From the NCBI GenBank assembly GCA_016218805.1, contig JACRCW010000081.1, forward strand, positions 1 to 64,000: 64,000 nucleotides of DNA. The letters run 5' to 3'. The notes beneath the pieces were generated by a model. It ran no database searches, had not been told where the DNA came from, and saw only the letters and a list, made by a program, of their open reading frames with translations. Position numbers and translations under genes: made by a program. Shown one piece after another: positions 1 to 64,000 of the stretch (the first letter of the stretch is position 1; the number at the start of each line of letters is the position of its first letter). This stretch comes from Deltaproteobacteria bacterium. Lineage in GTDB: Bacteria; Myxococcota; JACRCW01.

Positions 1-165
1 ATGGTGCCCACCGAGCAGCTGGGCGAAGGGCCGTGGACAGTGGACGCGCGGGAGACCGCGTTGACCGGGCCAGCGGGCAAACGGTGGGCCGTGGGCATGC
101 CCATGCGCGTGCGCGTGACCGGCGCGGATGAGGAGCTGGGACGGGTGGAGTTTGCGCCGGGGTGA
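1..165 (+). CDS. 3' end of a gene, probably the C-terminal S1 domain of ribonuclease R (5' truncated by the window edge)
   Basis: Frame 1 is open from base 1 to TGA at 163-165: MVPTEQLGEGPWTVDARETALTGPAGKRWAVGMPMRVRVTGADEELGRVEFAPG. This resembles the RNase R S1 end (L.G...G.R..LG..V.V.V...D.....I.F). Confidence 0.55.
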   Translation: MVPTEQLGEGPWTVDARETALTGPAGKRWAVGMPMRVRVTGADEELGRVEFAPG

Positions 166-500
166 GTGCCGCTCCGCCGGAAGTTGAACCATTGATGCGA
201 AACGCGCGGAATGTCCGCTGGCCGGGCACGCAGGACCGTCAGGGCTGACGGCAGCGGTGGGCGAACAGCACAAGACGCGTCCTCCGGAGCGAGTAAAGAA
301 ATCAAAGCCCTGCCCGGTGTGCGGTCACCTCACGGTGGCTGTCACGCCGCCACCGCGTTGCCGTCACCGCGCGGTACGCGGGTCCGGCCCTTGCAACTGC
401 TCATGCGGGTCAGACCGCTGCTGCAATCCCCGCCCTGGGGAGCGGTCCCAGGCGCCGACTGGTCGTCCGGCGCGCGGGCGCCCGGTGAGGAGGGAGGCCC

Positions 501-1106
501 ATGCGATGTCTCGTGTTTGTGCCGTTGGTGTTCCCGGCCGCGTTCCTGCTGCTGCCGGCGGTGGCGGGGGCTGACGATGCGCGGGTGGTGCCCGCGGCGA
601 GGAGCCTGCTGGCCTGGCAGGTACTGACCGCGGGCGACAGCGTGAAGGAGGCCATTCTGGCGACGAGCGTGACCCTGGAACTGCTGCGGCAGATGCCGGG
701 CGACGACGACGACGGCCTGCGCATCATGGTGTCCTGCGTGGGCACAACGGCGCAGTTGACCGGCGCCGTCCGGGACCGGGCCGCGGAAGAACAGGCCATG
801 GCCGTGACGCTGGGCGTACCGGGCGTGAGGAACGTGGTCAGCACGCTGGTGGTGAATCCCGGGCTTCCGGTTGACCAGAACCTGGAGGCGCACCGCAAGG
901 ACGCCGTGGTTGCCACCGACGTGAAGCTGCACGTGCTGCAGGCGCTCGGGTCAAGCGCGCTGGATATCCGCGTCCAGGCCGAGGACGGTGTGATCACGCT
1001 GAGCGGCCAGGTGGAGGACACGCTGACGCGCGATCTCGTGGTCTACATGGTCAGGGCCCGTCCCGCCGTGCAGCGGGTGATTGACCTGTTGGACACGCAG
1101 CCGTGA
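501..1106 (+). CDS. Secreted dual BON-domain (OsmY-like) protein
   Basis: Signal peptide followed by two BON repeats (AQLTGAV...VPGVRNVVSTLVV; IRVQAEDGVITLSGQV...VQRVIDLL). GGAGG RBS upstream. Confidence 0.8.
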   Translation: MRCLVFVPLVFPAAFLLLPAVAGADDARVVPAARSLLAWQVLTAGDSVKEAILATSVTLELLRQMPGDDDDGLRIMVSCVGTTAQLTGAVRDRAAEEQAMAVTLGVPGVRNVVSTLVVNPGLPVDQNLEAHRKDAVVATDVKLHVLQALGSSALDIRVQAEDGVITLSGQVEDTLTRDLVVYMVRARPAVQRVIDLLDTQP

Positions 1107-1364
1107 GGACGCGCAGGTGTTGCAGTGCGGGGTGGGCGCGGATTGGGATGGGACACCGGGCGCCGCCCATTTGCGGCGCAGTGCACGGACGCCCAGGCCC
1201 AAGGGGCTCCCTCAGTTTGCCCGTGATTCCGGGGCGGTGCGGGTGTCAGGCGGCCTGTTCCGGAACGCGTGGGTGTTGCTGTTGCGCCACACCGCATCCG
1301 GACGGACACAACGGATCCCATTTCAAACGCGATACTTTTCAATGACCTGACCCGCGCCCCGCCG

Positions 1365-1381
1365 TTGGCCCAGAGCCTGCT
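1365..1381 (+). promoter_or_regulatory. Candidate sigma54 (-24/-12) promoter upstream of fabH
   Basis: TTGGCCCAGAGCCTGCT has GG-N10-GC spacing, lies 33 nt before the start codon, and is preceded by an AT-rich tract (1320-1343). Confidence 0.4.
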
Positions 1382-1414
1382 GCATGCCGCCGGACCCAGC
1401 GTCGGGAGTGCGTC

Positions 1415-2407
1415 GTGGAGCAGAAGGTTCGGGCAGCGGTGGCGGGAACGGGAGCCTATCTCCCGCAGGCGCGGCTTACCAACGCCGCCCTGGCCGCGCG
1501 CCTGGACGCCACGGATGAGTGGATTGTTGAGCGCACCGGCATCCGTGAGCGCCGCGTGGCCGCGCGCGAGGAGTCCACCGGGGACATGGCGGCCGCCGCC
1601 GCGCGCGCCGCGCTGCAGGACGCGGGCATCACTGCGGACGAGGTGGACCTCATCATGGTGGCCACCTGCACGCCGGACATGGTGATGCCGTCCACGGCGT
1701 GCCTGGTGCAGCACGCGCTGGGGGCGCGCAAGGCGGCGGCGTTTGACGTCAACGCGGCGTGCAGCGGGTTTGTCTACGCGCTGCACGTGGCGCGCGGGCT
1801 GGTTGAGGCCGGCATGCACCGCACGGTGTTGTGCATTGGCGCGGACAAGATGAGCGGGCTGATGGATGCGCGGGACAAGGGCACGTCCATCCTGTTTGGT
1901 GACGGCGCGGGTGCGGTGGTGGTGCGCCGGGATGAGTCCGGCACGCGCGGGGTGGTGGCCAGCCACATCCACTCCGACGGTGACACCTGGGACCTCATCA
2001 CGGTGCCCGGCGGCGGGAGCCGCGCGCCGCTGACCGCGGCCAACGTGGAGGAAGGTCTGCAATTCATGCAGATGAAGGGCCGCGAGGTGTTCCGGATTGC
2101 GGTGCGCTGCCTGGAAGGCGCGGTGCGCGAGAGCCTGGAGCAGGCCGGGCTGGACGAAAAAGCGGTGGCGCTGTGCATCCCGCACCAGTCCAACGCGCGC
2201 ATTGTGGAGGCGGTGGCGGACCGGCTGCAGTGGCCGCGTGAGAAGGTGTTCACCAACCTGGAATGGGTGGGAAATACGTCGGCGGCGTCCATCCCGGTGG
2301 CGCTGCACCAGGCCCGCACGGAGCGCCGCGTGAAAGCCGGTGACGTGGTCATCCTGGCCGGCATGGGCGCCGGGATGACGTGGGGCGGCGCGGTGGTCCG
2401 CCTCTGA
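1415..2407 (+). CDS. fabH: 3-oxoacyl-ACP synthase III (KAS III)
   Basis: WIVERTGIRERR, catalytic Cys in AACSGF, LFGDGAGA, His in PHQSN, Asn in GNTSAASIP. Confidence 0.93.
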   Translation: MEQKVRAAVAGTGAYLPQARLTNAALAARLDATDEWIVERTGIRERRVAAREESTGDMAAAAARAALQDAGITADEVDLIMVATCTPDMVMPSTACLVQHALGARKAAAFDVNAACSGFVYALHVARGLVEAGMHRTVLCIGADKMSGLMDARDKGTSILFGDGAGAVVVRRDESGTRGVVASHIHSDGDTWDLITVPGGGSRAPLTAANVEEGLQFMQMKGREVFRIAVRCLEGAVRESLEQAGLDEKAVALCIPHQSNARIVEAVADRLQWPREKVFTNLEWVGNTSAASIPVALHQARTERRVKAGDVVILAGMGAGMTWGGAVVRL

Positions 2408-2443
2408 GAGTTTTGTTGTTCTTACGCGCCGGGCCCGGCAAGT

Positions 2444-3076
2444 TCAGCGGTATTCCGTGAAGGCCGCGCGGAACGGGTCCGCGCCGTCGCCCTTGAGTTC
2501 CGGCAGCGCCATCTTGCGGCCGGTGACGGACAGCAGCAGCGCCTCCGCGGTGCCGCTGACCACGGGGCCGTCCCCGCGGGAGGCCCAGCCGGTGTCTTCA
2601 GCCACAAAGCGGAAACCCAAGGGCGTGCCAAAGAACTTCATGTTGCCGGTTCGCATCAGGTGGTCCAGGACGATCCCGGTGCGCTCAGCGGGGAAGGCGC
2701 GCTTGAGTCCCAGCGGGCGCCGGATGTCCAATCCGTGGACAATGATGTCACTGAGCGGTGCTTCCGGCCCCATGCCGGGCGGGGTGAACCGGTGGTCCGC
2801 CCGGGTGCGCAGTACCGCGGCCAACGCACGTGCAGGGCGCTTCTCCCCGTCCGCCTGCTGGTCCGCCATCCGGTTGAAGCTAAATCCCGCGCGCACCAGC
2901 CGGGCCAACGTGCCCGCCAGGCTGGCCTCCAGCGGCCACACCAGGTGCGCAACAACGTGACGAATCTGCCAGCCGCCCATGGCGCTGGGCGCCGTCCATT
3001 GCGCGTCGGTGAGGCTGTCAACGGTGTCACCCAGGATGCGGCGTTCATCCGCAATCATGGCAAAGAGGTCAGACAT
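2444..3076 (-). CDS. Maleylpyruvate isomerase/MDMPI-like protein (TIGR03083-type, DinB superfamily)
   Basis: ERR..L.D.QW.APS..GGW.IRHVVAHL, DIIVHGLDIRRPLG and G.GPVVSG.AEALLL...GR motifs. Start re-called at ATG 3076 with an RBS. Confidence 0.8.
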   Translation of the reverse strand: MSDLFAMIADERRILGDTVDSLTDAQWTAPSAMGGWQIRHVVAHLVWPLEASLAGTLARLVRAGFSFNRMADQQADGEKRPARALAAVLRTRADHRFTPPGMGPEAPLSDIIVHGLDIRRPLGLKRAFPAERTGIVLDHLMRTGNMKFFGTPLGFRFVAEDTGWASRGDGPVVSGTAEALLLSVTGRKMALPELKGDGADPFRAAFTEYR

Positions 3077-3162
3077 GGTTTCTCCCGTAGCAACTGGCGA
3101 TGGCATTGGCACGGAGGTCCGCGGCGGACAACCGCGCCGCGTGGCACCGGTCCGTCACTCCG

Positions 3163-4176
3163 TCACCCCAGGCCCATCTTTTCCATCACGCGTGACAGCG
3201 GGTAGTCCGTCCGCCGCGCCGCCGCCGCCGCCAGCAGCGCCTTCTCGTGGTTGTTCATCATGGGGTCGCCGCGCAGCACGGCGTCCGGTTGGGTCTCAAT
3301 GCGCCGCAGCAGTTCCGAATACACGGTAATGATGAGGCATAGGATGAATGCGCAGTCCCGCGCCATGTCCGGGTAGCGTGCCTCCGCCATGGCCACGCCG
3401 CGCGCTTCCATTTCATGCGCGCGTCCACACAGGTCCACCACCAGCGCGCGCCACGCCGCGGTGCCCTCGCCGCGGCGCAGGATGTCGCGCAGCGTGGATT
3501 CGGAAAGGCCGTGTTTCTCCATGTCCGCCAACGACAGGTACACCAAGCCGGACTGCCCCACGGCCATGTCCTGTTTCACGTCACGCAGGATGTGGGCCAG
3601 GTACGCAAACAACCCGAGTTCCCGGCCGCACGTCTGAAAGTCAAAGGCGTGCACGCGGTACACGCCGTCGTCGTCGCGCATGGCGGCGAGCAGGTAGACG
3701 TAGATGATCGTGGGCGCCACGGTGGCGCCTTCGCCGTATTGCAGGAATTCCGTGAAATCCCTGAACCGCGGATGGTCCACGTCAAACCGCATGGCGTCCA
3801 CAAAGTTCAGCCACACCTGCAACGGCACGGGGAAGGTGTGCGCGGCCGCGGCCAGCGCCAGGTCCACCGGGTCCTCAGACGGGTGGCCGTCATACGCCGC
3901 GCGGATGCGCTGCTCCCAGCGGTCCAGTTCCTTCTGCAGCCCGGCGCGCGCGCCGGCAGACGCCAGCGCCTTGTCCGGCACGTTGTCAATGAAGTCGTCC
4001 ACCAGCCGCATCACCGCGTACATGGCAATGAACGCGTCATAGCGGGCGCGGTCTTCAAAGAACTGGCTGGTCACGTACAGGTTGCTGCGGTCCTTGGCGG
4101 CAATCCGCTCACACACCTCCAGGGCGGCCTTCATCCGCGCCGCGTCCACGCCCGGGAGCCTCAACTGCGTCTTCAC
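3163..4176 (-). CDS. Squalene/phytoene synthase family protein
   Basis: First Asp-rich motif MRLVDDFID, AMRFD, second motif LAHILRDVKQD, G.VYL. The GTG start overlaps the upstream stop (GTGA). Confidence 0.85.
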   Translation of the reverse strand: MKTQLRLPGVDAARMKAALEVCERIAAKDRSNLYVTSQFFEDRARYDAFIAMYAVMRLVDDFIDNVPDKALASAGARAGLQKELDRWEQRIRAAYDGHPSEDPVDLALAAAAHTFPVPLQVWLNFVDAMRFDVDHPRFRDFTEFLQYGEGATVAPTIIYVYLLAAMRDDDGVYRVHAFDFQTCGRELGLFAYLAHILRDVKQDMAVGQSGLVYLSLADMEKHGLSESTLRDILRRGEGTAAWRALVVDLCGRAHEMEARGVAMAEARYPDMARDCAFILCLIITVYSELLRRIETQPDAVLRGDPMMNNHEKALLAAAAARRTDYPLSRVMEKMGLG

Positions 4177-5465
4177 GCCGTCACCTCCGCACCATCCGCA
4201 CCGCCCGCCGCGCCGCGCACGGCCGGCCCGCGCGTGAACAGCGCCCGCAGGATTCCCGCCGCCCCCACGACGTCATGGCGTGGTGCCGCGTGTCCCAGCA
4301 ACGCCAGGAACGCCCACCGCATCCCCGGGTGCGCGCCACACAGCGCCACCGCGGCCCGCATCAACGTGGCGCGCGCGTGCAGCCGCTGCAGCCGCTGGCC
4401 CAGCGCGGCCTCGCCCAGGAACGACCGCCGGCAGCGCGTGTCATATTCCGCCAGCGCGGCGCGCGACACGTCACCGGCGGCGAGCGCGTCATGAAGCACG
4501 TCCCCCGCGTGGCCGCCCGCCATCAACGCGTGGTGGATGCCGTGGCCCGTGAACGGGTCCACCATCGCCCCCGCGTCCCCCACCAGCAGCAGCCCGTCGT
4601 CAACAATGCGGCGGTTCTCGCTGGTGCCCGGCAGAGACCAGCCCTTGAGCCGCGGCACCTCCAGGCCTGCCAGGCGTTCCCGGAACAGCGGCACCTGCTC
4701 GCGCACTTCATCAAACAACTGCGCCGGCCCTTTCCCGATGCGCTCGGAGTCCGCCTTGATGATGCCCACTCCCACGTTCCATTCGTGGTCACCCACGGGG
4801 AGAATCCATGCGCAACCGGGCAGCGTGCGCTCCGTGGTGAAGATCTCCAGGTACGGCTCCGGCAGCATCCGCGGGCTGTGCACGTACGCGCGCGCCGCCA
4901 GGCACAGGTGGTCCGGGTGCTGGTTGAACAGGCCCACGCTGCGCGCCACCGAGCTGGTGGCGCCGTCCGCCCCGACGACGGCGCACGCCTCCATGCGCTC
5001 TACCGTTCCGCCCGGGCGGCGCACGTCCACGGCCGCCACCACGCCGTTGCCGTCACGGATGACGCTGCAGCCTTCGTGACCTTCCTGCACCTCCGCGCCC
5101 GCGGCGCGCGCCTGTTCCAGCAACCAGTGGTCCAGCACCTCACGCTTGATGATCCACCACAGGCGTTGGGCCCCCGCGCCGTCACGGAACATGCCGTGCA
5201 CTTCGGTGCCGCCGGGCGCCACGTAGCGGCTGCCCGTGCACGCGTACCCGCGCGCGCGCAATTCCTCCCACGGCAGGCCCAGGGCGCGGATTGCTTCCTG
5301 CGCCTCGGGCAGCACCACGTCACCGCACACCTTGTCACGCGGGAACCGCTGCCGGTCCAACAGCACCACGCGGCGGCCACGTCGCCGCAGCGCAATGGCC
5401 GTGGCCGACCCGCCCGGCCCTGCGCCCACCACCAGCACCGGCTTTCCCGGGTCCAACGTCGCCAT
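4173..5465 (-). CDS. Geranylgeranyl reductase family FAD-dependent oxidoreductase
   Basis: VVGAGPGGS, FPRDKVCGD, VVGADGATS and LLVGDAGAMVDPFTGHGI motifs. Start re-called at ATG 5465. Confidence 0.85.
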   Translation of the reverse strand: MATLDPGKPVLVVGAGPGGSATAIALRRRGRRVVLLDRQRFPRDKVCGDVVLPEAQEAIRALGLPWEELRARGYACTGSRYVAPGGTEVHGMFRDGAGAQRLWWIIKREVLDHWLLEQARAAGAEVQEGHEGCSVIRDGNGVVAAVDVRRPGGTVERMEACAVVGADGATSSVARSVGLFNQHPDHLCLAARAYVHSPRMLPEPYLEIFTTERTLPGCAWILPVGDHEWNVGVGIIKADSERIGKGPAQLFDEVREQVPLFRERLAGLEVPRLKGWSLPGTSENRRIVDDGLLLVGDAGAMVDPFTGHGIHHALMAGGHAGDVLHDALAAGDVSRAALAEYDTRCRRSFLGEAALGQRLQRLHARATLMRAAVALCGAHPGMRWAFLALLGHAAPRHDVVGAAGILRALFTRGPAVRGAAGGADGAEVTA

Positions 5466-5728
5466 GCCACTCCCGCGCCCCGCTTCCAGGGGGCCGCGCA
5501 ATCCAACGTGCCCGACGGGGGAAGTCAAGCCGCACGCGCGGGGCCCCTAAGCGGCGGCGGTCCGCACGGGTCCACGACGGGATGACGCGTTGCGTTGCCC
5601 CGCCTGGCAACGGAGTTCCCGGAGCTTCTTCCTGACGGGACACCGTCCTGGAGCTTGAACTGCGCGCCGGCCGGGCGCTAGCAGGGCGCCGCGACGTCCG
5701 CGACCGCGCGGACACACGGAGGAAATGC

Positions 5729-6616
5729 ATGGCAAAGGTGGCGTTCCTGGGATTGGGCGTGATGGGCTACCCGATGGCGGGTCACTTGGCGAAGAAGGGC
5801 GGCCACGACGTCACGGTCTACAACCGCACCGCCGCAAAGGCCGCGAAATGGGTGGCCGAACACGGCGGGCGGTCCGCGCCCACGCCGCGCGCGGCGGCGG
5901 CCGGAGCGGAGTTTGTCTGCATGTGCGTGGGGAACGACCACGACGTGCGCGAGGTGGCGCTGGGACCGGACGGCGCGCTGGCCGGGATGGCGTCCGGCGC
6001 GGTGCTGGTGGACCACACCACCGCATCCGCCACGATTGCGCGCGAGCTGCACGCGGCGGCGGCGAAGCAGGGCGTGGGTTTCCTGGATGCGCCGGTGAGC
6101 GGCGGCCAGGCGGGCGCGGTGAACGGGCAGTTGGGCATCATGGTGGGCGGCGAAGACGCGGTATTCGCGCGTGGCAAGCCGGTGCTGGACGTCTACGCGA
6201 AGATGACCGTGCTGGTTGGGGGACCGGGCAGCGGGCAGCTGACCAAGATGGTGAACCAGGTGGCCATTGCGGGCGTGGTGCAGGGGCTGGCCGAGGCGTT
6301 GAACTTTGCCAAGCACGCGCAGTTGGACGTGGAGAAGGTGGTCAGCGTCATCAGCAAGGGCGCGGCGCAGAGCTGGCAGATGGAGAACCGCTGGAAGGCG
6401 ATGGACGCGGTGAAGTTTGACGGGTTTGGTTTTGCGGTGGACTGGATGCGCAAGGACCTGGCCATTGTGCTGGAAGAGGCGACCCGCAACGGCGCGCGTC
6501 TGCCGATGACTGCGCTGGTGGACCAGTTCTACGCGCAGGTGCAGGCGCGCGGTGGCAAGCGCTGGGATACCTGTTCACTGATGGACCTGCTGGCGCGCGA
6601 CCTTCCACCGCGCTGA
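5729..6616 (+). CDS. NAD(P)-dependent oxidoreductase of the 3-hydroxyisobutyrate dehydrogenase family
   Basis: FLGLGVMGYPMA, FLDAPVSGGQAGA, GSGQLTKMVNQ, MRKDL motifs. GGAGG RBS. Confidence 0.92.
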   Translation: MAKVAFLGLGVMGYPMAGHLAKKGGHDVTVYNRTAAKAAKWVAEHGGRSAPTPRAAAAGAEFVCMCVGNDHDVREVALGPDGALAGMASGAVLVDHTTASATIARELHAAAAKQGVGFLDAPVSGGQAGAVNGQLGIMVGGEDAVFARGKPVLDVYAKMTVLVGGPGSGQLTKMVNQVAIAGVVQGLAEALNFAKHAQLDVEKVVSVISKGAAQSWQMENRWKAMDAVKFDGFGFAVDWMRKDLAIVLEEATRNGARLPMTALVDQFYAQVQARGGKRWDTCSLMDLLARDLPPR

Positions 6617-6621
6617 GCGCG

Positions 6622-7911
6622 TCAGGCGGCCGCGGCGGCGCGCTCCATGCGGCGCGCCCCCGTCCACAACAGCACGGCAGCCACGGCGCACGCCGCGGGG
6701 CACAGCAGCAGCGAATAGCGCATCATGCTCGGGTCGGTGGTGACGCCCAGCGCGTCGCTGGTGCGGCCAATGGCCACCGGGCCGATGCCGTACCCGATGA
6801 CATTCACCACGAAATAATACACGCCAATTCCGAGCCCGCGCAGCTGCGGACCGACGACGTCCTGCACATCCGCCGCGGCCGCGCCCATCCAGCTGAGGGC
6901 AAAACCCATGGCCACGAAATACGGGATGATCACCATCCAGAAGCTGCCCGCCGCCAGCATGGCGAACCACAGCGGGATGCAGATGGCCGCGCACATGGCC
7001 GAGAAGCGCATGCGCCCGCCGGCCCAGCGCTTGCGGAACGCGTCCGCGCCCAAGCCGCCCAGCACGCTGCCGATGAGGCCGCCCACCGCTGCGCTGAAGC
7101 CGGTGTAGCCGCCCACCTCGGCGAGGTCCATGGCGAACACCTTGTGGATGAACGACGGAATCCACATGGACAGCGCCTGCCCCGCCATGGCGAAGAACGC
7201 GTACCCGAAATAGTGGAACCGCAGCGTTCCCGACGACAGCACCACCTTCCACGCATCCGGCGGCGCCCCCGTGGCCGGCTTCTTCTCGGTGCTGCCGCGC
7301 ACCGGCTCGCGCACGAACAGTACGAGCACCGCGAACAGCAGGCCCGGGAAGCCGAGCAGGTAGAACGCCCAGCGCCAGCCGAACTCCCGTTGGATGAGCC
7401 CCCCGACGGTGAGTGCGACGCCCGCCCCAATGGGCACACCCGCGGTGAAGATGGCCGCCGCGGTGGCGCGCATGCGCGTGGGGAACAGGTCCGCCAGCAG
7501 CGACAGCGCCGCGGGGCCCAGCGTGGCTTCGCCCACGCCGACCATCAGGCGGCACAGGAAGATGCCGGTGAAGGACTCCATGAATCCCGTGAGACCGGAG
7601 AACACGCTCCAAATCACCAAGCCCACCGCAATCATCTTCTTGCGCACCACGCGGTCCGCCAGCCGCCCAAACGGCACGCCCAGCAGCGTGTAGAAGATGA
7701 CAAACGACGTGGATCCCAGCAGCGCGAGCTGCGTCTCCGTGAGCGCCATCTCCTTCTTGATGGGGCCGAACAGGATGTAGATGAGCGTGCGGTCCAGGAA
7801 GTTGAGCAGGTAAACGGTGAACAGCACCGCCAGACCGTACCAGCTGGAAGCGGGGATTTTCTCGTCGGCCGCGGGACCCGCAGCCGGACCATCGTTCAGC
7901 AGCAACGCCAT
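6622..7911 (-). CDS. MFS transporter (spinster-like)
   Basis: LLNFLDR, MFS motif A GRLADRVVRKK, RLMVGVGEA and LLADLFP, with about 12 hydrophobic segments. Start re-called at ATG 7911 (GAGAGG RBS, 10 nt after the upstream stop). Confidence 0.88.
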   Translation of the reverse strand: MALLLNDGPAAGPAADEKIPASSWYGLAVLFTVYLLNFLDRTLIYILFGPIKKEMALTETQLALLGSTSFVIFYTLLGVPFGRLADRVVRKKMIAVGLVIWSVFSGLTGFMESFTGIFLCRLMVGVGEATLGPAALSLLADLFPTRMRATAAAIFTAGVPIGAGVALTVGGLIQREFGWRWAFYLLGFPGLLFAVLVLFVREPVRGSTEKKPATGAPPDAWKVVLSSGTLRFHYFGYAFFAMAGQALSMWIPSFIHKVFAMDLAEVGGYTGFSAAVGGLIGSVLGGLGADAFRKRWAGGRMRFSAMCAAICIPLWFAMLAAGSFWMVIIPYFVAMGFALSWMGAAAADVQDVVGPQLRGLGIGVYYFVVNVIGYGIGPVAIGRTSDALGVTTDPSMMRYSLLLCPAACAVAAVLLWTGARRMERAAAAA

Positions 7912-7921
7912 GGGGAACCTC

Positions 7922-8788
7922 TCAGAGGGAGAGCCGCCAGACCTCGTGCGCGGAAGTGAAGGAATCAGGAATGGTGTCAGCCAGGCGGCCCATGGGCGAA
8001 ATGACGCGGGCCACCTCGCCCAGGCACTCATGCACCCAGACGTGCGTGACCTGCTGCGCGTCACCGGCGACCAGCGTGCGCCGCAACCGCACCGTCACGC
8101 GCAGCGTGTTCTCCAGGATCATGTCCGGGAGCACCAGGGTGCCGCGGCCGGTCACGCGCACGTCGTAGATGTCGGACAGCGCGGTGGTGAGCCCCAGCAG
8201 CACCGCGTTGGAGGCGCGCGCCGTCGTGGTGACGTGCGCGTCTTCGCGCAGCGGGTATGGGTAGAGCGTCACCGGCACGTCGTAGACCAGCAGGGTGCGG
8301 CCCTCCGCGGGGTCCTGTTCGGCGGAGGCGCTGCCCAGCAGGTGCACGCCCGCGTCATCAATGCGAAGCGGGCCCAGCAGCCGGCCGCCCGGTGTCAGCG
8401 GCCCCGCGTAGTCCGCCTGCGGGAAGGAAGGCGCGAACCACTGGTTCTCCAGCGTCTGCAACTCCAGCCGCGCCAACGGCTGGGAATCGGGCAGCGGGGT
8501 GGAGAAGTCCCAGCGCCGGATGCCGGTCTCATCCACGTAGCCATCCACGTCCACGTCCATGGGACCGGAGCCCACTCGGATGCGCGCCACCGCGCCCAGG
8601 ACAAACGGCATTTCCTGGCGTTCAATCACGCCGTCGTTGTTGGGGCGGCAATCGGGCGCATTGACGGGTGAGACGTATGAGTCGTCCTCGCGTGCGGGGG
8701 CGGGCTCGCAGCCGTAGGGCGCGCCCGCCACGCAGCCTGCGAGCACCGTGGTGGACAACCAGACCAATTGCCGGGATTCACCTTGCAT
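7922..8788 (-). CDS. Lipoprotein of unknown function, paralog of 11482..12489
   Basis: Lipobox VLAGC. Shares WDF, WF..(F/Y)P.A.Y, LLG.AS, (Y/F)PL, D.Y, LRV, C.G.V..V.S and F..A.E..RL.L with the paralog. Confidence 0.75.
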   Translation of the reverse strand: MQGESRQLVWLSTTVLAGCVAGAPYGCEPAPAREDDSYVSPVNAPDCRPNNDGVIERQEMPFVLGAVARIRVGSGPMDVDVDGYVDETGIRRWDFSTPLPDSQPLARLELQTLENQWFAPSFPQADYAGPLTPGGRLLGPLRIDDAGVHLLGSASAEQDPAEGRTLLVYDVPVTLYPYPLREDAHVTTTARASNAVLLGLTTALSDIYDVRVTGRGTLVLPDMILENTLRVTVRLRRTLVAGDAQQVTHVWVHECLGEVARVISPMGRLADTIPDSFTSAHEVWRLSL

Positions 8789-10502
8789 AGGCCAACCTCA
8801 CCAGGACCATCTGCGCCATGTTGGGCGCGTGCGCACCGCGTTGGCCGAGCCCGCCCATGGGGAACAGCACGCCGCCGTCCACCCGCGCGGAAAACGCGCC
8901 CATGGCCATGGAGATGGCCGTGTCCAGTTCCAGTCCCAGCGGCGCCACGCCGCCGGGCGCAGACCGCGGGCTGAGCGCGTGGCTGTAGACCGCGTTCCAC
9001 TCAAAGCGCACGCCCTTGATGGGAGATAGCGCGAGTTTACCGCGCGCGTACGCCGCCTCAGACACGCCGCCCAGCAGCGTGCGCCACAGGATGAGGTCCA
9101 CGCGGTACATGGGGTGGAAACGGAAGGAATCAAACCGCGTGTCGTGCGCGCCGTCCAGCTGCGGACCAAACACGTCACCGGGGCGGGAGCCCACAAACGC
9201 ACTGGCATCCTGCTGCGGAAAGCCGGGCGCGGGATCCGGCGTGGCAAAACCCGCTTCACCGAGAATGCCCAGGCGGCCCGCCAACGGCAGCCATTCACCG
9301 ACGAGAACGCCGCCCAGCGGGTTGCCGTACACCGGCCGGCGCAGCTCCACGCCGGGATACGGCGACGGATTGCCGATGCGCAGCGCGCTTGCGACCACTT
9401 CAGCCTCAATGCGGATCTCCTTCCACCACAGGCGCACCCACCCGTCCGCCATGGCCGCTGTGTACTGCCGACGGACCTGGTCAGTGCGGTTCCATCCGCT
9501 GGAGGCGAGCGCCTGGTAGAAGACGGGGCTGTCCATCACCTGGAATTGCACGGAAACGGCGGCGCCGTAGTCCAGCACCCAGCCCTGCAGCCAGCTGCGG
9601 CGGCGCAGCATGTCCACTTCCCACGGTGCGCGGTAGCGCAGGAAGGCCACGCTCAGCGCCTGTTGCGCGGCAGCGGGGCTGAACGGCTGCGGCCCCCCGG
9701 CAACGACGGGCGCGCGCGGCCCGGAAGCGGAGATGTCTGCAGCCGCCGCGACGAAATGACCGAGAAAGGGCATCACCCAGGCGATCCGATCGGCGCGGTC
9801 GCCGCCGTCGTCGTCAAGATCGTCCCCCGCGTTGGCGGCGATGCCGAGGCCGAAGTGCGTGGGGGCGCGGCCGGCGGAGACCACGCCGAGCGGCGTGAGC
9901 ACTTCACCGACGGCGGTGCGGACGCGGACGGCGCTGGCGGGATCCTGGAACGCGGTGCCGGCGACGATCCCAGTACGACCGTTGTACGGCGTGCCGCGCG
10001 GCGTGGAGCCCAGCGTGAGGTTGTCCAGCAGGTCCACTTCCAGGTGGAAGCGGACGTCATCACTGAACCAGATGCTGGGAGCGAGACGCGCGCGCAGGTC
10101 TGCGCCGGCGGTGAGGTCCAGCGGGGTGTCACCCTTGGGCCACAGCGGTTTTCCCGTGGAGGGGGAGACACCGCGGTCAAGGTCCAGGTTGCCATACAGG
10201 GCACCGCGGACGCGCAGGCTGCCGCGCAGGTCCAGCATTTCGCCGGGTTTATGATCGCGGAAGGGTTCGCCGGGGTCACCGAACCCAACGCGCGCATGGG
10301 CGTTGGGTGCAAGGAGGAGCACCGCTGCCACCGCGTAGCCTCCCACCTTGTGGGGGAGGCGGCGAGCGGTGGGGGGCGGCGAGCGGTGGCGGGCGCGGGT
10401 CAATTCACGGGTATTCGGTGGGTCCAGCCCCCCACCCGCCTCGGCGCTTCGCGCCTCGGCGACCTCCCCCACGCGGGGGGAAGTGACGCGGTGGGCGCTC
10501 AT
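8778..10502 (-). CDS. TIGR04551-like myxobacterial protein, predicted outer-membrane beta-barrel
   Basis: G.LRVR..L..NLDLDRG, DLLDNL.LGSTP, GR.P.HFGLGI.AN.GD..D.D, FRFHP.YRVDLILWR and LG.ELD motifs, recalled from TIGR04551-family proteins. Alternating beta-strand pattern. ATGA overlap with the upstream stop. Confidence 0.7.
   Translation of the reverse strand: MSAHRVTSPRVGEVAEARSAEAGGGLDPPNTRELTRARHRSPPPTARRLPHKVGGYAVAAVLLLAPNAHARVGFGDPGEPFRDHKPGEMLDLRGSLRVRGALYGNLDLDRGVSPSTGKPLWPKGDTPLDLTAGADLRARLAPSIWFSDDVRFHLEVDLLDNLTLGSTPRGTPYNGRTGIVAGTAFQDPASAVRVRTAVGEVLTPLGVVSAGRAPTHFGLGIAANAGDDLDDDGGDRADRIAWVMPFLGHFVAAAADISASGPRAPVVAGGPQPFSPAAAQQALSVAFLRYRAPWEVDMLRRRSWLQGWVLDYGAAVSVQFQVMDSPVFYQALASSGWNRTDQVRRQYTAAMADGWVRLWWKEIRIEAEVVASALRIGNPSPYPGVELRRPVYGNPLGGVLVGEWLPLAGRLGILGEAGFATPDPAPGFPQQDASAFVGSRPGDVFGPQLDGAHDTRFDSFRFHPMYRVDLILWRTLLGGVSEAAYARGKLALSPIKGVRFEWNAVYSHALSPRSAPGGVAPLGLELDTAISMAMGAFSARVDGGVLFPMGGLGQRGAHAPNMAQMVLVRLAYAR
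10338..10484. repeat. 147-bp REP/CIR-like double-hairpin palindromic element, in frame within the 5' end of the TIGR04551-like gene
   Basis: Terminal hairpins GCCTCCCACCTTGTGGGGGAGGC (10338-10360) and ACCTCCCCCACGCGGGGGGAAGT (10462-10484). Inner inverted arms GCGGTGGGGGG / CCCCCCACCCGC, and a GGCGCTTCGCGCC mini-hairpin. Confidence 0.65.
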
Positions 10503-11485
10503 GGCGTGGCGCTCCCGGCGGCGGGCGTGGTGGTGCGCCGCTCGCGCGCCGCCCGTGACCGATCGATCTTTCCGAGCAGTTCCTCGACGATGCGGATGAC
10601 GGCCTGGGGTCGCTCCCACAATGGCACGTGCCCGCACGCGGGGAGCACCTCAAACCGCGCGCCATCCACCAGTGCGGCCAGTTGCTTCCCCGCCGCCAGC
10701 GGCGTGACGCGGTCATCCTCGCCCCAGATGATGACGGAGGGCAGACCCAGTTCCCGGTACCGCACCTGGTCCGGGCCGTAGTCCATGCCGCGTACCACGT
10801 TCAGCAGCGCATACAGACTCCCCGGTCTGAGCGTGTTTCCGCGGAACTCGTCTATTGCATCCGCATTGGCAAACCGGCCGCGGTCATGGAACGCAAGGAT
10901 GTACTTCTCTCCAATGACCTCCTTGAATTGCGTGGAAAACACAAACTCCCCGAGCACGGGAACCTTGGCCCAGCGGAACGCGGACGGGAGCTGCTCGTCC
11001 ATGGCGAATGCGTCCACAAGGATCAGCCCACCCCACCGCTCCGGGTCGTCCAGCGCGGCGCGCAGCACCACGCCGCCGCCATAGCTGTGCCCCACGAGCA
11101 CCGGCTTCACCAGTCCCAGCTTGTCGGCCAGGGCGCGGACGTCGCGCGCATGCGCCGCGGGTCCGTAGGCACCGCGGGGACGCTCGGACATGCCAAACCC
11201 GCGCTGGTCAAGGCTCACCACGCGGCGGTTCTCGGCGAGCGCGGGTTGCACTGCGGCCCAACTCTCCAGGCGGGACGCGTACCCGTGCACCAGCACCAGC
11301 GGTGTGCGGCCGGTGTCAACGCCGGAATCGCGCACGCGCACCCACGCGCCACCCAACTCCAGGAAGCGGTCCGTCGGCGGCGTGCCGCGTTCCAGCGCGG
11401 GTGCCGTGCGCGCATGCGGGCCGGCCATCAGCACACAGCCGCTGGCTCCCACAAACAGCGCTACGGCGCACGCAGCCCGGTTCAC
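10499..11485 (-). CDS. Alpha/beta-fold hydrolase, probable lipoprotein
   Basis: LVHGY, DQRGFG.S, nucleophile GHSYGG, WGEDD acid, CGH.P His. Lipobox-like ASGC. GTGA overlap with the upstream stop. Confidence 0.88.
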   Translation of the reverse strand: MNRAACAVALFVGASGCVLMAGPHARTAPALERGTPPTDRFLELGGAWVRVRDSGVDTGRTPLVLVHGYASRLESWAAVQPALAENRRVVSLDQRGFGMSERPRGAYGPAAHARDVRALADKLGLVKPVLVGHSYGGGVVLRAALDDPERWGGLILVDAFAMDEQLPSAFRWAKVPVLGEFVFSTQFKEVIGEKYILAFHDRGRFANADAIDEFRGNTLRPGSLYALLNVVRGMDYGPDQVRYRELGLPSVIIWGEDDRVTPLAAGKQLAALVDGARFEVLPACGHVPLWERPQAVIRIVEELLGKIDRSRAARERRTTTPAAGSATP

Positions 11486-12489
11486 GGTGGCAGCCCCAGG
11501 CGCCGCAGCTCCGCGGCCTGCGTGAAGACCACCTCGGCCTCGCCCTCCTGGCTGACCACCTGGGTCACCACGCCGTAACACGGCGTCATGAACGAATACC
11601 GCACCCAGTGGTAGTTCAGCGCAAATGGCCACACCGCGATGGGCACGCTGACGTCTTGCACCAACCGCACGCGCAGCGTGTGGAAGCTGCCCGCCGGTAC
11701 CAACACACGTCCCGCGGCATCCACGGTGAGCTCATAGGTGTCATTGGACAGATAGAACGGGTTTCCCTCCAGCGTGCCGGTGGTCTGGGTGGTGGTGCTG
11801 AAGGATACACCCAGCACCAGCGGGAAGCGCAGCACGGTCACCGGCGGCGTGTGCACCGTCCGCGTCACGTCCAGCGCCGCGCTCGCCTCGCCCAGCAGCG
11901 TCAGCTCCGTCGCCGTGCGCCGGTAGACCGCGTACAGCGTGGCCGCGCCGTCCAGCGCCACGACGTAGGTAGCCTCCGGGTAATGGTCCTTGAACCACAG
12001 CCCGTCCAGCGCCAGCGCGGACACCTCAATGGGACGGTCTCCCGGCACGGCGCCGGTGAAGTCCCACTGCACCGCGCCGGACGCCACCGTGCCCACCAGG
12101 TCCACCGCCAGCGGCCCCGCGTCCGCGGCCTCCAGAAAGCGCACGGGGACGCCCAGTGCCAGCGGCAGCTCCGCGGCGGTCAGCGTGTTGTCCTCGTCAT
12201 GCGGGCACGCGGCACCGGCGTCCGCCTGTCCGCCGTCATGTTGCGTTGCAGCATCAGGGGTGTTCCCGGCGTCCACGGATCCCCCGGCGTCCGGTGCGCC
12301 GCCCGCATCTGGGCTGCCGGCGTCCGTGCCGGTGTCATTGCGCAGGCAGCGGCCCCCGCGGCACACCAGCCCCACCGCGCACTGGTCATCCGCCGCGCAC
12401 TCCTTCTCCGTCGTGGGCGTGCATGCCAACGCCGCCGGGAGCGCGGCCACCGCCACCACCACCGCCCATCGCCGCCGCACGTCCGTCAC
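11482..12489 (-). CDS. Lipoprotein with a small Cys-rich module, a DAG-repeat linker and a domain paralogous to 7922..8788
   Basis: Lipobox ALAC, C..DDQC..G.VC..G.C, and PDAG repeats. Start re-called at GTG 12489 with a GAGGAG RBS. Confidence 0.78.
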   Translation of the reverse strand: MTDVRRRWAVVVAVAALPAALACTPTTEKECAADDQCAVGLVCRGGRCLRNDTGTDAGSPDAGGAPDAGGSVDAGNTPDAATQHDGGQADAGAACPHDEDNTLTAAELPLALGVPVRFLEAADAGPLAVDLVGTVASGAVQWDFTGAVPGDRPIEVSALALDGLWFKDHYPEATYVVALDGAATLYAVYRRTATELTLLGEASAALDVTRTVHTPPVTVLRFPLVLGVSFSTTTQTTGTLEGNPFYLSNDTYELTVDAAGRVLVPAGSFHTLRVRLVQDVSVPIAVWPFALNYHWVRYSFMTPCYGVVTQVVSQEGEAEVVFTQAAELRRLGLPP

Positions 12490-12515
12490 CGGTGTCTCCT
12501 CGCCAAGGCGCGCGG

Positions 12516-12544
12516 ACACTCGACGCCCGGCACGCCCTTGTCAA
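12516..12544 (-). promoter_or_regulatory. Candidate sigma70-type promoter for the lipoprotein/barrel/MFS operon
   Basis: Minus strand TTGACA, 17-nt spacer, then a weak -10 (GAGTGT), about 27 nt before the start codon. Confidence 0.3.
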
Positions 12545-12679
12545 CGCGCTTCCCATCCCTCATTGCTGCACTGCATCAAATACGCGGGAGGGGGCTCGGC
12601 CCACGTCGCAGCCGTGGCGGCGCGGGCGGGCCGTGATACGGTCACGGATATTGCTATGCAGCAACACGGAGGGCGGGGC

Positions 12680-13120
12680 ATGAGCGGGTACATCTACCTG
12701 TGCCGGCACGGCCTGGCGGAACCGGCGGCAGCCGGCGGGGACCGGGCGCGCGCGCTCACGGCGGAGGGCCAGGCGCGCGTGGAGCGGCTGGTCGCGGCGC
12801 TGGGGTCGTCGTGGAGCGCGGGCCGCGTGGTGACCAGTCCGTTTGTGCGCGCGCGCCAGACGGCGGAGCGCTATGCCCGCGCGCTGTCCGCCGCGCTGGT
12901 GGAGGAACCCACGCTGGGCAGCGGCATCCTGGACGGGGCGCAGCTGCTGGCGCTGGTGCGGCGGCACGGGCCGGGCAACGTGTTCGTGGGGCACAACCCG
13001 GAGATGGCGGATGCCATTGGCCGCGTAGCCGGTGCGGGCATGGCGGTGACGCCGGGAACCATTGCGGCGGTGCGCTGGGAAGACGCGCGGCTGGTCCTGG
13101 AGTGGGCGCGCGATGAATAG
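12680..13120 (+). CDS. sixA: SixA-like phosphohistidine phosphatase (histidine phosphatase family)
   Basis: YLCRHG, D..R.LT.EG, TSPFVRARQTA and VGHNP motifs. Start re-called at ATG 12680. Confidence 0.8.
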   Translation: MSGYIYLCRHGLAEPAAAGGDRARALTAEGQARVERLVAALGSSWSAGRVVTSPFVRARQTAERYARALSAALVEEPTLGSGILDGAQLLALVRRHGPGNVFVGHNPEMADAIGRVAGAGMAVTPGTIAAVRWEDARLVLEWARDE

Positions 13121-13122
13121 CG

Positions 13123-14082
13123 TCACACCACCAGCACTATCTTTCCCGCCGTGCGGCCCGCGCGACTGAGCGCGTGCGCGCGTTCGACCTCTGCCAGCGG
13201 AATGCGTTCAACCACGTTCACGCGCAGTGCGCCGGACGCCACCGCGTCCACCAGCGGACGCAGGCGCGCGCCGGTTGGCCGGCCCAGCACGGTTGTGGAC
13301 GTCAACGGCGCGCGCAGCAGGTCCAGCCACGCGGAGGGCGTGTCCCCGGCCACCAGCACGTGCCGTCCGCCCGGGCCCAACAGCGCGCGGCAGCGCGGTC
13401 CGCTGTAACCGCCCACACAGTCAATCACCGCGCGGAACGGCGCCTGCGCGCGCGCCTGTTCCAGGGCGTCACCGGCGCCGTAATCCAGCACCGTGTCCGC
13501 CCCCAGTGACCGCACCAGCTCCGCATTGCGCGCTGAGCACACGCTCGTGACGAGCGCACCCTGCAGCCTGGCCACCTGGACGGCGAGCTGCCCCACGCCG
13601 CCCGAGGCGCCCAGCACCAGCACGCGGTCACCCCCACGCACGCGCCCCAACTCCACCACGCAGGTCCACGCCGTCACGCCCGCCACGGGCAGCGCCGCGG
13701 CGGTGACCAGGTCAAACCCCGGCGGCAGCACGCACACCTGGTCCGCGCGCACCCGCACCGTGTCCGCCGTGCTGCCCCGCTGCCCCCGCGAAAAATCCGT
13801 GCCTCCGACGACGGCGTCACCCACCCGCACGCCCGTCACCGCCGGCCCCACCGCGTCCACCGTGCCGGCAAAGTCCACCCCGACGACGACCGGCGGAGGC
13901 GGCCCGACCAGCCGCGCGGCCAGGCGCAGCGGGCCCTGCTCGCGCATCTTCCAGTCCACGGGGTTCACGCCGGCGGCACGCACGCGCACGCGCACTTCAT
14001 TGCGCACCGGCACGGGGTCGGGCAGCTCCACCCGCTCCAGCGGCAGATTCTTCTCCCAGGACCGCTGTGCCATGGCCCACAT
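13123..14082 (-). CDS. NAD(P)-dependent MDR-family (alcohol dehydrogenase/quinone reductase-like) oxidoreductase
   Basis: AAGVNPVDWK, G.DFAGTV, LGASGGVG and GKIVL motifs. GGAGG RBS before ATG 14082. Confidence 0.88.
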   Translation of the reverse strand: MWAMAQRSWEKNLPLERVELPDPVPVRNEVRVRVRAAGVNPVDWKMREQGPLRLAARLVGPPPPVVVGVDFAGTVDAVGPAVTGVRVGDAVVGGTDFSRGQRGSTADTVRVRADQVCVLPPGFDLVTAAALPVAGVTAWTCVVELGRVRGGDRVLVLGASGGVGQLAVQVARLQGALVTSVCSARNAELVRSLGADTVLDYGAGDALEQARAQAPFRAVIDCVGGYSGPRCRALLGPGGRHVLVAGDTPSAWLDLLRAPLTSTTVLGRPTGARLRPLVDAVASGALRVNVVERIPLAEVERAHALSRAGRTAGKIVLVV

Positions 14083-14168
14083 GCGTAGGACCTCCAAAAG
14101 CTCAACGGGCGCCGGCGGGAACTCCGCGCGGCGCCCGTCAATGCGAGCGAGGTTCTACTCCGGGTCCG

Positions 14169-15497
14169 TCACTTCCGGCGACGCATCAGCAGCCCGAGGA
14201 GCGCGAGGCCCGCGAGCATGCTCTCAGCACCGGCCGACGACGCGCACGAGGCGGGGAGGGGCAGCTTGGGGTTGCCTTCCACCTTGACCCTGAAGGTCTG
14301 CACGTCCTGCCGCTTGCCCAGCGCCTTGGGGTCGTCAAACACCAGCTCGCTCTCCAGGCGGATGGTGTATTCGCCCGGCTCCGTGGCCGTGAAGAACGGC
14401 GTCTTGTCCACGGTGTAGCGGTATTCCCACGGGCTGGAGAAGGTCACCGCACCGCGCGGGTTGCGCAGGCTCCAACCGCGGTTGCCGGCCGGGGACTCAT
14501 CCACGCTCCACGTGTACTTGATGGCCGTGTTGGCGCGGTTGGAGAACAGGCGCAGGCGCACCGGTTCGCCCGTCTGGACGGTGGCGTCGGGGCCGGGGCG
14601 CGCAAAGAACGGCGCCTCGGGATCCAGGCAGCGGCCCGCCGCGGGGGAGTCAATGGTGAAGCAGAACTTCGGGTCGCACCCGTCGCCCAGGCCGTCACGG
14701 TCACCGTCAGTCTGGGTGGGGTTGACAGCCAGTCGGCAGTTGTCCAGCTCGTTGGAGACGCCGTCGTTGTCCAGGTCGCTGTCGCACGCGTCGCCCATGC
14801 CGTCATGGTCTGCGTCCCCCACGTCCAGGCCGCCCAGGGTGGGGCAGTTGTCCAGGTTGTCGGGGATGTTGTCGCCGTCAGCGTCACGGTTGCAGGCCGC
14901 GCCCAGCGTGGTGGGGTCGGAGGAAAGCTGCTCGGGGTTGCGCACCAGCGGGCAGTTGTCGGACGGGTCCAGCCAGCCGTCGTTGTCGTCGTCGTCGTCG
15001 CACAGGTTGCCCAGGCCGTCGCCGTCGGCGTCATCGTCCGTGCCCTGGATGGGGTTGGGGAAGAGGATGCAGTTGTCCATCACGTTGGGAATGCCGTCGC
15101 CGTCCGCGTCATCGTCACACAGGTCGCCCAGGCGGTCGCCGTCCGCGTCGGTCTGCAGCGGGTTGCCGGAGCCGGGGCAGTTGTCGCACGCGTCGCCAAA
15201 GCCGTCGCCGTCGCCATCCGCCTGGTCACCGTTGTTGGAGAATGGGCAGTTATCAAAATCGTCTTCCCAGCCGTCGTTGTCGAAATCATCCGAATACTGG
15301 TAGGTGTCGCCGAGGTCGGTCTGGTTGATGAGGATGCTGCAGCCGCAGCCGCAACCGCAGCCGCCACCGCCGGTCTGGTTGGGAGTTCCGCAGAAACCAC
15401 CGGCGCACTCGCCGCTTGCGGACTGCGCGCTTGCCGCCGCCGGAGCCAACAGCACCAGCGCCGCGCCCACCGCCAACCACCGCATCATCGTTCCCAT
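14169..15497 (-). CDS. Thrombospondin type-3 repeat protein with a MYXO-CTERM-like sorting signal (MtsC-like cell-cohesion protein)
   Basis: Signal peptide, EC.G..CG.P...GGGCGCGCG N-terminal motif, and many DNCP...N..Q.D.DGDG.GD.CD repeats. C-terminal SC...LAGLALLGLLMRRRK. AGGAGG RBS. Confidence 0.85.
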   Translation of the reverse strand: MGTMMRWLAVGAALVLLAPAAASAQSASGECAGGFCGTPNQTGGGGCGCGCGCSILINQTDLGDTYQYSDDFDNDGWEDDFDNCPFSNNGDQADGDGDGFGDACDNCPGSGNPLQTDADGDRLGDLCDDDADGDGIPNVMDNCILFPNPIQGTDDDADGDGLGNLCDDDDDNDGWLDPSDNCPLVRNPEQLSSDPTTLGAACNRDADGDNIPDNLDNCPTLGGLDVGDADHDGMGDACDSDLDNDGVSNELDNCRLAVNPTQTDGDRDGLGDGCDPKFCFTIDSPAAGRCLDPEAPFFARPGPDATVQTGEPVRLRLFSNRANTAIKYTWSVDESPAGNRGWSLRNPRGAVTFSSPWEYRYTVDKTPFFTATEPGEYTIRLESELVFDDPKALGKRQDVQTFRVKVEGNPKLPLPASCASSAGAESMLAGLALLGLLMRRRK

Positions 15498-15567
15498 GAC
15501 CTGCCTCCTGGCTCGCGGACCGGAGCTGCCCGATCCTGGACCCGACGAAAGCACGGCCCGTGCCTGC

Positions 15568-15597
15568 GTGAATGCGCTGTATTGATTGCGTATTCAC
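15568..15597. promoter_or_regulatory. AT-rich inverted repeat, a candidate regulator-binding site between divergent genes
   Basis: GTGAATGCGC-N10-GCGTATTCAC (9/10 arm match). Confidence 0.45.
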
Positions 15598-15730
15598 CTG
15601 GCGACCACATCCCACAAGGGCTCCTGTGGAGTGGAGTCGCCGGGGAAACTGGGGACAGATGTCCACGCTTGGAGCGGGTCGGACGGTAGGCGGCTGCAAG
15701 GCCGGCTGCTGGCGGCCTACGGTGACATCC

Positions 15731-17233
15731 ATGTTGATGCAGCGGTGCGTTGGGCCCCTGCTCGTCGTCGTTGTGTCCTGCGGTGGCGAACGAGCGGGCG
15801 GTGGCGGCACGGTGGAGGACGGCGGACCCGGCCGGACCACGGATGCGGGGCCGCGGAACTCTGCGCCACGCTATGCGGACGGACTCACGCTGCGCGCGGT
15901 GACGGCGTACCAGGGCGTGGCGGTGCCGCTGTTCCATGACGGAGCGGAGGTGCCCCCGGCGGCGCGCGGCACGCCGCTGCTGCGCGGGCGCGAAGGCGTG
16001 TTGGAACTGATGATCGACGTCGGGAGCGCGTGGATGCCCGCGCCCGTGACGGCCGCGGTGGTGGTGGTGGACGGCGCGGGCGTTGAGCACACCGCGCCGG
16101 TCACGGACACGGTGGGACGGCCTGCGCCGGGGAGCGAAGTCCGCTGGGCCGTTCCGCTGCCCGCGGCGTTGCTGGTGGACGGGGGACGCCTGCGCGTGGC
16201 GCTGACGACGGAAACGGGCACCGCGGTGGGGCCGTCCGGCACGCACGCGGCGCGCGCACCGCACGACGGGACGACGCTGGACCTGGGGCTGGTGGCGGCG
16301 CACCCGCTGCGCGTGCACCTGGTACCGGTGGCCTACACGCGGGGCGGGGTCACGCGTTCCCCAGACGTGGGCGAGGTCCAGCTCACACGCATCCGCGCGG
16401 CCCTGGGCGCGTTCTACCCGGCGGGGGAAGTGACCGTGGAGGTGGGCGACCCGTTGCCGTGGAGCGGTGGCCTCACGTTCTGGGGAAACGTGGACTTTGA
16501 TGCGCTCAATGACACGCTTTACGATCTGCGCGTGGCCGACGCCCCCGCGGATGACGTCTACTATTACGGGCTGATTGTTCCCGCGGACACCATGGATGAC
16601 TACTGCGGGTGGGGCTGCGTGACCGGGCAGAGCTGGGTGGCGGATGACCCGGCAGATGCCGAGTTGCGCGTGGGCGCCGGCATGGGTTTCACCGGCGAGG
16701 ACAGCGTGCTCACACTGGTCCACGAGCTGGGCCACATGCACGGGCGCTACCACGCACCCTGCGAAGTGGACGACCCGGACCCGGACTATCCCTACGCGGG
16801 AGGAAAGACCGGCGTGTGGGGCTGGGACCGCCGGGACGGCAGCTTCAGGGACCCCGCGGTGTCCACGGACTTCATGGGCTACTGCGACGCGAATTGGGTC
16901 AGCGACTACACGTGGACGGCGCTGCACGCGCGCCTGGCGGCGCTGGACACCGGTGCGCAACCCCGCACCGCGCCGCCCCGCCTCCTGCGCCGGCTGCACC
17001 TGGCGGATGACGGTGGGACGCGCTGGGGTGGTGCCGCGTGGACGCCGCGTTTCTCATCCGGCGTGACGGCCACGGCGCGCTTTCTGGACGGCAACGGCCG
17101 TGAACTGGGCCGTACACCGGTGCCGGTGGTGGCGCGCTCGCACGGCGGGCGCACCGCATGGGTGCCCATGCACGCGGCGGCCGCGGTGGAGATTGTCGTC
17201 GGTGACCGGCGCTGGCGCGCGGTGGAACCGTGA
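15731..17233 (+). CDS. Zinc metallopeptidase lipoprotein (metzincin-like, M66/reprolysin-type)
   Basis: HELGHMHGRYH (HExxHxxGxxH), Met-turn DFMGYC, W.SDY. Lipobox-like VVSC. Start re-called at ATG 15731. Confidence 0.8.
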   Translation: MLMQRCVGPLLVVVVSCGGERAGGGGTVEDGGPGRTTDAGPRNSAPRYADGLTLRAVTAYQGVAVPLFHDGAEVPPAARGTPLLRGREGVLELMIDVGSAWMPAPVTAAVVVVDGAGVEHTAPVTDTVGRPAPGSEVRWAVPLPAALLVDGGRLRVALTTETGTAVGPSGTHAARAPHDGTTLDLGLVAAHPLRVHLVPVAYTRGGVTRSPDVGEVQLTRIRAALGAFYPAGEVTVEVGDPLPWSGGLTFWGNVDFDALNDTLYDLRVADAPADDVYYYGLIVPADTMDDYCGWGCVTGQSWVADDPADAELRVGAGMGFTGEDSVLTLVHELGHMHGRYHAPCEVDDPDPDYPYAGGKTGVWGWDRRDGSFRDPAVSTDFMGYCDANWVSDYTWTALHARLAALDTGAQPRTAPPRLLRRLHLADDGGTRWGGAAWTPRFSSGVTATARFLDGNGRELGRTPVPVVARSHGGRTAWVPMHAAAAVEIVVGDRRWRAVEP

Positions 17234-17246
17234 CCGGGAGGCGCAC

Positions 17247-17636
17247 GTGGGCAAGCTGAAAGCGGGCAAATCAGTCCTTTCCGGGCGGAAGGTTGATCCG
17301 GATGGTGCCGGGTTGTGCGTGCTGGAGACCCACCCGGAGCGCTGCCGCGGCTGGTGGCTGACCATGCAGGTGGAGGCGCGCAGCATGCCGGACGCGCCGC
17401 GCGCGTTCTGGACCACGGTGTCCAACAACGCGCTGGTGCCGGTGGACCCGCGCAACGCGGGGGCCATCCTGGAGGACGCGCGCTCCTGGCCGGGCTGGTC
17501 TGACGCGGACCCGCCGCTGGAAGTCCGCACGCTGTCCGCCGCCGAGTCACACTCGATGATCACGCGCTACGAGCGGCAGGGACAGGGCAACATTGCCGCG
17601 GGCCTGCGCGCCATGCTGAAGCGCGCGCCGGGATAG
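17247..17636 (+). CDS. Hypothetical protein (129 aa)
   Basis: GGAGG RBS before GTG 17247, protein-like composition, fills the gap after the peptidase. Confidence 0.6.
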   Translation: MGKLKAGKSVLSGRKVDPDGAGLCVLETHPERCRGWWLTMQVEARSMPDAPRAFWTTVSNNALVPVDPRNAGAILEDARSWPGWSDADPPLEVRTLSAAESHSMITRYERQGQGNIAAGLRAMLKRAPG

Positions 17637-17640
17637 TCCG

Positions 17641-20112
17641 CTATTGGAAGAAGTACGCGCCGCTGCGGTACTGCGCGCCGACGACAAAAGTCACGCCGGA
17701 CACCGCCACGGAAGTGCCGAACTCCGCGCCGCTGGTGGGATCCAGCGGCTTGAAGAACGCGGACAGCGGCCAGGTGGTGCCGCTGCGCGTGTAGACGTAC
17801 GCCGCGCCCGCGCCGGACACGGAGTTGTCGCCGCTGGCGGTGCGGCTGGTCCCAACGAAGTTGCTGGATTCACCGATGGCGCCCACCACCAGCGTGTCAC
17901 CATCCAGGTCCACGGCGGCGCCAAAGCGGTCCTGCTCGTCGATGGCCGGGGCCTTCACGTAGGCCTGATGCGACCATGTGGTGCCCCCGCCGTCGTGAAA
18001 CAGGACGTACACGGCGCCCGCACTGTTGCGCGTGTCGTTGGCCGGGTCGTTGACCACCGCGCTTTGTTCGCCCGGTGCGCCCACCGCGGCGTAGTCCCCG
18101 GAGATGGCCACGGCCGTCCCGAAGTTGTCCGCCGCGTCGATGCCGGCGGCCGGGCCCTTCACGTACGTCACCGTGGAAAAGCCGGCGGACTCGTAGATGA
18201 ACGCGGCACCGGATTGCGCCATGGGCGAGGTGAAGTTGGGTACGGGGTTGATGCCGGCCACGGAACTGCTTTCGCCCGGGGCGCCAATGATCACCCGCGG
18301 TGACGGGCTGGACGTGATGGCCACCGCGTGGCCGAACCGATCATCCGCGCGGAAGTTGGCGGCGCGCAGCCGGTTGGCCTGCGTCCAACTGCCGCCGTTG
18401 TCCCGGAAGATGTACGCGGCGCCGGAGAAGTCGGAGGACGCGGCGCCTTCGCCCGGTGCGCCGGCGACCACGTATGGCAGCGCGATGTCCACGCTGCTTC
18501 CCAGTCCCTGCTGCGCGGTGGTGTTGGCGCTCTTGAGGTACGCGGTGGGTGACCAGGTACCGCCGCTGCGCTTGAACACGTAGACCGCGCCGGAATCGGC
18601 CGCCGTGTTGTCGGTGCTGCCCTGGTCCATCACGCGGCTGCTGGAATCCTCAAACGGTGCGCCCACCACCAACACGTCACCCTGCAGCGCCACCGCCTGC
18701 CCAAAGGCGTCCCCGTCATCCGCGTTGGGCGCAAGGATGCGCTGCTGCTCCACGCAGTCCCCGCCGCCCTGGTCAATGAACACGAACACCACGCCGGGGG
18801 TGAACGTGGTGGTGTTGGGCGTGAAGAACGGCGCGCCGACGGCAATGGTGTCGCCGTCGACCGCCACCGCGTAGCCCAACGACTGGTCAATGGTGTCCGT
18901 GACGGCGTCCGCCTGCGCGGGGAGCGGATCCCAGGTGACGGACGAATCCACGCGCGTGGCCGCGTTCAGCGCCGCGTCCGTCGCGTCAATGCGCACCTCG
19001 CGCGCGCCGGGGGCGCCGGCGTACTGGACGGTGGCGGTGAACTTCCCGGTTGCGTCCGCCGTGGGGGCACACCCGGCGTTTTCCGCCGTGGAGCAGGCCA
19101 CGCAAGGAACGGACGCGGGGTTCACGCTCCCCGCCGCGGGCGTGAACGTGCCCGCACCCACGTACGTGAACGACACGGTGCCACCGTATTCGCACCAGCC
19201 GGTGTAGGTGACCGTGCGGCGGGTGACCGTACCCGTCGGAGAGGTGAGCGCCAGCAGGGGCGCGTAGGCGGTGTCGTCGTTGTCGCGCAGGGTGACGGTG
19301 AAGGTATCCGGCAACCCGAGGCTGCCTACGGGGCTGGGCTGGCCGAGCGTAATGACCACCGTCTCGTCGAGCTCAACGTCCGCGTCATCCGTGATGGTGA
19401 AGCTGATGGGGCCGGTACCGCCGGCGCCCGACGTGAACGTCAGGCTTCCGGCGACCAGCGAGTGGTCCCCGGTGGACGCCGTACCGCCGACCGTGAAGGG
19501 CACGGTGATGGTCACCGGTGCGGGCGCGCCGGAGAGGATGACGACGGGAACCGACGCGGGTGACGCGTTCCCCTCCGTGAGGGAGGTGGTGCCCGTGCCA
19601 AACGCAAACACCGGCCCGGACGCCGAGGTGGACGACGACGAAGGAGGCGCGGACGACGATGATACCGCGGCGCTGGAGGACACCGCGGCCGAGCTGGACG
19701 GCGGTGGGCCGGAAGTGGACCCCGCGGACGACGCGGACACCACCGACGACGCGGTGGCGGAGGCGCTGCTGCCCGCGCCCGCGGATGAGGACAGCACACC
19801 GGAGCTGCCGGACAGCGACGAGGACGCCAAGGCGGAACTGGTGGCGTGCGACGACGAGGGCACTCCCGAGGTGGCTGCGCTGGAACCGCCGGCGTGCGAC
19901 GACGACCCGACGGTGCCGCTGCTGGAGCCCTCGCCCTCCTGGCGGTCCCGGCACGTCTTGGTTTCCCGGTCGCAGACGCGGCCTTCTTCGTACAGGCAGT
20001 CCTGATCGGTGTTGCAGGCCGGTTCCGGCGGGCCGCAGCCGGCACCCGCAGCCAACAACGCGACGGGCGCGAGCACCCGACCGACCCGGGAGAGGGCGTC
20101 CTGGAAAGCCAT
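17641..20112 (-). CDS. Lipoprotein with Ser-rich linker, Calx-beta domain, Ig-like segment and FG-GAP (integrin-like) beta-propeller
   Basis: Lipobox AGAGC, long poly-Ser tract, ITDDADVELDETVVITL (Calx-beta), and about 7 FG.AVA..GD...VGAP...GA.Y repeats. Confidence 0.88.
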   Translation of the reverse strand: MAFQDALSRVGRVLAPVALLAAGAGCGPPEPACNTDQDCLYEEGRVCDRETKTCRDRQEGEGSSSGTVGSSSHAGGSSAATSGVPSSSHATSSALASSSLSGSSGVLSSSAGAGSSASATASSVVSASSAGSTSGPPPSSSAAVSSSAAVSSSSAPPSSSSTSASGPVFAFGTGTTSLTEGNASPASVPVVILSGAPAPVTITVPFTVGGTASTGDHSLVAGSLTFTSGAGGTGPISFTITDDADVELDETVVITLGQPSPVGSLGLPDTFTVTLRDNDDTAYAPLLALTSPTGTVTRRTVTYTGWCEYGGTVSFTYVGAGTFTPAAGSVNPASVPCVACSTAENAGCAPTADATGKFTATVQYAGAPGAREVRIDATDAALNAATRVDSSVTWDPLPAQADAVTDTIDQSLGYAVAVDGDTIAVGAPFFTPNTTTFTPGVVFVFIDQGGGDCVEQQRILAPNADDGDAFGQAVALQGDVLVVGAPFEDSSSRVMDQGSTDNTAADSGAVYVFKRSGGTWSPTAYLKSANTTAQQGLGSSVDIALPYVVAGAPGEGAASSDFSGAAYIFRDNGGSWTQANRLRAANFRADDRFGHAVAITSSPSPRVIIGAPGESSSVAGINPVPNFTSPMAQSGAAFIYESAGFSTVTYVKGPAAGIDAADNFGTAVAISGDYAAVGAPGEQSAVVNDPANDTRNSAGAVYVLFHDGGGTTWSHQAYVKAPAIDEQDRFGAAVDLDGDTLVVGAIGESSNFVGTSRTASGDNSVSGAGAAYVYTRSGTTWPLSAFFKPLDPTSGAEFGTSVAVSGVTFVVGAQYRSGAYFFQ

Positions 20113-20255
20113 GTGCGCACCCATCTGACCTTGTTCCGACGGGAACCGGTCACCCGGCGGAATGAAACCCGTCGGAGTGCACGCGGGTCAAGCGCAGCGC
20201 CGCGCTTGTAGAAGGCCGCCGTGCGGCGCCATGCTCCCGCCCGGAGGCGTTTGCC

Positions 20256-21596
20256 ATGCAACGGTCCTGGAGCGTTGCGGCCTGCGTGGCCGCGAGCCTG
20301 TGGTGTGCATCCGCACGCGCGCACCCCGACATCGACGCGGCGAAGGAACTGATGGGCAAGGGTGACTTCCGCGCCGCGCTGTTGAAGCTGGAACGCGCCG
20401 AGCGGTCACCTGAGCTCAAAGAGGAGGAACTCGTCGACGTGCACTGGAACCGCGGCGTGATCCACCACACGATGGGAAACGCGGAGAAAGCGGATGCGTC
20501 GTTTGACGCCGTGCTGGCGCTGCGCCCGCTGTACACGCCGGACCGCCTGGAGACACCGCCGCCCATCCGGACCGTCTTCCACAAACGCACCGAATTGTAC
20601 GCGGCGGCGCACGGGCTGGAACTCAAGGTGGTCAACGTGAAGGGAGCGGTGCTCAACGTGCAGCTGGTGGGGCACCCGGCGGAGGCGGCGTCACTGGTGG
20701 TGTACGCGCGGCCCGCCGGCCGGGCGACCTATGACAAGGCGGAGGCGACGACGGCGGGCCTGGCCATGGCAAAGGTGCGCCTGGGCGAGAAGGCGCTGTG
20801 GAAGGGGCTGGGTGACGCGGGGGCTCTGGAGGTGGTGCTGGAAGCGCGCAATGCGCGCGGGGTTCCCGTGGCGCGCGCTGGAGACGCGGTGGCGCCCATG
20901 AAGCTCAAGGTGCCCGCCGAAGAACGCGCGCGCGCGCTGGAAGAGTTGGAGCCGCCTCCCGCGCCGGCACCCGCCCCCGTGGCCACCCCCGCCCCGGAGA
21001 AGGCCCCGGCGCCGCCGGAGAAGCCCGCGGAGAAACCCGTGGAGCAACCGCGCGATGAGAAGCCCGCACCGCCCCCGGAGCCCACCAAGGTGCTGGTGCT
21101 GACGCGCCCTGAGCCCGCGCCTTCGGTCCCCTACGCGCCCCCGCCGCCGCAGCAGTACATCCCGCCACCCCACCAGCCCTACCCGCAATATCCCAACACC
21201 GCGCCGCCCCAGGCTCCGCACGCCCTCACGCCCACGCCCAACACGGTCCTTCCCGCGCCGCAGGCGCTGCCCGCGCCCGAGGAGGTGGACCCCGTCTCCA
21301 CGACGCTGCGCTGGGTGTCACCGCTGCTGCTGGGGGGCGGCGCCGTCGCCGGCGCGCTGGCCGTGCTGGCGCTGGTCTCCGCGGCGGCCAGCTGGGGAAG
21401 CCTGTATCTCGTCGACCAGCAGCTGCGTGTCGTTGGCAGCGAGCGTTGGTCCTACCGGCCAACCCTGGTGGGCGCCTGGTACGGCACGCTGGTGGGCGGG
21501 GTGGCGCTTCCCGTGGCGGCGGGCGCGCTCGCGCTGGGAGGGACCGGGGTGATCATTGCGGGCGCGGTGGCGGCGGTGCGCGCGTTCATTCTGTGA
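20256..21596 (+). CDS. Secreted/membrane protein with a TPR-like N-terminus, Pro-rich linker and C-terminal TM helices
   Basis: Signal peptide (ARA), helical TPR-like region, P/A/E/K-rich linker and hydrophobic C-terminus. Confidence 0.7.
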   Translation: MQRSWSVAACVAASLWCASARAHPDIDAAKELMGKGDFRAALLKLERAERSPELKEEELVDVHWNRGVIHHTMGNAEKADASFDAVLALRPLYTPDRLETPPPIRTVFHKRTELYAAAHGLELKVVNVKGAVLNVQLVGHPAEAASLVVYARPAGRATYDKAEATTAGLAMAKVRLGEKALWKGLGDAGALEVVLEARNARGVPVARAGDAVAPMKLKVPAEERARALEELEPPPAPAPAPVATPAPEKAPAPPEKPAEKPVEQPRDEKPAPPPEPTKVLVLTRPEPAPSVPYAPPPPQQYIPPPHQPYPQYPNTAPPQAPHALTPTPNTVLPAPQALPAPEEVDPVSTTLRWVSPLLLGGGAVAGALAVLALVSAAASWGSLYLVDQQLRVVGSERWSYRPTLVGAWYGTLVGGVALPVAAGALALGGTGVIIAGAVAAVRAFIL

Positions 21597-21618
21597 CGGG
21601 GGGCGGCCCAGCCCGACC

Positions 21619-21641
21619 GTAATGTAATGTAATGTATACAT
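21619..21641. repeat. AT-rich (GTAAT)x3 microsatellite running into the palindrome ATGTATACAT, between convergent genes
   Basis: GTAATGTAATGTAATGTATACAT read directly from the sequence. Confidence 0.7.
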
Positions 21642-21659
21642 GACGGAGGTGCGGCCGCG

Positions 21660-22397
21660 TCAGCGGCGCCGCACGGAGACCGCGGTCCCGCGGCCGGGAA
21701 GCGGGCGGGCCTGCGGGGGTTCGGACGGGGGCAGGGAGAGCGCGGGACGGGCAGGGGCCGGTGCAGGCGTAGGTTCGGCGGGTGCCGCACGCTTGCGGCG
21801 TTCGCGCGGCGCGGCGGGCCGCTCAGTGGGTTGGGGTGCGGCAGGCCTCTCCACCACGGGAACCGGGGGGGCGACGACCACGGGAGTGGGCGCCGGCGAC
21901 GGCGCGACGGGTGCGGGGGGGGTTGCGGGAGCGGGCGGGCGCGAGCGCGACGGCGGCCGCGTGGATGGACGCGGCTGCGGCGTGGGCGGGCGGGACTCCA
22001 CGCGCGCGGGGGCGGGCGGCGGCGGGGCGGGCTCCGGCGTGGGCGGCGGCCGCGCGGCGGCCATCTCAGGTGTGAGGACGTTGCCGCGGAACAGCGCGCC
22101 GTCCTCCATCACCACTTCCGGCGTGACCAGGTCACCCACCACGCGGCACCCGTGCAGCAGCTCCACCGCCTCGGATGCAAACACCGTCCCCAGCACCACG
22201 CCCTGCACCACCGCGCGCCGCACGTGCAGCTCCGCGCGCACCAGTGCGGACGGTCCCACCGTCAGCGTGCCCGCCAGATCCACGCGGCCTTCCAGCCGCC
22301 CGTCAACGGTGACGTCCGCCTTGCCCGCCACCTGTCCCTGCACCACCAGGCCGTGGCCCACCAGGATGCTGCCGGGGAAGCCGAATCCCGTCGTCAC
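21660..22397 (-). CDS. Bactofilin with a long Pro-rich C-terminal tail (BacP-like)
   Basis: Bactofilin beta-helix (V.G...G...V.V.G..EG, V.GD......EDGA.F.G.V) plus about 140 aa of disordered tail. Third gene of a triplet. Confidence 0.85.
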   Translation of the reverse strand: MTTGFGFPGSILVGHGLVVQGQVAGKADVTVDGRLEGRVDLAGTLTVGPSALVRAELHVRRAVVQGVVLGTVFASEAVELLHGCRVVGDLVTPEVVMEDGALFRGNVLTPEMAAARPPPTPEPAPPPPAPARVESRPPTPQPRPSTRPPSRSRPPAPATPPAPVAPSPAPTPVVVAPPVPVVERPAAPQPTERPAAPRERRKRAAPAEPTPAPAPARPALSLPPSEPPQARPLPGRGTAVSVRRR

Positions 22398-22702
22398 AGC
22401 GCCACGTTCCCCTTGAACACCGCCCCGTTGGCAATGAGCACGCGCGGGGCGCGGATGTCCCCGGTGACGCGTCCCGCGGCAAACACCTCCACGCGGTCCT
22501 CCGCCCGGATGTTGCCCACCACTTCGCCTGCCACTTCCACGCTCTTGGCGGCAATGTCCGCGCGCACCGTGCCGCCCACCTCCACGCGCACGTCTGCCGT
22601 CACCTCCACGCTGCCGCTGACCGTCCCCAGCACGACGAGGGGTGAACTCCCCCGCACGTCACCCTGCAGCCGCATGGTCTTCCCCAGCCGCGTGATGGCC
22701 AA
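22394..22702 (-). CDS. Bactofilin (BacO-like)
   Basis: GTVRADIAAKSVEVAGEVVGNI.A..RVE...GRVTGDIRAPRV.I..GA.FKG. TTG start. Confidence 0.88.
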   Translation of the reverse strand: MAITRLGKTMRLQGDVRGSSPLVVLGTVSGSVEVTADVRVEVGGTVRADIAAKSVEVAGEVVGNIRAEDRVEVFAAGRVTGDIRAPRVLIANGAVFKGNVAL

Positions 22703-22713
22703 CAGCCACCTCC

Positions 22714-23055
22714 TCAGGATTCCCCGGGCACCGGGAAGTCCATGGCGATGCGACCCGTGAAATGCGCGCCGGGCTCAATGATCACGCGCGGTGCCTTGAG
22801 GTCCGCGCTGACCTGTGCGCCGGGCAGCAGCTGCACCCAGTCCACCGCGGTGAGCGTTCCCTCCACGCGGCCGGCCACCGCGGCGGACAGCACCTGCAGC
22901 TCGCCGGAGACGTTGCCGGATTCACGGACCTCCAGGTGGTGCGTCAGCTGCAGCCGGCCCTCAAACGCGCCCGCCACATCGAGCGGTTCCTCGCCCGTCA
23001 GCGTCCCGCGGAGCTGTGCGCCCGGCCCCAGGCCGGCGCCGTCATCCTGCGCCAT
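22714..23055 (-). CDS. Bactofilin (BacN-like)
   Basis: G.LTGEEPL.V.G.FEG...V.G.VEG...V.ADLKAPRVIIEPGA.F.G.I.M. Confidence 0.88.
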   Translation of the reverse strand: MAQDDGAGLGPGAQLRGTLTGEEPLDVAGAFEGRLQLTHHLEVRESGNVSGELQVLSAAVAGRVEGTLTAVDWVQLLPGAQVSADLKAPRVIIEPGAHFTGRIAMDFPVPGES

Positions 23056-23143
23056 GCAGCACTGTGTAGGGTTCCCGTGCGCGGCGGGTCAACAAAAGTG
23101 ACGTCGGGTGGCCCGCGCGGGGGCCGGCTGCTACACCGCGCGC

Positions 23144-23551
23144 ATGGCGGCATTCCTGGTGAAGAGTGACCCGGACACCTACGGACTGGCGGACCTGGAG
23201 CGGGACGGCCGCACCCGGTGGGACGGCGTGAAGAACCCCGTGGCGCAGAAACACCTGCGCAGCATCGCGCGCGGTGACGACGTGCTTGTGTATCATTCGG
23301 GCGCGGAGAAGGCGGTGGTGGGCCTGGCGCGCGCCGCCTCCGCCCCGTACGCGGACCCGGGGGACCCGGCCGGGAAGCTGTATGTGGTGGACCTGCAGTT
23401 TGTCTCCCGCGTGCGCACGCCGCTGGCGCTCAAGGAGATCCGCGCGGACCCGGCCACCGCGCAGATGGAGTTGTGCCGGATGCCGCGCCTGTCGGTGATG
23501 CCCGTGGCGCCCGCGGCGCTGGCCGCCATCCGGCGCCACACGGGGTTGTGA
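23144..23551 (+). CDS. EVE domain protein
   Basis: FLVKSDPDTY, WDGVKNPVA, GD.VLVYHSG, YADP and RLSVMPV motifs. Start re-called at ATG 23144. Confidence 0.92.
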   Translation: MAAFLVKSDPDTYGLADLERDGRTRWDGVKNPVAQKHLRSIARGDDVLVYHSGAEKAVVGLARAASAPYADPGDPAGKLYVVDLQFVSRVRTPLALKEIRADPATAQMELCRMPRLSVMPVAPAALAAIRRHTGL

Positions 23552-23558
23552 GTCCGCC

Positions 23559-23930
23559 ATGCCCGCCGGACGTGACTTTGCGGAGGCCGTCTACGCGCTG
23601 GTGTGCCAGATCCCGCGCGGGCAGGTGGCCAGCTACAGCCAGGTGGGCACCTACCTGGGCTCCCCGCGGCTGGCGCGCGCAGTGGGCAACGCGCTGCGCG
23701 AACTCACCCGCGCGCGCGCCCGTGAAGTCCCCTGGCAGCGCGTGATCCGCGCCGACGGGCGGGTGGCCGTGCGCGGGGATGTCACGCGTCCCTCTCGCCA
23801 GGTGCAGCTGCTGCGCGCGGAGGGGATTCCCATTGGCCCGGACGGGCGGATTCCCATGGAGGCGTTCGGTTGGCGCGGACCCAGGCGGCAGCCCAGCGCG
23901 CAGTTCCACCAGCACGCGCCGCGGCGCTGA
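23559..23930 (+). CDS. Alkyltransferase-like (ATL) protein of the MGMT family, non-catalytic
   Basis: IPRGQVASYSQV, ARAVGNAL, PWQRV in place of the catalytic PCHRV, and QVQLLRAEGI. Confidence 0.88.
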   Translation: MPAGRDFAEAVYALVCQIPRGQVASYSQVGTYLGSPRLARAVGNALRELTRARAREVPWQRVIRADGRVAVRGDVTRPSRQVQLLRAEGIPIGPDGRIPMEAFGWRGPRRQPSAQFHQHAPRR

Positions 23931-23949
23931 ATCCAAACCCCAGTAAATG

Positions 23950-23984
23950 CACCGCCCGGAGGCGGTCTTGCCCTCCGGGCGGTG
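23950..23984. terminator. GC-rich hairpin between the convergent ATL and Hsp20 genes, probable terminator
   Basis: Perfect 13-bp stem CACCGCCCGGAGG / CCTCCGGGCGGTG with a 9-nt loop. Only a short T tract follows on the minus strand. Confidence 0.65.
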
Positions 23985-24023
23985 GGAGTGTCGCTTCACA
24001 CGAGGTGGTGCAAGGTCCCGGAC

Positions 24024-24497
24024 CTACTTCTTGTCCGTCTTGACCTCCACGCGGGTGGTCTTGCTCTGTGCCTGGCGTGGCACGAACAAATGCAGCACTC
24101 CATTTTTCAACTCCGCCTTCGCCTTGTCCGTGTCGGCGACATCCGGAAGCGTGAAGACGCGTGTGAACGCACCGTACGACCGCTCCAGGCTGTACCAGGT
24201 ATCGCCTTTGTCCTCCTTCTCCTGCTCACGTTTTCCAGCGATACGGAGCTGGTTCCCCTGGAACGTGACCTCGAGATCGGCCTCGTTCACTCCGGGGAGA
24301 TCCGCTTTGATGATGTACCCCTCCTTGTTCTCCTTCACGTCAAAGCCCGGGACGAAGGTATCCACGCGTTTCTCCGTGCCGGAGAACATCGGGTAGTTGG
24401 TCCCCCACGGAGTGGCGCTCATCATCTCGCGCATCATTCGGAAGGGATCCCACTCGGACACCTGCGTGTTCGGGTTGAGTCTTTGCAGCAAGCCCAT
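24024..24497 (-). CDS. Hsp20/alpha-crystallin small heat-shock protein
   Basis: P.FDVKE, ADLPGV, ERSYGAFTRVFTLP and A.LKNGVL motifs. GAGGAGG RBS before ATG 24497. Confidence 0.93.
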   Translation of the reverse strand: MGLLQRLNPNTQVSEWDPFRMMREMMSATPWGTNYPMFSGTEKRVDTFVPGFDVKENKEGYIIKADLPGVNEADLEVTFQGNQLRIAGKREQEKEDKGDTWYSLERSYGAFTRVFTLPDVADTDKAKAELKNGVLHLFVPRQAQSKTTRVEVKTDKK

Positions 24498-24605
24498 GGC
24501 TTCCTCCTCTGCCCCGCCCCGGCGCCCACGCAGTGCGCCCACCGCGCAACCAAGCCAGCACCCCACATCCCCGCAAGGCTGATCAGCGGAAATGTGCCGA
24601 ATTGT

Positions 24606-24621
24606 AGGCACCGTAAATGCA
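24606..24621 (+). promoter_or_regulatory. Candidate sigma54 promoter upstream of the efflux operon
   Basis: AGGCACCGTAAATGCA with GG-N10-GC spacing, in an AT-enriched intergenic region. Confidence 0.3.
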
Positions 24622-24741
24622 GTGAAACACTCCTGCGCCGGCAACGGGACGTAACCATGCGGATATTCTGCAAAGAACCGTGTCGGTCCCCGTGCGTGTG
24701 GGCCGCCAAGTCACCATCTTCAGTTCCGGGAGGTGGTGCCC

Positions 24742-25971
24742 ATGACCGCTGTGTCGCCTCCGATGCCGGATCAACACATCTCGCAGGTGCTGGGGCTGGA
24801 TGGCCGTGCCCGCCGGTGGCGACGTGCGGCCTGGGTGGTGGTGGCCGGCGTGCTGGTGGCGGTGGGGTCCGCGTATGCATGGCGGACCGTGCAAGGCCGG
24901 ACCGCGCGAATCCCCGGTTATGAAACGGGCGTGGCGGAGCGTGGTGACCTCACCGTTGCCGTGACCGCCACGGGGCGCCTGGAGCCGGCCAACCGCGTGC
25001 AGGTTGGCGCGGAGATCAGCGGCCGCATTGCTGAGGTGAAAGCGGACTTCAACCACCGCGTCACGCGCGGGCAGGTGCTGGCGGAACTGGACACTGAGCA
25101 GCTGCGCATCCGCGTGGACGAGGTCCGCGCGGCGGTGGCGCTGGCCAAGGCCGCGGTGGCGCAGGCCGACGCGACGCTGCTGGACACCACGGCCACCCAG
25201 CAGCGCGTGGAGCAGTTGCACCAGCGCCAGATGGTCTCCGATGCAGAGGACGGTGCGGCGACGGCGGCGCTGGCGCGGGCGCGGGCGATGAAAGCGAGCG
25301 CGTTGGCCCAGGTGCAGAGCGCCGAAGCCGCGTTGGCTGCCGCGAACTCCGCGCTGCGCCGCGCCGTGGTTCGCTCCCCCATCAGCGGCATTGTCCTGTC
25401 ACGCACGGTGGAGCGCGGGCAGACGGTGATTGCCGCGCTCCAGGCGCCGGTGCTGTTCACCATTGCGGAGGATCTTGCGCAGATGCGGCTGCACACCAAC
25501 GTGGACGAAGCCGACGTGGGCCGCGTGCGCGAAGGTCAGCGCGCGACCTTCACGGTGGACGCCTACCCGGGCAAGACGTTTGACGCGGTGATCATTGAAG
25601 TGCGGCACGAGCCGCTGTTGGTGCAAAACGTGGTCACGTACGACGCGGTGCTGTCCGTGGCCAACCCGGACCTGCTGCTGCGTCCCGGCATGACCGCCAC
25701 GGCATCCATCCAGACGGACACGCACACGGACGTGTTGCTGGTGCCCAACGCGGCGCTGCGGTGGGCGCCGGCCACCACCGCGCAGGAGCAGGAGGCGGAG
25801 AAGAAGAAGGCGCTCAAGCGGCAGGAGGGCGTGTGGACGGTGGCGGACGGAGTGCTGCGGCGCATCCCGGTGGTGCCCGGCGTCAGTGACGGAGCGCGCA
25901 CCGAGGTCGTCGGCGGGAGCCTGGAGGAGGGAACGCCCGTCATCCTGGCGCTGCAGAAGGTGGCGCCGTGA
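24742..25971 (+). CDS. Efflux periplasmic adaptor subunit (MacA-like)
   Basis: N-terminal TM, V.ATG.LEP...V.VG.EISG, coiled coil, RSPISG.VL, VDEADVG.V and LRPGMTA motifs. Confidence 0.92.
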   Translation: MTAVSPPMPDQHISQVLGLDGRARRWRRAAWVVVAGVLVAVGSAYAWRTVQGRTARIPGYETGVAERGDLTVAVTATGRLEPANRVQVGAEISGRIAEVKADFNHRVTRGQVLAELDTEQLRIRVDEVRAAVALAKAAVAQADATLLDTTATQQRVEQLHQRQMVSDAEDGAATAALARARAMKASALAQVQSAEAALAAANSALRRAVVRSPISGIVLSRTVERGQTVIAALQAPVLFTIAEDLAQMRLHTNVDEADVGRVREGQRATFTVDAYPGKTFDAVIIEVRHEPLLVQNVVTYDAVLSVANPDLLLRPGMTATASIQTDTHTDVLLVPNAALRWAPATTAQEQEAEKKKALKRQEGVWTVADGVLRRIPVVPGVSDGARTEVVGGSLEEGTPVILALQKVAP

Positions 25972-26681
25972 TTGCGGTCCGCGCGGAGCTGCCGGCGCCG
26001 CCGCTGGTGGAGTTGCAGGGCGTGGACAAGGTGTACGGGCGTGGCGATGCCGAGGTGCACGCGCTGCGCGGGGTGGACCTGGGGATCAGCGCGGGGGAGT
26101 TTGTGGCGATCATGGGAGCGTCCGGCTCCGGCAAGTCCACGTGCATGAACATCCTGGGCTGCCTGGATGTGCCCACTTCCGGGCGCTACCTGTTCCGCGG
26201 CGTTGACGTGGCGACGTTGACGCACGACCAGCGCGCGTTGCTGCGGCGCAATTTCATTGGATTTGTCTTCCAGGGCTACAACCTGCTGCCGCGCACGTCC
26301 GCGGTGGAGAACGTGGAGCTGCCGCTGACCTACCGCGGTGTGGAGCGCGCGGAACGGCACCGGCGCGCGCTGGCCGCCCTGCGTGACGTGGGACTGGAGG
26401 GGCGCGAGCTGCACACCGCGGCCGAGCTGTCCGGTGGGCAGCAGCAGCGCGTGGCCATTGCGCGCGCCATTGTGAGCGGCCCGGACCTGCTGCTGGCAGA
26501 CGAGCCAACGGGCAACCTGGACACCGCGCGCTCGCTGGAGCTGATGCGCCTCATCACCACGCTCAACCAGGAACGCGGGCTCACCGTCATCATGGTGACC
26601 CACGAGAACGACATTGCGGCGTTTGCCTCCCGGGTGATCCGCTTCCGGGATGGCGCCGTGGTGCCGGGGAAGGGGGCCTGA
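25968..26681 (+). CDS. ABC transporter ATP-binding protein (MacB/LolD family)
   Basis: GASGSGKST, LSGGQQQRVAIARA, LLADEPTGNLD and VTH motifs. Confidence 0.95.
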   Translation: MIAVRAELPAPPLVELQGVDKVYGRGDAEVHALRGVDLGISAGEFVAIMGASGSGKSTCMNILGCLDVPTSGRYLFRGVDVATLTHDQRALLRRNFIGFVFQGYNLLPRTSAVENVELPLTYRGVERAERHRRALAALRDVGLEGRELHTAAELSGGQQQRVAIARAIVSGPDLLLADEPTGNLDTARSLELMRLITTLNQERGLTVIMVTHENDIAAFASRVIRFRDGAVVPGKGA

Positions 26682-27889
26682 TGTTCCTCACCAGTGCGTT
26701 CCAGATGGCCGCCCGCCAGATCCGGCGCCACGGCATGCGGTCCGCGCTGACCACGCTCGGCGTGGTCATTGGCACCGCCGCGGTCATTGCCATGGTCACG
26801 CTGGGACGCGGCACCACGGCGCGCATCAGCGACGAGATAGGCAAGATTGGGCGCAACCTGCTGTTTGTGGCGCCGGGCGCGCCGCGCCACGGGGCGGCGC
26901 ACGGGCGGGTCACCGCGTTTGCGCTGGAGGATGCGCGGGCCATTGCGCGCGAAGTGCGCGGGCTGGTGGCGGTGGCGCCCACCGCCATGGCGCCGGTGCT
27001 GGCGGTGTACGGGAACAACAACTGGCGCACCATGCTCAGCGGCGTGGACCACAACTTCCTCGTCGTGCGCGAATGGACGCTGGCCACCGGCCGCGCATTC
27101 CAGGCGGGAGAAGAACGCTCCGGCGCGGCGGTCTGCATCCTGGGTGACACCGTGCGCGGGAACCTGTTTGTCGGCGAGGAACCCCTGGGGCGGAGCATCC
27201 GCGTGGCCAACGTGTCCTGCGAGGTGATTGGTGTGCTGGCATCCCGCGGGCGGTCCACCATGGGCGAGGACCAGGATGACCTGGTGCTGATGCCGCTGCT
27301 GGCGGTGCAGCGCCGCATTGCCGGGAACCAGGACGTGGGCGCCATTCTGGTGTCCGCCGCGGACGGCGAGTCCACCGCGCGCATCCAGGAGGACATCACG
27401 CGGCTCATGCGCCAGCGGCGGCACATCACGGGTGACAAGGAGGACGACTTTGCGGTGCGCGACCTCAAGGAACTGGCGGACCTGGCCGCGCGCACCACGG
27501 GCATCCTGACGACGCTGCTGGCCGCCATTGCCGCGGTCAGCCTGCTGGTGGGCGGCATTGGCATCATGAACATCATGCTGGTGAGCGTGACGGAGCGGAC
27601 GCGCGAGATCGGCATCCGGCTCGCCATTGGCGCGCGCGCGCGAGAGATCCTGCTGCAGTTCCTCATTGAGGCGGTGGTGCTCTCCGCCATGGGTGGCGTG
27701 CTGGGTATCGGGGTGGGCCTGGGCGGGTCCTACCTGGCCGCCCGGGCGCTGGAACTGCCGTTCGTCATTGACGTGCCCATCGTGATCATCGCGTTCGTGT
27801 TTTCGGCCGCGGTGGGCGTGTCGTTCGGGTTCTTCCCGGCGCGCAAGGCGGCACGGCTGGATCCCATTGTGGCGCTGCGGTTTGAGTAG
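26681..27889 (+). CDS. ABC transporter permease (MacB/FtsX family)
   Basis: RSALT.LGVVIG, GGIGIMNIMLVSVTERTREIGIR and PARKAARLDPI.ALR.E motifs. Confidence 0.95.
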   Translation: MFLTSAFQMAARQIRRHGMRSALTTLGVVIGTAAVIAMVTLGRGTTARISDEIGKIGRNLLFVAPGAPRHGAAHGRVTAFALEDARAIAREVRGLVAVAPTAMAPVLAVYGNNNWRTMLSGVDHNFLVVREWTLATGRAFQAGEERSGAAVCILGDTVRGNLFVGEEPLGRSIRVANVSCEVIGVLASRGRSTMGEDQDDLVLMPLLAVQRRIAGNQDVGAILVSAADGESTARIQEDITRLMRQRRHITGDKEDDFAVRDLKELADLAARTTGILTTLLAAIAAVSLLVGGIGIMNIMLVSVTERTREIGIRLAIGARAREILLQFLIEAVVLSAMGGVLGIGVGLGGSYLAARALELPFVIDVPIVIIAFVFSAAVGVSFGFFPARKAARLDPIVALRFE

Positions 27890-27894
27890 GAACG

Positions 27895-30309
27895 TCAAAA
27901 GCCCACGCGCACCTGCGCGCGCGCGTTCACGCCCGGTTGCCACGTGGCACTGCCGTGCAGGCGGTAGGGCTCGTCCAGGATGTTCTCCACCAGCAGGTCC
28001 ACGCCGGAGCGCGCGGTGATCTGGTAGCCCGCGCCCGCGTGGAAGATGAAGGACTGCGGCGTCCCCGTGGGGTCATACGCGGGTGAGAGGCGGTCAATGT
28101 CCGCCAGGCGGCGTGCGGGCAGCGCCATGCGGCATTGCGCGGTTCCGTAGAACCCCAGCGGGGCGACGTAGCTGATGTGCAGCGCGCCAAACGGCGGCGG
28201 GTGACCGGGCAGCGCCTGGGACGAGCGCAGCCGCTGCGCGAGCACCAGGGAAAACCAACCGCCGACGTGCAGGTGGCTCACCAGCCGCGCGTCCGCCCAC
28301 GCGTCCCCGCCCAGCAGGACCGCGTCACCGCCGCTGCGCCGCTCATAGACCGGCAGGCCGTCCACAAAGTCCTGCTCCTCGTAGCGGGACGCCACGCGCT
28401 CGGGCGCGCCGTTCCACCGCGTGGCATACAGGCTCGCCTGCAGCGCCATGCGCCCCGCGCGCACGCGCACCGTGGAGTCGGCCGTCAGCGCGCTCTCCGG
28501 CCGCACGTGCTGGGGCCGCGAGTACTCAAAGCCCACGTCGGAAATGGTGCGCCCCGAGAGGTCCAGCAGCCCCGGGGCGTGGTAGCCGTGCAACAGTGAC
28601 GCGGCGACAAACCCGCGGTCACCGAGCAGGAACAGCAGTTGCGCGCTGGCCGTGGGTTCAACGTAGACGCGCGAGAAACCGTTGGGGTCACGGTCCGCCG
28701 CGGGCAGCGACGCGCGGTGCACGGCCGCGCGTGCGGCCACGCGCAGCACCAGCGCCTGGAACAGCCACGTTTCCAGCGTGCCGTGCAGGGACAGGGATGT
28801 ATGCGTGGATCCGTCGGGCAGGCGTGACCGCGTGGGCAGCCGCGTGCCCAGGCCCGGTACCTCCCCCAGCTCCCCGCGCATCTGCGTGCGCCAGAAGCGG
28901 CTCTGCACCATGTCGTGCTGCGCATCCGTGCCCAGCGCAAAGCGCGTGGCCACCGGTCCCAGCGCCCACAGCGGCGTGCTTCCGCGTGCCTGGGCCTGCA
29001 GCATGTTGACGTCGTCCTGCATGCGGTCGATCACCAGCGAATAGAAGTCCACCCGCGACAGCGTCTGCCATTGCCGCTGCCACGCCACGCCGACCTGCAG
29101 CTCCTCAAAGAACCGCGGCCGCACCGTCAGGCGGGCGAAGGCCAGGTCGCGGTTCAGCTCGTCGTAGAGCGTGCAGTCGTAGATGGGCTCGCCGGCACGA
29201 CGTGGGCGGCAACGCGTGCCCAGCGGCAGGTGCGTGACGCGGGCCGCGTCGTAGCCCGCGTCCACCTGCTGGCGCAGGAACACCGCACGGGCGCGCGCGG
29301 ACACGTGCATGGGCACATACCCCGTCCGCTCCTGCACGCCTTCGCCGCGGCCCGCGCGCACGTCCTGGTGGTCCTCCAACGTGGCGGCAACGGACGCGGA
29401 CGCCGGGCCCATCCCGCCGGCCAGATGCAGGCGCAGCCCGCGTCCCTGGTCCGCCGACTGGTAGAACCCCGCGGCCAGCGCATGCACGGTGAGATCCGCG
29501 CCGTGCTCCGCCGACCGCGACGTCAACGCGAGCACGCCCCCCATGGCGCCGTCCCCCGCCCACGCGCCATCCGCGGACGGCACCAGCTCCGCGCTCTCCA
29601 GGCCCCATCCGTCCACGGTGGCCAGGTAAGGCATCCAACCGTCACCCCACGTGGCGTTGTTGAGACGGAATCCGTCCACCAGGACGCCCACGCGGCCCGC
29701 ACCCAGGCCGCGGATCACCGGCGCACCCACCGCCACCGCGGAACGCGTCAGCCACACGCCGGGCAGCCGGCCCACCACGTCCGAACCCACCGTGCCGCCC
29801 GAGCGCAGGATCTCATCCCCCGTGAGCGCGTGATGCGTGCGGCCCAATTGCGTGACGGGCGTGGGCAGCCCGGTGGTCAGGCTCGTCGTCGGCACCGGGG
29901 CCTGCACCACGTCCAGCTCCGGCCCCAGCGGCAGCGCCAGCAACAGCCGCGGCAGGGACAGGCCAAACTCGCCGCCGTCCGCGCGTTCCGCCTCACCAAC
30001 GGGCGGGATGACCACGTACGCGGGACCCGCATCAGCCAGCAGCGGAGCAAGCGTGCCCTCGGCGTACGGATGGATGGGCCGCGGTCCGGGCACGCCTCCG
30101 TCGGACGCGGCCGCCTGAAGGAAGCGGCGGTCGGGTCCCGCGGGTGGGTCGGTGGGCAGCGGCTCGCGGCGCACGGCGGGGCCGTCCAGCCAGACGGATG
30201 ATGGCACCGGATCCGCGTTGCCCGGGGCACCGCCGTCCACGCCCCACGAGGCCGCCGTGCACATCACGGCGCTGCTGATCAGGCCGAGCACAGCGCGGGA
30301 GCCTGCCAC
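27895..30309 (-). CDS. TonB-dependent receptor
   Basis: Plug (LPGV...P.IRG....V.VLVDG..LN, GGV), PE...., and a C-terminal VENILDEPY...PG.N....V.VGF. Confidence 0.85.
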   Translation of the reverse strand: MAGSRAVLGLISSAVMCTAASWGVDGGAPGNADPVPSSVWLDGPAVRREPLPTDPPAGPDRRFLQAAASDGGVPGPRPIHPYAEGTLAPLLADAGPAYVVIPPVGEAERADGGEFGLSLPRLLLALPLGPELDVVQAPVPTTSLTTGLPTPVTQLGRTHHALTGDEILRSGGTVGSDVVGRLPGVWLTRSAVAVGAPVIRGLGAGRVGVLVDGFRLNNATWGDGWMPYLATVDGWGLESAELVPSADGAWAGDGAMGGVLALTSRSAEHGADLTVHALAAGFYQSADQGRGLRLHLAGGMGPASASVAATLEDHQDVRAGRGEGVQERTGYVPMHVSARARAVFLRQQVDAGYDAARVTHLPLGTRCRPRRAGEPIYDCTLYDELNRDLAFARLTVRPRFFEELQVGVAWQRQWQTLSRVDFYSLVIDRMQDDVNMLQAQARGSTPLWALGPVATRFALGTDAQHDMVQSRFWRTQMRGELGEVPGLGTRLPTRSRLPDGSTHTSLSLHGTLETWLFQALVLRVAARAAVHRASLPAADRDPNGFSRVYVEPTASAQLLFLLGDRGFVAASLLHGYHAPGLLDLSGRTISDVGFEYSRPQHVRPESALTADSTVRVRAGRMALQASLYATRWNGAPERVASRYEEQDFVDGLPVYERRSGGDAVLLGGDAWADARLVSHLHVGGWFSLVLAQRLRSSQALPGHPPPFGALHISYVAPLGFYGTAQCRMALPARRLADIDRLSPAYDPTGTPQSFIFHAGAGYQITARSGVDLLVENILDEPYRLHGSATWQPGVNARAQVRVGF

Positions 30310-30346
30310 GGGTGCCCCCGCGGGTGCACGCCCGTCGACGACGCGG

Positions 30347-31129
30347 TCAGGCGGCGGGCCAGGAACCGCCGATCATGGCCCGCACCCGCGCCATGGCGCG
30401 GGCAGCCTGGGGCGGAAGCGCACGCATGTGGCCGGAGACGGCGGCCAGCGGCCGCGCGCGTGCCAGTCCGCAGAGGATGGCGTTGTGGCCCAGCGCGGGA
30501 ATCAGCTCCACCGTCGTGGGGAACTCGCGCGCGAACAGCGCGCGTGCGGTGGTGCGCAACCGCGCGTGGGCGCTGTCCGTGAACACGTTGCACGCCACCA
30601 TGCCGCCGGCCCGCAGTCCCGCGCGCAGCCGCCGCACCAGCTCGTCGTTGATCTCTGCGGTGCGGGATGCCTCGCCCGCAGCCAGGAACGCGTCGTCGAG
30701 GATCACGTCATAGGAGCCGCGCGCGGCCTCCACGTGCGCGTACCCGTCGCCCACCACCACGCGCGCACCCGTGTCCGCCAGCGCGAAGTGATCACGCGTG
30801 ATGTCCACCAGCGCCGGGTCAATCTCCGCGGCGGTGAGTTCCACCCGCGGAAGCATCAGGCGCAGCGCGTGGAGCACCGTCCCCCCGCCCAGACCGATGA
30901 GCAGCACGCGCAGGCCGGCGCCCTGGTTGGCGGCCAGCGGGTGATACAGCGGAGCCGCGGCCAGCGCGTCCCAGGCGTAGCCCCAGAAGCGCCGCACCGG
31001 GTTGTAGGACGCGTAGGTGGCGCCCTCCACTTCAAGGTGGCGCGACCGTCCGCGCCCCACCACGGTGGCGGTGTTGAACGCGGTGCGCACGCGCGCCAAG
31101 ATCTGTCGGCCCTGCTTGCCCGTTGTCAT
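30347..31129 (-). CDS. Spermidine synthase-like class I SAM-dependent methyltransferase
   Basis: VLLIGLGGG, AEIDP, VVGDG, YDVILDDAF and L..GG...CN motifs. Confidence 0.8.
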   Translation of the reverse strand: MTTGKQGRQILARVRTAFNTATVVGRGRSRHLEVEGATYASYNPVRRFWGYAWDALAAAPLYHPLAANQGAGLRVLLIGLGGGTVLHALRLMLPRVELTAAEIDPALVDITRDHFALADTGARVVVGDGYAHVEAARGSYDVILDDAFLAAGEASRTAEINDELVRRLRAGLRAGGMVACNVFTDSAHARLRTTARALFAREFPTTVELIPALGHNAILCGLARARPLAAVSGHMRALPPQAARAMARVRAMIGGSWPAA

Positions 31130-31176
31130 CGACGTGCGCGGTAGCCGCGGTGGGACCGCCGCGTCAAAGGAGACCG

Positions 31177-32007
31177 ATGCGCTTTGCCACCGTCCTCACC
31201 CTGCTGGCCCTGGCCACCGGGAACGCGCGTGCTGACGAGGACGCACCCGCCGCCGCGGAGGAGGCCACGCCGCCCGCTGCCGAGCCCGAGCCCGCGCCAC
31301 CGGCAGCGCTGCCCCCCGAGGAGACTCCGCCGGAACCGGAGGCCCCCGCGCCCCAAGCAGAGCCCGCCGGGGACCCGCCTCTGGACCCGTCCGCCCCGCT
31401 GCAGCGGTTCCGCAGAGCCACCAGCCGCTGGACGCGCTCAGCCGACGAGGAGCCGGCATCGCCGCCGGCGGGTTCTGACGACGTTCCGGCGGCCGCAGCG
31501 CCGGAGCCGCAGGACGGCGGACCCTCGCTGCAGCTCCGCCTTCGCAACGGGCAGGTGGTGGACGGGGTGGTGGTGGCCCAGACCGCGGAGGGCTGGGTGC
31601 TGCGCCTGCCGGGCGGGGAGACGCGCTTCTTTGACCGGCTGGACGTGGTGTCTGACAGCGGGCCGCGCCCGGAGCGCCCCTCCATGGCGCAGAAGGTGGT
31701 GCTTTCCGCCAGCCTCATCTGGCCGGGCGCAGGCCAGGTGCTCTACGGCGGGCTGGTGCAGCACGGACCGCCGTGGCAGCGGTCCGCGCTTGTCGTGGGT
31801 GTGCTGCTGGTGGCGGTGGCGGTGGTGGGCGCGCTGGTGGCCGGCGTGGGCATCACCGTGGGACTGGCCGCACCCACGGTGGCGGTGGAGGGCATCACGC
31901 TGCTGGGTGGACCGCTCAACCCCATCACGCTGGCGGGCGCGGTGGCCGTGGTGCTGGCGGCGGCGGTGGGTCTGCTGGACGCAGGCGCGCGTGTGATCCT
32001 GGATTGA
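31177..32007 (+). CDS. Hypothetical exported/membrane protein with a Pro/Glu-rich N-terminus
   Basis: AGGAG RBS, signal peptide (ARA), L.LRNG..V.G small beta domain, S...PG.GQ followed by TM helices. Confidence 0.65.
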   Translation: MRFATVLTLLALATGNARADEDAPAAAEEATPPAAEPEPAPPAALPPEETPPEPEAPAPQAEPAGDPPLDPSAPLQRFRRATSRWTRSADEEPASPPAGSDDVPAAAAPEPQDGGPSLQLRLRNGQVVDGVVVAQTAEGWVLRLPGGETRFFDRLDVVSDSGPRPERPSMAQKVVLSASLIWPGAGQVLYGGLVQHGPPWQRSALVVGVLLVAVAVVGALVAGVGITVGLAAPTVAVEGITLLGGPLNPITLAGAVAVVLAAAVGLLDAGARVILD

Positions 32008-32012
32008 CGTTC

Positions 32013-33794
32013 TTACGCGGTGGCGCGTGACTGCGTGCGGAACCACTTGAGGAAGTCCCGCTCCGCCGCGGTGAGCAGCGCGCGGTCCACCAGCCGCGCG
32101 TCCAGCGGCGAAAACGTCAGCGGCTTCACCCGCAGGAAGCCCGCGTGCGCCGGGTGCTCCTCCAGCGTGCACAGGTTCTCAATGCGGATGCCGCCCCAGC
32201 CCGGCACGTAGAGCCCGGGCTCAATGGAGAACACGTAGCCCACGCCCAGCGGCATCACGGAACGCATGTTGATGGACGGTGGCGCTTCATGGACGTTGAT
32301 GCCCACGCCGTGACCGGTGCCGTGGTTGTAGTTGAGCCCCTGGTCCCACATGGGCTTGCGCGTGATGGCATCCAGCGAAATGCCCGGCGCACCTGCGGGC
32401 ACCACCGCCGTCATCCCGGCAATGGCCGCCTTCAGCACCATGGTATACGCGCGGCATTGCTCCGCGTTGCCACGCACCTTGGGTCCGCCGACAAGAAACG
32501 TGCGCGTCAGGTCGGTCGCGTAGCCCTCGTCGTAGTAGGCGCCGGTGTCCAGCAGCATCAGCTCACCGCGCTGGATCACGCGCTCCGGGGACGGATGGCT
32601 GTAGTGGATGATGGCGCCGTTGGCGCCCGCGGCGGAGATCACCTTGAAGGACAGCCCCACCGCGCCGGAGCGGCGGAACGTCTTCTCCACGCGCGCGGCA
32701 AACTCCGCTTCTGTCACCGGCGTGCCCTTCTCAACGGAGCTGCACAGCCAGCGGGCGGCCTGGCTCACCACGCGGTCCGCGGTGCGGAAGGCCTCCACCA
32801 TGCGCGCCAGCTCCTCGGGGGTCTTGCGCGCCTTCATCTCCGTCAGCGGCGAGGCCGCCTGCACCGGCTCAAACCCCGCCTTCCTGAGCAGCTGGCGCGT
32901 GGCCTCCGTGGATCCCATGGGGTCCACGCCGGCCTTGCGTCCCGGCCCCGCAATGCGCGCCAGCGCTTCGGGGAACTCCTGCTCGGTGACAAACGAGAAC
33001 ACCCGCCGCGCATCCCGCAGCTCCTGCGCCGCGGGCCGCGTGTGCAGGCACACCAGCGCGCCCGCCCGCCCCACCGCGCCCATGCCCTTGAACGTTGCCT
33101 GGAAGGGCAGTTCGTCCGCGCGCAGGTTGGCCAGGTAGGCCAGGTCATCCAGCCGCTCCACCAGCAGCACGTCCAGCCCCGCGTCCACCAGCGCTTTCTG
33201 GATGGCCTCCACCTTCTGCGCGGAGGTCCGCCCCACGCGGCTCTCGTCCAGCACGCGCAGTGTTCCGGGGGACGCCTTGACCGGACCGCGCAACTCCTCA
33301 ACGGGCGAGGGGGTCAGCGGAACCACGGAGCCCCCCAGCGGGACGACCAGACGGTCCAGCGTGTCCTTCTCACCCACGGTGAAGCGCTCCGCCTCCGCGC
33401 CCACGGCCTTCACGCGGCCGGCCTTCAGGCGCTCCTGCAGCGCGCTGCACAGGCCGGTGAAGATGGGCTCCGTCATGGACAGCTTGAGGACAGTCCAGTC
33501 CGGCGTGACCTCCTGCTCCGCCTGCAGGTGGTAGCGCCCGTCCACGGCGATGAGCGCCTCGTCCGCGGTCACCAGCGCGTCACCCATGGAACCGGTGAAA
33601 CCCGTGAGCCACTGCCGCGTGGATTCCGCCTCGGGCACGTACTCGTTGAGGTAGCGGTCGGTGGACCGCACCATCAGCGCGTCCAGGCCGCGGGTCTTCA
33701 TCGTCTCGCGGAGCCTGCCCAGCCGGAGCCCAAGCTCCGCGCCGTCTCCACGCTTGCCGTGCGTCGTATTGGGAGTGGCCTGCGTCGTCGTCAT
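32013..33794 (-). CDS. Xaa-Pro aminopeptidase (peptidase M24B)
   Basis: WLTGFTGS, VDGRY, GAIIHY, LLDTGA.Y...TD.TRT, HGTGHGVG..VHE and SIEPG.Y...GIRIEN motifs. Confidence 0.95.
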   Translation of the reverse strand: MTTTQATPNTTHGKRGDGAELGLRLGRLRETMKTRGLDALMVRSTDRYLNEYVPEAESTRQWLTGFTGSMGDALVTADEALIAVDGRYHLQAEQEVTPDWTVLKLSMTEPIFTGLCSALQERLKAGRVKAVGAEAERFTVGEKDTLDRLVVPLGGSVVPLTPSPVEELRGPVKASPGTLRVLDESRVGRTSAQKVEAIQKALVDAGLDVLLVERLDDLAYLANLRADELPFQATFKGMGAVGRAGALVCLHTRPAAQELRDARRVFSFVTEQEFPEALARIAGPGRKAGVDPMGSTEATRQLLRKAGFEPVQAASPLTEMKARKTPEELARMVEAFRTADRVVSQAARWLCSSVEKGTPVTEAEFAARVEKTFRRSGAVGLSFKVISAAGANGAIIHYSHPSPERVIQRGELMLLDTGAYYDEGYATDLTRTFLVGGPKVRGNAEQCRAYTMVLKAAIAGMTAVVPAGAPGISLDAITRKPMWDQGLNYNHGTGHGVGINVHEAPPSINMRSVMPLGVGYVFSIEPGLYVPGWGGIRIENLCTLEEHPAHAGFLRVKPLTFSPLDARLVDRALLTAAERDFLKWFRTQSRATA

Positions 33795-33931
33795 GTGTCG
33801 CCTCCGTGCGCGGGTGCGGCGGCGTTTTGGCGTCTTTCACCCTCCAAGACAAGCGGCCGGCCCGGCCAGGGGGTCCGCGGTGCAGGCGCAGGACGTTGCC
33901 AGCGCGGGCCGGTTGGCCGCAGCATGCCCGC

Positions 33932-34912
33932 ATGACGACGACAACCTGGGGCATGCGCATCCACCGCACCGGCGACACCGGCGAGTTCCACCGCGAGGAC
34001 CTCCCGCTGCCGCCGCCGTCGGCCAACGAGGTCCGCATTCGCCACACCGCGGTGGGCCTCAACTACATCGACATCTACCACCGCACGGGCCTGTACCCCG
34101 TGACACTGCCCGCGGTGCTGGGGATGGAAGGGGCGGGTGTGGTTGAGGAAGGCGGCGCGGGCGTCACGGACCTGCGCGCGGGTGACCGCGTGGCCTATGC
34201 GGGCACGCTGGGCGCCTATGCGCTGCACCGCAACATTCCCGCGGACCGGTTGGTGAAGATCCCCAACGGCGTGGACGACGTGACCGCGGCGTCCATGATG
34301 CTCAAGGGCATGACGGCGCAGTTCCTGGTGCGCCGGACGCACGCCGTGACGGCGGGAGAGACGGTGCTGGTGCACGCGGCGGCCGGCGGCGTGGGTCAGT
34401 TGCTGTGCCAGTGGGCCGCGCACCTGGGTGCCACGGTGATTGGCACCGTGGGCAGCCGCGCCAAGGCGGACGTGGCGCGTGCGCACGGTTGCGCGCACGT
34501 GGTGCTGTACCGCGAGGATGACTTCGTCGCGCGCGTGCGCGAAATCACCGGCGCGCGCGGCGTGCCGGTCGTCTACGATTCCGTGGGGGCGGACACGTTC
34601 ATGCGCAGCCTGGACTGCCTGCAGCCGCGCGGCCTGATGGTGTGCTTCGGCCAGTCGTCGGGACCGGTGCCGCCGCTGGACATCATCACGCTGTCCCAGA
34701 AGGGTTCGCTGTTCCTGACGCGCCCCACGCTGATGACCTACACCACGCGGCGCGAGGATCTGCTCACCAGCGCGGCCGAACTGTTTGACGTCGTGCGTGC
34801 AGGTCACGTGCGGGTGGAACCCGCGCGCACGCTGCCGCTTGTTGAGGTGGCGCGCGCGCACCAGGAACTCGGGTCACGCTCCACCAGCGGTGCCACGGTG
34901 CTGCTGCCTTGA
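33932..34912 (+). CDS. qor: NADPH:quinone oxidoreductase
   Basis: GLNYIDIYHRTGLY, LG.EGAG, HAAAGGVG, VVYDSVG, FGQSSG and KGSLFLTRP motifs. Confidence 0.9.
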   Translation: MTTTTWGMRIHRTGDTGEFHREDLPLPPPSANEVRIRHTAVGLNYIDIYHRTGLYPVTLPAVLGMEGAGVVEEGGAGVTDLRAGDRVAYAGTLGAYALHRNIPADRLVKIPNGVDDVTAASMMLKGMTAQFLVRRTHAVTAGETVLVHAAAGGVGQLLCQWAAHLGATVIGTVGSRAKADVARAHGCAHVVLYREDDFVARVREITGARGVPVVYDSVGADTFMRSLDCLQPRGLMVCFGQSSGPVPPLDIITLSQKGSLFLTRPTLMTYTTRREDLLTSAAELFDVVRAGHVRVEPARTLPLVEVARAHQELGSRSTSGATVLLP

Positions 34913-34966
34913 AACGCCGGCGCGGTGGTGCCCGGGTGCGGTAGTGTGCCGCCCCGAGGTGAGTCC

Positions 34967-35935
34967 GTGAACGGGAAACGCTGGCCGCTTGTCGTCATGT
35001 TCGTGATGGGTTCCGTGTTCGCCTGCACCCGTGACAGTGGCGCCGACGGCGGCTCATCAGCATCATCGTCGTCATCCTCATCATCATCCGGTGCGGTGGA
35101 TGCCGGGCCCCCGCCCACGGCGGCGGAGTACTGCGCGCGGACGGTGGAGTTCTTTTGCAGCTACTACCTGCGGTGCGGGCGTATGGCAGCGGCGAGCGCG
35201 GACGAGTGCCGCGCCACCTTCATGGAGACGTGCGCTGCGCGCTACCAGCCCCGCTATGCGCAGCTTGCGGACGCGGGACTGCTTTCGCTCTCCGCGGCTG
35301 GCATTGAAGCGTGCCGCGCGCACCTGGGCACAGTGGAATGCGCGCGGCAGATCCGTGACCTGGACGGTCCGTGCGGTGCCATGTGGGTCGGCCACCAGCC
35401 CGTGGGCGGTCCGTGCGGGATTGACGTGGAGAGCCTGGTGTGCGCGGCCGGTTCCGCGTGCGTGCTGGGGCTGGACTTCTGTGGCACGTGCCGCGCGCTG
35501 GCCGCAGTGGGTGAGACCTGCGGCGGGGACATCACGTGTGGCCAGGAGGCCGCGTGTGTTGACGGGAACTGCGTTCCGCGTGGCCTGCCCGGGGACGGGT
35601 GCGCGGACGGCGGGCGTTGCGTGGTGGGGGCAAGCTGCGTGGCGGAAACGTGCACCGGTCCCGCGTACGTGGCGGTGGGTGACTCCTGTGACCAGTCCCA
35701 CCGCTGCCCGTACCGGTCGGTATGCGCAGCGGGGACGTGCGCGCGTACCTCACTGCAGTCCGAGCCATGCGGCGCCGGATGTGCATCGGGCTACTGCGCG
35801 GGCGGCACGTGCGCGGCACCGCTTGCCGATGGGGCGGTGTGCACGGCCTCGTCGGAATGCGCCAGCTATGAGTGCGTGGCCGGTCATTGCGCACCGCTGC
35901 CGGGTCACTGCTTCCACGTGGACGGCGGCGCGTGA
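34967..35935 (+). CDS. Cys-rich repeat lipoprotein with a Ser-rich linker
   Basis: Lipobox VFAC, poly-Ser tract, and repeated G..C....C..G..C..G.C modules. Confidence 0.8.
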   Translation: MNGKRWPLVVMFVMGSVFACTRDSGADGGSSASSSSSSSSSGAVDAGPPPTAAEYCARTVEFFCSYYLRCGRMAAASADECRATFMETCAARYQPRYAQLADAGLLSLSAAGIEACRAHLGTVECARQIRDLDGPCGAMWVGHQPVGGPCGIDVESLVCAAGSACVLGLDFCGTCRALAAVGETCGGDITCGQEAACVDGNCVPRGLPGDGCADGGRCVVGASCVAETCTGPAYVAVGDSCDQSHRCPYRSVCAAGTCARTSLQSEPCGAGCASGYCAGGTCAAPLADGAVCTASSECASYECVAGHCAPLPGHCFHVDGGA

Positions 35936-35936
35936 G

Positions 35937-36230
35937 TCACGGCTTGAGGCGCACGAGCGTGGCGCCCCAGCTGCCGCGGTCCGTGCCGGCCGCGCCCCAG
36001 GACTCCACGCACTCCAGCCGTCCCAGCAGCGCGTGCACCCCCGCCCGCAGCGCGCCCGTGCCCTTCCCATGCACGATGCGGACTTCAAGGATCCCGCGCG
36101 CACGGCACTCAGCCAGGTAGTGCGGCACCAGGTCGCCAATCTCGGCGGGCCGGAACGTGTGCAGGTCCAGGCACCCGTCAATGGGCACCTCCACCGGGTT
36201 CGCCACGTCGTCCGGCGGGTCCTTCTCCAT
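35937..36230 (-). CDS. Stand-alone Smr domain protein
   Basis: IDG.LDLH, VRIVHGKG.G.LR and WGAT.V.L motifs. Start re-called at ATG 36230. Confidence 0.88.
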   Translation of the reverse strand: MEKDPPDDVANPVEVPIDGCLDLHTFRPAEIGDLVPHYLAECRARGILEVRIVHGKGTGALRAGVHALLGRLECVESWGAAGTDRGSWGATLVRLKP

Positions 36231-36333
36231 GCGGGTGGGATAACGCACCGCGCCGCCGCGCGGAAGCGGCGCAGAACTTCCGCGCGCGTGGGGCGTTCCA
36301 CACCCCACACCCGCAACAACGGAGAAGAACTCC

Positions 36334-38172
36334 ATGTACGCCACCTCCCTCCTCTCCGTGGTCCTGGCCGCGAACCCCGCGCAGGCCACCCTCAAATGCG
36401 CCACCCCCGCCGTCACCGCGGCCGCCTCAGACACCACGGACGCACGCACGCGCGAGTCCGCGCAGAAGGGCGTGGACTTCCTGGCGCGCGCCACGTCCGC
36501 GTGGGCGGCGGAACACCGCTGCTTTGGTTGTCACGTGCAGGCGGTCACGCTGGAAGCGCTCTCCGTCGCCACGGACCGGCAGTACCGGGTGCCCGCCGCG
36601 GAGTTTGCGGCCATCAGGAACAGCATCCTCCATCATGACGGTGGCGCGCGCGGACCCAACGGGATCTACCACGGGGGTTACCCGCGCACGGCGCGCACCT
36701 TCGGCGGCGCCGCGCTGGCCAAGTACGACCAATACGTGGGCATTGACCTCAAGGACGACCTGGTGCGCGTGGGCCGGCAGCTGCTGGCCTACCAGCGTGA
36801 CGACGGCGCCGTGGTGGGTGACCACGAAGGCCGTCCGGTGACCACCGGCGTGATGCAGGCCACCTACCAGGCGATGCAGACCTGGCGGCAGCTGTACGCG
36901 CGCACCGCGGACACCGCGTGGCTGGCGCCGACGCAGAAGGCGGAGCGCTGGGTGCAGGGCACGGCGCGCGGGTGGGACGCGCTGCAGGGTGCGGTGTACC
37001 TGCAGGACATCAACTACGCGCTGCTGGGTCTGCGCGCCGCCGGCGTGAGCCGCGCGGAAGAGACCGCGGACCGGCTCATCCGTTTCCTGCTGGCGCAGCA
37101 GAACACCGACGGCGGCTGGGGCTTTTCCCAGGGCAGCAGCGACGCGTTTGCCACCGGGCAGACGGTGTACGCGCTGCGGCTGGCGGGTCTGGGTGACGGC
37201 GAGCGCGCGGTCACCCGCGGCGCGCGCTGGCTGGTGGACCACCAGCAGGCGGATGGCGGCTGGGGTGCGGGCGGCTCGGGCAAGGCAGAGGCCATGTGGG
37301 CGCTGCTGGGGCTGGTGGGCGTGGACGTGATGTCCGTGAACGTGGCGGGTCTGCTGGACGGCACGCGGCTCACCGGCACGCAGGCGCTGACCGTGACCGC
37401 GCAGGACAACCGGCAGGGCGCGGTGACGCGGCTGGAGCTGTTTGTTGACGACGTCAAGGTGGCGGAGGCCTGCGGCAACACGCTGGCACACGCGCTGGAC
37501 GCCCGCGCGCTCAAGGAGGGGCGGCACATTGTGGATGCGGTGGCGCACAACCGCGAGGGCCGCCAGGCGCGCCGCCGCCTGGAGCTGTTCACCGGTGACG
37601 TGTTCCTGTCGCAGCTGGGTTCCCGCTTTGACGGTGGCGCCACGCACGTCACGCTGCGCGGTCTGGCGGCTCCGCAAGGTGCGGAGCTGGTGCTGCGGGT
37701 GCTCGCCGCGGACACGTCCGCACGCGAGCTGTTCACCGCCCGGCAGCCCGCGCAGCAGGGGGCCATGGAGTTTGCCTGGAGCGGCCAGGATGCACGCGGC
37801 GGCAGCGCACCGCGCGGGCGCTACCTGGCTGAGGTCAGCTTCCGTGACCGCACCGGCCGCACGCTGCAGCGCGAAACGCTGCCGTTCTTCCACGACGTGG
37901 AGGAGGCCGCGCGGGCACAGACCGCGGAGGTGGCCGGTCAGTTGAGCGTGCGCGGCGCGGCACCCGCGGCCAACACCCGCGTGGAGTTGGTGGATGACGC
38001 GGGCAAGGTGGTCCAGGCCACCACGACGACGGAAGCCGGCCAGTACCGGTTCAAGAACGTGACGGACGGGAAATACAAGGTGCGCGTGAAGAAAGACGGG
38101 TTCGCCGATGCGGAGCAGGACATCAAGGCGGAGCGCGCGCAGGAGTCCAACGCCAGCATGTCGCTGAAGTGA
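36334..38172 (+). CDS. Exported protein: prenyltransferase/squalene-cyclase-like QW-repeat barrel with CxxCH, plus Ig-like, FlgD-like and carboxypeptidase-regulatory-like domains
   Basis: Signal peptide, CFGCH, YQRDDG/QQNTDGGW/HQQADGGW repeats, and ELFVD, F.W.G.D..G...P.G.Y and T...G.Y.F..V..G.Y.V.V.K.GF motifs. Confidence 0.8.
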   Translation: MYATSLLSVVLAANPAQATLKCATPAVTAAASDTTDARTRESAQKGVDFLARATSAWAAEHRCFGCHVQAVTLEALSVATDRQYRVPAAEFAAIRNSILHHDGGARGPNGIYHGGYPRTARTFGGAALAKYDQYVGIDLKDDLVRVGRQLLAYQRDDGAVVGDHEGRPVTTGVMQATYQAMQTWRQLYARTADTAWLAPTQKAERWVQGTARGWDALQGAVYLQDINYALLGLRAAGVSRAEETADRLIRFLLAQQNTDGGWGFSQGSSDAFATGQTVYALRLAGLGDGERAVTRGARWLVDHQQADGGWGAGGSGKAEAMWALLGLVGVDVMSVNVAGLLDGTRLTGTQALTVTAQDNRQGAVTRLELFVDDVKVAEACGNTLAHALDARALKEGRHIVDAVAHNREGRQARRRLELFTGDVFLSQLGSRFDGGATHVTLRGLAAPQGAELVLRVLAADTSARELFTARQPAQQGAMEFAWSGQDARGGSAPRGRYLAEVSFRDRTGRTLQRETLPFFHDVEEAARAQTAEVAGQLSVRGAAPAANTRVELVDDAGKVVQATTTTEAGQYRFKNVTDGKYKVRVKKDGFADAEQDIKAERAQESNASMSLK

Positions 38173-38249
38173 CCCGTCTCCTGGGTTGACGCCCCACGTC
38201 CGCCCCCCTAGATGCGCCGCTCCCGCGGCGCGGGTGGCGGAGGACGGCA

Positions 38250-38768
38250 ATGGCGGACAACGGCAAGGGCAGGGCGGGCGGGTTGCTCCTGGTTGAGCAC
38301 TTCATGACCTACAACCCGGAACTGCTGCACGTGAACAGCACGCTGGCGGACGCGGTGCTCCTGCTGCGGCGCGCGGAGTTCAAGCACATCCCGGTGCTGG
38401 ACGGTGACCGCCTGGTGGGCATCCTTTCCGACCGAGACGTGGCCCGGTTTGCACCCTCCATCCTCACGCCCATGCCGGGCCGCGAGTTCAACCGCGTGCT
38501 GGCGCAGACGGAGTTGGGGCGAGTGATGGCGGCCAACCCCCACTGGACCACGCCCACCACCACGCTGCGCGACGCGGCGGAGGTGATGCGCCTGCACGGC
38601 GTGGGCTGTCTCCCGGTGATGGAAGACGAGCGGGTGGTGGGCATCATCACCGTCACGGACATGCTGGAGGCGCTGTGCAGCGTGCTGGGCACCCCAACCG
38701 TCCCGCCCCCGCAGACCGCCACCAAGAAGCCCGCCAAGCGCGCGCGCAAGGTGGCCGCGCGCGGCTGA
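38250..38768 (+). CDS. CBS domain pair protein
   Basis: HIPV.D...LVGILSDRD and GCLPV......VGIIT.TD motifs. GGAGG RBS. Confidence 0.9.
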   Translation: MADNGKGRAGGLLLVEHFMTYNPELLHVNSTLADAVLLLRRAEFKHIPVLDGDRLVGILSDRDVARFAPSILTPMPGREFNRVLAQTELGRVMAANPHWTTPTTTLRDAAEVMRLHGVGCLPVMEDERVVGIITVTDMLEALCSVLGTPTVPPPQTATKKPAKRARKVAARG

Positions 38769-38770
38769 GG

Positions 38771-39493
38771 TCACTCCGCCAGCAGCCGCTCCGCCTCTTC
38801 CTTCTCCGTGGAGAAATGGAAGTGCTGGTAGACCTGGAACAGGTTCTCCGGGTCCGCCACGCGGCCGCGCACCGCCTTGATCACCGCCAGCCGCCCGGGC
38901 CGGAATGAGAACAGGTCCACGAGCTCACCCACCTGGTCGCAGCTGAAGAAGTGGTGCGCGGCCGCGCTGCGCAGCGGCACCAGCTTCTTGTCCTCAAACG
39001 ACTCGGCTTTCATGGCGGCGATCAATGCGCGGAAGCGCGGCTCAGGCATCGCCGTGGGGGCCGGGGCCGGGGGCGGGACAGGCGGCGTGGGCTCGGGCGG
39101 CTCCGCACGCGGGGGTGGCCGCGGCGGCTCGGGCTCCGCGGCGCACGGGCACACCGCCAACACCTCCAACGTGCCGTGCATCCCGTCCCGCGTGGCAATC
39201 TCCTGCTGGAAGGTCAGCTCCGGGGCGAGCCGCACCACGACGGTGTACGTGCGGTCCGGGACCGCGCGGAAGTGCAACGGCAGCGGCTCGGACATCTGCC
39301 GCTGGTTGCCCAGGAACACGTCCGCGTGCGCACCACGCGGGCCCACCACGTCCACGGTGGACAGTCCGCGCGGCGCCGGCCGCAGCGAGTAGCGATGGAA
39401 CGCCGAGGCGGTTTCGCCAGGGACGCGCACGTGGTGCCCGCCCTGTTGGGCGCACAGCAATGACGCCAGCGTGGCAAGGGCGGCCGGGTGCAT
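38771..39493 (-). CDS. Exported protein with a C-terminal DUF4476-like domain
   Basis: M....F..L..A...ESFED.KL......F...QV..L...FSF...RL......V.DPEN...VY..F.F..EK. Start re-called at ATG 39493. Confidence 0.75.
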   Translation of the reverse strand: MHPAALATLASLLCAQQGGHHVRVPGETASAFHRYSLRPAPRGLSTVDVVGPRGAHADVFLGNQRQMSEPLPLHFRAVPDRTYTVVVRLAPELTFQQEIATRDGMHGTLEVLAVCPCAAEPEPPRPPPRAEPPEPTPPVPPPAPAPTAMPEPRFRALIAAMKAESFEDKKLVPLRSAAAHHFFSCDQVGELVDLFSFRPGRLAVIKAVRGRVADPENLFQVYQHFHFSTEKEEAERLLAE

Positions 39494-39497
39494 GAGG

Positions 39498-41432
39498 TCA
39501 GCCCGGCCGGCTCTTGGACCACACATCGTCAAACCGGGCGCCGAACGCCCCCGCGATGCCAGGGTCGTTCTTGATGGCGAAGCGGTTCTCGGAGTGCTTG
39601 GTGGAGGAGGATTCGCTGAAGTTGGCGGAGCCGGCGAACACGTCATCCCCCACCACGCCAAACTTCTCATGCATGGTCTTGGCCGCCTGGATGCGCACGT
39701 CAATGGGCAGGCCCTGCGCCTGCAGCGCCTTGAGCGCCGCCACCGTGGACGCCGTGAAGTCAGAATTCAGGATCACTTTCACGTCAACACCACGCCGCGC
39801 CGCCGCCACCAGCGCCTTGTACTCCGGAGCGCCCGCGCTCATGCCGTACATGGCCACGCGGATGGACTGGCCGGGCGCCGCGCGGTTGAACAGGTCGGTG
39901 GCCGCCGCCACCACGCTGGCGGGCCCCGCCGCCACCGCACCGCCCTCGCCCATCACGGGCGTGGTGCGCGTGCCGCCGCTGCCGTAACCCGTCCCGCCCG
40001 CCGGGGAACCGAACGGCCGGCTGTTGAAGAACGCCTCAATGTCCACCGCGGAAAGCCGGTCCTTCACGCGTGACACGTCGGTGCGCGTGATGCCCGGGAC
40101 CTTGCCCAGATCCTCCAGCGCCTCAAAGTCCCCGTGCTGCTCCCGCCACGCGACGATGGCGCGCGCGTCCGTCCCCGAGAAGCCGGCTGCGTCCAGTTCG
40201 TCGGCCGTGGCCGTGTTGATGCTCACCTGGCCGGACCCGAACATCCCCGTGCGCGTGAGCGCCTCCCGTTGCGCCGCGGCCAGCGCGGCCACCGCCGGCA
40301 CGCGCTCCTGGAGTTCCGCCAGGCTGTCAAAGCGGCCGTGCGTCTTGCGCGCCGCGGCGATGGCGCGCGCGGTGTCCTTCCCCACCAGGTCCGCCAGGCG
40401 CGCCGCATCCTGGGGCCGGTAGCCGTTGACGTCGAACGACGTCGTATCGCGCGCGGGCTGGTAGGCGGGGGGCGCGTCATCCGCCAGCGGGCGGTACAGC
40501 AGCGGCCGGCCGCCGTTGGCGGTGACCAGGTCATTCCACTTCTGCTTCTTGAAGTTGGCAAAGTTGTTGGGTGACAGGCAGGCGTCCGCGTTGTTGAAGA
40601 ACGCGGCAAACTCGTCCCCCCAGCCTTCCACCGCGCGCCGCGCTGAGCTGTCCGCGGCGTGGAACACGGTGAGGTCTTCGTAGTTCTGCTGGTCCGCGGT
40701 GTTGGACCAGTTGTAGGAGCCCGCCACCAGCCGGTCCGGCATCCCGTCCACAAACGTGGCAAATCCCTTGTGGTGCAGCAGCCCCTGCGTGGAACCGTGG
40801 TTGAAGCGCGGCATGTGCTTCTGCGCGTCCCACGCGTACGGGAAGTCCTTCTTGAACTTCACCTGCACGTTGGGGAGCTTCTTCTTCAGGATGGACGGGA
40901 GCGCGTTGCCGCCGTAGTCCGCCGCCTGCCCCGAATCCGCAATGATGCGGAAGGTGACATGGGGATTGTCCCGCGCAATGCGCACCACCGCCTCCTCAAT
41001 CTCGTCTGACTGGAATTCAAAGATCATCATGTTCACGTCCAGCCGCCGGCCCGCCGCGCGTGCCACGGAGCCATCCAGCTCCGTCACCAGCGTGCGGGAC
41101 AACCGCTCCTGGAACGTGAAATGGACGCTGACACCGTCCACGTTGGAAGCGTCCGCCAGGGCGGAGATGGACTGCTCGGCCAGCGCCAGCGCCTCGGTGA
41201 GTTGCGCGGTGTTCAGCGCGCCGGTGCCCGTGCCACCTACGCGTTCAAAGGCATCCGCCACGGCGCGGGCTTCCCGCGTGGTCAGAAAGCGGTCCTTGTT
41301 CTGGCCGGCGGCGCGCGCCAGCACCTGTTCCACCTGCGCCTGTCCCGCGCCGTCCGCGCGTGCCAGCACGGTGTCCACCACGCCCCGCGCGTCCTGGCTC
41401 ACCTTCACGCGCCGCCACGTCGTCGTTGTCAT
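39498..41432 (-). CDS. Phospholipase D/nuclease-superfamily protein with two PLD domains and two internal ComEA-type HhH modules
   Basis: HHK...GSYNWS and HEK...GSANFS half-sites. INTATADEL...ARAIVAWREQHGDF..LEDL.KVPGI and a second, more divergent copy. Confidence 0.85.
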   Translation of the reverse strand: MTTTTWRRVKVSQDARGVVDTVLARADGAGQAQVEQVLARAAGQNKDRFLTTREARAVADAFERVGGTGTGALNTAQLTEALALAEQSISALADASNVDGVSVHFTFQERLSRTLVTELDGSVARAAGRRLDVNMMIFEFQSDEIEEAVVRIARDNPHVTFRIIADSGQAADYGGNALPSILKKKLPNVQVKFKKDFPYAWDAQKHMPRFNHGSTQGLLHHKGFATFVDGMPDRLVAGSYNWSNTADQQNYEDLTVFHAADSSARRAVEGWGDEFAAFFNNADACLSPNNFANFKKQKWNDLVTANGGRPLLYRPLADDAPPAYQPARDTTSFDVNGYRPQDAARLADLVGKDTARAIAAARKTHGRFDSLAELQERVPAVAALAAAQREALTRTGMFGSGQVSINTATADELDAAGFSGTDARAIVAWREQHGDFEALEDLGKVPGITRTDVSRVKDRLSAVDIEAFFNSRPFGSPAGGTGYGSGGTRTTPVMGEGGAVAAGPASVVAAATDLFNRAAPGQSIRVAMYGMSAGAPEYKALVAAARRGVDVKVILNSDFTASTVAALKALQAQGLPIDVRIQAAKTMHEKFGVVGDDVFAGSANFSESSSTKHSENRFAIKNDPGIAGAFGARFDDVWSKSRPG

Positions 41433-41461
41433 GCGTGCTCCTCCCCTCAGGATGCGCGGTG

Positions 41462-42496
41462 TCAGGTGCCCTGCGCCGGACCCGCGCACACGCGGTTGCG
41501 GCCGTCGCGCTTGGCCCGGTACAGCCGCTCGTCGGCCAGGCCCACCAGTTCGCCCGCCTCACGGAAGGCGGACGTCCACTCCGCCACGCCAATGCTCACC
41601 GTCACCGGAATGCGGCGCTCCTCAAACGTGAACGGGTGGCGCTCCACCAGCGCGCGGATGCCCTCCGCCAGGCGCTGCGCCCCGGTGATGGGCGTCTCGG
41701 TGGCAATGATGGCAAACTCCTCCCCGCCGTAGCGCGCCATGAACTCGCTGCGGCGCAGGCGCCCGTGCACCACCTTCACCAGGTCACGCAGCACCTGGTC
41801 CCCGGCGCGGTGGCCGTGCGTGTCATTCACGGTCTTGAACAGGTCCACGTCCACCAGCAGCAGGCACAGCGGCCGCCCGTAGCGGCGCGCCCGTTCAATC
41901 TCGCGGGACAGGAAGTCGTCAAAGTAGCGGCGGTTGGGCGCGTCCGTGAGCGGGTCACGCACGCTGGTCTCATGCAGGTAGCGCCAGTAGCCGTATTCCG
42001 GGTTGGACTCCGCCATGACCTTGATGGTGGCCGCGCCCATGAACACCAGGTCCCCGTCCTGCAGGCGCTCCGTCTCCACGCGCTTCTTGTTGAGGAACGT
42101 CCCGTTGGCGCTGGCCAGGTCCCGCAGTGCGTAGCCGCCCTGCGGATAGGGCTCAATCACGGCGTGCTGCCGGCTGACGCCCTTGGCGGTGAGCGGGATG
42201 GCCGCCTCCGGGTCCCGCCCCATGACGACGAGCCGGTCCCCCAGGGCGACGGTGTCACCAATGCGCCCGCCCTCCAGCACCACCACGTGCAGCGGTGCCT
42301 CGCCCTGCACCACCGCGCTGATGTCCTCGCGGCTGAACTGCGTGGTCTCCGTGAGCGGCTCGTCCGTCCCCGTGCGGGCAAAATCTGAGGTGGCTTCCAC
42401 CAGCGCGTGGTGCAGGTCGTACGCGGGGCGCGCCACCTCGGTGGGCGCGTCGTCGTCAGCGGGGGGCGGGGAGGCTGGGGGCCGGGGGTCCGTCAT
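41462..42496 (-). CDS. FHA-GGDEF diguanylate cyclase
   Basis: FHA motifs GR, VSRQHA and DL.S.NGT. D.LT...NRR, D.D.FK.VND.HGH..GD and RYGGEEF. Confidence 0.93.
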   Translation of the reverse strand: MTDPRPPASPPPADDDAPTEVARPAYDLHHALVEATSDFARTGTDEPLTETTQFSREDISAVVQGEAPLHVVVLEGGRIGDTVALGDRLVVMGRDPEAAIPLTAKGVSRQHAVIEPYPQGGYALRDLASANGTFLNKKRVETERLQDGDLVFMGAATIKVMAESNPEYGYWRYLHETSVRDPLTDAPNRRYFDDFLSREIERARRYGRPLCLLLVDVDLFKTVNDTHGHRAGDQVLRDLVKVVHGRLRRSEFMARYGGEEFAIIATETPITGAQRLAEGIRALVERHPFTFEERRIPVTVSIGVAEWTSAFREAGELVGLADERLYRAKRDGRNRVCAGPAQGT

Positions 42497-42544
42497 CGCG
42501 CGGGGGACCCTAGCAGGGGGCGGGCCCGGAGGGCAGCCGGTGGG

Positions 42545-42742
42545 TCAGTCCGCGTCGTCCGCCAGCGGGTTGCGCAACGCCCGCCACAGGAACTCCTGGT
42601 CCAGCGGGCCCAGGTCAAACTGCCGGGAGGCTTCGTCCACCAGCTCCACCAGTGGGACGCCGGGCCGGTCCCGGCGCGCCTGGCCAATCCAGCGCACGGC
42701 CTGACGGATGGCCTCACCGGGGCGGGCCACGGGCGTGGTCAT
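42545..42742 (-). CDS. Small hypothetical protein (65 aa)
   Basis: GE.IR.AVRWI......P.....L..EA...FDL.P.D.EFL pattern, which I recall from small deltaproteobacterial proteins. Fits between co-oriented genes. Confidence 0.65.
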   Translation of the reverse strand: MTTPVARPGEAIRQAVRWIGQARRDRPGVPLVELVDEASRQFDLGPLDQEFLWRALRNPLADDAD

Positions 42743-42773
42743 GCCGCCATCCTGCAACGCGTTGCTGACGCTG

Positions 42774-44048
42774 TCACCGGCATGGCGCGGGCAGCGCGCC
42801 CAGCGGGGTGAGCAGGTCCGCGTAGTTGTCCACGCGCGTGCCGCCAAACGCCCCGTCCGTGTACTGGAAGAAGTAGCGGTGCTCCGCGGGAATGGTCACC
42901 CCGGTGTAGTCCTGACCGTAGGCCTCCGCGTCCGTGACCGTGTTGCCAAACACCAGCCCGGGCAGCAGGCCCCGCGCCGCCAGCGTGGCCAGCTCGCCGG
43001 TCTTGTAGGTGACCGCGGTGCCCCCGGTGCCGCCCGTCAGGGTCAGCGTGGTGTGCACGGGGCCTGGGGGGAAGCCGCGCTCGCGGACAAACTCCCGCGT
43101 CCGCCCCACCAGGAACTCCGGGCGGGCAGTCACGTACATCACGCGCCAGCCGCGCCCTGCCAGCAGCGACAGCACTTCGGGCGCAGACGGGTTGGCGTTG
43201 GGCGTGGCACCCGTGAGCATGGCCGTGAATTCCTCGTTTTCCGACGTGGTCAACGTGCCATCCACGTCCGAAACCACGGTGGCGGTGCCGGGCGGAAGCA
43301 CGTCAATGAGCGCGTCCGTTGTGGACAGGTCACCCCGCACCACCAGGTGCACGCGGTGGCGTCCCGTGCCCAGCGTCTTGTCCGCCGGAATCTGGAAGTA
43401 CACGCGCCCGCCGCTGTCCTCCACGCCCTCCACCGGGGCGTGCGTGTTGTCGCTGGTGGTGGTGGCGGTGCCCAGCGCCTCCCACGCCCCGGCACAGCTG
43501 CGCAGCAGGTAGAGGTCCACGTCCTCATCCTTGAGGTCCTTGTCCGTCAGCCCGTAGGCGAACTTGGCGATCACCCACTGCGGGTCACCCGGGTTGAGCA
43601 GCAGGTCCCGGCCCCGGTGGTTGGGCGACCCGGTGGCGACGATGATGGGCGAGGCGATGTCATGCCGCCAGGCGGCCGCCGCGCCCGGGTCAGGCGGTGC
43701 CGCGTCACAGGCGGGGGCCGGCAGGCAGCCGGGCAGGCTGGCCCCGGATGCCGCGCCTGCGGACGAGCCGGTGGCTGCCGACGAGCCGGCGCTGGCAGCA
43801 GAGGAGCCGGAGCTGGCCGCCGAGGAGCCGGACGCCAGGGAGGTGGGGGACCCTCCCGACGACGCGGAGGTGCCTGCCGAGGAACCCACGGCCGCGCCGC
43901 TGCTGCTGCCCGTCCCGCTGGACGCGAGCCCGGTGGAGCCTGACGACGAGGTCCCGCCCGCGCCGCCGCCGCCATCCGGTTCGTCCGTGGGGGAGGCGCT
44001 GGTGCAGGCGGCCAGGCCGCCGGCCAGGAGTAGGGGGAAGATCCTCAC
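42774..44048 (-). CDS. Lipoprotein with a Ser-rich linker and an LNS2/PITP-type HAD phosphatase domain
   Basis: Lipobox LAAC, HAD motif I VVSDVDGTLT, motif II YVTARP, YK and FGNTVTD. AGGAGG RBS before GTG 44048. Confidence 0.85.
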   Translation of the reverse strand: MRIFPLLLAGGLAACTSASPTDEPDGGGGAGGTSSSGSTGLASSGTGSSSGAAVGSSAGTSASSGGSPTSLASGSSAASSGSSAASAGSSAATGSSAGAASGASLPGCLPAPACDAAPPDPGAAAAWRHDIASPIIVATGSPNHRGRDLLLNPGDPQWVIAKFAYGLTDKDLKDEDVDLYLLRSCAGAWEALGTATTTSDNTHAPVEGVEDSGGRVYFQIPADKTLGTGRHRVHLVVRGDLSTTDALIDVLPPGTATVVSDVDGTLTTSENEEFTAMLTGATPNANPSAPEVLSLLAGRGWRVMYVTARPEFLVGRTREFVRERGFPPGPVHTTLTLTGGTGGTAVTYKTGELATLAARGLLPGLVFGNTVTDAEAYGQDYTGVTIPAEHRYFFQYTDGAFGGTRVDNYADLLTPLGALPAPCR

Positions 44049-44171
44049 GGTGCGCCTCCTGCTCAGCGGGCACGGGCACCCGCAGAAGCGCGCGCACCCT
44101 AGCGGTGCCCGGCGTCCTCGCAACCCGCGCGCCTTCCGCCATCCGGCCGATGCGGCGCCGTCCCGCGGTTT

Positions 44172-44210
44172 GTGCTGAAACAGCACTCGCATATGCTGTA
44201 TCGGCATATG
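44172..44210. promoter_or_regulatory. Two adjacent inverted repeats, candidate enhancer/operator sites
   Basis: GTGCTG-AAA-CAGCAC (44172-44186) and CATATGC-N7-GCATATG (44190-44210) in an AT-enriched divergent intergenic region. Confidence 0.5.
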
Positions 44211-44250
44211 TTGGCCCGCGCCCCGCGCAGCTTCACGACGAGGCGCCGCG

Positions 44251-44266
44251 CGGCACGCCGCATGCT
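44251..44266 (+). promoter_or_regulatory. Candidate sigma54 promoter upstream of the enhancer-binding protein gene
   Basis: CGGCACG-CCGC-ATGCT closely matches TGGCACG-N4-TTGCW. Confidence 0.5.
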
Positions 44267-44397
44267 GTTACGGCAACCCGGACACGTTCACGGTGACCGC
44301 ACCCCACCCGCCGCGCGCCTTGCCGCCCTCGCCCGCCGCGCGCCTTGCCCCCGCGGCGGCCCCGCTCACCCCGGCCCCCGCCGCCTGAGGTACCACA

Positions 44398-45456
<1,059 letters not shown>

Positions 45457-45518
45457 CGGTCGGCAGACGCCGCCGCCCGGTTTGGACGGCGCTCCCGGCG
45501 TGCCGTAGGCTCGTCCAC

Positions 45519-48107
45519 GTGGCGGAACCCCGGAGCGGCTCGGCGGCCAGGCGGACCGAGCACACCCAGTTCTTCTCCATGGCGATGCTGGAGCTGGCGC
45601 GGGAGGCGCCGGCATGGGTGAAGTCCGCGCGCGCGCATCTGCAGCAGGGGCGGTTTGCCCAGGCACAGCAGGAGCTGGAGGCGGGCCTGGCCAGCTCGCC
45701 GGGGCACGTGGAGGGCCTGCTGTTCCTGGCCGAGGCGCACTGGGAGCAGGTGCACGCGCCCTCCGCGCTGGATTGCCTCAAGCAGGCCATCCAGGCGGCG
45801 CCGCGGGACGCACGCGCCTACGCGCTCTTGGGGCGCTACCTGCTGCTCAAGGGCCTGCGCGAACAGGCGGTGAAGTTCCTGGAGCACGCCGTCACGCTGG
45901 ACCCCAACGATCACCACAGCCGCAAGGCCCTGGAGCGCACGCGCAACCTCATCCAGAAGGGCTACCGCCGCGTGGAGCGCACGCGCCTGGGAGCGCCACC
46001 CGGGGACGCACCGCAGGAGACGCGGCTGTTTGTGCGGCCCGTGCCGGATCCGCAGACCGCCCCGCCGCCGCCACCGGCCGCTGGGGCCGGCCCGTCTGAC
46101 CCCACGGCGGAACAGGCCGCCCCGGCCGCTGCCGTCCCGGAGCCCGGCATCTCCGAGGGTGAGGTGGAGCGCGCCCTGGCGGCGCTCATCACCGGCAACC
46201 TGTTCCCGGTGGACCTGGACCACCCGGCGGTGGACGGCGCCCGGCGCCGCCCGGCGTGGCAGCTGTTGGCGGCGGTGCTGCTGTTGGCGCTGGCCGCGGC
46301 CGCAGGCGCACCCGCGGGCCTGCTGCTGCGCAAGCACGTGGCGTCCGCCCGGGCCGGTGGCGCCATGGAACGCGCGTACGCGCTGCTGCGGGAGGACACG
46401 CCGGCGGCGTGGACCGGCGCGGCGGAGCTGCTGGACCGGATCTCGGCGTCGTCGCCGGAGTATGAGGCGGCCCAGCCGCTGTTGGCCATGGCGCAGGCCA
46501 CACGCGCGCAGGACCTGGGCGGTGGCCGCCCGCTGCGCGAAGAGGCGGAGCGGGCGCTGTCCGCCTCCGGCGAGGCAGGCAGCCCCGCACGCCGCTCCCC
46601 CGCCGCCCTCTGGGCGCGGCACCTGGTGGTCCGCGGTGGCGGCGAGGCCGACCGGGCACTGGCTGGCGACCTGCGGCGCGCGCTTCAGGACAAGCCCGCT
46701 GATGCGTGGCTGTGGGCGGTGCAGGGGCGTGTGGCGGAAGACGCGGGGGATGACGCCGCCGCGTTGGATGCCTACCGGGCCGCGGTGCACCGCGACCCGG
46801 ACTTTCCGCTCGCGCGGATGGGGCTGGCGCGCGGCCACGTGCGCCTGGGGGACCTGGCGGAGGCGCGCCGGCAGCTGGACCAGGTGCTGGCGCTGCACCC
46901 CGGTCACGCCGGTGCGCACCTGGTCCTCACGCTCTTGGCCGCCGGCGACCCGGCAGGGGCCACCGTGCTGGAGCGCACCCGGCGCCTGGTGGATGACCCG
47001 GCCACCCGCCCGCCGGACGCGGCCCTGCTGGCCGCGGGGTTGGCGCTGGCGGAACTGGCGCGCGGCCAGGGCCACGCGGCGCCGGCGTTGTGGGCGCGTG
47101 CGGCGGGGGCGTCCGCGGCACTGCCGTTTGCGGTCTGGCAGGTGGCGCGCGTGCGCCTGGCGCTGGGCGAGGTGGACGCGGCCCGGGAGATGCTGGCGCA
47201 GCTGGCCGAGAACAACGACTCCGACGTCAACCTCCACAAGGACCTGGCCCGGGCGTCCGCGGCGGCGGCGCTGGGTCCCCCGCTGGTGGAGCGCGCCCGT
47301 GCGGCAGCGCCCGGGCGGGAGCGCGGCGGTTGGCCCACGCTGGTCCTGCCGCTGGGGACAGTGCACGTGCGCCCGGGCGCGCCGTTCCCTTTTGAAACGG
47401 TGCTGGATGCGCGCTTCTTCCCTGAGGCGGAACTGCAGCAGGCCACGGCGATGGCGCGGGACCTGTCACCGCGGGTGGCGGTGGCACGCGTGAAGACGGC
47501 GGCGGCGGTGGCGCGGGCGCGGGCGCTGCTGGCGTCGGGCCAGGCTGCTGCCGCGCGCGAGTTGTTGCTGGAACAGCGGGAGAGCGCGCGGTCTGACACG
47601 GAGGTGCTGGTGACGCTGGCGCAGGCGTGCTGGCGCGCCGGGGACCGCGCCGCCGCGGAGCAGCACGCGCGTGAGGCCCTGGAGGTGAATCCCCAGGAGC
47701 CGGGCGCGCGCCTGCTGCGGGTCTCCCTGCTGCTGGAAGGGGAGGACGTGGCGCGGGCGCTGCGGGAACTGGACCTGTTTGACCAGTCCGGCGTGGAGAG
47801 CGCGCAGGCCCACGCGCTGCGGGCGCGCGCGCTGGCGGCCAGGGGCCGCACCGCTGACGCGCAGAAGGCGCTGGCGCGCGCGCTGGCGCTGGATCCGGGG
47901 GACCTGGAGGTGGCGCTGGCGGTGGCGCGGGTGGGTGCGCCGGAGGGCGGCGGAGAGCGAGCCGCGGCGGTGACGGCGCTCACGCGCTTTCTGCAGGCGG
48001 CGGACGCGGAGAACCCGCGGCGCGCCGGCGCGGTGGACGCGCTGGAGCGCCTGGGTGCGCCCGTTCCCGCGGGACAGGGCAGCCAAGGCCGGCGCGCGCG
48101 GCGCTAG
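45519..48107 (+). CDS. Large TPR-repeat bitopic membrane protein
   Basis: N-terminal TPRs, Pro-rich linker, a single TM segment (WQLLAAVLLLALAAAAG) and many C-terminal TPRs (AL..DP). Confidence 0.8.
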   Translation: MAEPRSGSAARRTEHTQFFSMAMLELAREAPAWVKSARAHLQQGRFAQAQQELEAGLASSPGHVEGLLFLAEAHWEQVHAPSALDCLKQAIQAAPRDARAYALLGRYLLLKGLREQAVKFLEHAVTLDPNDHHSRKALERTRNLIQKGYRRVERTRLGAPPGDAPQETRLFVRPVPDPQTAPPPPPAAGAGPSDPTAEQAAPAAAVPEPGISEGEVERALAALITGNLFPVDLDHPAVDGARRRPAWQLLAAVLLLALAAAAGAPAGLLLRKHVASARAGGAMERAYALLREDTPAAWTGAAELLDRISASSPEYEAAQPLLAMAQATRAQDLGGGRPLREEAERALSASGEAGSPARRSPAALWARHLVVRGGGEADRALAGDLRRALQDKPADAWLWAVQGRVAEDAGDDAAALDAYRAAVHRDPDFPLARMGLARGHVRLGDLAEARRQLDQVLALHPGHAGAHLVLTLLAAGDPAGATVLERTRRLVDDPATRPPDAALLAAGLALAELARGQGHAAPALWARAAGASAALPFAVWQVARVRLALGEVDAAREMLAQLAENNDSDVNLHKDLARASAAAALGPPLVERARAAAPGRERGGWPTLVLPLGTVHVRPGAPFPFETVLDARFFPEAELQQATAMARDLSPRVAVARVKTAAAVARARALLASGQAAAARELLLEQRESARSDTEVLVTLAQACWRAGDRAAAEQHAREALEVNPQEPGARLLRVSLLLEGEDVARALRELDLFDQSGVESAQAHALRARALAARGRTADAQKALARALALDPGDLEVALAVARVGAPEGGGERAAAVTALTRFLQAADAENPRRAGAVDALERLGAPVPAGQGSQGRRARR

Positions 48108-48132
48108 GCTGTTGCGCTGCAGGAGGTGGGGC

Positions 48133-49296
48133 GTGGAGCTTGACGGGGTTCTGCCGCCACCACCGCGCGTCCCTGCCGCATCGGTGCGGCGCGTGCGCTC
48201 GCTCGCGTTCCTCCTGCTCAGTGCTGCGCTCCTTGCGCTTCCCTGGCTGATGGTGGGGCTGGTGGAGGAGGTCCGCGCGGACCACCGGCGTGCGGCCACC
48301 TGGCGGACCGGGCAGCCGGTGGACGCCACCGTGGTGCGGCACGAATTCCCCGAGGGCTGGTTCCCCGGCCCGCGCCGCGTGGTGTTCTCCTTTGTCCACG
48401 CGGGCGCCACGCGCGAAGCGCGCCGCGTGGTGCTGCCGCGGGACCTGGGCGAGTGGCCCGTGGGCTCCGTCCTCCCGCTGCGCGTGGACCCCGCGCACCC
48501 GGACGACCCCTCGCTGCCCTGGGACGCCGCGGGGGATGCGTGGTGGCCGTTGGATCTGCTGGCCTTCCCCGCGGTGCTCCTCCTGATTGCGGCGGGGCTT
48601 GCGGTGCTGGCCCGGGTGACGGACCGGCGCTACCGCGTGCTCCGTGACGGTGTGGCGGTGCCCGCGCGCGTGCTCCGGCGCCACCCTGCGTTCGCGCAGT
48701 TGCACCAGGTGGAGTACGCCTGGGACGGCGTGACCCACCGCGCGTGGGTGGACATCCCCGTCGTGTTCTGGCCCGCGCCGTTGCGCGCCGCGCTGCTGGT
48801 GCTCCCCGGCCGTCCCGGTGCCTGCGCCGCCGCGCTGCCCACGGAGATTGTGCACGTACCGGGGCCGCAGGAGCAGGCGCACGCGCTGGCGGAGGTTGTA
48901 GACCGCTGGGTGCGGCTTCCCGGCCCGGCGGCTGCGCTGGCCGGACTGCCGGCGCGGCTGCGCGCGGTGGATGACAACGCTGCGCGCGACGCGGTGGCCG
49001 CGCTGGAAGCGCTGCTGGCGGGTCCCGCGCTGGAAGTCTTCCTGGACCGCTGGCTGCGCGGCCACGCGGCGGCGCTGGCGCCCGCACAACGGGCCGCGCT
49101 GGGTCGGCTGCACGCCGTCCGGCGCATCCGCCGTCACGTGGCGCTGCGCTTCGCCATCGTCTCCGCCACGGCGATCACGGTCGTGGTTGGCGGAGTTCTC
49201 GGACTGTTCCTGGGGGTCGCCCCGGGCGCGCTGGAACTGGCGCTGTATTTCACCGTGTTTGCCGTGGTGCTGTGGCTGGCGGCCGGCGGCGTGTGA
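48133..49296 (+). CDS. Membrane protein with a DUF3592-like domain
   Basis: TM, then G..V.ATVV...F.F......VG..L..RVDP.HP, then TM. AGGAGG RBS before GTG 48133. Confidence 0.6.
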   Translation: MELDGVLPPPPRVPAASVRRVRSLAFLLLSAALLALPWLMVGLVEEVRADHRRAATWRTGQPVDATVVRHEFPEGWFPGPRRVVFSFVHAGATREARRVVLPRDLGEWPVGSVLPLRVDPAHPDDPSLPWDAAGDAWWPLDLLAFPAVLLLIAAGLAVLARVTDRRYRVLRDGVAVPARVLRRHPAFAQLHQVEYAWDGVTHRAWVDIPVVFWPAPLRAALLVLPGRPGACAAALPTEIVHVPGPQEQAHALAEVVDRWVRLPGPAAALAGLPARLRAVDDNAARDAVAALEALLAGPALEVFLDRWLRGHAAALAPAQRAALGRLHAVRRIRRHVALRFAIVSATAITVVVGGVLGLFLGVAPGALELALYFTVFAVVLWLAAGGV

Positions 49297-49302
49297 GGCC
49301 AC

Positions 49303-51798
49303 TCACGGGGACGCGATCAGCACCTGGTGCGTGCCGCCGGGCACGTGGATCCACAACGCGCCACCGGACTCGGGCACGTGGCGCCATGACGAGGCGGTGG
49401 ACTGCAGCGCCTGCGCGCTGTCCGCCACCGTGGCTGCCGTCCCGTCCAGGGTGACGGATGCCGGCGCGGGAACACCCAGCAGCTCCAGCACAAACCCCGC
49501 GGTGAAGACGCTGCCTGACGCCACAGAGAGCTGTGCCGCCGCCACCTCCAGGCGCGTCCCGTCATACACGGTGAACACGCTGCTGCCGGAACCGGGCGGG
49601 ACCGCGCGCACGTACAACAGCCCCGCATCCCCCGCGAACGACTCCACGCCCGCCAGCGTGGCCGGTGCCAGCGTGTCGATCGTCGGGCGGAGCAGCGGGA
49701 TGATGGCGCCTTGCCGGATGAACAGCGGCAACCGCTCCAGCGGTGCGTCCACGGTGGCGTGGCCCGGCCCGTCGTGGACGGTCCCGTCCCACCAGTCCAC
49801 CCACCGCCCCGCCGGAAACGGCACCTCGCGCGTGCGGTCACCGTCCACAATGACGGGCGCCACCAGCAGATCGTCGCCGAACAGGTAGGTGTCCGACGGG
49901 TGTTCCCCCAGTTCCGGGTGGGCCAGGCCCAGCGGTCGCTGGATGGGCCGGCCCGTCGTGGCAATCTGTTGCGCCAGCGTCCACTCATAAGGGAACAGGC
50001 GCAGGTGCAGCCGCGCGTAGACACGGTAGATGTCCACCGCCTCCTGGTCGCGCCCGTTCTCCGCGGTGAACTCCCATGGCGGTTGCGACGAACTGTCACC
50101 GACCTGCATCACCGACGACAGTGCGGTCTGCTGTGTCCAGCGCAGGAACAGCTCCTTGGACGGCGGGCTGTGCCGGTACCCGCCGGTGTCCGCGCCAAAG
50201 AACGGGTAGCCTGACGGGCCCAGGCCCAGCCCCATGGCGATGGAGGACGGCAGTCCGCCCACGCCCGTCACGCGTTCCCCCGCGCGGTTGGTGAACACCT
50301 CGCGGTAGCGCGTGAAGGTGGCATCCAGGTCCCCCGGCCAGATGACGCTGGCGTAGCGCTGGCCACCCCAGCGTCCCGCGCGGCACAGCAGGAAGCCACC
50401 GTTGGGGGGAAGCAGCTCGGCGTAGGCCCGGTGGTAGAGCGCGGGGTAGCGGTGGTGCATCACGCGCTCGTCACTGCCGTCACCAAACTCCCAGGTGCTG
50501 CGGCTCATGTAGAGCGCGGGCAACACGTCCTCCGCGTAGTCCAGCTTGAAGCCCTCCACGCCCGCATCCGTGTAACGCCGCACACCCTCCTGCCAGAACG
50601 CCCATGCCGCCGGCAGCGTGAAGTCCAGCGGCTCGCTCCAGGAGTTGAGCAGCGGGCCGTGGGTGGACGGGAAGAAACCCGCATTCACCGCCTGCGTGCG
50701 GTAGGGCTCAGCGCCCTCCTCCACGTAGGGCACGTGCCACAGCGCGTACCGCAGGCCCGCCGCGTGGAGCGCATCCACCATCGCTGCCGGGTCGGGGAAT
50801 CGCGCGGCGTCGTAGTCAAACGCGCCCTCGTGTGACGCGTACGGCCGGTCAATCCACATCCCGCTGGTGGCGAGATCCAGCTCGCGGATCTTCGCCACGT
50901 CGTCCAGCACCTGCACCTGGTCGCGGTTCTCGTCACGCCAGATCCACGGGCCCAGCGCCCACGGGGCGGGGAGGACCGGCGCGCCGGTGACCGCCAGGTA
51001 ATGCGCCGTCACATCCAGCGGGTGCGCCGCCGCAAACAGGTGCACCGCCAGCGCGGGTTCGCCGGACGCCACCGCGTAGGTCACCTCCACCAGCGTGGGC
51101 TCCTTGCGCGCCACGTCAAACGCGCCCACGCGCTCGTCCTCCACAAACAGGCCCCAGCCGCCCGTGCCAATGAGCAGCGGCACCACCACGTGGTTCTCGG
51201 TGCTCGCGCTCTCAATGCCCAGGTCCGCCTCCAACTGCATGGGCCGCAACTTGCCACGGTGGTTGACGTCGTCGGGCCATTCGCCCAGCCCGTAGAACGC
51301 CTCGTCCGCCGCCGCGCGCGGCCGCAGCCGCATCCACGCCACCGCCGTGCCGTTCCCGGCCGCCACCACCCGCCAGGCCGCCCGGAAACGCCCGTCCGCC
51401 GCCGGGGCAATGCGCAACTCCGTGCGCGTGCCGTCCGTGAAGGTGGACTCCACCACCGCGTCCGCGCCGTCCGCGCGCGCGGTACTCCCGCTCACCGTGT
51501 CCCACGCCAGGTCGTCGGGTGCGCCCGGGTTGAGCACGTCATCCCGCTCCAGCCAGTACGGGTCGTAGCTTCCCGCCGGGTCCAACTGGAACACCGTGCC
51601 CAGCTGCAGCGCATCCGCCGGGAAGTCCAGCAGCGTGGTGGCTCCGTCCCGCAGTGAGAATGAACGCCCGTCCGCCGCCACGTGTACGGACACCGTGCCG
51701 GCGCGGACCTCCGGGCCGGTGGGGTCCGGTGGCTGCTCCCGGCCGGTGCAGGCGGTGAGCAGGACGGGGAGGAGCGCGGCGCGAAGGTGGGGTGCCAT
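49303..51798 (-). CDS. Glycoside hydrolase family 31 lipoprotein
   Basis: Lipobox LTAC, FYGLGE, P.WALG.W, F.YD..RFPDP, nucleophile GFKLDYAE, acid/base WPGD, DTGGY and YLFGDDLLVAPV. Confidence 0.92.
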   Translation of the reverse strand: MAPHLRAALLPVLLTACTGREQPPDPTGPEVRAGTVSVHVAADGRSFSLRDGATTLLDFPADALQLGTVFQLDPAGSYDPYWLERDDVLNPGAPDDLAWDTVSGSTARADGADAVVESTFTDGTRTELRIAPAADGRFRAAWRVVAAGNGTAVAWMRLRPRAAADEAFYGLGEWPDDVNHRGKLRPMQLEADLGIESASTENHVVVPLLIGTGGWGLFVEDERVGAFDVARKEPTLVEVTYAVASGEPALAVHLFAAAHPLDVTAHYLAVTGAPVLPAPWALGPWIWRDENRDQVQVLDDVAKIRELDLATSGMWIDRPYASHEGAFDYDAARFPDPAAMVDALHAAGLRYALWHVPYVEEGAEPYRTQAVNAGFFPSTHGPLLNSWSEPLDFTLPAAWAFWQEGVRRYTDAGVEGFKLDYAEDVLPALYMSRSTWEFGDGSDERVMHHRYPALYHRAYAELLPPNGGFLLCRAGRWGGQRYASVIWPGDLDATFTRYREVFTNRAGERVTGVGGLPSSIAMGLGLGPSGYPFFGADTGGYRHSPPSKELFLRWTQQTALSSVMQVGDSSSQPPWEFTAENGRDQEAVDIYRVYARLHLRLFPYEWTLAQQIATTGRPIQRPLGLAHPELGEHPSDTYLFGDDLLVAPVIVDGDRTREVPFPAGRWVDWWDGTVHDGPGHATVDAPLERLPLFIRQGAIIPLLRPTIDTLAPATLAGVESFAGDAGLLYVRAVPPGSGSSVFTVYDGTRLEVAAAQLSVASGSVFTAGFVLELLGVPAPASVTLDGTAATVADSAQALQSTASSWRHVPESGGALWIHVPGGTHQVLIASP

Positions 51799-51846
51799 CA
51801 GCGGCGCGGTGTGCCTGCGTTGCGCGCGCGGCGCAAGGGCGCCGCG

Positions 51847-52713
51847 TCAGGGTGTGCAGTCCGTCCACGCAATGAGGTGCGTGGACAGGCCGCATCCGTC
51901 GCCGGTGGTGTACCAGCCCTCGGAACGCGTACCCACGGCGTCGCATGACGGGAATTCGCCCGCGCAGCGCGCGTGGCACAGCAGCTCACCGGAGCAGGTG
52001 TCATACCAGCCCTCACTGAACGACCCCGCTTCCATGCACACCGGCGGGCACAGCCACGTGGGCATGCAGCAGGACGTGCCCAGGCCGCCGCCGCATGACC
52101 ACGCGCCCGACATGATCCCGGCCGGGCACGCGTTGGGCACCACCGCCACACACTGGCCGCCCGCCGCCTCGCACGGCAGGGTCCCGGCGTCGGGCAGCGG
52201 GGGAACGCCGCCATCGCCCGTGGTGCACGCCACCACCGTCGTGCCGGCACAACCCGCGTTGCACGCGTTGCAGTAGCGCTGCCCATCGGCTCCGCACACC
52301 CAGTACTCGGGCGCCGGGCACCCCACGCCGCACTGCTCCACGCAACTGCCCGCGTCGGGCGTGGTGCCACCGTCAGCCGGCGTGCCGGCGTCCGGGCAGT
52401 CCACCACCGTGGTGCCGCTGCACGCGGCAAAACACGCGGTGCAGTAGCGGTTCCCATCCTGGCCGCACACCCAGTACTCCGGTGCCGGGCATCCCGTGCC
52501 GCACGCCTCCACGCAGGACTGCACCGTGGAGGATGACTGGCCGCCACCCGAGCTGGCCGTGGCCCCGGAGGACGGGCCCGCCGCGGAGGACGACGCCACG
52601 CCGCCCGAGGAGCCGCCGCCGGACGACGACGATGACGATGATGACGACGAACCACCGCCACCGGTGCAGGCGGCGAGGAAAGCGGAAAACGCGACGGTCA
52701 GGACACGGTTCAA
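51847..52713 (-). CDS. Cys-rich lipoprotein with a Ser-rich linker and two Kazal-like repeats
   Basis: GGAGG RBS, TTG start, lipobox LAAC, and two 40-aa repeats CVE.CG.GCPAPEYWVCG.DG.RYC.AC.A.C.GTTVV.C. Confidence 0.8.
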   Translation of the reverse strand: MNRVLTVAFSAFLAACTGGGGSSSSSSSSSSGGGSSGGVASSSAAGPSSGATASSGGGQSSSTVQSCVEACGTGCPAPEYWVCGQDGNRYCTACFAACSGTTVVDCPDAGTPADGGTTPDAGSCVEQCGVGCPAPEYWVCGADGQRYCNACNAGCAGTTVVACTTGDGGVPPLPDAGTLPCEAAGGQCVAVVPNACPAGIMSGAWSCGGGLGTSCCMPTWLCPPVCMEAGSFSEGWYDTCSGELLCHARCAGEFPSCDAVGTRSEGWYTTGDGCGLSTHLIAWTDCTP

Positions 52714-52750
52714 GTCACACCTCCAGGAACAGGCCGGCGCGGAGGCTAGC

Positions 52751-52797
52751 GCGCACCGCCAGCGGAACGAACGGACCGGTTCACAGCAACGCACGGT
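52751..52797 (+). repeat. 47-bp direct repeat, left copy
   Basis: GCGCACCGCCAGCGGAACGAACGGACCGGTTCACAGCAACGCACGGT, 43/47 identical to 58390-58436. Confidence 0.9.
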
Positions 52798-53000
52798 GGC
52801 CCCGGAAAGGGGAACGCCATGGCCCGCGCTGTCGGTGGTGGACGAAGACGACGGGGAGCACCCGCAGCGGCGCGTGTACGCATTCGATGCCATCGACGGG
52901 ACGTTGGGATCCCGGTGGCGGCTTCCCGCGACCGCATCCATTGCCTTGCCGACGGTACATGCCGGTGATGAGATGCGCCGTCCGTCGACGGAGGTCTCCG

Positions 53001-56000
53001 ATGAGCAGGTTCGCGTTCCCGTGGCTGGTTGCCGTCCTGATGCTCGCCGGAGCATGCACGTCCAACCGTACCGACACCCGCGTGGTCATCACCGGACGCG
53101 TGCAGCTCACTGCTATACCGGGGCTGAACGACATGAGCCGCGTGCGCATTGACATCGGTCGCGGCGAAGGCGGCGTGGTGCCCGACGCGGACGGGCAGTT
53201 CGAACTGTCCGACCTTGAACCGGACGTGTACACGCTTGTCATCACGTTCACAGGGGGACTGACGCCGCAGGCGTCACGGTCCGCGTACCGGCGGCACGAG
53301 CTGCGCGTCGTGGGGCGCAGCGGTGGCGACATCAACCTGGGGACACTGGTGCTGCAGCTCGCCACCGGGCGGGTGACCGGCCGCGTGGAACAGACGGACG
53401 GGCGGGACCCCGCGGGCGCCACCGCGTCGCTGCGGACCATGGATGGGAAGACGCTGCAGGCACCGGTCACCGGTGGCCTGTATGTGCTGGAGAGCGTGCC
53501 CGTCGGTGAGCACTCCGTGACCGTCACCAAGCCGCTGTACGCGGCGGGATCGGCGCAGCCGCAGTGTGCGCCGCTGGTGGCCGTGGTGGAGGAGGATGCC
53601 GTCGTGGAGGCGACCCCGATGGTGCTCGCGCCGACGGCGGTGGGCCTGGTGCCGGGTGCGGTGGGCATTCTCGATACCGAGGGAACCACCTGGTACCTGC
53701 AGCGCGACGCAACCGGCGTGGCCGTGCGGGTGCTGTCCACCTACGCCACGCAGGGCCGCGTGTGGCTGGCCAGCGGCGGCACGCTGAGCGGGGACGGCGG
53801 CGTCGTGCCCTTCACCGCCTTTCAGCCCGATGGCTACGTCGTGGACGTCCCCGACGGGCGGTCGACGGTGCTGCTGCAGTTCGCCGACCGCTGCGGCTAC
53901 GAGTCCCCGGTCTATTCGCTGACCATCATCCGTGACCGGACGGCTCCGCGTCTTGACCTGGTGATGCTGAACGGCGGCGCGCCGTTCATCACCGCGCCCA
54001 CCACGCGCATGCTGGTCGTCGCCACGGATGAGCTGGACGGTCCGCTGGAACTGCGCCGCGCGTTGTGCACGGTGCCCGCCTTGGGTGCCGTCCCGCAGTG
54101 CACCCTGCCGCTGGAAGCATCGCCATGGGATGCGTACCAGGCGGATGACAACGTCACGTTCGACCCCCAGCAGGGCGGAAAGGCCGTGCAGGTCCAGGTG
54201 CGCGACCGGTCCGGAAACGTCTCGGAGATCGCCACCGCGCTCGTGACGCTGGACTCGCTGCCACCGGTGAATCCGCTCGTGGTGATCGGCAACGGAAGTG
54301 AACTGGTGAGCACGAACCGCGTGGTGGTCACCGTCCAGGCCGAGGGCGCCACGCGGATGAAGGTGGGTCCGGTATCCGGGCTCGCCGGGGTGGCATGGCA
54401 ACCCATGGTGGCGACGTTCCCGGTTGACCTGCCGGGCACGGATGGTGAGAAGCGCGTATACGCGGTGTTTGCGGACGACGCGGGCAACGAGACGGGCGAG
54501 GTCTCCGGCCGCGCGGTGCTGGACGCGACGCCGCCGTCCGCGCCGTTGGTGACGCTGGGCGATCCGGCCAGCGCGCCGTGGGTGAGCGACGCGTACGCGC
54601 CGCTCGTGGTCCTGACGACGGACGATGACCGCGCCACCCTCACGCTGCGCCTCCGCGGGGACACCGCCGGTGGCGCCCGGGACTACGGGTGGAGCGCCAT
54701 CCCGTCACACGTGGACCTGGCAAAGGGCGATGGCAGCAAGCGCGTGCTGGCCAGCCTGGTGGACCGCGCGGGCAACGAGAGCCCGGTCACGGAGACGGTG
54801 GTCCAGCTGGACACGTTGGCCCCACTGGTGAGGAGCGTCGTCGTCAACAACGGCGCGGAATACACCGGAGCCGCCCTGCTCGTGCTGGCCCTGGACGTGA
54901 CGGGCGCGGCGGAAATGCGCATCCAATGCGATGGCGCGTTTGACACCGAGACGTGGGGGCAAGCGGCCGCGGACGCGGACTGTCCCGCCCCGGTGGGCGA
55001 CGGGCTGAAGACCGTTCGCGGGATGTTCCGCGACGCTGCGGGGAACACCGTGACGGTGACGGCGCGTCCGGTCGTGCTGGACACGCTCGGGCCCGCCGGC
55101 ACGCTGGAGGTGGCCGGGCTGACCTCCACGTCCACAGGCTTCCGCACGCGCGAGCCTTTTGTGGACCTGCTGATGACGGCGCTGGACCCGCCGGCCGGGA
55201 CGCGCAGTGGCAGCGGCACGCGCTGGATGAAGGTCTGGAATGGCTCGGGCAGTGAGCCGGCGGATTGGCTGGAGTTCCGCCCCAGCATGCGCTGGCAGCT
55301 CCCGACGGGTGACGGGCCCAAGGAGATCCACCTCAAGCTGGCGGACGGCGTGGGGAATCCGAGCACCACGGCCATCACCGCGTCCCTGACGCTGGACCAG
55401 ACGCCCCCGACGCTACCGCGCCTGGCCGCACTGCCCGCCGCCACGTCGGCCGCCGCGGTGCTGCCCGCGCTGGACACGCCATCCACCGACGTGCACTCGG
55501 CGCCGGTCACCTACCAGTTGCGCGTGGATCCCAGCTCACCAACGTGGACCACCGTCACCTTCCCGCTGGTCACCCCCGTGCCGCTTGCCGCGGGCGAACG
55601 CAACCTGGTGCGCCTGCGCTCCCTTGACGCTGCGGGCAACGTCTCCGCCGAGGATGCCGCCGCGGTGGTCCAGGATGCCACGGGTCCACGGGAGCCCGTT
55701 CTGCTCGTCTCGCGCCAGCACGTGAACGCCACCACGGCGTCCGTGACCATCGTGAACCCGGACCCGGATGACGCCGGCCTGCGGTTCGAGGGATGCACCG
55801 AGAACATCCCGGCCACGGCGACCTGCAGCCGGACCTGCACGCCGGTGGACCTGCCCTCCAGCGTGGTGCTGTCACTGTCCGCGGGTGGGAAGACGTGTGT
55901 GTTCGCGCGTTCGGTGGACGCGGCGCAGAACGCCAGTGGACTCGCCGTGACGTGGTTGATCAGCGACCTGTCCGCCCCGCGTCCGCCGGACCTGGCCCCG

Positions 56001-58385
56001 CGGTTTGACCCGTCCGCGCTGACGGTGCGGGCGCCACGGGTGGACCTGTTTCTTGCCGGCCCGGCCACGGACCTGCCGCTGGGCGGACCGGGTAACCCGT
56101 ACAAAGGCGTTGCCCACCTGGAGGTGGACGACGGCGCAGGTTTCTCCCCGCTGTGCCCGGGCTTCATCACGGACGAGGCGTGGGACCCGTGCCGCGCGGT
56201 CTCACCGTGCACGGACCCACGCCTGCGCTGCACCGGCACCACGCCGTCGGCGGTGAACGTGGCGCTGGTGGCCGGGCTGGCCAACCGGGTCGCGGTGCGC
56301 GCGGTGGACCTGGCCGGCAACGTCGGTGACGGCGTCAGCCAGGTGATTGCCACGGAGAGCGACGAGCCGGCGGGCCTGGCGGCGGGCAGCCAGGAGGCGC
56401 CGCACCTGTGGGGAACCACGCTCGCCTGGCAGACGCGGAACACGGGCTTCTCCGTCGTGGAACTGGGGACCAACCGCCGCGTGGACACCACGGACCCGCA
56501 GTGCGGACAGAGCACGTTCGGGTCTTTCAGGGTGACCGCGTCCCCGGGCGCGGCCGGCGTGGCGTACCTGGATGGCCAGGACGTGAAGCTGCGCCGACGT
56601 GGCGCCGACGGGCTGCTGTGCACGGCGGACGATCCGGCGGACCTGGTCCTGTACACGTCCCCCGCGGGTGCACTGAAGGAGGTGTCGCTGTCCGGTGGAC
56701 GCGTGGCCTTTGTGGAGACGGCCTACGATGTCCCGTCGCGCCTCACCACCGCCGATGTCCGGGTGAAGGAGGCGGGCCCCGACGGGGTTTTCGGCACTAC
56801 TGATGACACCACCGTGGTGGTGAGCCACAGCACGTATTCGGGGAATGACCCGTCCGGGCTCAGCCTGGCGGGCGCGTGCCTGCTGTGGAGCGGACCGCCC
56901 TCTTCCGACGTGGACGGGTGGCAGGTCGTCTGCACAGCATCGAGCTTCGCGAGTCCGCTGGGTTCCCACTCGTTCACGGCCGCGGCCGCGGCGTTGGCAG
57001 CGGACGGGCTTGCCCTGGTGCGCGGCGTGTTTGACCCGTTCCCCGTGCCAACGTTGTGGTTACACCGCCGCGCGGCCGGCACGCTGTTCAACGGGACGGG
57101 CGTGCGCCGTGACTACCCGGCGGGGGCGGCCACGCAGTCCTACGGATGGTCGGTGGCGGTGGACGGCGTGCACGTTGCGAGCCTTGAGCAGGCGACCGAG
57201 GGAGCGCTGGGCCGGATCACCGACTGGAACGCGGGACCGGACGGCGCATTCGGCAGTGGCGACGACGATCTCCGCCGCCTGGCCCCCGCCTCCGTCACGC
57301 GCCTGGGCGCCTCGCTGGCGGGCGGGCTGCTGGTGTTCTCCTCCGGCGGTGACAGCGCGCGCGACATCCTGTCCATGGACCTCACCACGATGCGGTGGGA
57401 GTCCGTGGGCACCACCGCCGCCCACGTCCACCCCGTCCTGAACGGCGCGGGCACGCTCGTGTTCCAGCGCGGGCAGGACCTCGTTGCGCGGTCGCCGTCC
57501 GGACGGGAGACCGTGCGGGAGAGCGTTGGTGGTGCGTTCTCCGGGCACGGGATGGCCGCGTCGGGGGAGTTCCTGCTGCTGGCGGAGGCGCCGCCGTCCA
57601 CGCCCGGCAGCCCGCAGCCCACGCTGTTCCGCGCCGGCACCGACGGACTGTTCTTCACCGACGACGACCCGGCACCGGCCGTCCACGACATAGCGGGAAC
57701 GCGCCACGGGGCGTACCTGGGCGGCGGCAAGGGCATGGTGGTGCACGCTTCGCCCGTGGATGGCCTGCCTGAGCCCGTTGTGTTGGAGCCCGGGACCGGT
57801 CCGCTGGAGCTGGCCACGCAGGTGTCGTTGGGAACGGGATGCTCGGAGGGGGCCAACTCATACTGGGGTGGCATCTCACGGCGGCACGCCATGTGGGATT
57901 CCGGCAACTGGGCCATCTGCATCCACGACGCAGGACCGGACGAGGAGTTCGGCACCGGGGATGACCTGCCCTCGGCAAAGCTGGGCTCGTGGAACAACGT
58001 CCGGTTCGCGTGGATGGATGAGCGCCGGATGGTGATCAACACGCAGTTCACCGGTGAACTGTCCGTCGTGGACACGGGCCCGGACGGCCGCTTCAACACC
58101 GCGGATGACGTCACCACGCCCATCCCGCTCCACGGACGACAGGCGATGCACGTGGCGCTGGCGGGGAACGCGCTGGCGTACGTGGCCACGCCATCCGGCA
58201 CGGAGGGCGCGCAGGTGTACCTCCACGATCTCGCCACGGGACGGGCGACGCAGCTGACGTCGCACCACTCCAGCAAGTGGACGTCCGAAGGCTACGCCAT
58301 GCAGCTCGCCGTTGATGCGTCCGGGCGGACGGTGTGGACGGACACCCTGTTCCCGTACCCGTCACTGTTCGTGCACATCCCCTGA
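53001..58385 (+). CDS. Giant (1794 aa) surface lipoprotein: carboxypeptidase-regulatory-like domains, tandem Ig-like repeats and a C-terminal beta-propeller-like region
   Basis: GGAGG RBS, ATG 53001, lipobox LAGAC, repeated G.K.V....D.AGN...D...P units, and about 7 G(P)DG.F.T.DD loops. Confidence 0.88.
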   Translation: MSRFAFPWLVAVLMLAGACTSNRTDTRVVITGRVQLTAIPGLNDMSRVRIDIGRGEGGVVPDADGQFELSDLEPDVYTLVITFTGGLTPQASRSAYRRHELRVVGRSGGDINLGTLVLQLATGRVTGRVEQTDGRDPAGATASLRTMDGKTLQAPVTGGLYVLESVPVGEHSVTVTKPLYAAGSAQPQCAPLVAVVEEDAVVEATPMVLAPTAVGLVPGAVGILDTEGTTWYLQRDATGVAVRVLSTYATQGRVWLASGGTLSGDGGVVPFTAFQPDGYVVDVPDGRSTVLLQFADRCGYESPVYSLTIIRDRTAPRLDLVMLNGGAPFITAPTTRMLVVATDELDGPLELRRALCTVPALGAVPQCTLPLEASPWDAYQADDNVTFDPQQGGKAVQVQVRDRSGNVSEIATALVTLDSLPPVNPLVVIGNGSELVSTNRVVVTVQAEGATRMKVGPVSGLAGVAWQPMVATFPVDLPGTDGEKRVYAVFADDAGNETGEVSGRAVLDATPPSAPLVTLGDPASAPWVSDAYAPLVVLTTDDDRATLTLRLRGDTAGGARDYGWSAIPSHVDLAKGDGSKRVLASLVDRAGNESPVTETVVQLDTLAPLVRSVVVNNGAEYTGAALLVLALDVTGAAEMRIQCDGAFDTETWGQAAADADCPAPVGDGLKTVRGMFRDAAGNTVTVTARPVVLDTLGPAGTLEVAGLTSTSTGFRTREPFVDLLMTALDPPAGTRSGSGTRWMKVWNGSGSEPADWLEFRPSMRWQLPTGDGPKEIHLKLADGVGNPSTTAITASLTLDQTPPTLPRLAALPAATSAAAVLPALDTPSTDVHSAPVTYQLRVDPSSPTWTTVTFPLVTPVPLAAGERNLVRLRSLDAAGNVSAEDAAAVVQDATGPREPVLLVSRQHVNATTASVTIVNPDPDDAGLRFEGCTENIPATATCSRTCTPVDLPSSVVLSLSAGGKTCVFARSVDAAQNASGLAVTWLISDLSAPRPPDLAPRFDPSALTVRAPRVDLFLAGPATDLPLGGPGNPYKGVAHLEVDDGAGFSPLCPGFITDEAWDPCRAVSPCTDPRLRCTGTTPSAVNVALVAGLANRVAVRAVDLAGNVGDGVSQVIATESDEPAGLAAGSQEAPHLWGTTLAWQTRNTGFSVVELGTNRRVDTTDPQCGQSTFGSFRVTASPGAAGVAYLDGQDVKLRRRGADGLLCTADDPADLVLYTSPAGALKEVSLSGGRVAFVETAYDVPSRLTTADVRVKEAGPDGVFGTTDDTTVVVSHSTYSGNDPSGLSLAGACLLWSGPPSSDVDGWQVVCTASSFASPLGSHSFTAAAAALAADGLALVRGVFDPFPVPTLWLHRRAAGTLFNGTGVRRDYPAGAATQSYGWSVAVDGVHVASLEQATEGALGRITDWNAGPDGAFGSGDDDLRRLAPASVTRLGASLAGGLLVFSSGGDSARDILSMDLTTMRWESVGTTAAHVHPVLNGAGTLVFQRGQDLVARSPSGRETVRESVGGAFSGHGMAASGEFLLLAEAPPSTPGSPQPTLFRAGTDGLFFTDDDPAPAVHDIAGTRHGAYLGGGKGMVVHASPVDGLPEPVVLEPGTGPLELATQVSLGTGCSEGANSYWGGISRRHAMWDSGNWAICIHDAGPDEEFGTGDDLPSAKLGSWNNVRFAWMDERRMVINTQFTGELSVVDTGPDGRFNTADDVTTPIPLHGRQAMHVALAGNALAYVATPSGTEGAQVYLHDLATGRATQLTSHHSSKWTSEGYAMQLAVDASGRTVWTDTLFPYPSLFVHIP

Positions 58386-58389
58386 TCCA

Positions 58390-58436
58390 GCGCACCGCCA
58401 GCGGAACGGCCGGACCGGTTCACGGCAACGCAAGGT
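58390..58436 (+). repeat. 47-bp direct repeat, right copy, overlapping the 3' end of the 58420..58692 ORF
   Basis: GCGCACCGCCAGCGGAACGGCCGGACCGGTTCACGGCAACGCAAGGT. Confidence 0.9.
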
Positions 58437-58692
58437 CCACCAGCCACAGCGCGCAGGTGAGGGCATGCAGGCGCATGGCGCATGTCCGGACGACGCCCGT
58501 CCGCCGCCGTGCCACCAGCCAGCCGAGCAGCGGCACGGTGGCGGCCCACAGCGGCCAGGCGTTCTGGAAGGTGTTGCCCGGCACGTCACGCGCCGTCACG
58601 CGCACCAGGCCCCACCACAGCACGCCAAGCTGCAGCGCCGCCGTGGCAAACATCCACGCGGCATCCCACGCGGTGAGGGCCGGCGCGCCCAC
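58420..58692 (-). CDS. Small hypothetical membrane protein
   Basis: About 3 hydrophobic segments. The start abuts the yajQ stop directly. Confidence 0.6.
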   Translation of the reverse strand: MGAPALTAWDAAWMFATAALQLGVLWWGLVRVTARDVPGNTFQNAWPLWAATVPLLGWLVARRRTGVVRTCAMRLHALTCALWLVDLALP

Positions 58693-59184
58693 TCAGTCCC
58701 GGAAGTTGTTGAACTGCAGCACCAGGGACAGCTGTTCCTGCTGGCCGCGCAGCAGGTTCATGGCCGCCTGCAGTTCGTCCTTCTGCTTGCCCGCCACGCG
58801 CACGGCGTCACCCTGGATGGACGCCTGCACCTTCAGCTTGCTGTCACGGATGAGCGCCTGGATCTCTTTTGCCTTCTCCTGGGCAATGCCCTGCTTGAGT
58901 TTGATGAGCTGGCGCACCTGCTGGTTGCCCACGCCTTCCACCTTCTGCTCGTCCAGGAACGTGAGGCTCACGCCGCGCTTGCTCAGGCGCGCGTACAGCA
59001 CTTCCAGCGCTGCCTTGCACTTCTCCTCGCTGTTGGTGCGGATGACAATGTCCTCCCCCGCGCGCTCCAGTGACGTGTTGGTGCCGCGGAAATCGTACCG
59101 GCCCACAATCTCCTTGCGGGCCTGGTCCACGGCGTTCTCCACCTCGTGCTTCTGGTAGTTGGACACGACGTCAAATGAGGGCAT
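58693..59184 (-). CDS. yajQ: YajQ family nucleotide/cyclic di-GMP-binding protein
   Basis: MPSFDVVS, NAVDQA.KEI..RYDF.G, KLKVQASIQGD.VRV.GK.KD.LQ and QF.NFRD. Confidence 0.96.
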   Translation of the reverse strand: MPSFDVVSNYQKHEVENAVDQARKEIVGRYDFRGTNTSLERAGEDIVIRTNSEEKCKAALEVLYARLSKRGVSLTFLDEQKVEGVGNQQVRQLIKLKQGIAQEKAKEIQALIRDSKLKVQASIQGDAVRVAGKQKDELQAAMNLLRGQQEQLSLVLQFNNFRD

Positions 59185-59199
59185 CACAGGCTCCTGGGT

Positions 59200-60966
59200 T
59201 CACGAAAACAGGACCGGCCGGCCCGTCAGCGTGGGGTCCGTGCCCGACGCATGTGGCACCAGCGAGCGCAGGATGGCGCGCACCATCTGGGGCAGGCTCA
59301 GGTGGCTGCCATCCACCACCACGCGGTCCGGCCGGGGCGGGGGGGGCGCCTCGTCCGGGTCCGGCGGGGGCGGGACGGACGGCGGTGGCGGCGTGGTTTC
59401 CAGGTGCGCCTGCCGCCGCGCCGCGCGCAGCGCCGGGGACGCCCACAGCTGGAACACGCGCGCGCTGGGCGGCATGAGCCCCTCCAGGCTCTTGGCCTCC
59501 ACCACCGCACCCCGCACGCCCGCACGCAACACAAACTCCCGCAGCGCCGCGCGCACCGCCGGGTGCTCCAGGACGTCCGCCGCCGGCCCCGCAAAGCCGG
59601 AGGTGTCCCGCGCCGCCTGCAGCGCATCATGCCCGTCCCACAACAGCCGCAGCTTCCCGTCAACCAGGTGCACCTGCAGGCGCCGCACCATGTCCGCCAG
59701 CATGGGGCCGTCCACCGCGTCCGGCCGGCCGGTGGCCCACGCGGCGGAGCGCAGTACCGCGGCAATGCCCACCCACGGCACCCGCAGCCGCTGCGCCAGG
59801 TCCTGCGCCAGCGGCGTCTTGCCTGTGTACGGGGGACCCTCCACGCCCACCAGCGGACAGGTCCCGCGCAGGCGCAGTTCCTCCACGGCAATGAGCGCAC
59901 CCATGGCGCCCACCTCGCTGAGGGACAGCGGCCGCGCCGGCCCGGTGAAGTCCCGCAGCCCGTTCATGGCCAGCCGCATGTTCTCCCGCGCCACGTCGGC
60001 AAACCACTCCAGCGCCTCGCCCTGGCCGGACAGGCCCTCGTCCAGCACGTCCGTGAGATCCTGCAGCTCGCGCAGGCCGCCCACCGCGCGCTGCAACCGG
60101 AACAGCACGCGCCACGCGCACACCCGCGGCACCAGCGTGGCGTCGCGCCCGGCGCGCTGGGCCAGGTAGCCTTCCAGCACGGCCCGGGTGGCGGCTTCCG
60201 TGAGTTCCGCGCGCTCCGCCAGCTGCGCCAGGTCCGCGGCGCCGTCTCCCGCGTGGGATTGCTCAAACCCGGTCAGCATCCACCGGTCATCCACCGTGCG
60301 CATCACGCGCGGCAGGTCAAACGCGCCGTGACACAGCACGCGCGGGGGCGGCGGAAGGAAGTGGTGCTCCTGCGCCACCACGTAGCGCCGCAGGGCGCGC
60401 ATCAGGTCGGACAGGCTCATGGTGAGCAGGTCCTGCGGCAGCCCGTCGCGCTCGCGCCGCGCCAGGTAGGCTTTCACGTCGTCAGACAGCGCCTGGAAGG
60501 CAGCCATCAGGGACACGGGGCCCAGCGTGGGCGCGCGCAGGCGCAGGGACACATCGCCCTCGGCGTGCAGGCGCGCCAGCACGCCGCCCACCTGGCCGGC
60601 TTCGTCGCCCTGCAGCGGCGCGGTGGGGCGCTTGCCCGCGGGTTCGCGCAACAGGTGGTGCGGCTGGGGCAGCACTTCCGTGCCCAGGGATTCCGCCAGC
60701 AGCTGCGGGGCCAGGCCGGACCCGGCCAGGTAGCGCAGCGCAAACGCCTCACGCTTGAGCCAGGCCACCTTCTGCGGGTGCGCCACGCGCAGCGTCACGC
60801 GCTGGCGTCCGGTGGACAGCAGCACGGATTGCAGCAGGAAGTTCCCGTGTTCCCCCTTGATGGTGACGCGCCCCGCGCGGATGCCCGCGCGCGTGAGCAG
60901 CACCTGCGCCGCCTGCAGCGTGCCGCGCGGGCCGGGGAAGCTGCTGTCGGTGGACGAGCCGACCAT
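59200..60966 (-). CDS. Fusion of an APH/choline-kinase-fold domain with degenerate catalytic motifs and a cytidylate-kinase-like P-loop domain
   Basis: RE..AL..L.....AP, VLCHG and GD.A.DLA in the first domain. GVEGPPYTGKT..A..LA.RL, HP.VR, L.AS...RA.RR and VDGS.LS..Q.V..I in the second. Start uncertain. Confidence 0.75.
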   Translation of the reverse strand: MVGSSTDSSFPGPRGTLQAAQVLLTRAGIRAGRVTIKGEHGNFLLQSVLLSTGRQRVTLRVAHPQKVAWLKREAFALRYLAGSGLAPQLLAESLGTEVLPQPHHLLREPAGKRPTAPLQGDEAGQVGGVLARLHAEGDVSLRLRAPTLGPVSLMAAFQALSDDVKAYLARRERDGLPQDLLTMSLSDLMRALRRYVVAQEHHFLPPPPRVLCHGAFDLPRVMRTVDDRWMLTGFEQSHAGDGAADLAQLAERAELTEAATRAVLEGYLAQRAGRDATLVPRVCAWRVLFRLQRAVGGLRELQDLTDVLDEGLSGQGEALEWFADVARENMRLAMNGLRDFTGPARPLSLSEVGAMGALIAVEELRLRGTCPLVGVEGPPYTGKTPLAQDLAQRLRVPWVGIAAVLRSAAWATGRPDAVDGPMLADMVRRLQVHLVDGKLRLLWDGHDALQAARDTSGFAGPAADVLEHPAVRAALREFVLRAGVRGAVVEAKSLEGLMPPSARVFQLWASPALRAARRQAHLETTPPPPSVPPPPDPDEAPPPPRPDRVVVDGSHLSLPQMVRAILRSLVPHASGTDPTLTGRPVLFS

Positions 60967-61043
60967 GGGGCCGCGCACGCTAGCAGCAGGACGGACGCCG
61001 CCACCATGGCGCGGCCGGGCACGCCGTATGGCAGGGTCCCGCA

Positions 61044-61934
61044 TCAGGCCAGCGCGGCGTACGCGTCGTGCGCTTCGCGCACCAGGTCCTCCACAATCTG
61101 GCCCACCGGTTTGATCTGGTTGATGAGCCCCACGCCCTGCCCGGCGCTCCAGATGTCCCGCCACCGCTTGGCGCCGTCCGGGCCCCGCGCCACCTCAAAG
61201 TCCGCCGGCACCGTGTCACGGATGAAGTTGGCGTGGATGCCGGAGATGCGGTCCGTGTAGACAATGTCCTCCGGCCCGGCCGTCAGCACCCGCTGCTTGT
61301 AAGCGTCCTGCGCACCGGACTCGGCGGACGCAATGAACCGCGTGCCCATGTAACAGAGCTCCGCTCCCAGCGAGAGGCTCGCCAGGACCTGCCGCCCGTC
61401 GGTGATGCACCCCGCGGCAATGATGGGGACTTGCAGTTCCTCCTTCAACCACGGGTAAAGCACAAACGGCGAAATGGTCCCCGCGTGCCCGCCGCCACCC
61501 GCCGCCACGGCAATGATGCCGTCCACGCCCGCCTTGACCGCCTTGCGGCCGTGCGTGAGGCCAATGACGTCATGGAACACCACCATGCCGTGCTCATGCG
61601 CGCGCCGGACAAACTCCGTGGGATTGCCGTAGCTGGTCAGCAGCACGGGCACGCGGTGCCGGATGCACGCCGCCAGGTCCGCCTCCAGCCGCTCCGGTGG
61701 CGTCAGGCCAATGGTCAGGTTGATCCCAAAGGGCCGGTCTGTGCGCGCGCGGATGTACGCCAGGTCCTGGTCAAACTGCTGTGGCGTGCGCGCGTTGAGG
61801 GACGGCATGCACCCCAGGATCCCGGCTTCTGCGCAGGCCAGGATCATGTCCGGGTTGGAGAGGAGGAACATGGGTGCCGCAACAAAGGGATACCGCAGAC
61901 CCAGGCGTGTGCTGAGAGGCGTGGCAAGCTTCAT
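61044..61934 (-). CDS. Nitronate monooxygenase family (FabK-like) flavoprotein
   Basis: YP.V.APMFL.S, PFGINL, AGGGGHAG, IIAAG.I.DG, YMGTRF and W.DIWSAGQGV motifs. Confidence 0.92.
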   Translation of the reverse strand: MKLATPLSTRLGLRYPFVAAPMFLLSNPDMILACAEAGILGCMPSLNARTPQQFDQDLAYIRARTDRPFGINLTIGLTPPERLEADLAACIRHRVPVLLTSYGNPTEFVRRAHEHGMVVFHDVIGLTHGRKAVKAGVDGIIAVAAGGGGHAGTISPFVLYPWLKEELQVPIIAAGCITDGRQVLASLSLGAELCYMGTRFIASAESGAQDAYKQRVLTAGPEDIVYTDRISGIHANFIRDTVPADFEVARGPDGAKRWRDIWSAGQGVGLINQIKPVGQIVEDLVREAHDAYAALA

Positions 61935-61963
61935 GGCGAGCGAACCTAGCACCACGCGCGCGG

Positions 61964-63784
61964 TTGGCCTGCCGCCGCCGTTGGTGCATCCTGTCCCGCA
62001 TCCTGTCGGTCACCCTGTTCAAACCCGAGGAGCCCGCTTTGGACGCCGCGGTTGCCTGGCCCCCCAAGTCGCCCCTGCACCGCGCGCTGCTGGCCGCCGC
62101 GTTGTTCGTTGTCGTTGTGCTGCTGGCCGCGGGGCTGCGCGGCTGGGCCGGCTTGGATGCGGGCGCGCTGCTGGTGCTGCCCGCGTTTGCCACCGGCGCG
62201 TTGCTGGGCGTGCGCGGCGGGCTCACGGCGGCGGGCGCGGGGTGCCTGGCCGGCGTGGCGGTGCCGCTGTGGTCTGGCGTGGCGGCCGCGGATGCGCTCA
62301 TGCTTGGGGTCCCGCTTGCGGTGGCGCAACTGGCGGCCGGGGCGCTGGCGGGCCGGCAGCACCAGCGCCTGCGCGTGGCCCGTTCCGCCCTGGCGGACCA
62401 GCGTGACGTGGAGGAGCAGGTCACCTTCATGGCCTACCATGACCTGCTCACCAGCCTGCCCAACCGCCTGTTGTTCACGGACCGCCTCCAGGTGGAGATG
62501 ACGCGCGCGCGCAAGCACTCCGAGCAGCTGGCGGTGATCTTTGTTGACGTGGACCGCTTCAAGGTCATCAATGACTCCATCGGGCATGAAGCGGGTGACG
62601 AGGTGGTGTCCGAGGTGGCAACCCGCCTGAAGGCCGGCCTGGGCGAGCACGACGCACTGGCGCGGTTTGCGGGGGACAAGTTTGTGCGGCTGTGCGGCGG
62701 GCTGCGCACCGCGTCCGACGCCGACAAGGTGGCGGCGGGGATTGCGCACGCCATGAAGGCGCCCTTCCGCGTGCGGGACCGCCCGCTCAATGTCACCGTC
62801 ACCATGGGCATTGCATCCTTTCCCAGCGACGGGAACGACGCCTCCACGTTGCTGCGCAACGCGGAAGTGGCCATGTACCGCGGCAAGGAAAAGGGCCGGA
62901 ACACCTGCGAGACCTACGACCCGTCCATGAACGCGCGCGCCGCCGAGCGCCTGGGCCTGGAGACGGACCTGCGCACCGCGCCCGTCAACGGCGAGCTGCG
63001 CGTGTTCTACCAGCCGGAGGTGGATGCACGGACGGGGCGCGTGGTGGGCGTGGAGGCGCTCATCCGCTGGCAGCACCCGCGCCTGGGCCTGGTGTCCCCC
63101 ATGGATTTCATTCCGCTGGTGGAGGAAGCGGGCATGGCGGACCTGGTGGGCGGTTGGGTGCTGCGCACCGCGTGCGCGCAGGCGCGGGTGTGGCAGCGCA
63201 TGGGGCACTCGTTGCGGTTGGGGGTGAACGTGTCCGCGCGCCAGGTCACCGGCGGCCGCCTGATGCGGGACGTGGAGGCCGCGCTGGGTGAATGCGGCCT
63301 CCCGCCCGGCCTGCTGGAACTGGAGATCACAGAGAGCATTGCCATGAACGAGGACGCCGCCGCGCTGCAGACGCTGGAGGAGCTGACGGGCAAGGGCATC
63401 CGGATCGCCATCGACGATTTCGGGACGGGCTATTCGTCGCTGTCACGCCTGCGGCGCCTGCCCGTGCAACGGGTGAAGATTGACCGCGCGTTTGTCATGA
63501 ACGTGGACAAGGACGAACGCGACACCGCCATGGTCAGCGCGATTGTGGCGCTGGCCCGCGCGCTGAAGATTGATGTCATTTCGGAGGGTGTGGAGACCCC
63601 CGCGCAGCGCGAGAAGCTGGTGGAGCTGGGGTCGGACCAGCTGCAGGGCTACTACTTCGCCCGGCCGCTGCCCAGGGAGGAACTCACCCGGCGGTTGTCC
63701 AAGACCCGCGGCTCCGTTGTCCTCCCGGATTCGTCGCCACCGCAGGCCGCCACCGCGCCCAAGCCGGTCCCCGCCGGCGGTTGA
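61964..63784 (+). CDS. Membrane-anchored GGDEF-EAL protein, probable c-di-GMP phosphodiesterase (start uncertain)
   Basis: N-terminal TM helices, YHDLLT.LPNR, degenerate AGDKF, and intact EAL, ELEITE, DDFGTGYSSL, KID, EGVE and QGY. Confidence 0.92.
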   Translation: MACRRRWCILSRILSVTLFKPEEPALDAAVAWPPKSPLHRALLAAALFVVVVLLAAGLRGWAGLDAGALLVLPAFATGALLGVRGGLTAAGAGCLAGVAVPLWSGVAAADALMLGVPLAVAQLAAGALAGRQHQRLRVARSALADQRDVEEQVTFMAYHDLLTSLPNRLLFTDRLQVEMTRARKHSEQLAVIFVDVDRFKVINDSIGHEAGDEVVSEVATRLKAGLGEHDALARFAGDKFVRLCGGLRTASDADKVAAGIAHAMKAPFRVRDRPLNVTVTMGIASFPSDGNDASTLLRNAEVAMYRGKEKGRNTCETYDPSMNARAAERLGLETDLRTAPVNGELRVFYQPEVDARTGRVVGVEALIRWQHPRLGLVSPMDFIPLVEEAGMADLVGGWVLRTACAQARVWQRMGHSLRLGVNVSARQVTGGRLMRDVEAALGECGLPPGLLELEITESIAMNEDAAALQTLEELTGKGIRIAIDDFGTGYSSLSRLRRLPVQRVKIDRAFVMNVDKDERDTAMVSAIVALARALKIDVISEGVETPAQREKLVELGSDQLQGYYFARPLPREELTRRLSKTRGSVVLPDSSPPQAATAPKPVPAGG

Positions 63785-63886
63785 CGCGCGGGGGCGCATC
63801 CGCCAAACGGCCGATGGCCGGCCCGGTGGCCGCCTGCCAAAGGCGTTGTCCGGCCGTATTTCTTCCCCCGTCACCAAGGAAACCCC

Positions 63887-64000
63887 ATGCGCCAGATGCG
63901 TCACGTCCTGCTGTTTCCCCTTGTGCTCGCCGGCTCCCTGCCGTTCGCGTGCACGGGCGGCAACTCATCCTCCTCCTCGGGTGACCCGGGGCGGAGCAGC
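63887..64000 (+). CDS. 5' end of a lipoprotein with a Ser-rich linker (truncated by the window edge)
   Basis: AAGGA RBS, then MRQMRHVLLFPLVLAGSLPFAC-TGGNSSSSSG. Confidence 0.7.
   Translation, partial: MRQMRHVLLFPLVLAGSLPFACTGGNSSSSSGDPGRSS

Follow-up and report, generated by a model that had tools for sequence, protein, structure and literature searches.

Which substrate crosses the cell envelope through the products of five adjoining minus-strand genes in the window (the whole 64,000-nucleotide stretch of a Deltaproteobacteria bacterium contig analyzed here), and in which direction? Two lipoproteins, a serine hydrolase, a β-barrel and a permease had led an earlier note on this DNA to propose TonB-independent capture, hydrolysis and import of a hydrophobic, possibly prey-derived substrate. 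We compared the operon with related loci across Myxococcota, and we suggest that it may handle fragments of the storage polyester PHA.

Gene Organization in the Window

All five ORFs (Table 1) possess a coding-type GC3 bias; their junctions, in order from lipA to the permease gene, are a GTGA overlap, an ATGA overlap, an 11-nt overlap and a 10-nt gap. Re-measurement of ORFs, bias and overlaps confirmed the arrangement given in the earlier note, and the overlaps suggest that the genes are translationally coupled and co-transcribed. A promoter scan of the operon detected neither a sigma-70 site nor, at the operon end, a terminator; a lone TTGACA hexamer is not listed as a promoter because a matching −10 element is absent. 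The convergent dehydrogenase and upstream oxidoreductase genes of the window are not conserved neighbors of the module in other loci. About 55 codons at the start of the barrel ORF represent an in-frame insertion of a REP-type repeat, which gave 22 hits on 13 contigs (E ≤ 1e-5).

Table 1. Features of the operon and its upstream region (positions in the window).
Feature	Position	Strand	Remarks
Spinster-like MFS permease	6622..7911	-	429 aa; lineage-specific addition
lipB	7922..8788	-	288 aa; predicted lipoprotein
Barrel	8778..10502	-	574 aa; predicted 18-stranded outer-membrane barrel, module clade of TIGR04551 homology group
Two facing REP-type palindromic repeats	10328..10495	-	in frame, in barrel signal-peptide region; long predicted hairpin
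Ser-Asp-His hydrolase	10499..11485	-	328 aa; predicted lipid-anchored alpha/beta serine hydrolase
lipA	11482..12489	-	335 aa; predicted lipoprotein
Operator-like site in lipA linker-coding region	12238..12254	.	PWM 19.8, rank 5 in genome
Lone TTGACA hexamer	12539..12544	-	19 nt downstream of operator; seen in sequence
PhaR-type operator, 17-bp palindrome, putative	12563..12579	.	74 nt upstream of lipA start codon
Weaker second operator-like site	12648..12664	.	PWM 9.5, below threshold of 11; nearer divergent histidine-phosphatase gene

A Conserved Four-Gene Unit and Its Carriers

Lipoprotein A, the hydrolase, the barrel and lipoprotein B form a core unit; of 58 loci, representing 12 Myxococcota families, 53 keep this order. 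The expected co-occurrence of the five genes elsewhere thus holds for these four and fails for the permease, which follows lipB as a spinster-like MFS in a single locus of the 58, itself from the same family; other loci have unrelated carriers or none. The same-family genome G011 possesses the same five genes, located beside phasin-phaE-phaC. Frameshifts probably account for a seeming fusion of barrel and lipB in L102 and for breaks in L084, L091 and L099. The second barrel of L131 was rejected as a relative, being not detectably related (hhalign probability 0.2). A single-protein scan of genome contigs with the barrel gave no match, whereas an alignment-based scan did find matches. A dedicated search for fused lipoproteins of greater length found none, which is weak evidence, as tandem-domain forms of 562–892 aa were met in other searches.

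The window permease matches MFS_1 (E 1e-49). Among solved structures it is closest to 6e8j (E 6e-35; record title 'Major facilitator family transporter'), which we take to be a bacterial spinster homolog, followed by SPNS1 and SPNS2. A spinster-like MFS (33%) also lies nearby in L198, while the MFS proteins of L333 and L339, considered as counterparts, are of another type (24–27% over 187 aa). This rarity gives no support to the permease as a core member, or as a pointer to lysolipids or sphingolipids as substrate, as had been supposed. Sodium:solute symporters, which are importers, occur in 5 of the 58 loci.

Association with PHA Genes

The surroundings of the module may point to a different substrate. 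In total, 52 of the 58 loci sit among PHA genes (phaC, phaE, phaR, phasin, acyl-CoA ligase), with phaC-like genes as neighbors in 52, phaR in 45, acyl-CoA ligase in 44, phaE in 40 and phasin in 34; six loci have no pha gene nearby. A pha gene is likewise present in 67 of 69 further genome loci, and among 20 metagenome loci at least 8 kb long, 18 contain phaC. All 12 module-bearing families show the linkage, which persists across five or more gene arrangements; PHA genes in Myxococcota as such were noted only recently (PMC11821767). Neighbor genes match PHA_synth_III_C (best 281 of a 365 cut-off), PHB_acc_N and, weakly, PHA_synth_III_E. In nine module-less clusters, phaR, phaE, the ligase and phaC are all retained and phaR directly adjoins phaE (one of these clusters is rearranged); the module is therefore a cassette that heads this operon.

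Clusters with the module usually contain two PhaC-like genes, and a FabG-like SDR is encoded in 31 of the 58 loci, MaoC in a few. The cluster acyl-CoA ligase most resembles long-chain fatty-acid CoA ligases, with no match reaching its cut-off. Among the conserved neighbor families identified we found no thiolase and neither an inner-membrane glycosyltransferase synthase nor a TPR scaffold of AlgE-type secretion; a conserved inner-membrane synthase or translocase was not found in the 58 loci.

The window copy itself has no adjoining pha gene, and cluster-type phaR, phaE, class III phaC and phasin were not found in this 6.4 Mb, 92% complete assembly, from which 8% of marker genes are missing. 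It does encode a class I PhaC and a type-1 depolymerase, both over cut-off. Within the barrel subclade to which the window belongs, several further copies have no pha genes close by.

The putative operator upstream of lipA is retained in the window. It exactly matches the published palindrome YTKNTGCRNYGCANMAR (PMC12849132), and its 12-mer is identical to the Bradyrhizobium phaZ3 site (Table 2 of PMC6201568). The exact palindrome occurs at 8 sites in the assembly, and the one upstream of lipA (PWM rank 6 in the genome) is alone in lying outside a codon-biased ORF; the site within the lipA coding sequence may be a chance occurrence. An operator-like site precedes lipA in 28 of 31 loci where this gene leads, in 0 of 13 where it is internal, and is found in 5 of 394 coding windows. 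In most loci it is common to a divergent phaR and may serve autoregulation. Since PhaR derepression occurs as the cell's own PHA forms (PMC12849132), the operator fits handling of the cell's own polymer equally well. The one PhaR over cut-off in this assembly is a widespread paralog without the operator. The earlier note had missed both the PHA gene link and the operator; together they make PHA fragments, or acyl esters destined for PHA, a likelier substrate than generic prey lipid.

The Predicted Outer-Membrane Barrel

The window barrel scores 264.3 bits against TIGR04551, below the 300 cut-off, while the other copy in the assembly scores 451.9. As 15 of 21 module barrels tested pass this cut-off, it fails to separate clades. 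Homology between the module barrel and the canonical copy spans the whole barrel, and a quick, midpoint-rooted tree splits 30 module from 23 canonical rows with an SH-aLRT of 100. The canonical copy is present in 396 of 401 genomes (about 440–750 bits) and often adjoins lysA, dapA or argH, without module genes. By sequence, the window barrel is thus assigned to a separate paralog clade, distinct from the near-universal copy. The idea that the operon would provide a functional context for TIGR04551 is not supported, as the module accompanies only the paralog clade and the near-universal copy resides in housekeeping contexts.

An AF2 model of the barrel (pLDDT 81.8, pTM 0.84) has 18 strands, in line with the outer-membrane barrel predicted earlier; a plug domain is absent from the model, suggesting TonB-independence. 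Conserved Arg residues are located on strands 1, 2, 4, 5, 6, 10, 11, 14 and 18, and conserved Asp/Glu on strands too. AlgE was the first Foldseek match (E 9e-15), with a TM of 0.54 vs 0.27 for FadL, and a feature-level Atlas comparison gave a likeness of 0.97 to Alginate_exp clusters. VIA Z values were 25.6 for MOMP, 25.0 for AlgE and 24.4 for OpdL; because MOMP, AlgE and Occ import channels are tied within 1.2 Z, the fold gives no transport direction. No Pfam family matched the barrel at E ≤ 0.1, leaving PF13372 (Alginate_exp) unmatched, and its profile had no PDB sequence match.

Lipoproteins, Hydrolase and Depolymerases

LipA and lipB are paralogous (28% over 250 aa, E 2e-18). LipA possesses a lipobox-like ALAC, a Cys-rich motif, a low-complexity tether and a ~240-aa all-beta domain outside any Pfam family, with only sub-threshold DUF7107 and Myxo_Cys_RPT matches; signal plus Cys, judged by eye, are present in most lipA homologs. 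LipB contains a lipobox LAGC and an all-beta domain (AF2 pLDDT 95.8) in which two cysteines are invariant and a loop resembles an EF-hand. The lipoprotein profile found only weak EF-hand matches in the PDB (E 0.001). Foldseek with lipB returned nothing at E ≤ 0.001, the top row being YmcC, a member of a capsule-export operon, at E 0.04. Fold comparison gave Z 9.3 for 4fvs, the best match (rmsd 4.0, 170 aligned), and 7.1 for YmcC against a background of 7–8; an Atlas likeness of 0.75 to YmcC/GfcB- or DUF3108-like lipoproteins, whose curved beta-sheet lipB may share, is a lead only. Similarity to LolA-type lipid carriers is middling at best (Z about 5.5).

The hydrolase matches Abhydrolase_1 (E 1.8e-33). 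Its predicted triad S134, D258 and H286 is invariant in 51 of 51 aligned homologs. The window copy has a GHSYG box, and x1 of the G-x1-S-x2-G motif is His in all 51 homologs, 34 of which start with A-H-S. Most PHA depolymerases have a hydrophobic x1, with AHSMG as a named exception, and lipases and esterases typically have a polar one (PMC2666664). Among the matches listed in the HMM search no named family exceeded its cut-off, and depolymerase models remained far below theirs (NF050089, 76.3 of 300; TIGR02240, 40.4 of 250.6).

In some genomes, predicted depolymerases are linked to the module or to a relative of its lipoproteins. In G011, a third lipA paralog (50% to that of the window) is ATGA-coupled to a secreted PHA depolymerase (NF050058 295.9, over cut-off) behind two strong operators. 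The module operon of Labilithrix luteola ends with a PHA depolymerase (281.6 vs a cut-off of 150), as do operons in four more module loci and in 4 of 9 module-less clusters. A depolymerase adjoins the module in only 5 of 185 module loci. Genome-wide, 49 of 70 genomes with the module have a depolymerase match, compared with 131 of 331 without it, making co-occurrence a weak discriminator; in family f4, 5 of 7 module genomes have no depolymerase match.

Proposed Function and Alternatives

Starting from the gene order and its conservation, the pha context, the operator-like palindromes and the intact triad, together with the predicted lipid anchors and 18-stranded barrel, we hypothesize that the module captures, hydrolyzes and imports outside PHA fragments for re-polymerization, with a probability of roughly 45%. 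The four core genes would form a PhaR-controlled envelope unit for external polyester. A secreted, surface-tailed type-1 PHA depolymerase would cut released granules, e.g., of lysed prey, to oligomers; lipA and lipB would hold polymer or oligomers at the envelope, and the anchored hydrolase would trim the latter. The resulting carboxylates would pass the putatively Arg-lined barrel without TonB and be imported by an interchangeable inner-membrane carrier (in the window, the spinster-like MFS), after which the acyl-CoA ligase would activate the acids and PhaC re-polymerize them. Inward direction is favored because of the coupling to secreted depolymerases and the sodium symporters. The logic of TonB-independent capture, hydrolysis and import put forward earlier thus still fits best, while its substrate moves away from generic prey lipid. 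Against this reading stand the His at x1, the sub-cut-off depolymerase scores, the rarity of adjacent depolymerases and their weak genome-wide co-occurrence, the fatty-acid-type ligase, the likeness of the barrel to alginate exporters, an operator that suits own-polymer handling or phaR autoregulation equally, the missing cluster-type genes of this assembly and the six loci lacking pha genes.

Some of these points would suit the scavenging of fatty-acyl esters into PHA, the earlier note's idea with PHA as a sink, which we consider rather unlikely. Here the hydrolase would be a surface or periplasmic lipase or lysophospholipase, as its polar x1 allows (PMC2666664), and the barrel would admit fatty acids, which a FadD-like ligase and a FabG-like reductase or MaoC/PhaJ hydratase would turn into (R)-3-hydroxyacyl-CoA for PhaC. 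The ligase matches, the SDR and MaoC genes and the spinster-like permease are consistent with this route, and FadL has been proposed as key to PHA accumulation in bradymonabacteria (PMC11509652). However, the 18-stranded barrel resembles AlgE rather than FadL, the lipoproteins are no better than middling matches to LolA-type carriers, the spinster MFS is rare, and the lipoprotein-depolymerase operon of G011 is left unexplained. Export, modeled on synthase-dependent exopolysaccharide secretion, seems improbable: PhaC-made polyester or oligomers would leave via the AlgE-like barrel, guided by YmcC/GfcB-like lipoproteins, with stray polymer trimmed by the hydrolase. The AlgE and Alginate_exp likeness, the YmcC row for lipB and the probable co-transcription of synthase, hydrolase, lipoproteins and barrel agree with this, the paired PhaC-like genes of a cluster could divide the labor, and PHA release by an unknown route is reported for an Alcanivorax mutant (PMC7147478). 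Yet the loci contain no conserved inner-membrane synthase or translocase, import channels match the barrel as well as AlgE does, depolymerases and symporters point inward, and the window module was kept without an adjacent synthase. For this assembly in particular, a detached remnant or a re-purposed module, its partner cluster lost and its MFS serving another hydrophobic substrate, is the least probable reading; the missing cluster-type genes and the similar copies of the subclade speak for it, whereas the intact ORFs, the retained operator, the G011 arrangement and the marker genes absent from the assembly speak against it.

Within the preferred reading of PHA fragment uptake, we tentatively speculate that myxobacterial predators and scavengers strip storage polyester from lysed prey and rebuild their own, using a new family of surface lipoproteins that bind polyester, an anchored oligomer hydrolase, a paralog of the phylum-wide barrel, and a CoA ligase with PhaC but no thiolase, under PhaR. 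If true, PHA fragments would have their first outer-membrane uptake system, and carbon would be recycled between prey and predator by an added route in soil, sediment and sludge; a novel family of polyester-binding proteins and an initial clue to the function of TIGR04551 barrels would follow. Export would instead mean a natural polyester secretion system of biotechnological value. An uptake route for outside polyester fragments was not found described in the literature searched, which, with most subscription journals outside its scope, contained no description of the module and no TIGR04551 paper. The passage of PHA breakdown products across the Gram-negative envelope seems to have received little study, a 2025 review of PHA degradation having no passage on uptake or transport (PMC11893044). 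The conserved, regulator-marked module consists of genes that can be named and occurs in a cultured bacterium, Labilithrix luteola DSM 27648.

Comparison with Known Systems

Module loci share their neighbor gene families and an operator equal to the published PhaR consensus with class III PHA loci possessing PhaR and phasin (phaEC, phaR, phaP), to which they add the envelope cassette, the CoA ligase and usually a second PhaC-like gene. The hydrolase has the Ser-Asp-His triad and alpha/beta fold of PHA depolymerases and differs from them by its His, not hydrophobic, x1 and its sub-cut-off family scores. Secreted type-1 depolymerases, which some of the genomes here couple to the module or else to a lipA paralog, are known from extracellular PHA degradation; Bdellovibrio is a precedent for predators degrading prey PHA (PMC4834554), itself making no PHA under the assayed conditions, whereas in module bacteria uptake would feed a synthase.

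The modeled barrel resembles AlgE and OprD/Occ channels in its 18 strands and fold (Z 23–25, rmsd 3.2–4.0 Å over 315–383 residues), but shares only 6–13% identity with them and travels with two lipoproteins and a hydrolase. Its conserved basic residues may correspond to the basic carboxylate ladder of OprD/Occ channels. FadL, a 14-stranded barrel with a hatch domain, aligns poorly. TonB-dependent SusC/SusD of Bacteroidota comprises a 22-stranded barrel with a plug and a SusD lid, unlike the plug-less module barrel with its all-beta lipB and no SusD. SusC/SusD loci, FadL-FadD and PETase-MHETase combine surface binding, an anchored hydrolase, a channel, an inner carrier and activation; the logic proposed for the module would be alike, although by the searches run its parts are not homologous to theirs.

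Conservation of the Module

The earlier note read five genes of the window as a candidate TonB-independent operon for lipid capture, hydrolysis and import; the genes it listed, all on the minus strand, were confirmed together with their overlaps and family assignments. Its expectation that these genes co-occur was borne out for four of them: the order lipA–hydrolase–barrel–lipB is kept in 53 of 58 examined loci, whereas the MFS gene of the window follows lipB in a single one, which comes from the same family as the window's genome. The examined loci were retrieved from 69 non-own lipB loci; of 401 genomes sampled in the phylum, 70 have a lipB match, in most cases a pair approximately 3.3 kb apart. 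The genome tallies of 401 and 331 used here both count the unpublished genome G195, which enters no other result. Four of the five exceptions are truncated at contig ends and one has no lipA nearby; a 2.4-kb insertion interrupts the module in one of the 53 order-keeping loci. Alternative carriers at the module loci are sodium:solute symporters (5/58) and another MFS type (4/58), and a third MFS type lies farther downstream in seven of the loci.

In the literature searched, TIGR04551 was named nowhere and no paper among those listed dealt with the module; Tables S8–S9 of PMC11821767 may include these genes. We regard the module as real, strongly conserved and apparently undescribed, while its mechanism is what we infer.

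Association with PHA Genes

The neighbours of the module in the 58 loci include genes encoding PhaC-like proteins (52, two of them weak, divergent matches), PhaR (45), acyl-CoA ligase (44), PhaE-like proteins (40), phasin-like proteins (34; labelled by size, position and sequence character, without a Pfam match) and FabG-like SDR (31). The neighbouring PhaC-like proteins are divergent, since their scores of 149–281 fall below the class III PhaC cut-off of 365. In loci L072 and L081 (family f21), the gene 3′ of lipB encodes a PhaC-like protein that is very divergent and has a GYCG motif; these genomes have no class III PhaC match at 1e-25.

The linkage recurs in all 12 module-bearing families and in at least five gene arrangements. 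A genome scan yielded 80 loci, all of the module, with a pha gene in 67 of the 69 left after removal of 11 duplicates; among them are records of Polyangiaceae, Sandaracinaceae, Kofleriaceae and Bradymonadales as well as a cultured strain, Labilithrix luteola DSM 27648. Of 80 loci from a metagenome scan, 58 carry the module, 21 are canonical TIGR04551 loci and one is unclear; phaC is present in 18 and phaR in 17 of the 20 module loci of at least 8 kb. Among 11 pha loci chosen from genomes without a lipB match, nine represent the same cluster minus the cassette and two contain phaC alone. At the genome level, PhaC matches are found in 66/70 module genomes vs. 117/331 others, counts in which related genomes are not independent.

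The window's own genome (G000) encodes a class I PhaC (689.6; cut-off 622.65) and a type-1 depolymerase (189.2; cut-off 150), each on another contig than the window. Because cluster-type phaR, phaE, class III phaC and phasin genes were not found in its 92%-complete assembly, the PHA link in this genome is drawn from orthology, the retained operator and the locus of the same-family genome G011.

Putative PhaR-Type Operator

A 17-bp palindrome, located 74 nt upstream of the lipA start in the window, corresponds to the published PhaR consensus (PMC6201568, PMC12849132), and occurs upstream of phaR, phasin and lipA genes. A PWM trained on 72 sites, each over 1450 nt 5′ of the lipA stop and with the core pre-selected on the consensus, scored at least 11 upstream of lipA in 28/31 loci where lipA leads, 0/13 where it is internal and 5/394 coding windows; in most of the 31 lipA-led loci this stretch also lies upstream of a divergent phaR. 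Nine of the 53 loci were left out of this count, five lacking the anchor motif and four having under 200 nt upstream. The operator is kept without an adjoining phaR in the window, G011 and G037. Sites reaching the score of the window operator number six in G000, two of them within the window operon, vs. one in the reversed genome; the literature palindrome alone has eight sites in G000, seven inside codon-biased ORFs, the window operator being the exception. In L268 and L269, operator-like sites directly precede all four module genes, beyond the first one.

Across G000, G011, G021, G083 and G172, two PhaR paralog types are distinguished, a widespread type without an operator and a cluster type with operators. 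The single PhaR of G000 is encoded on another contig, without an operator and in the context of the widespread paralog, which may have another role.

Features located in the window, its genome and other loci
Feature	Location	Remark
PhaR of G000, widespread type	G000:C155:48550-49146	
Canonical TIGR04551 barrel of G000	G000:C141:5541-7811 (L123)	
REP-type palindromic repeats	window 10328-10495	in frame, signal-peptide region; family also on G000 contigs C112, C164, C91, C42 and others
Two-gene operon, lipA paralog and surface-tailed PHA depolymerase	L341:220-2856 (G011:C509)	two strong PhaR-type sites upstream
MtsC-type thrombospondin-repeat MYXO-CTERM protein	window 14169-15554 (-)	557; cut-off 350
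Geranylgeranyl-reductase-like, then squalene/phytoene-synthase-like gene	window 3163-5528 (-)	by eye
Anaerobic benzoyl-CoA degradation-like cluster	G000:C158:21600-28500	by eye
Secreted depolymerase, lipoprotein, unrelated barrel-like protein, lipoprotein alpha/beta hydrolase	L131:8417-13769 (G115, without module)	3′ of phaC

Module Proteins

The barrel had been called TIGR04551-like; the homology stands, but the score of 264.3 is below the cut-off of 300, and G000 has a second copy above it. TIGR04551 matches are found in 396/401 genomes, and 30 module and 23 canonical barrels split with SH-aLRT 100 in a quick, midpoint-rooted tree whose thorough search is unfinished. Neither module nor pha genes were found at canonical barrel loci (0/22 genome loci, 0/21 metagenome loci). 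The canonical copy, kept even in 1–2 Mb genomes and often adjoined by lysA, dapA or argH, may be a core envelope protein.

The predicted structure of the module barrel has 18 strands (pLDDT 81.8). Foldseek placed AlgE first, while VIA ranked MOMP, AlgE and Occ channels level, so that the fold gives no transport direction. The long barrel N-terminus is an in-frame REP-type insertion, whose repeat family has 22 matches on 13 contigs; comparable insertions were seen by eye at the same place in several homologous barrel genes.

The lipB model (pLDDT 95.8) is a curved beta-sheet with only middling structural matches. The lipoprotein family counts 724 representatives (E ≤ 1e-10). Several of them contain the domain in tandem (two or three copies in P0121, P0122, P0123 and P0141), a hint that it may work in multiples. 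The nearest solved relatives of the hydrolase profile are generic, namely meta-cleavage hydrolases and esterases, with PHB depolymerase 8ynv at rank 5. The His at x1 of the hydrolase argues against a classical polymer depolymerase (PMC2666664) and would suit an esterase or oligomer hydrolase.

Direction and Substrate

G011 carries a third lipA paralog in ATGA coupling with the gene of a secreted type-1 depolymerase, which has a hydrophobic-basic tail at its C-terminus; the operators before this pair score 27.1 and 19.2. L. luteola carries lipA-hydrolase-barrel-lipB-phaE-ligase-phaC followed, via an ATGA overlap, by a secreted type-1 depolymerase. These two couplings favour import of PHA fragments. 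However, a depolymerase adjoins the module in only 5/185 loci, its genome-wide enrichment is modest (49/70 module genomes vs. 131/331 others), and the ligase, SDR and MaoC genes are in line with a route from fatty acids to PHA. For import feeding PHA, whichever of these two substrates is taken up, we estimate a probability of about three in four.

Known systems compared with the module are SusCD, FadL, PETase–MHETase, GfcB and the AlgE secretion system. Three operator-like sites precede the depolymerase–lipoprotein–barrel–hydrolase run of L131, which may be a second, convergent solution with the logic of the module.
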